Shown: piece after piece, positions 1 to 64,000 of the stretch
Layout of the letters: each line of letters begins with the position of its first letter
How positions within the stretch are numbered: position 1 is the stretch's first letter
The notes under the pieces: model-generated
What the model was told of the DNA's origin: nothing
What the model saw: only the letters and a program-made list of their open reading frames with translations
The model's database searches: none
Origin: Utricularia gibba
Taxonomy: Eukaryota > Plantae > Magnoliophyta
Assembly (NCBI GenBank): GCA_002189035.1
Contig: NEEC01000019.1
Coordinates: forward strand, 1,240,001-1,304,000
Reading direction: 5' to 3'
Length of the DNA: 64,000 bases
Made by a program: the position numbers and the translations under genes

Positions 1-223
1 ATTATTTTTAAAATTTTTATTTATATTTAAATAGTTATTGTATTTCTTTGATATTTATTTATGGAGATTATATAGAAAAAGTAAAAAAAAAATGAATACT
101 TTTGGAATAACTTTATGAAAGAGGTATCTGTTGCAGTGGGTCCCTGGTGCGGACCACGCGCCCTGCCGAATTTGACGCGCCGTGAAAGTAAAATATGGGC
201 CGTCAGATGTGTCTCCTAGTTCC

Positions 224-235
224 CGCCACGTGGCG
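224..235. promoter_or_regulatory. Palindromic G-box/ABRE (CGCCACGTGGCG) upstream of PP2CA-like gene
   Basis: Perfect palindrome about 355 bp upstream of the ATG at 590, with further ACGT/CACG-type motifs nearby. Clade A PP2Cs are known to be ABA-induced through ABREs. Confidence 0.7.
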
Positions 236-589
236 AAATCTAAAGAAAAAATCGGAGAGAGAACCAATGCGTGTCGTGAAGCAATACTTGTGGCCCGCCA
301 CATCGTGTTACCGTCTCATTGGTCCACGTATTCTACAGGTGTCCTCAATCGACGGCCACGATTTCGCCTCTCGTGTTCCGGCGTCATTACCAGGACTCCC
401 GGATGCATTTCCTTTTCCATTATAGCAGCGTAGCTCCTCTCCGATATAATGGCGGCCTTCTCTGTTTTCTCTTCCTCTCATACTTTTACGAATCTCTTCT
501 GGAATTCCGAGGTTTCTCATCCGCTTGTTGTTCCTTGGATTTGGATCTGAGGGTTTGTTTTAGCGTTTTGTTGGTGTTGGAATACGATC

Positions 590-2010
590 ATGGCAGGGGT
601 TTGCTGCGGGGTGAGTATGGGAGAACCGGAGGAGGGATCGGCGGTGGAGGTCATACCCAGTTCTAAAACCTCTCTGAGGAAACGCGTAGAGATGCATCAT
701 TTTAAATTTCTGCCAATGGATTCCGCAGTGGCGCCGGTGTTGGAAGGCGGTGGGAAAAGGATGAAGCGTGACACTAACGCTGCGGGCGTTTCCGTTGTTT
801 CTCCTAGAGAGTGTTTGGTCGATTCACCGGACTCCGCGACGGAGAAACCGTCGTTATTGGTTTCTGGGTCAGGGAGTGAAGGTGATTTGTGGCCGGCGAT
901 TCCGAAGTTTGGAATGATGTCTGTTTGTGGGCGGCGGCGAGATATGGAAGACATGGTTTCTATTCATCCTTCTTTGTTTGGGCAGCGTCAGGGTTGCCCG
1001 TCTGGGTTGCATTTCTTCGGCGTGTACGATGGCCATGGCTGCTCTCACGTTGGTTTTTCATTTTCATTCCTGTTTAAGCTCTAGTTTAATCACCGGGCCT
1101 GGATTTCCTTCCTTGTTTCGGTTTCAGGTTGCGGTGAGATGCCGGGACCGGATGCACGAAATAGTGAAGGCGGAGCACGACAGCAGCCGGACGACGTCAT
1201 GGGAGGAAACGATGGTGAATATTTTCTCAAAGATGGACAAGGAAGTCGATGAGTGGTGCAGTAGCAGCTCAGCCACTTCCAGCTGCCGCTGCGAACTCAA
1301 GACTCCTCAGCGCGACGCCGTCGGATCCACGGCGGTGGTCGCCGTCGTCACTCCCGAAAAAATCATCGTCTCCAACTGCGGCGATTCTCGCGCAGTCCTA
1401 TGTCGTAATGGCGTCGCGATTCCGCTTTCCCTTGATCACAAGGTGGGTTGAACTTTCAGTTTCTACCGTTCACCAGAATCAGATCCCAACATTCCCTCAT
1501 CATCTTCTCATTCCCTGTTTTCTCTCAGCCTGACCGCCCCGACGAACTTAATCGGATAGAAGATGCCGGCGGCCACGTAATTTTCTGGGACGGCCCTCGT
1601 GTCCTGGGCCTCCTCGCCATGTCTCGAGCCATCGGTAACGATAACAACACAGTCCCTTTCCTCATATTCATTTCCCCCATGAAATCACGAAATCATTCCT
1701 AAACCAAACATCTCCAGGCGACAATTACTTGAAGCCGTACGTGATTTCAGAGCCAGAGGTGACGATCCACGATCGTACGGCGGAGGACGAATGCTTGATA
1801 CTCGCGAGCGACGGTCTCTGGGACGTGGTATCCAACGAGACGGCGTGCAGGGTGGCGCGAATGTGCCTCCAGTCCCGGAGTTTGAGCTCCGACAAAAGCT
1901 GCTCCGACGCATCGATTCTTCTGACGAAGCTCGCTCTGGCGCGCCTCACCGCCGATAATGTCAGCGTCGTAGTGGTTGATTTGAGATCGTCGTCGACGCG
2001 GCGAGATTAA
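590..2010 (+). CDS. PP2CA: Clade A protein phosphatase 2C (PP2CA/AHG3-like ABA co-receptor)
   Basis: Exons 590-1048, 1128-1442, 1529-1634, 1718-2010, all GT-AG. N-terminus MAGVCCG; motifs [66 protein letters not shown]. Confidence 0.95.
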
Positions 2011-2520
2011 CCACCGCCCACCGTCATTATACTAAAGAACTGCGTGATTAAAGTGTCGTCGTTTAATCTCGCAAAAAGTAGTGGCACAGACTCGAGGGAT
2101 GTGGGGCCCAGAAGAGGTGCCACGCAGGCGCTTCCGCGCCACGTGTAAATAGTATTCCACACGCTCTGTTTCTAGAATATACCACGTTTCCCATGAAATC
2201 TTACGTTTGTCATGGTGTTTACTATTTGAATAAAAAAAAGTAAAAACAACATCCCGAAATTTAAATTGGTAATTTCGAGCCAATCATCATTTCTGTGTTC
2301 ACCTCGTTTTCTTTAAAAGTATTTTGGATGCTTGGTTTTGTTGGAGATTTGGTTGAAATGTTGAAGTTTGTGGATATTGACTATTGTTTTTGGATCGAAA
2401 AGAACTTACATTTTTTCATAGAGCAGACAGGGATTTATATAGATGAGGAGAGTTGCCCATTGGATCATGTCAAGGTTAAAATATGATTGTTGCATTTAGT
2501 CCGTAAATTAGTCCTCTTGT

Positions 2521-3605
2521 TCATCTACTATCTACTGTGTAGCAGCCAGAATTTACTAGGACTTCTTTCATGGGCTGGGCTTCAGATGCTTCTTCTTGGG
2601 CCAGTAGTCTGGAATGTTGAGGCCCAAGTATGATAAGGCTTTTTTCCCAATCTAATTGAGGGTTGCTTCTCACGGGAGGAACAGAGGTCGCGCGCCATTC
2701 TTCTTCGCGGGTTGAGACTTCCCGGATCTTCGTTGCTCCACCACTCGCTGACATTCTTGTGACTCAATGATGGAGATCTTCACTGTTCCTGTATCAACTG
2801 GAATGCGGGTCTTCTTCAGCACCCTTCCCAGCAGTACTCGGAGCTCTCTGCATACGGCCAGGAGGGAGAATCCTGAGGAAAGATTTAAACAATCAGTGCA
2901 CAAGTGTTATGCTTGGAGTTGAACTAGACATTGCAAGCAAAAACACCCTTCCGTTTATTTCCCAGAGCTTATGATCAGCAAAGCAGGTCACTCATTCAGC
3001 ATACAAACAATCTGGTCTCCCAAGGGGGTTTCAATTTTAACTAGAACAATAAAGAATCTCACTTTCTCATCATGTGAAAATCTGCAGTTGATCACACTGG
3101 TCCTCTTGGAAATGCATGGCAGACAGACATGGTTTCTTTGTCCTTTTCTTCAAATTTCTTGTAATTGGTGGCATGGTCTACCCGAATTATACAGCCCAGA
3201 TTGAGCCCCATTTAGATTACCTGCGCAAATACATCTAAGGAACATTGAGAACGATCATCCTTGTTGGTTGCAAGACAGACACAATGACAGTGCTCAAGAA
3301 GTGAAGCATCTGTGACAAAATCAACTTGCAGAGTTACCAAACTACATAAAGGTTCGTACTTCATTGAAGCACGGTACCCTTGTCCTTAATCAAGTCGAAG
3401 CCAACAATTTCCCGTATCCGAAAGCAGCAAATAAGAGCAAGAAAACATACTGAGCAATAATGGGGAGGGTTAAAGGTATCCATCACCTACATCCACATAC
3501 GCAGAATCCGCATACTTGCAGTGCGATGCAGCCTCTTCTGAAACATGTAAATTCGCTACTTTCCCGTTTATTCTGAATGCCTTTCACCAGATTCAACGGA
3601 TTCAT
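2521..3605 (-). pseudogene. Degenerate RBMX2/Snu17-type RRM + CCCH zinc-finger gene (AtC3H42-like)
   Basis: Collinear fragments in shifting frames: MNPLNLVKGIQN, EEAASHCKYADSAYVDVG, EIVGFDLIKDKGT, Q*STNL, NLNGAQ..IIRVDH, VCHAF..CRFSHDEK, RAPSTAGKGAEED. Multi-codon deletions, in-frame stops and an apparently lost acceptor. The 3' boundary is approximate. Confidence 0.8.
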
Positions 3606-3913
3606 GAATCCCAATTCGTTCCTCCAATTCGTGTGATTAGGGTTACATGGTCTGAATGCCCTATGATTATGGTAAATTACGTAGTGCACCCTTATCTTTG
3701 TTATATTTGCAAAACAGGAACGGAATTATTTTTTGATTTCGTTACTGTCAACGAATAAAATATTTCGGAAACTGGTGAAAGCGATGCTAGTTTTTCTGTG
3801 CTGCCTTCGCGTGTAAGGGATTCCTTGGAGAGCTTCACATTTGTCGTCGACGAGGAATATGATGGTTGTCTGGTGATTAGTGTGATTTTTTTCTTCCTGA
3901 TCGGCCGTGGAAG

Positions 3914-6064
3914 ATGGAGGAATCGTACGGAAGTCTCTCCGGCAGTCACTTTGTTGGCTCTGTTCCGGTAAAGCAACGCGGATTTCGCGATGATCTGTGT
4001 GTAGTGTTTTCATTGTGTGGCTAATTGCGTAATTTGAGCTTGATGGAGTTCTCCTCTTTTTCAATTTCTGTTTGATTTTGATATTGAATGTTGTGCTGTT
4101 TTGCCCGAGATTGTGTGTAATACAGCTAGTTTTATTCCGAGAACGGTTGTGATGAAATGGAGATAATTTTTTTCCAAATTGAAGTCTGCGTTTGGCGGTA
4201 TTTGCAATTCTTTTGGTTCTTGATCATGGTGTTATTAAATCGTTGCTATGGATCGATTTATGTGGCCAACTACTTGTGACCAGATTATTTACTTATCGAA
4301 CGACTATTTGCTGTTCAATGATTCCGTTGAAATCTTGGGTATCCTTTTGAACTTCCCTTCCGGCTCTAGTCATGCGGTTTGTTTTCATTCTTACCTGTCT
4401 ATTTTTTGCTCCAGGCTGCTATTAGTGGGGAAAAGAGAACTGATACACCTGAAGGTAAATGTTTTTTGGTCATATATGAAAAATTTTATATTGGTTTTCT
4501 TTTATCATGAGTTACTTAATGTGGATTGCACGATCATGCAGTCACAGATGCAAATTTGCAAACGTTCCCTCCGACTATTGCCAGAAGCGGGGACAAGGAT
4601 ATCAAACCATAGGCGAAAGCAGCGGTAATGTGGCACATTATGTATTATATAAAGATGCTCTGTGATTGCATATGATCCCTGACAATATGTCCTAACTGTA
4701 CCTTATGTTCTGTGCTAAGGGAATTTCATTAGGAAACCAGGAAATGCTTCATTTCATATATCCAGGGTTGTTGGAATCTTCTGTTGTGTCTTTGGACTAA
4801 ATTGTATTGCATTTCTTTCGAGTAAATGTACTATATTGATGTTGCATATCTACAGGAAAATGATTGATCACTATCTCTTTAGCATTTACTGAGTGTTGTT
4901 TGGCCTGAGGATTCTGTATGTTCATCAAGGTGATTTTTGCTTGCTCTGTTGCACTGAATCTTCTCGGAAATTTTGGTCATTTTGACAGATGCAGATCAAC
5001 AGCAATCAGCAAGCAACTGGAAAGGAGTGCTGAACGTTTCTTCATATACACAATATTTTAATGTAGACACAGATATCGTGTTGAACAGATTGCTTAGCTC
5101 CTTAAATCCTGTGAGTGGAGATTTTTCTCGAAAGATTGATGCAAACCCAGACCTGTAAGTTTTTGATTAGTCAACTTCCTTGAGGTTATATTTTAGTATA
5201 AATTTAACAACCTTCTTTCACACAAGTGATTTGTATGTCTAAGATGGTGAGTCAAAGAACTGATCTTCAATTTTAGAGGAAGAAACTGTTAGAATCCAAC
5301 GATCTTTCACATAAGTTATTGGTAGGATATAACGACACATGTAAGATGCTAAGGTATGCAGAACTGATTTCACTTTTAGAGGAAGAAACTATTAGAATCC
5401 AACGATGTTTATACGTTCTGTTGCTGGTGGTGCCACTTCTGCTCTTCATTACCGTTTTTTATTTGATTATTTTTCAGCTATGGACTTGTCTGGATCTCCA
5501 CAACATTGGTGTTTGCGGTTGCCGCCCTAGGAAACTGTGCTACCTACTTAATGAACAAAAGAAGTGACAGCACTACCGTTTGGGCTTTTGATGTAAACTA
5601 TGTAAATGTGGCAGCTACTGCAATCTATGGTTATGCGCTGGTAGTTCCTCTGGGATACTATTTTCTGCTCCAGTACCTGGGCTCTGGCGTCAGCCTCATT
5701 CGTATATGGTGCATGTGGGGATACTCCCTTTTCATCTTGATCCTGGTTTCTGTGAGTACCGGCTCTCATTTATACTATTTCCATTCCAAAGTTTTCACTG
5801 AAACCTTGTTAGATTCAGATTCCTATTATATTGCCAGTCACAGTAATTCTTGTTTCTTGGCTGTCCGTGCAGTTCCTTTTGATTATTCCATTTGAGTTTC
5901 TACGATGGACCCTGATTTTAATAGCTGGAGCTACATCTGCCAGCTTCGTTGGCTTGAACCTAAGATCATACATCCAAAGCAATGACCTTGTAATCGTGGC
6001 TGCCTCAGCATTTGTCCTGCAAATGGCTTTGTCCATCTTCATCAAGATGTGGTTCTTCCCCTAA
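3914..6064 (+). CDS. Yip1-domain integral membrane protein (At2g39805-like)
   Basis: Exon 1 3914-3967 (MEESYGSLSGSHFVGSVP), then 4415-4454, 4548-~4624, 4989-~5154 (YTQYFNVDTDIVLNRL..KIDANPDL), ~5478-5752 and a last exon ending FIKMWFFP* at 6064. One apparent -1 deletion at GGGG 4589-4592. Confidence 0.9.
5241..5410 (+). repeat. Imperfect direct duplication (about 65 bp, period about 104) in a Yip1 intron
   Basis: agaactgatcttcaattttagaggaagaaactgttagaatccaacgat (from 5256) versus agaactgatttcacttttagaggaagaaactattagaatccaacgat (from 5360). Confidence 0.8.
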
Positions 6065-6225
6065 ATTCCTTGCTGCCTTTTCTCAGAATAGAGACATGGA
6101 ATGCTGATGATTTTGGATGTAGAATGTGATAGTCTCCCTACTCTCTATATCTGAACTAGAAGCTGCAAAAAAATTCAATTTACGACGAGGAGGAGAACAG
6201 AGAAAAATTGGCTGCAACCAACTTA

Positions 6226-7548
6226 TCACATGACTATCTCCGGGCTGAGTATGTCCCTTCTGATCTCCTTATTTGGCAGGATCACCCCTCCGTTGGTATA
6301 CACTTCATCAGCTACATGAACATCTTTCCCGAGCACGGTCATGTTGTCCACTCGCGCCCACCGGCCGACCGTCGAATGCCACCCGACGATACTTTTAGAA
6401 ACACAGGCATGTTTCTTGATCCAAGCCCCCCTCATCACAGTGCAGCTCGAGAGGCGAACACCGCCCTCGATCACACAGTCCTGTCCGATCACAACGTCCG
6501 GGCCGATCAAGCATCCTTCACCAATCTTGGCAGTCTCATCAATGAGCACATTGCCTAGTATGTGAGTGCCTGAGCTCAACTCAGGTGATGCTTTTTGCCG
6601 CAGGAAGTCCAAGTACAGCCTTAAACCAGCAATGTAGTCTCTTGGTTGTCCGATATCCATCCAGAAACCAGGTAACACCATTGCATACAGTTTCTTCTCC
6701 TGTGCAAGTTCAGGGAATACTTCCTTCTCAATGGATGTCGGGCGTAGCTCGATGCGATCGATAACGGATGGATCCAGCAGATACATGCCGGTGTTGATCT
6801 TGTTGCTGACGAACACCGTCGGCTTCTCCACGAATCTGTCGACGACGCCGGTCGCCTCATCCATTACAACAACCCCATACTTTGAAGGTTCATCCACCTG
6901 AACTCACCATACCAAATTGAAGAAGAAGTGAATACTACTGCAAAAATCAAGTAGGGTAAGCACCTAGACTAGAAGCTTTCCACGCATCCGTACCTTGGTC
7001 ACCATGATGGAAGCCTCACCACTGTGTGACTTATGGAACTCAATCAGCTGCTTCAGAGGGTATTCACTGATAACATCACTGTTAAGCACGAAGAATGGTT
7101 CATTAGAGTTGTTGATCAGTCTTTCTCTTGCTAGAGCAATTGGCCCTGCAGTTCCAAGAGGCTCTGATTCTTGAAAGCAAGTGATCTTTATTCCAAGCTT
7201 CTCCTTAAGTTCTTCCAGGAAGTTCAGCATTTCCTGAGGAGCATAGCAATGTGAACCAGAGCAGCTCAGAGGAAGCACATTCCAATAGGCGAATGAATGA
7301 TTCACCTGAGGTTGATAGCTGATCACAAGGACTACTTCTGTCACTCCAGCATCTTTCAGAGCTTCAATCTGATCACATCGAACCAGATGGATAAACTTGG
7401 CTAGCCAATGAATGAATGTAGTTTTAACAAAAGGTACCTGGTGCAGCAGCATGGGCTTGTTGCCCAAATCAATCAGTGGCTTTGGCACACTCAGTGTCAA
7501 AGGCCTCAGCCTGGTTCCAAAACCTCCGACAAGAATCAAAGCCTTCAT
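6226..7548 (-). CDS. GMP: Mannose-1-phosphate guanylyltransferase / GDP-mannose pyrophosphorylase (CYT1/VTC1 family paralog)
   Basis: Exons 7548-7438, 7368-7306, 7233-6994, 6897-6226 (introns 69, 72, 96 nt). [45 protein letters not shown]-terminal PEIVM*. Frame intact. Confidence 0.95.
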
Positions 7549-9423
7549 TCTGGATCATATTAAACAGCATAAATAATGCAGCCATCGGAGAACCAACATT
7601 GCTTCATTGAATCATCACAAGAAACAACGAAAACTAGCTTTATAATGCCCTATCCCACAGGGGGTATTGACGACAGTGTACAGCCGCAAGAGCATTCAAA
7701 CAAACAGAAAATAGGCACTGAAAATCCTGCACCCAGAACACGTACAAACAAACCCATGCCATAATCATCGATTTTGCATGAAATTTTTGGACCTGATGCA
7801 ACAGAGTGGGATGGCGAGTCGACCCGAAAGGCCGGACTTGAGAAATTTCCCCTCAGTTCACGGCAATAAGCAGAGAAGAACCATCGGCAGCGGTAGCGTT
7901 TTATAGCATAGTATGTGCCAGTGGCGTTTTCGTGGAAAAGGGAGAGAGTATAGAGATTCGGAATCTGATTCTTTCCCAATGGAGGGTTCTTTACAATTTT
8001 AAATTATTATTTTGAAAATAAATATTTTAAAAATAAATTAGTATTTTTTTTATTTGTTAAAAATAGTCATCTGGCCACCGGAGAGGAAAGAGCGGAGGCC
8101 GTGGCTATGAACGGCTATGTTGTACGGGAAGTACCGTTATGGCATCCACCTGCAACTAAACTATTCTGAAGCGCTTGCCGACGATGGCGCATTTTAAAAA
8201 ACTCCATGTTCTTGCCTAAACTAAGAGTACACTTGCTGTCCCCAGTGCTGCTGTGACATGTATCTTGAGCAAGGTTTGTGCATATCCTTCAACAATGGCG
8301 AGGCTGGTGGGGATTTCATGGTGGTGGATATGACATCATGGAATGATATTGTTGAAGTCGCGACCGTGTTGTCGGTGAGGGAGGAATACGTAGAGGCGGG
8401 TAGAGCAAAAGGGGTCGTTTCTTTCCAAAGAGTTACGGCTGGCAGATCTGTTTATTTGAAAGGGAAACTATGATGGAGTTTGCTCTCCGGATTGTTGTCC
8501 TTCAGTGTCACAGAGTAAGTCCTTGAGGAATCCCAATCCCATTCTTGCCGCCCATCTTCCTTATAACCGCTGTTGGACCGCGGAGAAGGAGCATTCCAGC
8601 CACCGTACGTGGCTGATGATCGATGAATGAGAGTGGCTCCTGGGAGGAGAATATATAGAAATTCCATATAAATTGCCGCGCGGTGCTGTGATTTCGTTGA
8701 AACGCGAAAGAAGCGGCGTTTTTTATCCAAAACTCGGGAGTTTGTATCGCTTTCCGGGTAACTGATTGCTTTTTCACATACCCCTCAAGCGGTGCGACAA
8801 GTTATTACAGTCTGCAACTCATGAATCTGGTGCTTGAACTAGTGGGTTTGAATTCATATATATCTTATGCCTAGCGGAATGCGTGTTTGATGAGTTGAGG
8901 GCATTGGCAACGACTCTTCACTGCAACAGAGGCAGGTTCTGGGTAAAGAATTGATCTTTATTTTACCCAAATTAGTTTCTAATTACAATTGTAGGGGATG
9001 GACATTGAAACAATCTTTGACGAGTTTGTAAGAGGCTTGCCACTTGTGCGGTTACTCTTTCGTGACTGCAAAGCATCTCGCTGGTATTTTACATGGGGAA
9101 TGAAAATTTTACCTTGAAGGAAATACGCTATTTCGTATGGAAAACTGTGATATGCCTGGTAACAGATTTGATTGGCATTTATGTGCTTCATAGGGTTGAC
9201 TTCCATTTGCTTTGGAATCCATATTTGTCGGAGGCAGGGTTGGGCAATCTTGTCCCCACCACGGCACCACCCATCGAACCTAGGGGTCTTTAGTTCCTCA
9301 TCTTTTCATCTGCGTTGGCTCTCTGTACACAAAAACTGAAATCTCGTTGTTGCTCGTCGGAGAGTGCTGTGCTATATGAGCGTGTAAGCGTCTTCTGGGT
9401 TTATCCAAGTTTCACTGATAAAG

Positions 9424-12418
9424 ATGGAGAAATTGCCACACGGTGAGGATTTCATTCAAGTTCTGGTTTTTCATTGGTTTTCGTTTAAAAAAAATTCACT
9501 TTGTGGGTAGTGTTTCGCTGAGGAAAATAAATGATTATCGAAGGCTGCTGCACTTACAGAATGAACCTATCTCCTTGTGCTGACACATGTTTTATTGTGA
9601 TTTCCTATGAATGGGGATGATGATGGTAAAGATGAATTGGTTGATTCTGGCATTTCCCCATATGTGGAAGCAATGGAAGCTTTGTCTTCGTTGATAACAG
9701 AACGCAGTCGGGCTCATAAGAGCAAAAAAGTTGTCGACTTCAACATCATGTTTGATTATGTTAAGGTATCTCTGCCTCTGGTTCGCATTAGTTATTTCAT
9801 TTGTACTGATGTTCTCAAGAGGATCATTTGTCTTCTTATCTGGCACAGCTTTTGGAACTAGATGAAGCAATAAAAGAAATGAAGATTATTCATGTGGCAG
9901 GAACAAAAGGAAAGGTGAATTAAATCTCATCTTTGGATCTCATGATGAACTTTGTCACTGTGCGGTACTTTTCCAGGAAGGGAAAAAATTTAACCCGGCT
10001 ATTGTTTGTATGCTAAAAAAATGAAGGGATCGACATGTACATTCTCAGAATCTATACTTCGTCATTGTGGCTTCCGCACTGGGCTTTTCACATCTCCCCA
10101 TCTGATCGATGTTCGGGAAAGATTTAAGTTGGATGGGTAAGAGCACGACAGAAGACTAACTTGTGGAATTTTTAGGCATTTCCTTGGTCAATTTGGCTTT
10201 CTTTCTCACTCTCTGTGCTACTATTAACTTTATCGAACATCTCAGTTCAGATATCAGCGAGGAGAAGTTCTTGGAGTACTTTTGGTGGTGTTTCAATATC
10301 TTGAAGGCATGTATATATTTTCATGAATGCTGCCCTCTTATCAATAACTCTCTCTTAAATTCTAAAGTTACTCTGAGGTCATGATCCTCAAACATTGTGG
10401 ATTATGACTGCTATGATTTTGCTTGATTGTAATGTTTTTAATCCAATCTCGTTGCAGGAAAATGCCTCTGAAGACTTGCCAATGCCCACATACTTTCGCT
10501 TCCTAACATTACTTGCTTTCAAAATATTTGCTTCTGAGAAGGTAACCTTGGCAAGAACATTGATATATATTATGCACTGTGCATTTCTCATATATCGTAT
10601 CCAGGTGGACGTTGTCATTTTGGAAGTTGGATTAGGTGGGAATTTCGATCCGACAAATATAGTATGTAAAAAATGTTTCATGCATTTGTGAAACTTCATT
10701 TCATTTCGTTATCCACAAATATGCTTCTTATCTCAACTCACATTGTAGTAAATGTTTATCTGTAGGTAGAGAACCCCGTTGTCTGTGGGGTAGCTTCACT
10801 GGGGTATGATCACATGGAGATCCTTGGTGAGTGCCCTGTATATTTCATTCTGTTTCGCATGTCGAACTCCAACCTACCACTGATTTTCGTGTAGTTGTTT
10901 AAACTTAAGGGCTACATTCATGTTTTGTGTAGTCACTTAAATTCACAGTTGTGTCTGGTATTTTCACACACCTGCAGGGGACACTCTTGGAGAAATTGCG
11001 TGGGAGAAGGCTGGCATTTTCAAGGCATGGAATGAATCACCCTCCCTATCTTGTTATATTTCCCCTATATTTTTCACTCATCTGGTTCTTTCCTAAATCA
11101 GAGGGGTAGTCCTGCTTTTACCGTGCCACAACCAGAAGAAGCGATGAAAGCTCTTGAGCAGAAGGCTGCAGAGCTTCATGTGAGCTACATTTGTTTAGAA
11201 CCATGATTCTTGGAGAATGGTGCTTATATGACCTTACATGTTTTTATTATCTGAAACTACCTTTTCAGGTAAATCTCCATGTTGCTCCTCCCTTGGATCC
11301 AAGCCTTATCAGTAGCACACGCCTCGGTCTGCAAGGTGAACACCAATACCTGAATGCTGGTCTTGCTATTGCACTATGCTCAACATGGCTGCAGAGGACA
11401 GTCCATGTCGAAATCGATTGCTATAACACAACTGTATGTAACTTTGTGTAAGTTTTCCGTCATTTTTTGTTTAGCTATTCCCTTATGCATGTCTGTCTGG
11501 TGTTGAAGTAGGCTTCTCTGCCTGAGGAGTTCATTAAAGGACTTGCAAGTGCTTGTCTGGAAGGACGTGCTCAGATTGTTGCTGATCAGTTCATTGAAGG
11601 GGAGAACCTGGGAGGCCTTGTCTTCTACCTGGATGGCGCTCATAGCCCAGAAAGCATGGACGTATGCGCCAAATGGTTCTGCAACGCAACTAAAGAAGAT
11701 GATAAACTGGCATCTGCGGAATGGAAACAGAGTGGAACATCCAAAAAGGTTTCAACACAATGGGAAAAAGCACTTCTTTTTGCTTTCTGACTTGATCATC
11801 ATATGTGTGTTTGCGAATGTCAGATTCTGCTGTTCAATTGTATGCCTGTAAGAGACCCTCAGCTGCTTCTTCCCCGGCTGATGAAAGCCTGTGCTTGTCA
11901 TGGTAAACAACTACGAGTGATCTTCTTCTTCTTCTTATTCTTCTTCTCTGTATTGTAATAATACGCCTGGATTTGCTTCAGATGTAGAGTTCAACAAGGC
12001 GATCTTCGTCCCCAACACATCTGTATATCACAAGGTGGGCAACATGACTAGCAGCACAGCAGCTGATGCTCAAGAAGTGGATGTGTCATGGCAGCAGACC
12101 CTTCAAAGAGTATGGGAAGGCCTGATTCGCGGGGATGAAGGTATTTCCATGGATGACACTTCCAGACCTAAACCAGCAGCAGCTGGTGACAATGGCTCTG
12201 GGAGCACCGCAGTTTTCCCTTCACTCCCTCAAGCCATCAACTGGCTCAGGGATCACATCAGAAAAAACCAGTCTGCTCGTTTACAGGTGACAAACGTTCT
12301 ATTGCAGTAAGTGATATCTGGTCTGCTTCCTTTCTTGATTCCCCTTGGCCTGGAGCAGGTTCTGGTCACTGGTTCACTACATCTAGTGGGCGACGTGTTA
12401 AGGCTGGTCAAAAAGTAG
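9424..12418 (+). CDS. FPGS: Folylpolyglutamate synthase (FPGS1/FPGS3-like)
   Basis: Multi-exon gene with [77 protein letters not shown]. Start is uncertain (ATG 9424 mini-exon or ATG 9607). Two introns appear to use GC donors (10307, 11025). Confidence 0.93.
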
Positions 12419-12777
12419 CAACACACGCAGCATATGAAATGGTGGCAGTTTGAAGATCAATTCCCATTTTCTTTTCTGTGTACTATGTGCCTTCTGATCC
12501 ACCTGCTTCCTCAAGAAACGAAGTGACAGCACATTTGGGAACAACTAAACACACACATGCACCAGAAGTCGTATTCTAATATACTTTCATCCTTTTAGAA
12601 ATGCAGCAACAATGACAGAGAGAGCTTAAGGTGGTTTAGCTACATCTGTTCAAACGGTTCCATATGGTTAATCATCTTTTCCATCTTCAAACAGGGCTAA
12701 GCTAATAATGGAGCAGCAGCAGCAGCAATGAGTTAGATGACTGAACCGGGCCTCGTGGTATGTTATGAATTGGTGCA

Positions 12778-14445
12778 TCAAAATCTGGTTGACAGCAACA
12801 GCTTGTTCTTCTGTTCTGCTGGCTTCAGAATTTGAAAAGAACAAATCAAATTTTCATCCACGCTCATCATTGCACCTGCGTTATCGAATTCTCCACAGTA
12901 GTTTGGCGCTGAAAAAACTGTAACAAGCTGTCTGTCCGCGAAAAACTCATAGCCATCTTCTACTACCTGGGAAGAAGCAATTTCAGGAGCCAGCAAAAAT
13001 GAGGAAACTGTATAAAAAAGCTCACCTGATGAGCACGACAAATGAGATCCAAATCATGTTTATCTAAGAACTCAGATACTTTGTCAGCTCCAAAGGTAAA
13101 TGAAACACCCCTATCATTCATCCCCCATCCCTTGAGAGTCCTACTGCCAGGATCAGACCACAGCAAATCACAGAGGAGACCATTGTCGGGATAGCAGATG
13201 GACGGGGTAGATTTTTTATCTGATCCAGGTTTTTGAGTTCGGGAGAAAGGCCGCCATGCATGCAGAGTATCTTTTCATCAACAAGTGCAGCAACGGGAAG
13301 GCAGTTAAAGCAATCAGTAAAGACTTTCCATAATTTCACATTGAAGCGACGCTTGCATTCATCATAGAAACCATATATCTTGTTTATGGAAGCACATTCA
13401 TGGTTTCCCCTAAGAAGGAAAAAGTTCTCTGGGTACTTGATTTTGTATGCAAGTAGCAGGCATATCGTCTCCAAGCTCTGCTTACCACGATCCACATAAT
13501 CACCCAAAAACAGGTAGTTGGATTTCGGGGGGAAACCACCACACTCAAAAAGCCTTAAGAGATCACTGTACTGCCCATGAATGTCACCTGCGAATGGATT
13601 TGGTTGCATCTTCTTAGCAACTCGGCACTCAGTTTCCATTGGAAAAAGTAATTCCATGCAGAGATGAGAGGGATCCACGTTCATGTGGGAACAAATAACA
13701 CAGCAATCGAATATTTCAAACTCCTGATGCTCAATGAGAATACCAGAATGGATGTACTTCATAAACCATGTAAAAAACAGCATATTCAAGAGCTCTCTGA
13801 ACCAACACTTTTCACCAAAAAGCATGACATTGCCTTACCAACCAAATAAAACTTGTAAAATTAGATAGAAGTGATTTAGCACAGCCAAGAAACACCCAAT
13901 GACGTGTGTCAAGGACACGAAGGTAAAAATCCCAGAGCCAAGTTCCCAAACAAAGGCCAAGCATATGATGAGCAATAAGTCAAAAGACACAGAAATCATG
14001 TTCATTTACATCAAAAGGAAAGCGAAAGGTTGTGATCAACACAAAAAAAAAAAGGAAAGCGAAAGGCCCCCCTGATAGCATGGAAAGCTGCATCCCTGAG
14101 CAAGTGATGTAGAAACGCAAGGAAGAAGCTGTAAGAAAATTCAATAAGTCTTGACACAATCATGCAACCTAGGAAGCAGAAAGCGTATTCCATCATCCAA
14201 GCCACGAACTTTCACTCATAACACCACCACAAAGCGCTTCAACCCAACCCGAAAAGCGAAAGCTCACCGCAGATCTTGATGGGTGCTTCGAGTTCAAGGA
14301 GATTAGGCTGACTTAGAAAAATCTCACGCGATGCCTTACACAGCAGCTTCATCTCAGACTCAACGAGCTGCACCGATTTCCCGGGCTTCCACGACCGAAC
14401 TTCAATCAGTTTCCCAATGATCCGATCCACCGCCTCAGGGTCCAT
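12778..14445 (-). CDS. TOPP: Serine/threonine protein phosphatase PP1 catalytic subunit (TOPP)
   Basis: Exons 14445-14268, 13587-13026, 12966-12778. [56 protein letters not shown]. One -1 deletion at GGG 13188-13190 (expected [15 protein letters not shown]). Confidence 0.95.
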
Positions 14446-15598
14446 GTATGCCCTGCAACCCCACCCCACTTCTCTCCTCACACCTGCAACTAAGATCACC
14501 ACGGAGGAAGATAAATCACGCGGCTGAGTTAGGGAAGCCCAGGAGTCAACGACCGAATTTTCTTTATTCAATCCATCAACCACTTACTTCAGAGTCAGTG
14601 CAATTGGATATTTTGCTCCTCAGCAACTGCAATCTTCAACTTGGTTTCGCCTGCTCCATCCCCTTCATCCCCACCTCATCAAACCAAAAAGCAACTTTAA
14701 CCACGTTTTAAATTACCAAAAAGAAAAGATAAATCATTTAAAATAATTATTATATCAAATTTAAATAAATCATTATTACAAACAAAATAATTTAACTACA
14801 ATTCAATTATCATGGTTGATTTTAAAGACATTGTCTAAAGTAATTAAATATAGATTTGAATTCAATATTTTAAATAATTATATAAAATCGATATTATTTA
14901 AATATTATATTGAAATCTAGATACGTGTAATTTTTTGTTATAAAAAATCAGGTATTTTGAAAGGTTGTACGGATGGGCACATTCAATCCGTCATCTTATC
15001 TTGCATAAGTTTATTTCTCCCATATAAATAGTGACTGAAAATGAATGGAATACATCTATCATATAAAATTTGACAATAAAAAAATAAATATAGAATTGAT
15101 TTTGTGTATGAAAAAATTCATGCATCCCATCAATCACTTAATTTTTATAAGGTATCCAGAAAATTTGTAAACAAAAATGATTAGTTTTAATTTAATATAT
15201 AAAAATATATTTTAAAAGTTCATTTTTAGGCTTTTGATCCGTCGTGTATAACTAAAAATAGGATTACTGGGTAAATTTTAATTAAAATAAAATATTATGA
15301 TTAAATAAAATTAAATGAGAGATATTTTTCTAAAAGAAAAATTTTATTAGGAGCATTTCCGAAGGTTTGGACCACTCTTTTTTGGATGCTAATGGTTTGG
15401 GTAGTAAGTGCACGAGGCATTAGTTGCATTGTTGTCGAAATCCAATCAGATTGGTCCCCAGGGTGCCACGTCATCTACTCATATTAATTATTATATATAT
15501 TGAATTATTGATTTCGATGTATAATTGATTTTTAAAAAGATTATTTTATTAGATTCATTCACGAGGGCGGTTTGATACACCAGGTCGATGACAGGAGC

Positions 15599-16054
15599 TC
15601 AAGCGTCGGAAATCTCAATGGCCTTCACCTCCGGCTTCTTGATCTCTGCCTTAGGGACGGTGACAGTGAGCACTCCGTTATCCATGGATGCCGTGATCTC
15701 CTCCATCTTCGCGTTCTCCGGCAGTCGGAATCGGCGGAGGAACTTACCGGCGCTCCTCTCGACGCGGTGCCACGTATCGCTCTTCTCCTCCTCCTCGCGC
15801 CTGCGTTCGCCGCTGATTTGCAGGACGTTACCTTCCTCGACCTCCACCTTCACCTCCTCCTTCTTCAGCCCCGGCACGTCCACCTTGAAGACGTGCCCCT
15901 CCGCCGCCTCCTTCCAATCCACCCGCGTCGCTGCGAACTGGGAGGTCTCGGTGCTGGAGCTGAGGGGCCAGTCGCGGAACGGCTCCCAGATGCCGTGGGA
16001 GAAGGGGTCGAAGACGTTGCTCTGGCGACCGAAAATGCTCGGAATCAACGACAT
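15599..16054 (-). CDS. HSP17-CI: Class I cytosolic small heat-shock protein (HSP17-CI, 151 aa)
   Basis: Intronless. [77 protein letters not shown]. Confidence 0.97.
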
Positions 16055-16119
16055 TTATTGATCGTATCAGATGCCTGAAACTTTCTTGTGAATGCTAAGC
16101 GGTAGCGGAGAGGAGACGA

Positions 16120-16260
16120 TTTATAGGGATGGCTTAGAAGGGAAGAGAGAGCTCTGCTTCTCGGGGCTTCTCCGTCCGGAGAATTCTAGAAAAGCTTCGC
16201 CGGAATTCCAGACACGTCTTCTTCTTTCAGGTGTGTTCTAGAGTTTCGAAAACATTCATC
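16120..16260 (-). promoter_or_regulatory. sHSP promoter: TATA box plus heat-shock elements
   Basis: TATAAA on the minus strand at 16120-16125. Alternating nTTCn/nGAAn units cGTCc-gGAGa-aTTCt-aGAAa at 16173-16192, with further TTCtaGA / TTCnnAAAnnTTC around 16237-16260. Confidence 0.75.
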
Positions 16261-18385
16261 AATAAATAAATTATATTAAAATTATTTATCAATAACCTTA
16301 TTTAAATATTTTTTTTTATGAGAAACATGATGTTTTTGGATGGATATACCGCCGATTTTGGTAGGATGCATCAAAATCCCCAAATATCAAAATTAGGTTT
16401 GGCTGAATGGGATGACAATCCGATTGCTGAAAAACGAGGCACGATCACCTACGTGGAGATCCGATTGTATGTCTCGTAGATGGAGATTTGTGCAGCTGCG
16501 CGGGATTCCCAGCTGACTGTTTGAATTGAGGATCACACACTCGCTCCTACGTTTTTGTGGGCAACTTTGATTTGATTCTGTTTGAATCAACACTTTTGTG
16601 GGAAGTGACTGTGGTTCTTCTTACTCTCGGGCGAAATTAAAGAAGTTTCTTTTTGCAGTCGTCGAACCCATAAAAATGCCGGAGATTTTGAAGATAGTTG
16701 ATGTTGCGTCGCTTGAGCGGCGGCAGCATGTAGCGTTTGAAGATGCGTATGATTGTAGTTGAAGATGCCGGAGACAGAATGAGGTTTGTGGAGAGGCGAA
16801 TGTCTTCAAAATGGTAGTCGCATGCTCTGGAATCATGTCCGCACTTTTGACTTAAGGAATTTTGCAGGTGGCCTTCGTTTGATTGTTCTGTTCTCAAAAC
16901 GTGAATCAGTGTCCGAGGATAAAAATTTCACATATTCTTGGATGTTAAATTAACTGTTTTGCTGGTTAAAGTTGCGACCTTTTTTTATTTTTATTTTTTT
17001 AGTTCAAGGGTGGTAACACTTGGCCTTGGGTCGTAAGATTGGTATATCAAGTAACAACCATGACGAAGGATTTTGGGATTAGTCACCTAATAATGGAACT
17101 CATTTTCCCGCTGAACTTGAATTATTTTTTTTCGCTGCGTTGGGGAAACCGAGATTGAGTTTCATTTGTATCTTGTCTGCAGCCTGGTTTTTAAGTCCCA
17201 CAAGCTTCGCGTTTGTTCAGGCAACTCTACAACAGTCTTTGACCACTGTCTACAGGCGCTTGCTGAAAAGATGGCAATAGTGACCCGTGCGTACCGTGTT
17301 TTGTTATTTTTTTGGAACAGTCAAATAGTCTGCAGGCTAGAAAGTTTGTAGAACTGTGAAAAGTTTTCTAGAAAGTGGTTTTACATAGTCTTGGCTTTGG
17401 GAGAAATCGTAAGGAGTATGGCATATAGAGTTTTGTGGTGCCTATGCTTGTAATGGCCAGAACCCCGATCTGCTAAATTCAATTAAAAATTGGAGCCGCA
17501 ATTAGCTCCTGGTAGCAAGTGACTGGGGATGATTCCCTAAGATTTCTAGGCTTGTGGTATCTAGTTTCTAATGGCTAGTTGTGGGTTTTAAGTGGGATGG
17601 ATGCCTTTATTATGAACAATGACGTAGCAGAAGTTTTTCTGATCCTATTGCAGCCATCTTTGTGATGAAGGCAGCATATCACTGACAAATTTTTGATGAC
17701 TAAATATTGCTTGACTAGACTAGAGATCAGATGAACAAAGAAAGACCTGGAATGGGCATTCATCTAGTGCGCTTAGAAACCATCCAAATAATTATGAGAA
17801 GAACCTGGTTTGTGTTTTGAAACTTTACTGAAGCCATATATCTCCATTCATTCTCTTGTTTGCTATTCAGTGTGAGACCTGGGATCACTAACCTGGCGAT
17901 TGATCGGCTTGACGGTAATTGTAAATCATTTGTGGTGTGGTACATGTTTAAAAAGGCACCATTAGCGACCTTCAGGTTCCACACAGGAGAAGAGTGAATA
18001 AAAGCCACCAGTTTTGTCAACTTGTCTTCTAGTTCACTATTACTCATGATGCTCCTCCTCTTCTCCACTTTTTTCCAGGAAAGGCACCATCAGCAGCAGT
18101 AACATCATGTCCACATTTCTTTAGCTGGATGCATTCAGACATCATGAACAGTTGGAGCCTAAACTGCAATAATCATTTAGGTTGCACTGCACCCAACCGT
18201 GCCTTGAGAGCACTAATGAGTTATGACAGCTTCCTAGATGTGAGGTTAGTGTGTGCGCATGACTTTTTTAAAATGGCTTTGATTTAATGCTTGTGAAAAA
18301 TCAAACTGTCATGCCATAGATAAAACTCCCCTCTTGGTAAACTCAACCAAGATCGCTGGGAAGAGAAAGAGTGCCAAGGCACACA

Positions 18386-18802
18386 TCAAGTGGCAACATC
18401 AATCTTGGTGGTACACGACAGGATCCTGTAAAAAACTGAGCGCAAGGCGGAGCACGGTGTGCGCCTCCGCCTAGGCCGGCGATCGCCGCCGGGCGCATCT
18501 GCCGTCTTGCTCACTCTTCCCAACCACTTGACGCCCTTCCCCTTCTCCAGATGCTCTTCATCATCTCGGGAGAAAGTGTAGCTCCTCAAGTAAAGCTGCC
18601 GACACGAGTAGCTGTCCACCACCCTCGGATGCCCGTACACCGAACTCCGGCCAACCTTCCGGGCTCCCAACTTCATCGAAGACCTGATGAACTCGGAGTC
18701 GGATTCCGGCCACCTGTAGAGGCTCGTGTAGCTCGCCCGAGCCGGATCTCCCAGAGCACCGTCCACGCCCCGGACACCAGGCATGCAAGCCGCTGCCGCC
18801 AT
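18386..18802 (-). CDS. Conserved plant protein of unknown function (138 aa; At3g46300-like)
   Basis: Intronless GC-rich ORF with recalled family motifs YxxLYRWPESDxEF, PRVVDSxSCRQxYLRSYTFSR and C-terminal RxLSCTxxxDV. Confidence 0.8.
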   Translation of the reverse strand: MAAAACMPGVRGVDGALGDPARASYTSLYRWPESDSEFIRSSMKLGARKVGRSSVYGHPRVVDSYSCRQLYLRSYTFSRDDEEHLEKGKGVKWLGRVSKTADAPGGDRRPRRRRTPCSALRSVFYRILSCTTKIDVAT

Positions 18803-19055
18803 TTGTGTGCTGTGTGTGTGTTTCTGCTGCTTACATGAATGAGGTTGTGGCAGGGGTCCGCCTGTGTTATATAAAAGAAGACAACTTGTCGAGTACAGTG
18901 CACTCCCATGTCCTCACAGGAAGAGACGAAGGCTCAAAAATGTCAAAGACATGTGTCCTGTGTTGTTGCACTTGCACTCCATCCCTCATACGACAAGCAA
19001 TGTCATACAGTAAAAATCAAGCTCAATACTTTTATAGTATATTTTATATTATAAG

Positions 19056-19288
19056 CAGTGTTCTGAAAATTTTTTAAAATATATTTTTATTTTTTAAAAG
19101 TAAAAAATAGTTTTGTTCTACAATAATATTAATTGTAAAAGTAATTTTATCAAAAAAACTTTTAAAATTATAACTACAAAAGTAATTTTTGAAAAAGTAA
19201 AAAATTGATTATTTTTACTTTTTATTTCTATTTTTTAAAAATAATTTGAAAAAATAAAAATAGATTTCAAAAATTTTTCAGAACACTG
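19056..19288. mobile_element. MITE with about 25-bp terminal inverted repeats (CAGTGTTCTGAAAA...), hAT-like ends
   Basis: Left end cagtgttctgaaaattttttaaaat at 19056; right end reverse-complements to cagtgttctgaaaaatttttgaaat, ending 19288. AT-rich interior, no ORF, no clear target-site duplication. Confidence 0.75.
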
Positions 19289-19502
19289 GTATAGTATATA
19301 TATTGTACTATCACTCATATATTTATTTTTTGAGTATGTAATTGATATACAAAAATAAAGTGAGAGGGGGAAGAAGGTTAATTATATCTATATCAATCAT
19401 ATATTGATATTTTTATTTTCGAATATGAAACGTAATATATAATTAAAATATATAAATTTCTAATTACATTATAATTATATATATTAATACTACACTATCA
19501 AA
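19289..19502. mobile_element. Tourist-like MITE remnant, copy 1 (related to 48329-48616)
   Basis: Shares blocks with the 48.3-48.6 kb copy (gagggg..taattatatctata..catatatt; aattacattataatta.atatattaata..actat.aaa) and ends in actatcaaac, complementary to the gtttgatagt start of copy 2. Confidence 0.55.
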
Positions 19503-20973
19503 CGAATTCTTAAAATCATATCACCATATAAAATGAGTGTATTCAAGTTACCTTTTTACTTTCACCGGGTTGTTTTCTGGGTTAAAGTTGTGTGGTTATG
19601 TTTCATACCGACACAGTAACTTTTGCTTCATAACTGAGACGAAAATAACGTTGCCGAGGAAGAGGATAAGGATCCCATGTGAAGGAAAAAACTTGGTATT
19701 AATGTGGGTTGCATTATCCATGTGCGCTGCCTAAATACGTCACTCTCAAAAAAATTCATAATAATAATAATAATTAATAAAATTAGAATATATTTGAAAT
19801 ATGGGGTTTGAGGAGCAGCAGGGCCCCCAGTAGAATTTGTTCAAATATTAAGTGTGTGTTTGATGGGAAATGAAAAATTAACTTGTGTTTAATGATATTT
19901 AATATTCCATGTTAAATTATATATAAAAAATCGTAACTAAATCATGATTGAATCGTTTTAATCCTTAATGATGGTGATGAATTGAATATAACCCTTCAAA
20001 AAGTCTAATTTTTAAACTAATTATTTTTTTAAGATTTAATATTATGAAGGTTTTTCTAAATATCATAAACACGGTTGGATAAAACCTTATAATGATGGTT
20101 TAGTTGACAGTAATATGATGAGGTGGTTTTATATTAATGAGTATTAGATAAAGTAGAATGGGGTGGGATATCATTTTTTATTGTGTTTAGTTAGTTAATA
20201 TGGTATTATGATACAGTTGATGACATTAAAATCTACGAGATTAAAAAGAGATAATTTACTAAAATACCCTTTTGGAATTGAAGTATTTTTTTCTTAAAAA
20301 ATATGGGTGTAAGATAAGGTTAATTTAGTAAAATCATATCATGGGATTAAATAAAGTAAGGGGGTGTGATTACTTTATATAATCCCATCAACAAGGGTTT
20401 ATCAAATATATGTATAATCTCGGGATATATAAACCCGCAAATCAAACACATTAATGTCTAATACCCATTTATTTATCCCCCTTACACCTCCAACTAAACA
20501 TTACCTTAAAAGATAGACTTATATTAGATTTACAAGGATGGGTTGTGATATCTTATAAACTGTGATTTTTTTCATTATATACAACGCATCATTTTGAAGT
20601 TCGTTTCATATTGAACCATGAACGCATGGCGGTCCTTTTAAATTTATTTAGACAAACGGTTTTTTAACCATTTAAAAAAAGTGGATTAGATATGCTAAAC
20701 ATTTTATGATTTAAATTTATAGTAAAATATCTCATAGATATTTCATTGTCAAAAAATCAATAATATCTATCATTCCCAAATAAAGTGTTTTTTTTTTTCC
20801 TGATGTCTATAACAACTCAAAGGGAGCCTTAATCTACAAAACCATATCAATTGGACAAGTTAACCAATATACAAGCTTGTCTGAGTGCAAGAAGGAAGAG
20901 TGCCCGATTGAGTACAACACAAAGCATGTTCCCAAAATCTCCATCTCCCTTGGACGACAACTTTATAGAATTT

Positions 20974-21204
20974 TCATGAAACGGAATGGACGTCTCTGTG
21001 CCTGAGCCCACCACCATTTCCATTCCAGGGTGAAGCTTTAAGTACCTGAGGCGATTCCTCGGCGGCGTGGTGCCGGGACCCCTCTCCGGGGAGGAGGTGG
21101 TAGCCGAAGGCGGAGGAGTTTGAGTTCTTGGGGAGGCGGTGATACGCCATCCCTGTCCGACTGTTCATCAGGGTTCGCACTAGAAGCGGGATCAGTCCCT
21201 CCAT
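20974..21204 (-). CDS. Small uncharacterised plant protein, 'MEGLIP' family, copy A (76 aa)
   Basis: MEGLIPLLVRTLMNSRTGMAYHRLPKNSNSSAFGYHLLPGEGSRHH.., homologous to 23022-23297; GC-rich ORF within AT-rich flanks. Confidence 0.75.
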   Translation of the reverse strand: MEGLIPLLVRTLMNSRTGMAYHRLPKNSNSSAFGYHLLPGEGSRHHAAEESPQVLKASPWNGNGGGLRHRDVHSVS

Positions 21205-22139
21205 TCGTGGGGCAAGAGAGCTGGAGCTGGCGTTGGATACTGGAAACTAGAAACTGGAAACTGGATGCTTCTTCTCTGAAGCAGAGATTATTCTTTCTTA
21301 TAGGCTGAGCTCAGAATCCATTTTGGATAACGATGTGGTGCGGGTGATAACTGGGATTTGAGTTATGTGTGCGTGGTTTTCAATCCTATGAGCTCATCAG
21401 ACAAACCCCTACTTTGACTTATTCTTTATACAACATGAAATACCATTTGACAACCTAACTGACATTCAATCTACTGATCAATAGAACCCCAAATTTCACC
21501 ATGCTGGTTGATAAGTGCATGCCCAACAATAAAAGTGTGCATTGAAAACCCTAAACTTTTGACAGTCTCATTCTATACAAATCATCCTCACAACACATAA
21601 GAAACGCATCCTAAATCTATAGAATGTGTTTAGTAAGATAGTTTAATTAATAATATATTCGAATTATTGCATTACATGATTAAACAAGAGATTCTTAATA
21701 CACGTGCGTTTGGAGAGGTGGATAAGACAAGAAAACACGGCCATACGATGTTAATAAGTTGCATACACAAGTAGATAATTGTTGAAATTCAGGATCCGAT
21801 GAATTGGACAAGCATATACGTGAATTCTAATAACATAAGAAATGCGAATCATATTAGAAAATATTATATCCAACCGATTGTTAATCATCTACAATTTTTT
21901 ATATATTTAATTATTCTATTTTCATTTTTCGATATGTAATTATATATTATAACATTGATTTCATACAAAAAGACGAGGTTTAGATAGGTTCGGGTCAGCG
22001 AGGGTGGCGTAGTTGAATTGAACACCATGACGGCTGCCTAATCATCCCATCTAGGGGCGTGTGTTCACTAGTGACGTGTGCAATACCAAACAATTGAAAG
22101 TAAAAAACCATTTCACTACCTGGTATCGTTTCTCTTTTT

Positions 22140-22530
22140 TTTTTCAAGAAAAAAATGATGATAAATTAAATGAATTTAAAATAAATAATATTGTATAAAA
22201 CGAGGGATGTGTCAACTAAAATATTCAAAATATACTTGTTTTGGATAAGTTTAGACTAGTATAAGATGTTTTATTTTCGAAAAAATGATAAATTAATGAA
22301 ATCTAAGATAGATAATATCATATAAAATAACAAGCGCTGTTATGAAAAATGCTTAAAATATCCTTGATTTGGATAATGTTATACGATCACAGTGGTCTAA
22401 GATTTTTTTTTTAAGAAAAGTGATGGATATAGGTAACCAAAATAGATAATATTGTATAAAATATCAAGCGCCGCAATTAAATTGCCCAAAATATCCTTGA
22501 TTTGGATAAGTTTACACGATCACACTTGAC
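22140..22530 (+). repeat. Three degenerate tandem units of about 130 bp
   Basis: Recurring ataatat(tg/ca)tataaaa ... aaaatat(a/c)cttg(t/a)tttggataa near 22186-22250, 22311-22378 and 22445-22510. Confidence 0.75.
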
Positions 22531-23021
22531 TTTTTGTCTCTAAACAAGACAACTTGGTATTAATTCCTCGTTATTTTTGTCTTAAATCATGGTGATGGCT
22601 CATTTAGGTATTTTTAATACGATTTTGGTTTTATTAATTTTTTTCAATAACCACATTTATAGAATAAAAAAATTGGATTTCGATGAAGGTAAAAAAAAAT
22701 AATAATATGATTTTAACTTAATATTACTTTGATAATTTCTAGGATTTATTTTTTTATATAAATTTACTAATTCTCATTAAAATAAATAAAAAAGTAAATG
22801 ATCGTGGGACAACACATCAAATATTCCATCCCTAGGGTTCTAGAAGGCCCACAATTTTGTGTTGACTTTGGCAATGTGAAGCTTTTTTGGGCAACGTGGG
22901 AGATTGTTAACGCGGTTGTCAACGAGCCGGAGTCCTCTATAAATGCGCCGGCGTTGTCTGCATGTTCTACATCCATTATTCTTTCATTCGTCTTTGTTGC
23001 AGGAGCACACGCAGTCATCAA

Positions 23022-23297
23022 ATGGAGGGTTTGATTCCGATGGTCTTTCGAGCCATGAAGCATAAGCGCACGGAGATGGCCTACCGCTGCCTCTCCGGCA
23101 ACTCCAACTCCGGCCGCAGCTACCACCTCCTCGGCAGCGACTCCGTCGAGGGATCCTCCCACCGCCGGCACGTCTCCGGATACACGGAGACGTCTGCATC
23201 CACCATTCCGTCGGAGGTTCTTAGAGGAGCCGGTTTCACGGCGTGGGGTGGAGGCGAAGGGATGAGGCGGAGAGACTTGGCTCAACCTTCGCACTGA
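23022..23297 (+). CDS. Small uncharacterised plant protein, 'MEGLIP' family, copy B (91 aa)
   Basis: MEGLIPMVFRAMKHKRTEMAYRCLSGNSNSGRSYHLLGSDSVEGSSHRR..; TATAAA at 22938-22943. Matches the recalled family pattern MEGLIP..YRxLS..SYHLL..EGSSHRR. Confidence 0.8.
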   Translation: MEGLIPMVFRAMKHKRTEMAYRCLSGNSNSGRSYHLLGSDSVEGSSHRRHVSGYTETSASTIPSEVLRGAGFTAWGGGEGMRRRDLAQPSH

Positions 23298-23860
23298 CCG
23301 ACCATGTCATCGGACCTTTTCCGGTCCATCATCGGGGGTTGGAGAATGTCCTCCCCACTGTTCCTCCAATATTATTTTCATTCATGTCAAATGTAAAATT
23401 TTCTTAACCAACAATAAATAAATACAAATTACAGTATTTATTTTAAATTTATTAATTTCATGACCCAAATAATATCTAAAATTTAAATTTAGATCTTATA
23501 ATACAGAAAAAATAAATCATGATTCAATCCAATTTGATATTTTTTTATAAAGAAAACGTAAAAAAATTAAAAAGAAAAATCATTTAATCATGAATCAATT
23601 ACGCATGTGATATATGAATTTTTTGACCATAAAATAGTGGTCTTAAACTTCAATTGTTAGCAACCACGTCCAAACTAGTCGGCAGTCCCACAGGGGAGAG
23701 GCCTAGTCTACACTGAGTAATGAAGCTTGGTAGATTATAAGGAAGTCTTAGATTTCACTGTGTTATTGATACAAGCTAGTTTTGAGTTGGGAAACAAGCA
23801 AGCATCACAGAACAATGACACAAGAACATGACACGGTCATGAGTTCGGGGTAGGCATGTC

Positions 23861-24627
23861 TTACTTTTTGCCGCTTTTCTTCAGGCCTGAACCCCCAAAT
23901 GCCCCCTTCTGCTGAGCTTTAGCTTTGAGATCCTTTAGGGCCTGCCAAAGAATACCAGTTATATGTTGGACAAGTTTTTGGTTTTGATCAACTGAATTCT
24001 CACCTTTTCTTCATCCTTCTTCTTCTGAATATTAGCTTTGTCAATCTGCAAGGAAGAAAAACTTCATCCAGGATATACACAGATAAATAAATCAACACAA
24101 GATACTGTCACACACGCACACAACTACAGGAGATATAGTCATCATCTTGATTTCATTTTACTTTTGCATTGGAGGTGAACAATCATGATACAATTGGTGG
24201 ATCCCTCATCACCAAATCATTAGATTTCCATGAGTTCTCTTTACTTATCAGAGGTGACCCTCTTGACTTTTCAGACCAAACACCAAAGACACAATAAACT
24301 ACCAGGATACAGATAAAGAAAATCACACATTTAGACTTGCAATCAGACCGCGTGACACAGAACGTAAAGATTTTCCAAGCCTCCGGCGAACCACAGACAC
24401 CAGGAGCAGAGACAACTACAAAATCATCTAACTCTACCTCATCGTACTCCTTCTTTTCGACCTTCGGCTGCTTCAAAGGCTTTGCTTTACCCCCTGATTC
24501 AATTTCAAGAAAACAAAAGACGATTTAAGCAACACGGGTCGCGATTGGGTCTCAAAATTAATTCACACATCTTCAAAAAAGACGCAATCCCAACATAACA
24601 TAGGCAGAAACCTTGTTTCGAAGACAT
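23861..24627 (-). CDS. TMA7: Translation machinery-associated protein 7
   Basis: Exons 24627-24612, 24493-24438, 24045-24004, ~23941-23861 give [64 protein letters not shown]. Not captured as a single ORF in the supplied track. Confidence 0.93.
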
Positions 24628-24675
24628 GGTTGGATCTAGAGCTGGGAACTCGCTTCCAACGCAATGCTGCAATCA

Positions 24676-24831
24676 GGGAACCCTAGGCCCAAACTCGCGT
24701 GTGCTCTGTCTGTCAACGTGGATTCCTTGAATTTCGGTGTTTTGAACTCTTTGCAAAATATTGGGCTTTTGGCCCATTTCATTGGTTATGGGCTTACAAC
24801 CAAATACAATGTGCCCTGACTGCGCAGCCCA
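24676..24831. promoter_or_regulatory. Bidirectional promoter (TMA7 / RPC31-like) with four site II motifs and a telo-box-like motif
   Basis: TGGGCT 24762, GGCCCA 24771, TGGGCT 24789, AGCCCA 24826; gAACCCTA near 24677-24684. Confidence 0.65.
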
Positions 24832-25476
24832 TTTCTTGTTGTTTTCTCGCTCTCTGTTCTAGTCGGCGGCTTATTCATGGATTCGATTGCGTTAGAATTC
24901 TTTCCAGAACCCGCACGCGTTCCCGGGGCAGGGGACCCGATTCGGATCTCAGGCTCCGCCATCTTCCGTGCCTGCTCGAATTCTTTAACCCCTAAAGTTT
25001 CCGGTTGGTTGGGAACGCCGGCATCGGTGATTGCTCATGCCCTTTTTATGGAATTTTCACGGGCGTATATTTTGATTTGGGAATTGTCAAATGCCATTGA
25101 TAGTTTGCATATTGGATTTTAGCTTCGGAGAGAGATACATTTATTGTTCTCCTTGGTTTCTTGTACTTGCGAGAGCGACCATGGCTATGAAATTCATACT
25201 GATTATGGCTTTCTTCACTGTCGTTGTTGATGATATCGCAATATGATTGATAGTACATTTTTTTATAGACCATAAAAAATTCAGCAAGATTGTTTTTTTC
25301 AGCTTTATGTAAGTGTTCGGTACATACTATTGGAAAAGAAGGTTTAGTTGTTTCTTTTTGATTTACATGCATTGGATTTGATCGGTTTTGTTCTCCTTTA
25401 TGGGCTTGTTTTTTTTTTTTTTTTTGTAATCCTCATATGTGTACATTGTTGCAGAAGAGGGTATAGGGAAGACAAC

Positions 25477-26076
25477 ATGTCCTTTGGAAGGGGCCGTGGC
25501 TTTGGCCGCGGATTTGGTCGTGGTGGCTTTCGTCCTGTAAGCAAATTACCATATGAGCTATTCCCAGAAATCGAGGATCTGGGGACGGCACGATATACAA
25601 CGGAGAATAGGGATCAGATATCATGGTCCGCAATGCTGCATAGGTCTTGGAAGAATTCCCCTTATTATTACGAAGATACAAACCAACCCCAAAAATCTGT
25701 GCAAAATTCTGAAATAGAGAAGTACTCAGATCGTCAAAACCTGGCCGAAAAAGCCAAGGCTCCAATGTGGCACTTCATGATGCTGGAACCTGATTATTTT
25801 CCAGCAGAGCTGGTTATGGGAACGAAGGGCAAGGCTCCTGCACAGAGGAAAGTAAAGTGGAACCTTGAGTCTGACATGAAAAAGTTTGACCAGTTCGAGA
25901 AGCTTGAACAGAAGCATCAAGAGAATGAAAGCGAGGAAGAGGAGGAAGCAGTGGAGGAAGAGGATGGTGGAGAATACAGTGATGAGGGTGACTATGAGCA
26001 GAATGTAGATTTTGATGATGACGATGATGGTGGTATGGATGATATGGGTGATGGTGACAATGAAGGTTATTACTGA
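25477..26076 (+). CDS. RPC31: DNA-directed RNA polymerase III subunit RPC31/RPC7-like (199 aa)
   Basis: Single coding exon: MSFGRGRG.., LFP, SPYY, IEKYSDR, YFPAEL, FEKLE and a long acidic tail. Probable 5'UTR intron ending at about 25454. Confidence 0.8.
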   Translation: MSFGRGRGFGRGFGRGGFRPVSKLPYELFPEIEDLGTARYTTENRDQISWSAMLHRSWKNSPYYYEDTNQPQKSVQNSEIEKYSDRQNLAEKAKAPMWHFMMLEPDYFPAELVMGTKGKAPAQRKVKWNLESDMKKFDQFEKLEQKHQENESEEEEEAVEEEDGGEYSDEGDYEQNVDFDDDDDGGMDDMGDGDNEGYY

Positions 26077-26646
26077 TCCATACCTCTTGTATTCCCTCAT
26101 TCCATTTTGTTAGGTTTCATAAGTTTAGTTTTTGTAATTTGTTGGGGATGTGTTTGGAGATTTACAGTTGCACACCATTAATTGATTTCTATTCTCCACC
26201 CAAATAAACTTCACCCATTATCTTAAAGTTCACTTTTTTTCATTCTCTATCTATTTTTTTTATCTAATCCATCTCATATATTTCAGATGGAACCCATCTA
26301 ATTCATCAAGTACACTCATACTCATATATTATGAATTCGTTTTGTAACGATTTTTTATGATTACGGATAATGGGTTCAATCCATAACGAGTTAATTTGAT
26401 GGATATCCGAATTAACATGTATTCATGTCCATCTTAATGTACACACTATGACGGGACGACATGCATGGGCTGGGCTGGTGTTGGGCCAGATATATGTGGG
26501 TCTTATAAGACTATAAATTTTCGTTGGAGATGCCGCGAAAGAGCAGTTGCTCATGTTCCAAATTTTCTTCTCCGGAATTTTGTCTCTCCGTCCAGAATCA
26601 CCCTTCAGTTCTCGCCGAATTTCAGTGATCTCTGCGGAGTTGGAGG

Positions 26647-27856
26647 ATGGAGCACCTGAATGAGGAGGAAATAGGAAAAATCAAGCAGATTTTTGATGAA
26701 CTGGATATGGATAGAAATGGTATGCGGACTTTCTTCTCTCGCTCGTACTGATGTTGAAACCTTCTCTAGCTGCTTTTCTTGATCGCGATGACTGAATTTT
26801 TTACATTTTTATGTTCTGTTTAGATCTATTTCACATAATTTGGAGTTTCAGTTTCTACTTTTCTTGTTTTCCGTAATTGCTTCCTTCTTATATTGGATCA
26901 GCATTCTCATCCACTTTGTCAAATTATTTTTCGTTTTCACAAGCATTCGCTGTTTTTCACATATAGCATCATTAGAATAGCTGGATCTTCATGTTCTTCA
27001 ATCGATAAAAACTCAAGTACCTTGTATGTCAAGGTTTTCTGGTTTCCAGTAGAATCCAGGAAGTCTTTTGATACAACTATTACTGGTTGTTGTGAAACTA
27101 CTCGGTGATTTCATAGTTTTCCAAAAAACCATATCCCGGTTCTGATGTAGGTTTCATCAAAGCTGATGAGCTGGAGTCTGTCATGAAGGCTCTTGGACGG
27201 AATTATACTGAAGATGAGCTTAATGAAACGTTGATTGAGTTTCACACTGATCCAGATGGTGACATTGACTTAACTCAGTGTACTAACATGGTGGCTTACA
27301 CATTCAGTGTAACTTGGATTCTGAACTTTCATCTTCACACTGATTCATATTTCTCCTTTAGTTTACCATGTCTTCCTTTTCTTCAAGTTCTTTCCCTGCA
27401 TATGTAGCTCAGGTTCACAATCTGTATTTCTTTACTTCTTTCCGTATGCATTTATCTCGTCACATGTATCTGCAGAGGTTCCTTTCTCCAGCAAGTACTA
27501 CAGCTGCCATCTCCGAGATGAACTCACCATCTCTGGAATCGTTCTTAATGATTGCTTCAGACGAGATGGACTCCTTTGAGGCAGAGATTGTCATAAAATA
27601 CCTAAAGGAAGGCATACAAAATGCCTTGCATTCCAAGGATCTTGGAAAGACAAAGAAACTTGTAGAATCCTTGATTGATATGCATATCCAAGAGCTCACT
27701 CGTGGCCTGTCTGAGAAAAAACAGCTGAACAAGTTTCCACTCTCCAGAATCCTAGGCTTCCTGAATTTCATAACTGTGGTATGCCTCTTCATCGTTTTGT
27801 TCTTCTCCTCAGGAGCCAAGGAAACAACATATTACTCAGGGCCAAGACCAACATGA
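26647..27856 (+). CDS. Calmodulin-like N-lobe (EF-hands) fused to an unrecognised helical domain with a C-terminal transmembrane segment (about 203 aa)
   Basis: Predicted exons 26647-26719, 27151-27308, 27476-27856, phase-compatible and GT-AG. EF1 loop DMDRNGFIKADE is canonical; EF2 HTDPDGDIDLTQ is degenerate; hydrophobic ILGFLNFITVVCLFIVLFFSSG near the end. Site II motifs at 26466-26487 and TATAAA at 26512. Confidence 0.65.
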
Positions 27857-28818
27857 CGTGCATCCCCACTGTGAGCAGTTACTTATATCCTAAAAACTCC
27901 TCCCCTTTCAATTTGAATCAACTCTCTGTGCTTTCTTTTTTCTTTTTCAGTGCAGAGGTGACTGAAGATTGATCATCTGATTCCTGATCTCTGGTAAGTT
28001 ACACGTATAGAATGCACTGGAACTCCACTAGCTAATCACAGTAAAATCTTGGAAACAAGGTAGCTTTCCCCTGATAAAATACCAGGAACACTTGCAGAAT
28101 AGTTTTCTTGGGAAGTCCAAGGAAACTCCACAGGTAATCCAATCAATACGTCCCGGCGCATTTTAGTAGTATGTGATATTAATAACTGTCCCATGCATTA
28201 TTTGGGGGGATCATTTTCATACATAAAAAAAGAAATAAATCTTGGGACAGTTACTATTCATCAAATATTAAATTAACTCATCCCCTCAAATAAAGTATGA
28301 TGTGCTAGATGTTTAGTGGTGTTGCGTATTCACGCACCTTAGATAAGGTTTCCAACAATTTGCTAAATTAAAAGCTGGTGTTGGATGGCGTGGACCCGCC
28401 ACGTGACTTGCTCCGAATATTCATTCACCCATCCACCTGGGTGCCGATTCGGATCTCCTGCAGCATATTCTTATTACCCAGTAATTCAATTCGGATTTTA
28501 ATACTTTAAGATGCGTTATCCTGTTTGTTGTAATGCTTATGGGGATTGGTCCACCTTGAGTTGCAGCATAGTCAAAATAAATTTTCAAACTCAAAATGGA
28601 GTATTTCTGTTTGTCGGTTTGCAGTTAGAAGTTTGAGACGTGGACGAAAGGTTGGAGTGATGATCCAACAAAAAATGTATATTTCCTGAGATTTTCCCAA
28701 TCCAATGGAAGTGACGTAGGATTTTCAGAACCTGGTCCTTGAATAAAAGGGTGGAAGCAAGCAACGGTATTCTTCCAGTGATCGAAAACCGGCGATCGTC
28801 GGAAGTTGAACCAGAGCC

Positions 28819-30439
28819 ATGATGATGATGATGATGATGATGTTGAAGCTCATCATCGTGGCCACGGTACTTCTCCTGAGCTCACCGTCCACCGGTGAGC
28901 TGCTGAGAATCCGGCATCCAATCAACGGCGACGACACTCTCCAGTTCCTGGTCGTCGGAGACTGGGGACGGAAGGGGGGTACAACCAAACTGAAGTTGCT
29001 TCTCAGGTACGTACCACCGCCTCTGTATATGTATTATGGATTCTTTTGTACTAGTAGAATTCTTGGAGACGTCAAAGGGGTTGATCCCAAGTCAGTTATA
29101 TAGATAGACTACCGTGTTTCAAGGTCGGAGAGTGGAGCCAAACTGTGGAGACTCGGGGCTGCGAATTGCCAGATGACTGTGTGTCATTTTAACGAACATG
29201 GTGGTTATATTTAGTTACTGTGGTTGATCAGATGGGTAGAGTTGGGGAGGAGTTGGCAATCGATTTCGTCGTTTCGACGGGGGATAACTTCTACGAAGAT
29301 GGGCTCACCGGGGTGAACGATCTGAACTTTTTGGAGTCATTCGCCGACATCTACACAGCCCCCAGCTTGCAGAAGCCATGGTTCTCCGGTAACTACATCA
29401 CCTTTTTAATCATCACTGCAGGTATTTGTGTTCATTTTTTAATTTAATTTCGTATGATCAGTCCTGGGAAACCATGACTACAGAGGCGATGTGTTGGCGC
29501 AGCTTTCACCTTCCCTTAGAGCAATCGACCACCGATGGGTGTGCTTCAGATCCTTCATACTTCATTCAGGTATCAATCACATTCCTGGATTTTGGATTCA
29601 GCTCTGCTCATTTTGTATAACGAAGTTCATCAAATTCACTCGGGGATGCTCGACAGGTGCTGTTGAGTTATTCTTCGTGGACACAAGTCCATTCGTGAAG
29701 TCATACGTTTCAAGTACCAAGGAGGATTACGATTGGCGGAGGATTACTCCACTAGATGAATACACTGCCAACCTATTGAAGGTACAAAGATGTTGCTGCA
29801 AACATCCACACTTTTTCTTCTTCCCATTTTCAGTCCCTCCTCTTTTCTGCTAAGTTCATGTTGACCGTAGGATTTGGATTCAGCATTGAGGAAGTCAAAA
29901 GCGGCTTGGAGACTTGTTATAGGCCATCACACGTTGAGAAGCGCCGGCCATCATGGTGATACCAAGGAGCTCGTTGATCTCTTCCTCCCCATTCTTCGAG
30001 TACGTTTTTTCTTCTTTCTTTCCTTTCCTTTCATGTGTTGGGTCCATCGACGTCCTCATTGGTAATGTTGATGATGATGCACGTATGCAGAACAATCACG
30101 TAGACTTCTATATAAATGGACACGATCACAATCTTCAGCGTATCAAGGATCGAAAAAGGTACCAATGAAGTGGATACTTTGATAGACTTCAGACACGTTA
30201 CATACAAGTGATTCATGTTGCAGCGAGACGGAGTTTCTGACAAGCGGAGGGGGCTCTAAGGCATGGAGAGGCGACATAAAAGAGATTGATGAGGGGAGGA
30301 AGAGTTGAAGTTTCTATACGATGGACAAGGATTCATGAGCGTCCAAATTACACCTCTTGAGGCACATTTTGTGTTCTATGATGTTGGTGGGGCGATTCTG
30401 CACCAATGGACTAATCACAAGGCTGATGCTGCTCTCTAA
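28819..30439 (+). CDS. Low-molecular-mass purple acid phosphatase (PAP3/PAP8/PAP17 type), secreted
   Basis: Signal peptide after (ATG)8; metal-ligand motifs GDWG, STGDNFY, VLGNHD, VIGHH, NGHDH; C-terminal SGGGSKAWRG. One -1 deletion at G6 28974-28979. Confidence 0.93.
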
Positions 30440-31066
30440 GTTCGCCTGTGATCATGTGCATGTGTGCATAAGTCTCCCCACAACAGTGTAATGTAAAATA
30501 AGATGGTTTGTGTATGATACTGATATCAAAGAAAATGAGCCCATGCTTTATTTACAATAGAACCAGTGAAGCTGACTTTGCTGAGTTCGCAGCCTACAAA
30601 ATTCAGGGTAAGTTGGATCCCTGACTTCTCATCTTCAATTTCTTTGCTACAGAGAGCAAATGATTCAACACTGCAGAGGTCCGCACATGCTTGTAGCTTC
30701 ACTGAAGAGTAAATCACCATTTGCAATGTGTATACAAATGGCGCTGTGAATTCTAGAAACCAGCTGCAGTTTCATGGACTGATGGTGAACCAAGGGGACC
30801 AGGCGATCGATGAAGAAGATCCAGAAATGATGACTTGCAGATTATGATGGCCATCTGAAAGCGAGGTTTGAGGAACTCCAGGTATTTCTCCAGGAGTAGC
30901 AGGTAGGAGATGATGGGCTTTTAACTCTTGATATCAGTTGATTTCCCCTGCTGTTGATTATGGCAGCCTCTCGGAATACTGTACTACATATGATCTTCTG
31001 TTTCTTCTATCGTTGTCATCTTAGAGTACCATAATATGATCACATGGTTGAAAATCACTAAAACAA

Positions 31067-31100
31067 GCCTCTGGGATACAGCCTCTGGGATACAGCCTCT
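31067..31100 (+). repeat. 14-bp tandem duplication (gcctctgggataca x2.5)
   Basis: gcctctgggataca gcctctgggataca gcctct, just 3' of the PPR stop codon. Confidence 0.85.
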
Positions 31101-31187
31101 CATTCCCTTGCATTCCACAGTAGTAGCATAGAAGCCATCATGGAGTTTTGCAGTATTTCCAACAAGGGAAACAGGATTGGAGACTAA

Positions 31188-32737
31188 TCAAACACCTGCC
31201 ATTTTCATATCATTTGCTACTGCCTCCAGCTTCTCACTTAGGCCTGCCTTTTGATATCCAGCACACAGCAAGTCATAAGTGGATCTCCTCATTACAAAAG
31301 CATCTCTTGCACTCTCCAAAAAAGCCTCTAATCTATCATAAGCTTCATTTCTGAAGTAGCAGTCGATGATCTTCTCAACCACCTCCACACTACTAAATGA
31401 AATACCATTATTAAGCATCCTTTTCACGCTCGATTCGACATCATCAACGTGATCTTTGTCCGAATACAATGATATTACCGAGCTATGAAACAAGGATAGC
31501 GTATTGGCATTTTGGGTAGTTCCTGTCAACAGCTTCAGTATTTCTTCTATCCCTTCCACCCGTCCTTGCTGCTGATACAACCTCACGATTTTGGTGGTCA
31601 TGTTTTCGTCAAGAGCAATACCTGAATCAACTGAAGCTTTTAAAATCTCTTCCAACTTGGCAAAGTCTTTCTTCTTATAGAACGCCTTTACCAAGTTGTT
31701 TAAAATGTTTTCAGTGGGCACTAAACCTGCTGCCACCATTTCCTCATAGTAAGTTCCAGCTTCAATGAACTTGTTCAATTTTACACAGCACTGAATGAGG
31801 GAGTCATACATTTGAACATCATCAGTAAACCCACAGTCTCTCCTGGCTGATATCCAAGATTTAACAGCCTCAAAGTCTTTCACTTTTGCATAGTGACTAA
31901 TAAAGGAATCAAATGTGGAAGAATCTGGTCCGTAGTCATCTGAACGCTCCATGATTTCAAACAAGCTTAATGCAGTTAAAAGATTACCTGAAGACAAGCT
32001 CGTTGAGACGAGATAATTGAATAGCATAGTTGTTGGTTTGGTGCCCAGAGCCTCAACTGAAGTGAAAACAAGCAATGCTAGAGGGAGATTCCCAACCCTT
32101 TCACAAAGGGATAGCAGCTCAATGTAAGAATCACTTTTCATGTTACCTTTTCTCAGTTTCTCTAACTTCCACTCCAGAACCTGCTCAGAATAAACCAACA
32201 GAATGTCTGCCAATGTCATAATTAAAATACAGAAAAAAAAACAGAATCATAAGAATTCCCAGAAACACAAAATCTTTCCAGGAAAAAAACACGAATTAAA
32301 GTGAACAATCCTGAAAGAACCAGCCTCAAAATTCAATTTTGTGATTATACTAAAGTTCCTCAGTGTGCCTAGACAGATAAGGATTAGCGCGATCCCATTG
32401 CATCATTTAGATATTTTGTTTCCACCAATTGAAGTTAAATAGGGAATTCAATTACCAGCGTAGCTTTCTGGGGGGCAGAATCATGGAGTGAAACGACAAG
32501 GGAAGGCCATGGGAACTCATTCGAATCGGATGGGAACTCGGAATCGAGGGTAGCCTTGATTCTCGAATCCGGAGCATCGATAAGCTTCTGAAGCAGACCG
32601 GATTCCGAAGACGCAGCGACGGAATGGTTTCTGCGGGTATCAATAACTAGCGGGACACGACAGCATTCTTCAACAATCGGAAACGCTCTCTGCGCTCGGA
32701 GAATGGCCAACGCTGCCCTGACGCGAGCAGCCGCCAT
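31188..32737 (-). CDS. P-class pentatricopeptide repeat protein, probably mitochondrial
   Basis: Exons 32737-32456 (Arg/Ala-rich presequence MAAARVRAALAILRAQR) and 32180-31188 with PPR-like repeats (PTTMLFNYLV, PDSSTFDSFI, DVQMYDSLI, RSTYDLLCAGY). Confidence 0.85.
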
Positions 32738-32973
32738 GGACCTCGTCACGCAGCTCTAACCATAATTATATGAACCCCCGCCAGGGTTAGATAATTTCAT
32801 CAGTAAAAATATACAATTTTATTAAAATATAATTTAAAAAACGAATATCATAACCATTTCGTAAAATAAATATTTTTAAAATGTTTATTAATTCTGAAAA
32901 AAAAAAAACCTGTTGAGAACTGGTAGCAGGTCTTCTACTGGTGTAATACAACAAAATGGAATGAAAGGAGATG

Positions 32974-35719
32974 TTAAACACTCAATCCAGAGTTCAACAC
33001 CGCGGTAACTTCTCCGATGATATGTACAGGGCGACCGTCGAACAGGGAAGAAAGGGTGGCCTCACAGAGCTTCTTCAGCTCCCTGGTTTTCGTGATGGCT
33101 GCTTCCTGCAACATCATCCACTTCAACATATAAGAGAGTACACCAACAAGGAGCAATGCCGGTCGCCTAGTGGAGTGTGTATTATGAATGCAATGTGTTG
33201 TCTTCTGCAACCAGAAAGAGAGCTAGCAGTTGCAAGAGAACTTACTTGTTTTGGCCATGAAGAGGTCAAGGAATTTTGCAACTCCAAGCGTTTAGCATAT
33301 ATTTCATTCAGTCCATCCTTCAACTTAACCTCATGTTGTTTCTTTTCCTCCAGTGTATTTACGAGACGGTCGAAAAATCTGGAACTCCGGTGAACAATTA
33401 ATCCAGATGGCATAATGCCAAGCAAATGGATTGAGGGAAAGCGATCCATTGTATTAAGGTAACTTTTAGCACATTTTGAGAAGCAAACAAAAGGGTGCAG
33501 CACAATGCAAGAGCATGAATAATACCTTCGGGAGTTGAGTATCATGATGAGGTCAAGGGTTTTCCGGTTTGTCAACAGTGATACAGCTGAAGAGATCACA
33601 GACAGCATGCCATGAATTGAATCGGGACTGTATTGCTGGAGCACCAATGGAGCTACTGAATGGACCCGATGTTGTAGGGACAATGTTTCTCCATTTGTCA
33701 TTTCAAGCAATCTTTGGTTTAAAAAGGCTTCAACCTGGTAACAGTATTTCAAGTTAAGTAATGCTGAAAATTGACAAAACAGATAAAAACAAGATTTCTG
33801 TGTCTTAATTCGTAAATTGATTCGAACCTCAAATAAATCATCAAGAATGTTATTCCTGTACTCAGTTTCCATTAGTTGACTACGGTCAGAAATAATCCCA
33901 GGTGCATCAGTTCCCGGATGATTTTCGAACCCAGTATTTGTCAAAGTGCTTAACAAAAGAGCATCTTCATGTTCAGTTGCTGAAGGATTGAGATCATTCA
34001 CATCCCACGAAATTCCAGATGATGAGAGATCTGGATCCTTGTGCAGAGGGGAATTTGGCTGTGCATCACTAACATTAACCATTTCAAATGGACCTAATCC
34101 ATGGTCATTATCGTCAACTTCTACAGTGCCAATATCCCAATCAATCTGCGAGCTGTCAACCGTAATATCCCAATCGATGGTATCATTCACCATATCTGCT
34201 GCCCCTGCAGGGTTTGCGGTTTCGTCATTACAAACTTGAGAAGTGATAGCACCTAGGACCTCTGGACTTGGAGAAGCACTGAGAGAAGGGGGAGTCTCAC
34301 GGACAGAAAACAAATTTGGCAGCACTGGAACGGGCGTTTGCTGCAAAAAACATAGGAAACGAAGTTGTGTCGTACAAGTAAACATGCCTGTCGTTTTAAC
34401 CAATTCAAAAAAAAAACGAATGAATAAAAGAACAGCCTTACACCCTTCTCCGTGTGAGCATCTCTTACAAATGCTGAATAGTACTCAATTGCTCTTGAAA
34501 TTGAGTCACTTCTTAACAACTCCAAAATCTGGTTAAATATTGATGGGAGAGATTTTTTAGCTGATTCTAACAACTCTAACCTCAGATCAATTCCCTGTGG
34601 AGCGACAAATCATGAATGAGTAATTTAAGAATAATGCGATCACAGAAGGTGAAATGGTAGAATAATACAAGAACCTGCAGTCCAAGCTCTTGACAAGCTT
34701 CTGAATATTTCGCTGCTGAAACAGCAGCATTTCTCTTTATTTCAGCTTCCTTTCTCTCTAATTCTGCTAGCTGTTGCTGGAATTTTTGTACTTGCTTCTT
34801 CTGGTATGGACTTCAGATGACAAAGAAATTCTCATTTGAAAACACGATGCAACAGGATAAAAAGCCTATTGATTTCATACGAGGTGATTGCAAATTCTCA
34901 CATATCATAGTTCACATTTTGGACCATTATCTGAGCAGCTTCCCCAAGAAATATATTGTCTTTCTCATATGCATGCACAATCCCCTCCCATTCACCCTGT
35001 ACACATTAAAGAAGAAAATTCTCTGAGAAAGAAGGCAACAGGTTCCCCCACACAAAAGAGACTTCAAGAAAACTTACGGAAACACCTGAAAGCCGACCAA
35101 AAATATTACGGCTTTCTGGAGTGGACTTTAGCAGAATCTCATATATTTGTTTTGCTTCCAAGTAGCTGATACCTGAAAATAAAAAGCCGAAACAAGCATG
35201 CAAATGTTCTACATCATCCCATTATTGCATTAATCTTAGCAACGCGAGTGTTTCTATGCACATTGCATATGATGATCAATGTTCACTGACTGACGCTTTG
35301 GATGTTCGTAACATAAAAAAGCATCAGCGTCGCCATTTTCCAAATTTATGCGACAACCTCGACGAAGCGCTTGTGCTGATGATGGAATTGAAAAGATGAG
35401 AAAGCGAAAATTTTCTAAACAATGAAAACCTTCTGGATCAAGGGTTTGGAAAAAGGGATCGATTTCTTTAGGAAGTAAGGCAAACGACTTCGAAATCCTC
35501 GCCTTCACAGCCGCCATTTTCTTCCTCCAATCCATCGGAATCCTCTTCCGGTCGACCAGCCATTCTTCAATTCAATCACAGCCATCAATCAAATTGAAGA
35601 TCAAAAACCCACAAAAAATGATTTAAAATACCAAAATCTAATCCAAAGGCATAAAAAGCACCTCCAAGTCGCGCAAAGGCGATGTCTATTGGTAGATTAC
35701 GAATCTCATCCTGATTCAT
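32974..35719 (-). CDS. C53: CDK5RAP3/C53 ER-phagy receptor / UFMylation adaptor
   Basis: [47 protein letters not shown]; disordered region with IDWD, IDWD, FEMV, ISWD; C-terminal [15 protein letters not shown]. Not every junction was verified. Confidence 0.92.
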
Positions 35720-35842
35720 CGTCTTCCGATGGAAATGGCGGCAGCAAAACTGCCCAAAAAGCGCAGACTGCAGAGGGGTACCAAGTTGCTTGGTGTGGCT
35801 CCGACGTGTAAACTCCACGGGCGAGAGAGAAAGCTGCCGAAT

Positions 35843-35972
35843 TGGGCCTGGAGAAATAGATTTTGGGCTTTGGATTAGGCATTGGACTAAATACAGGCCA
35901 TAATGAAGTGAGCTGGGTATAACCAGCCCAATATGAGAATTATTGGGCTGCGCTCCCTCATTTTTTTGGGCC
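35843..35972. promoter_or_regulatory. Site II cluster in the divergent C53 / ABHD17 promoter
   Basis: TGGGCY or its reverse complement at 35843, 35864, 35925, 35944 and 35967. Confidence 0.65.
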
Positions 35973-37020
35973 AATCGTACAATGTTTTTAAAATAAAATA
36001 ATATTTTTCCAAAAAAAGAAAGAATATATTTATTTATTTTACTATAAAAACCTTTTTACTGATCGCAAACGTCTCCGATCAGTAAAACTGATTCCCCTTC
36101 TGAGTTCTTACACCTTTTTTTTCGTTTTCTCGCCAATTGTGGTTGCTCTTGCCGAGCTATTTTGGTGTTCTTCTGAGCTGTCATTCTCTTTGATGCTAGA
36201 TTCCGAGCTGGCTGTCTCTGGGATTGGGGGCTCCCGCAGTCGAATAGATCTGGTACTCTCTCAATTCGTTGAATTCGCGCTTTTTCAGGTGATTTAAGGA
36301 GATGCTCTGAAGTGCCCAAGAGTGATGAAGATGTTGCTTTTGTGAGTGTGGGTTTTTCGGGGGAGGAATCTGAAGAGGAGCTATAATTGGTGTTCTTGGT
36401 AGATCAGATTGTGTAACTAGGGGAGCCGTTTGATTCTAATCGGATTTAGTCTAAGGAGCATGATGGAAGTGGAATTGGACTTAATTATCAACGACTGCCG
36501 CAGGTAAAGACGGGTCTGTGAATTCGAAACCCTTATTGCTGAAGAATCAGCATATGAGCAAGAAAGAGAGGCAGATAAACTTCTCGAGCAGGTGTGTGTT
36601 TAGGTGATCTCGTTGTTGAATTTGAAGCTCTATATATTTATGAGATATGTGTCGGTGATCTTTTTTGTGGTTCGTAGTAGTACGTGCTTGACGTACAAAG
36701 CCAAAAGGTTGAAGCAAAATTAGTTCGTAATGCTGATGCTCGCTTAGACTTTGAGATTTTGTGTGTGACTGGTCTCATTTATGGAGGATTCCTATGTTTT
36801 TTTTTTTTTATATGTAAACACTGATTTATGAGTTTGGCCCTGGGTATAAATAGTGAAGACGGAAAAGGAACAAGTTTGTCACAATCATCGTCTGTAAAGT
36901 CTTATTTCCTAGCTCATTTGTCTCTCTCCTCAGGTGAAGCTGAATTGAACTGAGCCTTTTACTGACGAGGGATTGCATTCAAAAGACTGGATAGAGTGGG
37001 AACTTGTGTTGGCTGAAGGA

Positions 37021-38813
37021 ATGGGAGGCGTCACTTCATCCATGGCAGCAAAGTTGGCTTTTTTCCCGCCAATGCCACCAAGCTACAAGCTTGTGACTGA
37101 TGAATTGACGGGCTTATTGCTCTTACACCCTTATCCCCATAGGGAAAATGTTCAGATTCTCAAGCTTGCAACACGCAGGGCCACGGAAATTGTTGCCATG
37201 TACGTGACCTACCCCATGGCTACTTCCACGCTTCTCTATTCTCATGGTAATGCTGCAGATATTGGTCAGATGTACGAGCTCTTTATCGAGCTTAGCATTC
37301 ATCTCAAAGTTAATATCATGGGGTAATTTCCTCTATTCTTCTTATCAATTTAATTGCTGTCAACTATGGGGGTCTAAGATACATTTCTCTTGGGTAGCAT
37401 TCATGTTGGAATACATGGATAAGATTAGTGATCATCTTTATTTTGATGCTGTTAGACATAAATGTCTTCATACACAAAACATAACTAGAAGGTGTGTTGT
37501 TTGTACTTATTCTCCTCAGGTATGATTACTCTGGCTATGGACAGTCATCTGGGAAGGTACTGGAAAACAAATAAAAATGATGAGATTTTACTTTTTTTGT
37601 TCCTTTCCAAGATGCAAGGTGTAAAAGTTCATGAAATCTATTATCGCAGCCAAGTGAGCATAACACCTATGCAGACATAGAAGCTGCATATAAGTGTCTT
37701 GAAGAGTTTTATGGAACCAAGCAAGAAGATGTTATCCTCTATGGTCAGTCTGTTGGTAGCGGCCCTACAGTGGATCTGGCTTCTCGTTTGCCTCGACTTA
37801 AGGCAGTTGTTTTGCATAGTCCTATTTCATCAGGCTTAAGAGTTATGTATCCTGTGAAGCGAACATATTGGTTTGACATCTATAAGGTGAGTATGTTGAT
37901 GGTGAACGCATAGCATATCTATGCATCAATGTTTCCCTGTCAAGTTCTTAGGAAAAAAAAATCGGTCCTCTCTAAAATTCAAGTGATTTTTTTTTTTTTT
38001 TTTTTGCAGAATATCGACAAAATCCCTTGGTGAAGTGTCCTGTTCTAATTATTCATGTAAGTTCTGTCATGAGGCTATATGGGATCAACTTCATTTTCTG
38101 GATTGTCCAGTTTTACGTGAGTATGTTATATGATATTCGGTGTTTAAGAGAGTCTAAACTTGGCAGGTTTCCGCTCTAAACTGTGGGTTTATTCTTTCAG
38201 TTCACTATGCATATTGTGATGTGTAGTATCTTAAACCTTTCATAACCTGCTAGAAGTGAATATCTTTCTTAACTTTTTGCACATTTTGATGGTCGACAAC
38301 ACCGGGTTGTTTCAGGGTACCGCTGACGATGTGGTTGATTTTTCCCATGGAAAACAACTTTACGAACTCTGCCAGGAGAAGTACGAGCCCCTTTGGATAA
38401 AGGGAGGCAACCACTGCAACTTAGAGCTGTACCCGGAGTACATCAAGCACCTGAAAAAGTTCATAACATACGTTGAGAAGCCTTTGTCGGTGAGGAAGTA
38501 TTCAAGACACAGTGTAGACCGTTCCGACCAGTTCCGAAGCACTTTTACCAGCATGGGGACTCCCAGAAACAGCACAGATCAGCGAGAGAAGCCTAGACGC
38601 AGCATTGACAAACCCAAAGTGTTGGAATTCAAGTTCCATAGCAGCAACAACAGATTCTCCAAACAGAAGCTGTCACTGGATCAACTGGATCGATCGAGAA
38701 GAAGTGTAGAATACCACCTCGAGAAGCCGAGGAGAAGCACCAGCATTGAGTTCGAGTTTGAGAAAGCCCGGAAAAGCATGGACTGGATGGATAGGCTCCG
38801 GCCAACTAATTGA
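37021..38813 (+). CDS. ABHD17: ABHD17-like alpha/beta hydrolase (ABAPT de-S-acylase family)
   Basis: [47 protein letters not shown] (Ser), GTADDVVD (Asp), GGNHCNLE (His), Arg/Ser-rich tail. One -1 deletion at CCC 38024-38026. Confidence 0.92.
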
Positions 38814-39354
38814 GGCATCCTGTGATGGCTGAAGAAGCAAGTTGCAAGACATTGAGGTTTGGGGTTGACTGGTATACATCTTGGGTTGGTTCCATTCACT
38901 AGCCAAATTCAACACCACCACTCCCTTACATTAGAGTCTTGTTCCATATGTATGTTGCTTCCAAGTTCCACCATTACATGGATCATTTTAGCGTATCTTG
39001 TATTAACTTTGCTCCATATGCAATAAACAATCATTTTAGCATACCTACCTCTATGATTTCAGGCTGTCCTACAATCACATAATGGGACTGAAAATTTTGC
39101 TAGTTGAGTGAGCTCTTTATCTTCTCTTGTTTGTGGGTTTTTCAGGATATGTTGTTGAATCAACATCCAGTTTCACAGCACTGATGCGGCTGTTGATGGG
39201 TACAGCATATAAATTTTGTCGTGTTTCTGTGTTTGCCAGCTCATGGGAAGTCGAGTTCAACTTAAATTGTATAAACCGTCTGCGTCAAGATTCCTTCTTT
39301 ATATGATTTCATACAACAAAGAAGCTGCATACGAGGAAAAAACCATCTACTCTC

Positions 39355-41471
39355 ATGGCGTCGCTTAGATTCCCCGGCCTGATGACCACCCCAGTTGCTA
39401 ATTCTCCACGGCGGCGAAGTCGGGTTGGATTCAGAATATTCGCCCAGAGTGGTGATTCGGAGCCTGATCTTAGCGTCACAGTCAACGGCTTGAAGATGCC
39501 TAATCCCTTTGTGATCGGGTCAGGTCCACCGGGAACGAATTACACCGTCATGAAGCGGGCTTTCGATGAAGGATGGGGTGCCGTTATAGCTAAAACGGTG
39601 ACATTTTCCTCTTCCTACTCCCTAAGACTTCAGTTGACTGTTTGAAGGAATCACTCATAATTTTTGCCATGGTTTAATGACTTTTTGAAGTTGGGAAATA
39701 GAAGTTGCTTATATGAATCTGAAATCCAAATGCTGTTTTTTCGATGAGATCATTGAGTAGAATGTTGTAGTGGCAGAACATGCTGCAGGGAACTGTGGAA
39801 CTGCAGAAGCTATTAGTTTTTGTTCCTTGATTCTTCTACTAGCCATGAAAGGAAAGGCTTTTGATCATGAAAAAAAAATGTGATACAGGTTTCTCTGGAT
39901 GCTGCTAAGGTCATCAATGTAACTCCTCGATATGCAAGGTTGCGGGCAGGAGCGAACGGCTCAGCCAAGGGGCAAATTATAGGTTGGCAGAACATTGAGC
40001 TGATAAGTGATCGGCCTCTGGAAACAATGTTGATGGAGTTTAAAAAGCTGAAAGAAGAGTATCCAGACAGGATACTAATCGCTTCCATCATGGAAGAATA
40101 CAACAAAGATGCATGGCATGAGCTTATAGATAGAGTCGAGCAGACTGGAGTTGTAAGTTCATAGTTACTCTCTAGACCTGTGCTGTTCATTTCTCTATGG
40201 GATTTTTGAAATCTTGGGGTGCTATCAGGATGCTATAGAGATCAACTTTTCATGTCCCCATGGCATGCCAGAGCGTAAGATGGGTGCAGCCGTTGGCCAA
40301 GATTGTGACTTGTTAGAGGAAGTTTGTGGATGGATTAACGAGAAGGCATCCATCCCTGTATGGGCTAAAATGACTCCAAACATCACTGACATTGCATTGG
40401 TATGCTTTTCCTTTTCATTTTCTCGGTACAAAATAATGGTGTTCTGCATGGCATGTGCTTATAGCTTGCATATTTGGGTTCCTCGTGATTTCCCAAGACA
40501 TGTTTAATCTTTACTTGAGCTAGAAGCTGCAGCTACCCACTTAACCTTTCTCACATCACTTTTCTTCTCTGCATCATTATTTTAGTTTGCTTCATTTTCA
40601 GGCCGCTAAAGTCTCCTTGAAGAATGGATGTGAGGGGGTTTCTGCAATCAACACCATCATGAGTGTGATGGGAATTAATCTAGACACACTGCGGCCTGAA
40701 CCATGTGTGGAGGGGTAAGCATTTGTTTCTTCTATCAGAAAACTCATGGTTTCAATGGCGTTTGTTCTTCTGTAGCCACAAACTGATGTAACTTGATAAG
40801 CAACCAGCATGCCACTTACCCGTTTTCTTCGATTTCAACTTAGATACTCAACACCTGGAGGCTACTCCGCAAAGGCAGTCCATCCTATCGCACTGGCAAA
40901 GGTGATGAGCATCGCCCGGATGATCAAGAATGATTTCCCAGATGGAGATCGTTCCCTCTCCGCTATCGGAGGTGTAGAAACGGGTGCTGATGCTGCAGAG
41001 TTCATTCTTCTTGGAGCTAATACAGTTCAGGTTCGACACCAGTAAGCTGTTTTCTGAAGCTCACCATGGAAGAAAACCTTCATGTCCCAGCTCAACTGTT
41101 GTTGTCTACCTTTCTCCAGGTCTGCACAGGTGTGATGATGCACGGATACGGCCTCGTCAAGAAGCTCTCCTCTGAACTCCAAGAATTCATGAAAAAACAC
41201 AACTTCTCATCCATAGAGGATTTCAGAGGGTACACAACACACTCACACACACACAGAAATTTAACCCTGCAAATTTTGGCTTCCTGAGATTCAGACCTTG
41301 ACATTTCCGAGCAGGGCTTCCTTGGACTACTTCACAACGCACACCGATCTCGTGAGACGACAGCAAGAAGCCGTCCGCGAAAGGAAGGCTACCAAGAAAG
41401 GGCTGCAATCAGACAAAGACTGGACCGGAGATGGCTTTGTTAAAGAGACAGAGAGCATGGTCTCCAACTGA
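39355..41471 (+). CDS. PYD1: Dihydropyrimidine dehydrogenase (NADP+), plastidial
   Basis: Transit peptide followed by PDLSVTVNGLKMPNPFVIGSGPPGTN, NIELISDRP, EINFSCPHGMPER, WAKMTPNITDI, AINTIMS, IGGVETG, VQVCTG, KETESMVSN*. Confidence 0.96.
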
Positions 41472-44110
41472 TTGGTGAGTGGCATGCTTGTCTTCTTACC
41501 AGAGAAGGCATGTTTTTACAGAACAGTAGCATGAATAATGAATGTGGTCCCTGTGACTTTGTAAGATGAGTGTACTGATGTTGCATGCAAAACCATCTTC
41601 GTTGCATCTTCACCTTTGGTTTGATCCCCAACCAGTGGACTGTTTCAAAGTGCTGGAGCAGAAGCATTCAGCTGCCATTCTGATCAGTACTCAAATACAC
41701 ACAGAAAACTCCTCAGGTCATCCCAATGTTCAAGTCTGGACTCCGGAGGAGCCAAATTATTTGGGCCTTATTATGTTAGTTCTACTAGGCCGAGCCCAGC
41801 CCAATATCCTTGCAACTGACGGTTGCAGCGTTGACGTGGAGAAATAAGTTTTTATGATTAATTTGATAAGATGTTTTAATTTACTCAATATTAAATACGA
41901 ATAAAATTAATTTACGTAAAAAATGAATAATTTGAAAAATATGTATATGTTTGATAAAAAAAATTATAAATAATATTATCAAAATATTTAATAAAAATAA
42001 CTATAAAATAATATTATATTTTACCATTATAAGATTAATTCATGTTTCATCCTTAATAAAATTTTAAATAATAAAATTATTAGAATATATTTTCAATGAT
42101 ATTAAATATCATTATTTATCACATATGTAATTAAAAATATTATTTAATATAAAATAATTTTTATATCTTAATGTTGTATAAAATAAAATAAAATATAAAA
42201 TCGTAAAGATTAAATATCTAAAATGAATAAGAAACAATAAAGACCATGTATTCAACAAAAGTTTTAGGAAGGGCGGTTGAAAGTAACTAAGGCAACCATA
42301 AGTTAGTTGACAAGTAGTAGGTTTGTAGGAGTTAAAGTAACCGTATAAACTGTCCAACAGGACCACAAGGGCACAATGTTTGATTATTTTATTAATTTAT
42401 TTGGTCTGAACGTATTTGGATTGTATAACTTATCAAAATGTGTCCAAAATCTCATACTCACAAGTCATGATTGGAAAACGACAAAATGGAGGCATCTTTT
42501 TCCATTCCACAGTATGTGTATGTGTATGTATATCCCTGCAGCTGCTGCAATTATTATGAAGAAGAAGGGAAACCATAACTTAAATGGAATTATTCAATAA
42601 AACAACAAAATTCAAGAACCCTGAATTCAGACAAGGAAAACAAATTCTTTTTTTTTTGGTCTACTTATATATCTATACTATTTACATATTAATACTTATA
42701 TTCATTAAATATCAAACGTTATATATGATTGAGTATATACTTACACCATTCTTAGGATTAATATTACATTATCAACTGTTCATCAAATTAATGTTTATAG
42801 ACATTAAGTTGAATAAGATGGGGATATTAGGTTTGGTTTTCCCTAACTGCCGGCAAGGCTAGCCACACCGAAAACCAGCATCTCGCTCTCAGTCTCAGCA
42901 CAGAGCCGTGAGCCCGGCCGCATACTGCCAACTTCCTTATCCGGGGACATGGCATCAATGCCTTTGCCTACGCTCTCTCGTATTATTCTATTCTATTCGT
43001 TCATGAGCGCGATGTGAGATTTTTTGTGCATTTTGCTGGGGCAACAGCCTCCTCCCCTCGCCCCAAACCCTCGAACCGGCAGCAGTCACTCATACATAGG
43101 ATCGAATCATATTGTTGAAATTAAGGATTTGATAATGGAACGAGTATATGTAAAGTTCAAATAAACAAAAAACATATATTATATTAAAAAAATTAAATTA
43201 AATCAATTACTATTAATTCAAAATTTTTTATATAATTAATTATTTCACTTTTATTTTCCAATACGAAATCAATTGTTATAATACGTATCATCATCTCCTC
43301 ATCGTTTGAGGATGCAAGAAAAGCACAGGGTTGGATTAGAAGCAGCGAGCAGGGGACAAGATGCGAAGAGGGACACGGGATCTGTGGTTGAAAACCCGCG
43401 ATTGACTTGTCCATTTATCTTGTGAAATAAATTAGCAACTGACCACCCTTCTTCATTACCTTCAACCACCTCTCCTTTCTGCCTTCCCCCCACATGTCCC
43501 CCGCGTCTTGTGTTGTCTTCATGAATGGACCTGTCATGGTTCCCTAGAAATGGAATTTTCTAAATAAATGAAAGTGAACTTATTATTATTATTATGATTT
43601 ATAAAATAATTATGGTTATTTTGAATTATTTTATGCATTTAGTAGGATAGTTTAATTAATAATTTATTTATAATTGGATAAATATATATTTAAAATAAAT
43701 AAAAATTAGAACTTGTTTGTTTAAGAAAAATGGTATGAGAGAATAATTTTGATCAATATTATTGAAATGATTATATAAATATTTTATAATTATGTATTTA
43801 TTTTTAAAAAATATTTCTCAACAAATGTGTATTTTCAATTATTTGATAATTGAAAATTATATATACACAAGCCTACCAGGTACCAAATTACTGAAAAAAT
43901 ATTATGATGAAAACGAAATAATACAAACTGAATGGACCAATCAGATACAGTTGCCAATAATGATGTCTTTAATTTTGTTTTTTTTTTTCTGTGTTTTTAT
44001 GTCTACTGTACTCACGCCTACCTCCTTATATAAACCTCTGAATCCTCTCCGGTCTTTCCCATTCCTCCACCCATCCCCTTGACTCAGAAGCTCTCCAGCA
44101 GAACAAGCAG

Positions 44111-45228
44111 ATGGATTCTTCTTCTAACCTGACTGATTCTTCTCCCAGGACTCCTACAAGGAAGAGGAAGAAGGCCTCCATGGTTCGTTCGTTCATTCAA
44201 ACTCTTTTACTGCATGGTTTGTGATGGACTGAGCTCATGCTGCTATGTTTCCTGCTTGAAGGAAGCTGAAGAAGATGATACGAAGAAAGTGAAAGAAGAG
44301 AAGGATGCCCCAACAGGTTATATTCATGTGAGGGCCAGGAGGGGTCAAGCTACAGACAGCCACAGCCTCGCTGAAAGAGTATGTTCCTTTTGTTGTTGCT
44401 TTGCTTCCATTTTTCTTCTGAGGGGAAATAAATACCTTGGTTACCAGGTAAGAAGGGAGAAGATCAGTGAGCGGATGAGGCTTCTTCAGTCCCTTGTCCC
44501 TGGTTGCCACAAGGTTTTGTATCTTTCTTCTTCATTCTGTAACGTATTTTACCCTACAGTAAAAACTAAACACACGACGGTGGATGAATCCCTGGTGTAG
44601 GTCACGGGGAAAGCCTCGATGCTGGATGAAATTATAAACTACGTCCATTCCCTGCAGAATCAAGTGGAGGTGATTTTCTTCTTCCTATTGTTTGAAAAAT
44701 GATGATCAAACACAGTTTACGTAGTGTTTTTTTGTTGTCTTTTGGGTTTACACAGTTGCTGTCAATGAAGTTAGCTTCTGCCAGCCCCATGCTTTACGAC
44801 TTTGGAATGGAGATAGAATCATTCATGGTGCGCCCTGATCATCAGGTTAGCAGAAACTCTTGCTTCAGTCATTAACAGTTTGAATGATTCATAGCATAGA
44901 AATTACTTTGTCTGATAAACTAAGGAACTTACGCCCATTCTGACTTCACCTTCTACTCACAGGGCTTGAGCAGCTTCCCGTGCTTGGAACACTCCTTCCC
45001 TGCATTGGAGAACGACTTCACAGCTTTCGGTCCCCTTCAACACACCCTGGCTAGTCATCATAACTTCCTTCCCCAGGTGCGTCTACAGTAACAACCCAAA
45101 ACCCCCCTTTTTACTGTCTTCTCAACACCCTTACGCCAAATGCCATTCCAACGCTAGAGGGGGATGTGGAAGAGCAGAGACAGAGAACTGCGATGAACAA
45201 CACAGGCGGCGACTGCGTTTTCTTCTGA
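44111..45228 (+). CDS. bHLH transcription factor, subfamily XII (BEE/CIB; bHLH137-like)
   Basis: [66 protein letters not shown]. Exon 1 44111-44182. The last exon may carry a -1 deletion at G5 45159-45163. Confidence 0.9.
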
Positions 45229-48200
45229 GATCAGCAACAGCAGAAGTCAGTTGTGGGAGTGCGGCTGGTGGTCATTATTAACTTTTACCCTCAATTACCG
45301 TGTACAAAATGTTAACTTTTGCCCCTGGATGGAGTCAGGGAGTCTTCTGCACATGGACCACGTAGATGAAGATGAACCCACCAAGAATTTTTGTTTTTGT
45401 GTTTTAATATTCACAAGTTCCGATGTTAAGAAGCTTAACCCCACCACATGAAATTCTGTCAAGGGGATGACGAGATCTGGTTAAGATTCGGGTGTCTCTT
45501 ACTTTTGGTTTCATCGTCGAAAAATTAATTGATTGTGGGCGACGGGGAAATGCCCATCCCAACCAACGTGCCCTTGAATCTCACTTGAAATGGAAAGAAA
45601 CACAGGACAGTTATTCGCGCAAAATTTACCCGCCCCACCATCCAGTGAAAAAAAAGCATTCTCGCCTGCGCTTTGCCCCATTCAAAGTGGTAAAAAAGAA
45701 AAAAAAAAGAAGACACCCACTAATCTTGAAGTTAAAGATCCGACATATCAAATAAATAATGGTGTAAGTAATTTAATTGAATTATACATAGATTACAAAT
45801 GAGATAAATAGAAAATTTATATAGAATAACATTTTCTAATCTTATATAAAGTATTTTCTTCGAAATGAAGAAATTGAGTGTATAAATCAGATAATATTAT
45901 ATAAGAACATACTATATGAAATTTAAATACATAATAAATTAAAATCATATTTGAAAAATGTTGTGTTCAATTAGTTATCAATAATTCATAATTAAGCAGA
46001 GTATATATTTTATTTTTTAAATTAAAAGTTAAATTAACATGAAATTCACGTTAACTATCCAAATATAAGTCAAACGTTCTGATATCATGACGATTTATTT
46101 ATTTTTTCTAATGTGAACGAGAAAAACTAAGATGCAAAGGTTGGAATTTTATTAAAACACTAGTTGCAGTACGTGGCGAAGTGTGATTTGGCAAGGTTGG
46201 AATTTAAAAATGGGCAAATTATAATCATTTGTGCCGGATTGCCTGTACATGGGAGGGCGGTGTCCTCGTTCTATTCTACCTATGCATTTAGGACACGGGA
46301 TGTCCTAAACCAACAGAGACCCGTGTCTTCTTCCCTTTCATCCTTTTCCTGCGTCTCGAAGCTGTCGGGGGAATGCCCTGGCCCCCACACCGCCCATCAC
46401 TGGGAGCTGTTGGCTACGGGGGAATGATCGCCGTTAACTCCCATTTGTATTCACTCCGGGAGCGGCGGGCGGTTAAGAAGATGAGAAGAGAAAGTGAGGG
46501 GGTGAGATGGATGGGCATCTTTTGAGAAAGCACTGCAAACGTGGGTGACTGGGAATGGCGGAGGCAAGAAGACAGGAGCAGTAAATGGAACAAGTGGCAT
46601 CTTAAAGAGGAGAGAAGGCGCAGACACATGGAGGTGGAAGTTGGAATGGAAAAGAAGCCGTGAACCAATGGTTTGAGCCAATGCTTGTCCAGAAGCCTCC
46701 AGCTCTGTTATCTACATGGATTTGACAGTGGAAGTGGAGTAGAACAGAGCGGTTGACAGTCGAACCTCTCATTTTGTATTTGTGGAAATTAAGGATAAAA
46801 TAGGTTCAACTATTACACGTGAATTTTAATTATACAAAAAACATGAATTACATTAAAAAAAGATTAGATTCAATTTATTATTAATAATTTGTAATTTTTT
46901 ATATAATTGATTATTATAATTTCAAATCAATGTAAAATTGTTTATTCTAATATTCATATTCAAGTTGAACTGATCTTTTTTATTCATTAAAACTTGTTTT
47001 TTTATAATTGTAGATATTAATTAAATTATAGGTTGATCTAATTTTTTTTTGTTTAAATTTAATGCATTTTTTGTTTTTTTTAATCCAATATAAAACTTAT
47101 ATTGGCCACCAAACTATGTTTCAAGTCAAAATCTTTGATATCATATTGAAATTAAGAATTTAATAATATAGGGGAAGCACGTATGAAATTTGAATATATA
47201 TATATAATATTAGAAAAAATTAAACATAAACAATTACTAATATTATGTAATTTATTATATATTTAATTATTTTACTTTCAAATCACAGTAATATTGTTTG
47301 TTCTAATATTATTTGTGTGTGAAGAGTGCACTAAAACGTTGCGTTTCATTGTGATTCTCTCAAACCTGTTTAGGTGAAGAGTCTGTGTTCAGGGCCCGTT
47401 GCTCTAAAAACCTAGCTACTGCATCACATGTCTAGTCCACATGGACTTGCCTGTGTGCAGCTGATAAGTTTGAGGCCTACATCCATGGAAACTTGCAAGA
47501 TTCCTTCTTCCCAAGTCAAATCAAGGGAAAGATGAACAGAACAAGCCATAGACATGGCTGCAACAAGCCTCACAGCTCCGCAGAAGATAAGGCTATCCAA
47601 ACAAGGAGTTAAGACAATCATGTCGAACAACCGCTGGCAGACCTCCTGGTTCGTAGTGAAAAAAAGAACCTTCATTTTCAATGGTCTCGGACAGAAATTC
47701 TCCCTACCCAGACACGCCCACTCTTCAATCAATCTTCAGCATCAACACGTTCAAATGTTTCTGCAGTACTTTCTGATGGCTTTTCCCTCACTGCGGTAAA
47801 AAAGAGAAATGCTTTCTCTTTATCACAAATGCATCCTTAGACGCAACAACAGAAGCAGAAGCAGAGTTTAATGATGACGTCCCTCCCCCCAACGTGCAGC
47901 AAGGGGATTCCCAGTGTTACTCAGACAGACAAAACACCAGCTTTATTATTATTTTAACTTGTGGGAGAAATATTATTACCAAGGGTCAGTGAAGTCGGTA
48001 AGAATAAGCACGTTGCAGGTGCCAGAAGGGCGCAAACTCCGTCACCTCGGGAAAGAACTAGCTTCTGAAGCTGTCGGATGATAATGGCGCTGCTCTTACT
48101 GCAAAATCTTGACCACAATACCCCGTTTGATTTTTCCCAATTTTCATTTAATTTATTCGGTTTTTTTTAGCTCATCCAAGTACGGAACCTTCGAGCTCTG

Positions 48201-48328
48201 TTCAATTTGAATCATTAGAAAAAAAAAAAAATTCCAAAATACTATTCCAAGTATCGGAATTGGATAAAAATATACCTCAAATTTCAAAAAATACCTCTAA
48301 TTTATTAAATGGATCGTATTACTAAGAT

Positions 48329-48616
48329 GGTGTTTGATAGTTGCGTATAGAATATTTATTATCAAGTTTACACATATTTTTTTATTTGATTAACTAATAT
48401 ATGTATATTAATATATTATTATATTATTCACATACTCATTTTTTATTTTTTGAATAAATGTATAATATACACAAATGAAGTAGAGGGAGCTAATTATATC
48501 TATACTTCTCATATATTCTTATTTCTATTATTAGATATAAAAACATTATATATAATTGAGTATAGATGCTCAATTACATTATAATTAAATATATTAATAT
48601 TTTACTATTAAAAGAC
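48329..48616. mobile_element. Tourist-like MITE remnant, copy 2
   Basis: Begins ggtgtttgatagt, ends in a degenerate actattaaaagac; internal similarity to 19289-19502. Confidence 0.55.
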
Positions 48617-49148
48617 ATATAACTCTGTTAAATATCTATATCTATACCATTATATTCGACCTGAATATCTTAATTTTTAAAAAGGATCGTATTTTGGAAA
48701 TTCTAAAATAGAAACTGAATTCGAAAAGTATGCTCAAGACTACATCCAAACATAATCGATCCGATTTATATTAACTATAAAATTAAAAATAAATAAAATT
48801 TTGCATATAATTATAAATACCATTGAAGTAATCTTTATCCATACAATGCAACTCACTGGAATGAAAGTGGGCCACTTTGGGCCTAACTACATGTCATGAA
48901 CTATTGATGACGGTTGGCCCAACGTTGTGGACCTGTGCGAGGCCAATGATGGAAACATGTAAAGTTGAGGGGTGAAAAGGAAAATACCGAAAATATGATT
49001 GGAGAGCTTCGCTGAAGGAATTGAGTGCAGTAACTTCGTGCATCGCTTTCGGATCCCAGGCAGAGACGGGAATGCTGAAAATCTGGTTTCGTTGGTAGCC
49101 AGATTCTTCCCAGATTTGTTACTGTTGGGAGGAGGAGTTTAAAGTTGG

Positions 49149-52100
49149 ATGAAGCTGTTGCATCAGTTTTTTTGGGCGGCTTTGGCCTTTGGAGTCGCGA
49201 TTATTACCATTTACGTAGTTGGTTTATCTAGTTCGCGTAGGTTTACGCTGGAGAATGCAATTTGAAATCTCGTTCCTTACATTGTTTTTGCGAGTTAGCG
49301 TTGTTTTGGGTTGTATGAGAGCGTTACTGGTGTGTTCTTAATTTGCAGATGGGGATATCGATATTTCAAGTGATGATCATGAAGCATTGAGGTCTCTGCG
49401 GAGCCATTTTCAGAAGTGCGTGGTAAGTTTTGCATCTGTTACAGTGCTCTTCTTTGTTAAACATGGACTGGATCGGATGTAGGAGGATCTGGCCAAAATC
49501 AAATTTTCTTGGTAGGCATAGTCAGTTTTTCAACTGCTTTTTACCGAGTAAACAAAATGTTTGGCTAAAAATAGATGCAATTTGACGTGCATTCGAAAGG
49601 ACAAAATTTCGTCTGCAGGTTCAGCTCCTCCGACTAGTTATCACCAACCATTTAGTTAACTATGCAATGTTTTAAAGAGCTGGGTATCAGGAGCGTGGGT
49701 TCCCCTGTATGATCCTGAAGGATATTAAACTAAAGAAAACCATTAAAAAATACATCTATTAATTTTCCATCTTTATGGTTTGGATACAGCATATGGATGT
49801 AAAGTCTGCTTTTTCTCTTATGATGTGTGATATATTTTGCTTTCTTCGTCTTGCATGTCTTATGAATATCCCCACACAATACAGAGTGCTAATGGATTAG
49901 GCTTGCAAGTGGTTAGTCATCAGGATGACTGTGAGATTGTGATGGAGTTCCCAAGCGATACAATTCCAAAATGGGTATGTATTTATGATTTACTGAGCTA
50001 TACGTGATATATTCTCTGTTTCTAAATGACTATAGCTCTCTGTGAAAAATCCGTTTAGAAAGATCCGAAAACTGGGGAACTTGAAGGCGTGTCTTATAGT
50101 TTCAATCTCTGTGAAGCTGTAGCTACATGGGAACAGGTCAGTGCAGAAGGAATTTTTTTTAGAATATGTAGCTACGTACAACTACCATTCTTTTCTTTTT
50201 CTTTTTTCTTGTAACCACCAAGAGAATTATTGTCTTTATGAAGCATATGCCATTTATGGTTTTTTTTCTGCAAACATTAACTGATCTTGCTTGACAAGAT
50301 ACATCCAATTTATTATTTAGTGGGATTTTCCCAGGTGCGGAATAGTACGTGCATTCTGACAAGAGAGTTCATCGACATGCTGCCAAATGGATGGGAAGAC
50401 TATGCCTGGAAGAGAATCAACAAAGGCGTTTTGCTGTGAGAACCCTGCTTTATGAATCTTCCCAATGTGTGAGTTTTAGTTTTTTTTATATTGAAAAAGG
50501 AAAAAGAGTTATCGATGAGCACGTTGAGTAAAATACTTCACACACACTCTCTAAATGACCTGATTTTCTTTCTTGGAGATAGTATACGTGAGTGTTTTTG
50601 CAGCTTTTCCTTTGGAAATCTAATGTTATGTTGGCCATTTTCAGAAGTTGGATCTTCATACATAAAAATTTCTAGGTCTTCTAATATAAAGGACTGCATT
50701 TTATTCTCAAGTTTTCAATTATGCTCTATGCACTCTCCTTTGTTAACCAGTTTCACTATATACTCTCCCTCTCTGTATGCCCTTCCATCATCATCCTTGG
50801 GTAACTTGTGATCTATGTCTTCCTAATTTTCTTTATAGTTCTGTATTATTACTGTATCCACTGATAGAATCAATCACACCGGATTGTTTTACAATGAGTA
50901 ACTTTTGCTCCAGGAACAATTGTCAGAATAGAACTCTATGCATGGAAAAACTCTCTTTAGTTCTTCCTGATAGACCACCTTATATACCAAGGCAATTTGG
51001 CCGATGTGCTGTTATTGGAAACTCTGGGGACCTCCTAAAAACCAAGTTTGGCAGGGAAATTGATAGCTATGATGTTGTAATCAGAGAGAATGGAGCACCC
51101 ATAGAGGTTGTAACAAGTCTTTTTGATTTCAATCCTCTTTTGGAAATTTATCTATTCTCTGAATGTGCAACTGCCGTACGTTTTATGCAGAACTTCACAG
51201 AATATGTGGGTACAAAAAGTACATTCCGACTGCTGAACAGAGGCTCAGCTAAAGCTCTCGACAAAGTTGCTGAACTATACGGTATGCGTTGCAATCCTCA
51301 AATGTATTGCACGCTTATTTATTGTTCCTGGACGCTGACAAATTTTGAACTCCAGACAGGGGGAAGGAGGTCTTAATCATCAAAACGACAATCCATGATA
51401 TCATGAACAAAATGATTCGGGTTTGCTTGCTACTTTTCTTATGGCGTATGCACATCGTTGTATGAACTACAGTGATATGACACGTGCCTTTTGTAATCAT
51501 TATTACCCAACCAGATAGTTTGCTTGAGCTGCTTATATTTTTGAGCTAGGATACATGCATGTTTTGTGTGAGAATAATTTTGTGCCAGTATTTTGTTTTA
51601 AGGGGGTTTGTTTTTTTTAGTTCTCGTCCAATAAATTGGCTTACAGATGGTTTTTTTAGGAAGTTCCGATATTGAACCCGGTATATCTCATGGTAGGCGC
51701 ATCCTTCGGCTCAGCTGCAAAAGGTACTGGGCTCAAGGCACTTGAATTTGCTCTCTCCATGTGCGACACTGTTGATATGTATGGTTTCACTGTGGATCCT
51801 GGTTACAAAGAATGGTTTGTATCCTGTGTGTATCTAAATGATCACAATTTCTGTTTTCCAAGGACCTTATTATGATTTCTCGACATATCTCAGGACTAGG
51901 TACTTTTCAGAGTCTCGAAAAGGTCACACTCCTTTACAGGGAAGAGCTTACTATCAAATGATGGAATGCCTTGGGGTAAGGTTTCGCCTTTCCTCCTATA
52001 GGTTGCAAATCGTGAAAATATTTTTATGGCAAATCTGTTTAACAAATCCTATAACCCAACAATACCAAGCACAAGCATGCATGTTACTCTACTTCGATTA

Positions 52101-52622
52101 ACAATGATTTTAGATCTCTGTTATATGTGCCTTCACTTTAATTATCAGGATGTTTTGTTATAGATTCAGCAACTCTGAAGGTTTCCTTTTTCTGTTCTTC
52201 CAAGCTTATTAAAATCCATTCTCCAATGCGTGCGGACCCAAACCGGGTTGTCAAATGGGTACCAAGCCGCAGCTTGATCACTGCAGCCCGAATTGCCTCC
52301 GAGAAGTTGTTAAAGTACAGTAAAATCCTCCAAAACTCACTAATTGTATTTCCCTCAATCGCTTCTTAAAAGACCGGTGCTTGTGTTGGATTTGTACTAA
52401 AACTTTGTTTTGTTTTGGGTTGACAGGAGAGTCGGAGCTGGATTTTCAGATCCTCTAGCTGCTTGCTCAATCCTGGCCAAACACGAAAAGAGCAAGGAAG
52501 AAAAGCTCACACAGTTATCATATTCTGATGCCTCTATTATTTATGCACGAGGTGCCACCATCACCATGTATCCTATGGAGCACCATCCTGGACACGGCCT
52601 TCTCTGTGTCCTACGTGTCTGA
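49149..52622 (+). CDS. SIA2: Sialyltransferase-like protein 2 (GT29 family, At3g48820-like)
   Basis: Type II anchor [15 protein letters not shown].., [18 protein letters not shown], sialylmotif-L [62 protein letters not shown]. The junctions I checked are in frame. Confidence 0.93.
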
Positions 52623-53615
52623 GTGAAACTTTAGATCCATGATGTGATATCAACTTGGGAAAAACATCATTGTCCATTCACTAGAATTCATAGTTATAAA
52701 ATTCATTTGATGCCACTCTCATTCTGTGTATGGCATCCTGTACCTGCTTCTTTTTCTAGATGGGGCGACTTTGCACCCTCCCACGAGTCAGGAGCTTGGT
52801 CCCATTGGTTGTAAAACTTTAGTTTTGAGTGGGAGGGAGGGATGGGTGTTGAAGGCGAAAGAACATTGAATTTCAACAGCCATATGCCTACGGAGTTGGA
52901 CCCCCAGAAAGGCTCATTTAATTTGGATTGGACCCCAAAACCTTTTTACTGCATCGGAGAATGTTGATTGGATCGGGGTCGGGGCTGGGGGGTGTGCCCC
53001 GGGGACCCTTTTTTCACCATGCTATCTCTTCCTTTATTCACAAACAACCAACAAGAAACCTTTTTTATTCCTCATACTCCAATCCCACTGACCGCATCAC
53101 TCCTGAGCCTCTGCTTCAGATCCGGCCCGTGTGGGAATGTAGACCAGAAAACCAGTAACCATGAACGGGATGAAGTTGGAAAACTTTATGCTTATTTTGT
53201 AGATCTGGAACGAGTTGAAGTTGGGTTTAGTTTATGTTCTGTGTTTTCTTTTTCTTTTTTATCTCTGGATAAGAAATGCTACAGGGATGGGGATAAAAGG
53301 TCTTCTGGTATTATTGATTGGTTGATCATCATCTATATCCTTGCAACACTACCAAACAAGAGTGGTTAGCTTAGGCGACCATTTAAGGCCAAAAGATGGC
53401 GCTGTGCGGTGCTGGTGGGAAAGTTAGTTTGCTTTGTTCTTTCTATGGTTCTGCTGTGCTTTGCTCATCTCATGTGCCTTTGGTTTAGTTTAGTTATTGC
53501 AAAAAGGTTTGCTTTTTTGGCTAAGTCCACGGCATTCCTGTGGCGCGTTGCCGGTTCCCGGTGAAAGTTTAGGATACCAGCAGCCGCGGCGCAGATCCGG
53601 CGACTGCCCGCCGTC

Positions 53616-55323
53616 ATGATAGATGCTGGGACAGCCGAGAAGAAGGCGTTCGTTACGCAGCAGGCGGAGGTCCTTGAGCAGCTTCAATCCCTTCTTGAAT
53701 CGGCTTCGCAAGTCCAAATCTTGAAGGGGAAATGGCTGCAAATAGCCAACAAAGTCACCACTCTGGAGACCCGTCTCTTGGACCTCTCAGTTTCGGAAAT
53801 GGAGGTCAACCCACTTTCGTCCGAGCTCATGGCCTCGATTTCCGGCAGCTGCTCCGTCGCCTCCTCCCTCGCCGTCGTCTGTCGTTCGCTTGCTCCGCCG
53901 GGCGGGAAGCTTAATACCCAGAACAAGGTCGATTCTTTATGCGCTGAACTCGATGCTCAAATAAACGATCTGGACGTTCTTATGAAAACCGGAGTTATAT
54001 CAGAGACGGCGTCTGTTTCCACAGCGGTTGTATCATCCGGTAAAAGGGATTCCGTTCGGGTCGAGACCCGGAATTTGATGACCCGTCTTCAGATCGGATC
54101 AACTGAATCTAGAAGCTCTGCGCTTGATTCCCTCCTGGGCCTCTTACAGGAGGATGATAAGAATGTTCTGATTGCGGTGGCACAAGGAATAGTTCCCGTC
54201 TTAGTGCACCTGTTGGATTCCAGTTTCTCCCATGAAATCAAGGAGAAAACAGTGACGGCGATTGCAAAAATCTCATCTTTGGATTCAAGCAAGCACGTCC
54301 TTCTCTGTGAAGGTCTAGTTTTGCTGAATGATCTGATGCGAGTGCTCGAATCCGGAAGCATTTTCGCCAAGGAGAAGTCGTGCATCGCTCTGAGAGTCCT
54401 GAGCACATCAAAGGAAAACGCAAGGGCGATCGGTTCCAGAGGTGGGATCTCCTCTTTGCTTGAGATTTGTCAAGAAGGTACTCCCAATTCACAAGCTTTA
54501 GCAGCTGGGGTTCTCAGAAACTTAGCTGTTTTCGAGGAAATCAAAGACAACTTTCTAGAGGAAGACGCAGTGTTGATCCTGTTAGGAGTGTGCAATTCAG
54601 GGACTGCGTTAGCGCAGGAAAACTCAATCGGTGTTTAAACAATTTGATATCTGGGGACGACGATCTGAAACTGTTCCTTGCAAAAGAAGGTGGCATCGAG
54701 AGTCTGAAGCATTTCTGGGATTCCTGTCCAAACGCACAGACCCTCGAAGTCGCGGTTCAAATGGTCGCAACAATGGCGACTTGCCCCAAAGTTGCAGAGC
54801 TTCTTGTCGGAGATGGTTTTCTCGTCCGTCTGGTTACCCTGTTGAATTCCTGTTTCCTCGGCGTCAGAATCGCCGCCGCAAAAGGGCTCTGCCATTTGGC
54901 TCACAGCAGTAAAACAGTAAAAGAATTGGGTGAAATCGGCGCCATCCCTCTCCTCGTCGCCATGCTCGACAACAAAGCCGTCGAGGAGAAGAAATCTGCG
55001 GCCAAACTTCTGTCAATCGCGATGACCTGCTCAGGGAACCGAAGGATCTACCGCAAGCAAGAGAAGAACATCGTCACCACCGTCAAAATGCTGGATTCCT
55101 CACTGGAGATCATCGATAAACTGTACTTGGTCAGCACACTGGCGCCGTCGTGCATCATAACCGGAGCAGGAAGCAGATGATCTCCGCCGGCGCCGGCGGT
55201 TACCTGCAGCGGCTCGTGGACGCCGACCTCCATCCTGCCAAGAAGCTTCTGGAGGGTCTACAGAGCAGCAAGCCATGGCGAGTCTTCGCCAAGGCTTCTT
55301 CCAGACCAGTCACGCCTCCTTGA
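53616..55323 (+). CDS. Armadillo-repeat protein (At5g50900-like), intronless
   Basis: GGKLNTQNKVDS, RNLMTRLQIG, LQEDDKNVLIAVAQG, LESGS.FAKEKSC, KENARAIGSRGGISSLLEIC, GVRIAAA. Frame restored by +1 at about 54630 and about 55144; ends ..WRVFAKASSRPVTPP* at 55323. Confidence 0.9.
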
Positions 55324-55866
55324 CACGGTGTATGTACGAGTGTCCATCTCTCTGCATACGTACGCGTCGCCGTGTCGGGCCGTACAATGTGCATTCCATT
55401 TACCACAGTTAACGCTTGACAAATGACGTGTGATTCGTGGTCTCCGTTTGGTTAGCAATTCAGCACGTGAATTAAACCAGTGAAATGGACAACTCACCTC
55501 TTACAAAATCAAAATGAAATTTTTGAAATAAATGTAATAAATGTCCATTATTGTTTTTAAATAAATTCAAAAAATTAAATAAAAATAAAACGCAATAAGG
55601 GAATAAATAAATACCCCATGGACCTATGAATTGGACATGTGCAGGAAATTACTTCAAGTTCTCACATGTCAAATCGCGTCTATAATGAATATAAATTCTA
55701 ATAAAATAAAAATTAAAAATCTGTAATTTCTTAAAATAAAAATATTATAAAAATATTTTTTAAAAGTACCTTTTTAAACATGATCCTACAAGAATGAATT
55801 TTGTTTACTTGTCTAACCTGAGCAAAACAGAAGGCTCAAAACTGAAGCCCATGTTCTAAAAGATGA

Positions 55867-58006
55867 TCAAGTCTCCATATGTTTACACTCTTCGTCTACT
55901 TTCCCCACAGCTTCCAGTATGGATGAGTATGTAATCAGGTTGTATTCAAATCCACCCGATCGCATCTCCTTCATTAGCCTTGCAGCTTCTTCAAACATAC
56001 CAGCACGGCTGAGGCAACCCAACAGGGTGTTATACGAAACGGCATCTGGTTTCGTATTCGAATTCTTCATCTTATTGAACATCTCGATTGCTCTTTCTGG
56101 GCTGGTGGCTTTGGCCAGGCCATTCAACACAATGTTGTGAGAGTTCAGATCAGGGGTGCAGCCATTTTCTTGCATCTTTCGTAGCAATGACTGAGCCTCA
56201 TCAGCTAGGCCGGCTCTTACCATCCCAGACATTAGTGCATTGTATGCATAGACATCAGGGTGGCAGCCAAGTCTCTTCATCTCATCGAAAAGATCAATGG
56301 CCTCTGCTAATCGACCACACTTGCTGTACTGCTTTATCATCACAGCATACACACGAGCAGTTGATGAGCCACAGTTTTCTTTGAGTTCTTGGAACAGCTC
56401 ACGGGCAGCATCATAACGTTTAGCTCGACCAAGGCTGTTTATTAAGCTGCAGTATGCAGCTGGACATGGTGGATGACCCTTTTCATCCATCTCCTCAAGC
56501 ATCAACAATGCTTTCTCCAAGTTGCCTTTCTTGCAGAACCCATCTATTACAATAGAATAGGTGTAAGAGCTAGGAGTCAGACCACTCGCCTTCATTTTCT
56601 CATACCATGCAGTTATATCGCAAACTGGGGCTTTCGATTCAATGAGAGCCTTAATAATAGTGTTGTAAGTCACAGCATTTGGCTTACATCCTAAAGACTC
56701 CATTTTGTTGAAGAGCTCGATAGCATCAGCTAAACGTCCTCCCTTGCCTAAGATATTTATCACATTGTTCATGAGTACTACATCTGGCTTCAAGCCACCA
56801 TTAAGCATGCCAAAAATATCGAGTATGCTTCTTCAACCCTGCCTGCAGAACCAAGCCCTCTTATAATTTCAGTATATGTATACACTGTTGGTACACAACC
56901 TTTGGCCTTCATCTCTTGGACTAATCCTAACGCCTTTTCAACCGTACCTTGTTTGAAGTAAACCCTAATAAAGACGTATATATCTTCGCAGTTGCATTTA
57001 AACTGTTATCTTTCATTTCTTCAAACAGCCTGATTGCCAAATGATCACGCCCCAATTTAGCGTAGGCAGAAATTAGAGCACTGTACGTTACTGTATCAGG
57101 AAGGCAGCTACCTTCGTTACACATTTCATTGTACAGCTCGTGAACTTTGTCATATTGACCCTCCTGCATCAACATCAGTATCATAGCGTTATAAGTGCCA
57201 ACAGTCGGTTTGCACTTGCGATTCTTAATCTGGTAAAATGCCAGCAATGCTTTATTCACCATCTTGACCCGGCCAAGAACTCTTATTATCTTGATCATAT
57301 CAGCTTGACCAATAGGGCATGAGCTCTTGATCATTTCTTGAATCGTCTTCCATAATCCACCGACTAGACCAGCTTCCTCTAAACAACGGAGTAAAGCAAT
57401 GTACGTAGAAGAATCATGCTCAAAATTTCTTCTCTTCCCAGCCCACTTGAAGAACTGCACTTTCACACTAACGTCTACATCTACCTGCAAAACCTCAAGG
57501 ACAAGCCTATGGTCAACTCTCAATTTCAAAACTTCCAGGGCTTTTTCCGCATCTGCACCCCATTTAAATATCTTCAATATCCTTATAAACCTTTCGTCGA
57601 GCACCCTCCCTGCATTGTTTCTCCTTCTGGATGGATGCACACCAAAACCTGATCCATCCTCTTTTGGAATCCCCGCGGTGAACATTTGAACAATTTCATT
57701 TTCTGGATTGGGCAAGCAAGAATCAATGGCAACAATTGTAAGAAATTCCCGCAAATACAGCATCCAAAGTTGGCCACATAAAAAATGCAATCCTTACGAC
57801 CATACCAACCAACTGATAATACAACAAAAATGAAAATATACTGAGAAGAAAAACCATACGGCACTGAAGGGCACTCATTACCCCACTTCACCTGTTTGCT
57901 TTATTCTCTCGCATAGAATGTGGGAATGGGAGAAGAACCGCGGGAATATACACTGAATCAAGCCCGAATTCGAGCTTGAGAAGATTTGTTCCCGGCAACT
58001 ATGCAT
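55867..58006 (-). CDS. P-class PPR protein (At3g16010-like)
   Basis: ERIKQT|ENEIVQMF across intron 57891-57703; LDERFIRILKIFKWG.DAEKALEVLKL, FFKWAGKRRNF, PPCPAAYCSLIN, many PPR repeats. Two -1 deletions (about 56964 and 56811). Start codon tentative. Confidence 0.92.
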
Positions 58007-59277
58007 CACCCCCTTACAAAACCACCAACACAAATCCGACAAGAAATCTTCAAGCCATTGCCAAAACCGCAGACAACGGATCATTAACAACAGCAACTAC
58101 GAACACCCTTCTTTCTGGGCAGTTGGGCCCTCGGTTCAAGCATGAACATTTCGAAACAGACCAGGCCCATTGGCCCAAATCTACCTGATAAAATAAAATT
58201 TCAAATTAAATAAATTTATAAATCTTATTTCATGTAACAAATATAATGGTTTCAGTATCGAACACATAAAACTTATACTAAAGTTCATACAAATGTACGT
58301 AAAACTCAAACATGGAGATCATAAAAATTTAATGATTCACATAAAACCACGATCGTTTTATACAATATTATCTGTTTTGGACATATAATTATTATGATTT
58401 TATATTTTTATAAAATTAAGAAATTTTCTCTATTTAAGTACGTTTTCTTTATATCCATACCAATGTGGAATATTGTTATAAGGCCCCTGACTTTATATTA
58501 TGAAGATTATAAAACATTAACGGACTTGCATAAAACTCAAAACACAAATGGTGTACATGAAGATGGCTCTAATGAAAGTTTAGTAGAGGGCGGTTTTGAT
58601 ATTGTGGTGACGTGAAACTCTGAAAACATTGACTTGTTGGTACGTGGAGTGCCTTGAGGAATACTCTCTTGTTACTCAAAAACTATTATTTTTCCGTTGG
58701 AAACCTTCTTCCTGAGCTGCACGTAAGCCCCTGGTTTTGGTCGCATGAGATATTCGACAAATTTATTCAACTCACGAGAGGTGAAATTTGGGAAGCTCCA
58801 TCCATTTCTTAGCCCATTGTGAACTGATTCAGTTCACCTAAAGATAGCCATCATCTGCAGATTGTTAACTGAACTGTTGACAGTCGTAATCCTGTGCTTA
58901 TTGTTCCCTTAATCCCGATTCTCATTTCCTTACCTTCCTTGGAGCTCATTCAGTTCTAGAAGCGCTGTTAAAACGACCAAGGTGCTAGTTTTGATGCAAA
59001 AGAATGGGAATTGGAGAGATGGAAAGAATGTGGGTAAAACCCAAATTTGGAAGAGGGGTGAAACATTGTATTGTTGAAATTCATAATCTGATACATCACA
59101 CGAATACATTTAAAATTCAAGTATATATGAATCGTATATCATATTAGAAAATATGTGTTATCGTTTGTTCTAATTCATATTAGCGTCATGTTTTCTTTGT
59201 TTGGTCTATAAATAGTTGCATCTCTTCATGGTTGGTAGTTTCATTTTGTGTGAGCAGTTGGAAGCTCCAAGGCTGGG

Positions 59278-60491
59278 ATGGCAATTTTCAGAGAGCACCA
59301 CGACTGGGCGAATGTTTTTGGTGTTCTTGGTAATGATCAATGTGGTCGAAATTTGATCTCCCTGCTCTTGATTCATTTAACGAACTTGATGAAAAACTGC
59401 CTACTCAGGAAATGTCACCTCAGTCATGGTGTATCTTTCTCCCATGTAAGCAGCAAAACCCTCTCTACCTGAGCTTTTCTGTGTGTTTTTGAATGCTTCA
59501 CGAGCAGACGTCTGTGTTGCAGGCCGAGCTTTTATCGAATACATAAGAAGAGATCCAGTGAAGGGTTTCAGTCCCTGCCCTACGTGGTCTCCCTCTTCAG
59601 CTCCATGCTGTGGATGTACTACGCGCTTCTCAAGGACACGAGCTACATCATCACCATAAACGCGTTCGGGTGCTTCATCCAGACGATGTACATCGCTTTG
59701 TTCTTCTTCTACGCGCAGCGGGAAGCGAGGGTATGTCTCCGATCATCGAAAGCTTTCGTCTTTTTCATTTAGGGTTTACGCCGGAGCCTGTGTGGCGCCT
59801 GCAGCTACACACCTTGACGGCGGTGGTGCTGGTGCCTCTGTTGGGTTTTGGATTGATGTGTGGGTTAACTCTGTGGCTGATTCCAAACCCAGAAAGGCAG
59901 ACAGTTGTGGGATGGATCTGCCTTGTCTCCTCTGTCTTCGTGTTTGTTGCGCCGCTGTGCGTGATGGTAAGTAAGGAAGCCTCGCTTCGTTTCAACACCA
60001 CGCTGCCGGTTTCTTCACCGGCGTTTGATTGCAGGGACAGGTGATCAGGACGAGGAGTGTGGAGCACATGCCGTTTCTGCTATCCCTTTTCCTAACAGTC
60101 AGTGCAGTCATGTGGTTCCTGTACGGCCTCACCATCAGCGACATCAACATCGCTGTAAGTCTCATCGGAAGAACCAAATCTCCACCATCAATCAGATTAT
60201 CAACTGCTTCTAAAACGGGGATACGGATGGTTTCCATTGCATGTTTCTGCTGCTGAAATGACTAACCAACTGCTTGTTCCTGGATCCCAGATTCCGAATG
60301 TCGTGGGCTTCACCTTAGGAGTTCTGCAGATCGCCCTCTACATGTGCTACAAAGATGCGAACAGAGTCGATAAGGTTGCTGAGAATGAAGCACATGCCAC
60401 CGTTCTCGAGAATGAGAGGATCCCACAAACCCTGAAGCTGGCCGTGATACCCTCCGACGACATCCGCCTTGACGACGCTCATCGACCGTGA
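59278..60491 (+). CDS. SWEET: Clade III SWEET sugar transporter
   Basis: Six-exon SWEET layout; [81 protein letters not shown] at about 59207. Confidence 0.93.
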
Positions 60492-60985
60492 AATCCGCCG
60501 CCGCCGCCGTGCCGTTTCTGTACCATGCGTATGCTTATTAAGTATCAATTAAAAAGGGAGGCTCTAGCTGGTAAATAAAGCCCAACAAAGGATCGAGATG
60601 GGCCTTTAAGAAAGCCTAACACCTACTGGACCATTTAATAATGGCCCAGCAGAATTTTCCTTCATTTTAAATAATCAAAACAATGATTAAAATATCCATG
60701 AAATATTTTATAGTCTAATTTTAATGTTTAATATTTTATTTATAACTTTATGTTTAATTTTGGAAAATTAATGTTGCGAAGTGTACGGTAGTACATATTT
60801 TTATCTGCAATAAAAAAACAAACTACATTTAATTTGACCATTAAATTTACGAAAATTAAAAAAGGTGGAATAATATAAAAAGGCGAGCGTAATAACCCTT
60901 TTTTTTTAAAAAAATGTAATAATAATAATAATAATAATATAGACATCACTTGATTTTGATGGCCGGGTGAGTTGAGTGACGGAGA

Positions 60986-62311
60986 CTAGCACTTAACGGC
61001 GGCGACGTCAAGATTGTAACGGAAGGTGTTGGCGTACTGAAACGACAGCGTCCTCCCGTTAAGTAACGGCTTCCCGGCGTTAACGAGGCAGTCGTTGAAG
61101 CGGAGGCGTTTGAAAACACGGGGTTTATGAGTCGGGCGGAGCTGAACCATCCGCAGCTCAGATGTATCCCGCCGACGTCGCACCCCGTCGCGCACACGTT
61201 CATGATCTCCACGGTGTACGTCGGAATCCCATTCGGGAGCGGGGCGCTGGAACCTTGACTGATCACGATGTCCGACTTGGAACACTTTTCGCTCCATATC
61301 CTGGCCGGCTCCATCTTCTCTGCCAACACCAATCTAATGGTGAGATGAGAGAAAGAGAAGAAGAATAATGGGGGAATAAAATAGAATACACTCGAATTCC
61401 CACTGTAAAGTCGCTGTTAAGAAGACATTAATGGCGGATGGAGGCTTTTGGTCTGCGCAGGACAGGAAATATGCATTAAAAAAACCGTTGCCATGGTCTT
61501 ATGGTTCGACACACACGTGCCAATGCGAGCTAGGAATTCAGACCACACCGAGCACTGTAGAATCATAAGGCTGTTGTCGCATCCCAAGTAAAAAAGTTGC
61601 AGAAATTCAAAGCCAGGAGAAGGGGAAGGCAAAGGCTGAGGGTGTACAGAGGGGCTCAGTAGACAGATCACAATACCCAGAAAGTGTCGTACGCAAACAA
61701 GCAAAAGACAATTCAAAAAGTAAACTAGTAGCAGAGTGTGTGTGCACTGAGTCTCCATCTCCCTGTTTTGGGTTCAGATAAAGCGGGTTTTGAGACAGAT
61801 CCGAAATGGGTATTTGCTACAGAGGTCTGTCTTCCACTTCAGATCTCAGAAACTCAATCAAGACGATGATGTAAAAGGGTAGATTGTTTGTTTACCTTGG
61901 CTCATCAGCTTCCTGTGTGCAGGCCAGAGAGTCCCGTTGTGTGTGGTGATGGGGGTGGTGGGTTCAGTTGGAACTGGGAAGTACTCCATTGCTGCAAAGT
62001 TCGGGAATAATTGAAGATTAGATTAAACAAGGGATGGAGATAAGAGGACAGTGAACAAGATGAGAATTATTGGGTGCGAGAATTAATCACTTGTAGCTGT
62101 AAAAGATCGCAATAATCGAAGGAGAATTGCATTATTCTACCAACCGATCATTTAAACAGCTACATGAAGCGCGACCCACAAACCCAGAAGACGCACTCAA
62201 TGCTTCTGGTTTTCTCCTTTTACCTGCAAATAATCCGATGGTTACCAGCAAGAGCAACGCCGCCGTGGATATCGCTCCTCGCCGCCGTGAGCAAAATGAG
62301 CGGGAACCCAT
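60986..62311 (-). CDS. TPD1: TAPETUM DETERMINANT 1-like secreted cysteine-rich peptide
   Basis: Exons 62311-62224 (signal peptide [29 protein letters not shown]), 61991-61896 (..PAHRKLM) and 61319-60986 ([64 protein letters not shown]). One -1 deletion at GGGG 61120-61123. Confidence 0.92.
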
Positions 62312-64000
62312 GGTTGATTCAGTAAAAAAACAAGGCCAAGGTTACTGAAACTGAACTGGGGCTAACACATCGCCGCCATATATGGAACTGCAAGGATGGG
62401 AAAACTGATTTTTAAGCTTGACCCAGAAGATAGGATTTGCCATTGACTAAGCCATTTGACATGACAGAAATGAAGCTACAGTGAAAAGGAGAAACATAAA
62501 GGAAAACCGGATCTCGCTTTGACTTGAAGAGGGTTTTACATACAAAAAGCAATTGACGGAGGAGGAGAAGAGCAGAGGAAGAAGCACGAGGAAGGGAACG
62601 ACCCCCGACACTGCTTTTAACACAACACCGAGAACAGAGCCCAGAGCCGAAATTTCACCACATTAATGCAGAGGAGACCCCAAAACCGGGAAAAAAAATC
62701 TGGTTCGGGAAAAATGCTAAAAACATCTAAATCTATTTCCATGAATGAGATACAAGATAAGAGGGAACGCAGAGGCGCATTGAAAACTGAATGAATGTGT
62801 GAAAGCCCAGAGAATTAGACAAAATAGATGCGCGGCGCCGCAGAACTGGGCATGTGCACATTACAATACAAATCAGTTTTAGGAGGCATCTCTGAATCTG
62901 AATCTTATATCCTTTTGCCCATTTTTTCTACGTACCTTCAAAATGGGATGATCATCTCCGAGAAGCGTGCATGGCTTCCCTCCGCTTGGCTCCACTTGAA
63001 TGAAGAGAGAGACAAAAACGGCAGATTCCTTTTGGAGATGGGCGAACGAGGAAGACGAGTGATGGGAAGAAGAATAAAGGCAGCGGCGAACTAACTGCAC
63101 GTGGTGGCGATGCTGACCAATCTGGAACTCGTGCCAATTTTTCATACTTCAACCCCAACAAAACCTTTTTATTTACAATTAGAGGGGTCAAACTGCAATT
63201 ATCCAAAATATGTAACCCTATATAATATAGTTTTTATTTCACGAATTTAAATATACTTAAAATTAAGAAAGTTTGTTTCATTTCATGAAAAATGGATTTA
63301 TTCAAATCTTCATCGATTCCTTTATTTAACTCCTCATTTTTACTTATTAATTATATTTTACATAAAAAGTTAATTTATATATTAACTTGTGTTTTATCTT
63401 ATGTTGAAATTTTCTACAATTTCATATAATGAGACTGTTCTGTAATTTAAATTTGTGATTCAAATTATTTAAAATACATTCAGTTTTGAAATTATGTGAA
63501 TATAATCAATTTTGATATTGTAAAGATGTTTTGTGGTAATATATATGATAAATTATTACAAAATTTAATGTTATTATATATATTTTAGAGAAGATAAAAA
63601 AATATAATATAATTTTCCTAATTAATATCTTTATTTAGTTATTAAAATAAAGATTAAATAAATTCAATAATTTTTAAAATTAATAATAAAATCTGAGTTT
63701 TTGATTTTATTACTCAAACATTAAATATTAGAATCTTTAAAAATTAAATATAGTGAATTGAGTATATTATGTAAACAAAACATGCTCAATATAGGACGTT
63801 GAGTATAGATAATTAGGGTTGTTAAAAAACACATTAGACTGTTTTAATATATATATATATATATTAAATATTAATAAATTCAAAGGGAGATCAAAATTAT
63901 TTTGTTTTCAATAACACGGAAAACAGGTAACAAAACTCAATTTTGGAGCAGCTGCTCCGAAACGGACATTTGATTTCCGTCAATTGAGAGCGGCGGGAGG

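Follow-up and report, generated by a model that had tools for sequence, protein, structure and literature searches.

What defines the KASH proteins of plants is a tiny module at the C-terminus; the cytoplasmic domains that precede it are unrelated to one another (ARM repeats, coiled coils, TIR or disordered regions). A locus of Utricularia gibba in which exons resembling half of a calmodulin (CaM) stand in frame with a membrane-anchor exon raises three questions: whether the locus encodes a membrane-tethered calcium sensor, which membrane the anchor would serve, and how the two halves came to lie together. A preliminary description of this DNA had proposed that a duplicate of a CaM or CaM-like (CML) gene lost its C-lobe, captured a new exon and so became a tail-anchored sensor of an architecture that it did not recognise. 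Here we follow up this proposal in the whole 64,000-nt stretch of contig NEEC01000019.1 that was analysed (henceforth referred to as the window), in which all positions are given unless otherwise indicated.

A three-exon model with an uninterrupted frame

The gene model is present in the sequence as it had been described: three exons on the forward strand, with compatible phases (1 at intron 1, 0 at intron 2) and GT..AG ends at both introns, add up to 612 nt, that is, 203 codons and a stop. The features of the locus and its flanks are as follows:

25477-26076, forward strand: Rpc31 gene (RNA polymerase III subunit), intronless, 199 aa
26466-26518, forward strand: putative core promoter, presumed to act as such from Site II and TATA motifs found by regex scan
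26647-26719, forward strand: exon 1, with the ATG, helix A and the first five and a third residues of the EF1 loop; phase-1 end inside a Gly codon
26720-27150, forward strand: intron 1, 431 nt, GTATGC..TGTAG, 42% T
27151-27308, forward strand: exon 2, with the rest of EF1 (loop end at 27170), helices B and C, a degenerate EF2 loop (27243-27278) and helix D; phase-0 end
27309-27475, forward strand: intron 2, 167 nt, GTAACT..CAG, 44% T, acceptor TCTGCAG/AG
27476-27856, forward strand: exon 3, a homologue of the last exon of SINE3-like genes
27572-27709, forward strand: conserved helices of exon 3, preceded by a Ser/Thr-rich linker
27749-27805, forward strand: transmembrane helix of exon 3
27806-27853, forward strand: predicted luminal tail of exon 3, 16 residues, ending GPRPT
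27854-27856, forward strand: stop codon of the model
about 28820-30440, forward strand: PAP17-like gene (purple acid phosphatase 17-like), flanking

The introns are richer in T (42-44%) than the exons (22-30%), which is the pattern expected of plant introns, and the start codon lies in a good context, with A at -3 and G at +4. The second donor (AGT/GTAACT) is weak, having T at -1 and C at +5, and an alternative in-frame donor for intron 2 lies at 27290/27291. Read through into intron 2, the frame of exon 2 reaches a stop at 27405, and the frame of exon 3 is open for 108 nt 5' of its acceptor, back to an ATG at 27368. The minus strand at the locus holds unsupported open reading frames (ORFs) only, and an Rfam search over 24-31 kb of the window returned no match.

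Upstream of the model, a regex scan located the Site II motifs and TATA box that the preliminary description had reported: TGGGCT at 26466 and 26471, TGGGCC at 26482 and TATAAAT at 26512, 135 nt 5' of the ATG. The Rpc31 gene ends just 570 bp 5' of that ATG, so the putative promoter is very short. An ATG at 26553 would, if transcription starts 5' of it, begin an upstream ORF (uORF) of 36 codons, which runs across the main ATG in a different frame.

Exons 1 and 2 resemble the N-lobe of calmodulin

In the homology searches the exons were used as separate queries, and their join was used for checks of length, phase, hydropathy and pattern only. A phmmer search with exon 2 matched PDB calmodulin with an E value of 4.5e-11 and ~40% identity over 45 residues, at CaM residues 30-74 and also at C-lobe residues 99-143, in agreement with the earlier claim that residues 1-77 of the model resemble the CaM N-lobe. 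On the 52-aa exon-2 fragment the Pfam EF-hand_7 profile scored 19.4 bits, under the cut-off of 30. Exon 1, a short query, found its best PDB match (E 0.0056) in soybean CDPK SK5, where it aligns with the first helix of the CaM-like domain, and the likeness of exon 1 to this helix is as good as its likeness to CaM.

The position of intron 1 agrees with this relationship. It falls after the first base of the Gly codon for position 6 of the EF1 loop, hence in phase 1. This is the CaM Gly26 site, where every plant CaM gene, and those CaM-like genes that contain introns, are reported to have a phase-1 intron (PMC3751459; PMC1797041); the preliminary description had placed the intron correctly in this respect. 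A further intron is reported in three-intron CaM genes at 'Asp70' in phase 0, and it has no clear equivalence to the end of exon 2 at about CaM residue 78. Exon 2 ends at the counterpart of CaM residue 77-78, so the model contains a full N-lobe with helices A-D and nothing of a C-lobe. No second EF-like stretch or C-lobe was found in the window, so that the model stops short of the four EF-hands and two lobes of a CaM; nor does the window hold a second copy of either half of the model.

The two loops depart from the EF-hand consensus to different degrees. The EF1 loop (DMDRNGFIKADE), previously called canonical, is indeed near-canonical, yet it fails PROSITE PS00018 through the Lys at position 9 alone. 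The EF2 loop (HTDPDGDIDLTQ) fails the same pattern at positions 1 (His) and 12 (Gln), exactly the two substitutions that had been noticed before, and has thereby lost Asp1 and Glu12. In rice CaM and CML loops position 1 is always Asp and position 12 nearly always Glu (PMC1797041). Judged from these substitutions and the invariance of the rice loops, the model likely retains one weakened Ca2+ site, EF1, and one dead site, EF2.

Exon 3 is homologous to the terminal exon of SINE3-like proteins

The preliminary description was right that exon 3 is not CaM-like and that it encodes a hydrophobic segment of about 20 residues followed by a short tail: residues 169-187 have a Kyte-Doolittle mean of 2.8, and 16 residues follow them. 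The view that this was an unrecognisable new exon had to be abandoned. Neither Pfam nor a word search with exon 3 alone gave any match. A HMMER search of 1.84 billion representative sequences returned 13 matches, which comprised 12 true relatives and one repetitive false positive (P0002). The 12 are small plant proteins of 173-327 aa, the C-terminal 100-150 residues of which align with exon 3 to the last residue; the best is from Orobanche gracilis (E 3e-11, 44% identity), and identities between exon 3 and its kin are ~36-44%. Used as a profile (alignment A2), these relatives matched 50 proteins, from Lamiales, Asteraceae, Camellia, Actinidia, Withania, Cuscuta, Pistacia and Euphorbia, and the member from Euphorbia lathyris (P0059) carries the NCBI name 'protein SINE3'. 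The 50 matched proteins contain no Pfam domains, and a Pfam search of nine family members, P0002 counted among them, found nothing. Exon 3 is thus homologous, from its first codon to its stop, to the terminal exon of an existing, uncharacterised eudicot SINE3-like family of putative KASH proteins, full-length members of which start M[KR][DE]xQxQTPQ.. and end in a transmembrane helix and a short tail closing P-x-P-T.

The tail module is spread widely through the asterids (Lamiales, Asteraceae, Ericales, Solanales) and occurs in some rosids, with members in Sapindales and Malpighiales; tandem copies were seen in Erythranthe and Buddleja. This range extends beyond the restriction to Brassicaceae that is quoted for SINE3 in recent work (PMC11511747); distant SINE3 homologues in other dicots had been noted by Zhou et al. 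(PMC4050730).

Exon 3 encodes the C-terminal transmembrane domain and short, putatively luminal tail that belong to plant KASH proteins of the WIP/SINE type. An AlphaFold2 model of exon 3 alone predicts helices at residues 20-51, 59-82 and 89-113, that is, two cytoplasmic helices and the transmembrane helix, with a mean pLDDT of 62 that is too low for a fold search. The published pattern for the last four KASH residues is [DTVAMPLIFY][VAPIL]PT (Zhou et al. 2014, PMC4050730), and the PRPT of the window fits it in the P at -4 and the final PT, with an Arg at -3 that lies outside [VAPIL]. Many family members likewise have an off-pattern residue (T, K or S) at -3, so the pattern of 2014 may be drawn too tightly for the SINE3-like family. 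Since exon 3 is the terminal exon of that family, its anchor is most likely a nuclear-envelope KASH module and not a generic tail anchor.

The exon 2-exon 3 junction and the conservation of exon 3

Family genes in Erythranthe and Orobanche have exons of 96, 123 and, for the last exon, 417-450 nt, and all of their introns are in phase 0. Aligned with the last exon of the Orobanche gene, exon 3 begins at the same codon, and it ends at the family stop, so that intron 2 of the model would use the native phase-0 acceptor of the family; the exon shares with the family its homologous sequence, the position of the preceding intron and the phase of that intron. Both tblastn and a profile HMM run on the six-frame translation failed to find the N-terminal exons of the family (MRDLQLQTPQ-type, 96 and 123 nt) in the window, so that, internal ATGs aside, no further exon lies in frame 5' of exon 3 there. 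As a separate observation on the gene structure of the family, the Orobanche gracilis SINE3-like gene (L003:10186-10830) carries a tandem duplication of the symmetric 123-nt phase-0 exon, and a Striga protein shows the same repeat, the duplicated exon lying within the disordered cytoplasmic part.

In 13-sequence alignments (A1 and A2), exon 3 keeps 4 of 4 invariant columns and seven near-invariant ones, including the terminal P-x-P-T. In a 41-sequence alignment it retains the family residue in 13 of the 24 columns conserved at 80% or more, in 21 of 49 columns of medium and in 4 of 48 of low conservation (Fisher p 0.013), and many of its changes are conservative; other long-branch members keep 15-16 of 21-22 highly conserved columns. 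These counts point to some constraint on exon 3, weaker than that on canonical members. In a tree built from C-terminal regions, the window sequence is nested among core Lamiales (with a support of 83/96, which does not settle the placement), and its terminal branch measures 1.6 where the median is 0.19. The long branch and the reduced conservation fit relaxed constraint as well as they fit a new function.

The searches found no second combination of an EF-hand lobe with this anchor

None of about 60 SINE3-like relatives has an EF-hand, no similarity to exon 1 or exon 2 was found among them, and seven related loci contain no EF-hand exons. An orthologue with the same architecture was found neither in a collection of 15 billion proteins nor by an exhaustive search with exon 3 nor by the family profile search. 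The separate exon searches that the preliminary description had recommended found CaM-like sequence for exons 1-2 and an existing family for exon 3; the architecture as a whole, which had been reported as not recognised, had no match in these searches.

The locus also stands apart in its surroundings. It is flanked by the Rpc31 gene and the PAP17-like gene, with PPR and CDK5RAP3 genes farther out. Seven canonical loci, which represent six species of Lamiales (Erythranthe, Orobanche, Paulownia, Sesamum, Andrographis and Buddleja), were compared with it; none is syntenic, and exon 3 is all that they have in common with it. In three of the six species an IBH1_N gene follows the canonical SINE3-like copy. 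Because synteny is lacking, exon 3 is most simply a dispersed partial duplicate. Capture by a Pack-MULE-type element was considered and rejected, no terminal inverted repeats or flanking repeats being present; the sole finding was a 17-nt direct repeat in two copies (15 of 17 positions identical), one in the EF2 loop coding part of exon 2 (27241-27257) and one in intron 2 (27334-27350), which is probably a chance likeness and may be a small local duplication. Elsewhere in the family, P0010 (Phlomoides rotata, 327 aa) and P0011 (Salvia miltiorrhiza isoform X1) have unrelated N-termini in place of the MRDLQLQTPQ start, which are either further N-terminal swaps or annotation merges.

A proposed exon-shuffled chimera and its alternatives

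We consider that, with a probability of about one half, the locus is an exon-shuffled chimera that would encode an EF-hand protein anchored at the nuclear envelope. On this reading, the promoter and first two exons of a CaM-type gene would have come to sit 167 bp 5' of a dispersed copy of a SINE3-like last exon, and a splice joining exon 2, at its phase-0 end, to the native phase-0 acceptor of that exon would yield a tail-anchored protein of 203 aa. If it behaves like Arabidopsis SINE3, this protein would enter the ER and the outer nuclear membrane post-translationally, and its short luminal tail ending Pro-Thr would bind SUN proteins and so keep it at the outer nuclear membrane. The EF-hand lobe would then face the cytoplasm at the nuclear surface, as a protein-binding module that might be Ca2+-modulated or Ca2+-independent. 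The sequence itself shows how the exons are arranged, that both halves have homologues with which they share positions and phases of introns, and that the N-terminal exons of the SINE3-like family are missing; the splicing, expression, SUN binding, localisation and Ca2+ binding of the 203-aa protein are what we infer. Of the origin first proposed for it, a CaM or CML duplicate without its C-lobe joined in frame to a non-CaM anchor exon survives the in silico analysis, and the novelty of that exon does not.

Several features count against a functional chimera, namely the weak second donor, the possible uORF, the long branch, the want of a matching orthologue, the Arg at -3 and the PS00018 failures, and four of them would be equally at home in a possible, though unlikely, alternative: that a rearrangement placed a truncated CaM-like fragment beside a stray SINE3-like last exon, that their common frame is fortuitous or belongs to a decaying, short-lived chimera, and that no stable 203-aa protein is made. 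A locus without synteny to the canonical loci of the six Lamiales species, an exon 3 that is a dispersed partial copy, and lower conservation at constrained columns would all follow from such an event, a compatible phase alone is expected about once in three times by chance, and a frame break in the PAP17-like neighbour indicates that decay or assembly indels do occur nearby. What speaks against a non-functional juxtaposition is that 203 of 203 codons have stayed open despite a divergence that has left ~40% identity to CaM and ~36-44% to the exon-3 kin, and that exon 3 still has its transmembrane helix, the terminal PxPT and every invariant A1/A2 column; in addition, both introns have canonical ends and T-rich composition, and the acceptor in the model is the one native to the family. 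Should the model prove unexpressed, the locus would be one more decaying juxtaposition of gene fragments.

It is improbable that the halves give rise to two separate products, exon 3 being translated from an internal start as an N-terminally short KASH protein and exons 1-2 forming a small EF-hand protein (109 aa, by read-through of intron 2) or an untranslated leader. Candidate internal starts exist at ATG 27368 (a 162-aa ORF), to which the exon-3 frame is open, and at Met15 of exon 3 (~112 aa); the exon-2 frame does read on to its stop at 27405, and annotations elsewhere include short family members (95-173 aa). Several of these, however, are flagged as partial or as 'UNVERIFIED_CONTAM' or are ORFs called on short contigs, the segment 5' of 27476 is T-rich and intron-like and is unmatched in relatives save for one weak match starting at 27404 (P0013), and the family acceptor is conserved in place. 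That the halves were joined by mis-assembly and are not contiguous in the real genome is highly improbable: although the adjacent PAP17-like gene has a possible indel, the join would need to fall within a 167-bp intron-like stretch with proper splice signals on both sides, in ordinary gene-dense surroundings with no repeat at the junction.

If the locus is indeed the exon-shuffled chimera, it would be a clear case of a new LINC-complex component arising by exon shuffling, and it would bring a calcium-sensor fold to the very surface of the nucleus, a place at which plant Ca2+ signalling is under active study. A fuller version of this reading is one that we put forward tentatively and regard as rather doubtful: that the gene encodes a lineage-specific, Ca2+-responsive KASH protein, a CaM N-lobe tethered through SUN proteins at the outer nuclear membrane and produced by recent exon shuffling of CaM-type and SINE3-like genes, which would couple perinuclear Ca2+ to the LINC complex and thereby to nuclear positioning or to the recruitment of CaM targets at the nuclear surface.

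Relation to known proteins

By descent, the nearest known proteins are the SINE3-like family for the C-terminal half of the model and CaM and close CMLs for its N-terminal half, and the nearest by design is KASH5. With the SINE3-like family the model shares the homologous terminal exon, the preceding phase-0 intron at the same place and a tail ending P-x-P-T; it differs in that an EF-hand pair replaces the disordered N-terminus (MRDLQLQTPQ..), and in its Arg at -3, very long branch and non-syntenic locus. Arabidopsis SINE3 (At3g06600) is a KASH protein of 193 aa that is disordered on its cytoplasmic side and ends in a transmembrane domain and a tail closing with PLPT (PMC11511747), and its localisation to the nuclear envelope needs the last four residues together with SUN1/SUN2 (PMC4050730; PMC11511747). 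SUN binding and SUN-dependent localisation have been shown only for this Arabidopsis protein (PMC11511747; PMC4050730). The protein encoded by the model would resemble it as a small protein with a C-terminal transmembrane helix and a luminal tail of ~15 residues, and the link between the two is drawn from these shared features and the NCBI name of one family member (P0059). With plant CaM and close CMLs, the model has in common the EF-hand pair with helices A-D and the Gly26 phase-1 intron, and it is set apart from them by the missing C-lobe, Lys9 in EF1, the loss of Asp1 and Glu12 in EF2 and an identity of ~40%.

Mammalian KASH5 has the same design, with an N-terminal cytoplasmic EF-hand pair and a C-terminal transmembrane helix followed by a SUN-bound KASH tail, and the chimera, if real, would be a convergent parallel to this animal protein. 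The EF-hands of KASH5 are described as a protein-binding (dynein) module (PMC10071310). The comparison is one of analogy only, as the proteins have no sequence relationship, and KASH5, unlike the model, has a long coiled coil and recruits dynein. Seed plants are not known to have cytoplasmic dynein. A 2020 review of the plant nuclear envelope leaves EF-hands unmentioned.

Other membrane-tethered calcium sensors of plants are built differently. OEF18 (At1g64850) is likewise a small plant protein with one working cytosolic EF-hand and a C-terminal membrane anchor, and reaches the chloroplast envelope and peroxisomes via AKR2A (bioRxiv 10.64898/2026.08.13.744648). It was ruled out on architecture, by its description, as a known family to which the window protein might belong: it has an N-myristoylation site, an EF-hand at about residue 79 and two transmembrane helices with a KK/R motif, whereas the window protein has none of these. 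The CaM53/OsCML1-type proteins and AtCML4/5 are also CaM-type sensors tethered to membranes; OsCML1-3 owe their C-terminal extension to an additional exon that became fused to a CaM gene (PMC1797041), and AtCML4/5 are single-pass membrane proteins (PMC4915527). In contrast to the model, they keep four EF-hands and are attached by prenylation or an N-terminal signal anchor, with no C-terminal transmembrane helix and KASH tail.

Observations on neighbouring genes

The last exon of the PAP17-like gene (30222-30445) contains a change of frame near 30290-30300, in a G/A-rich run, where the protein reads ..AWRGDIKEIDEG in one frame and EELKFLYDGQGFMS.. in another and the first frame meets a stop; this is either a real frameshift, which would make the gene a pseudogene, or a homopolymer error of the assembly. 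At the start of the ORF of the same gene (28820-28843), eight ATG codons in a row encode a poly-Met run before a signal-peptide-like stretch. Farther upstream in the window, on the minus strand, an exon of a VTC1/GMPPB (GDP-mannose pyrophosphorylase) gene (6226-6897) is 73% identical to Arabidopsis VTC1 over 223 residues. This identity is low for a VTC1 enzyme and hints, on an uncalibrated scale, at a fast-evolving lineage or a relaxed paralogue.
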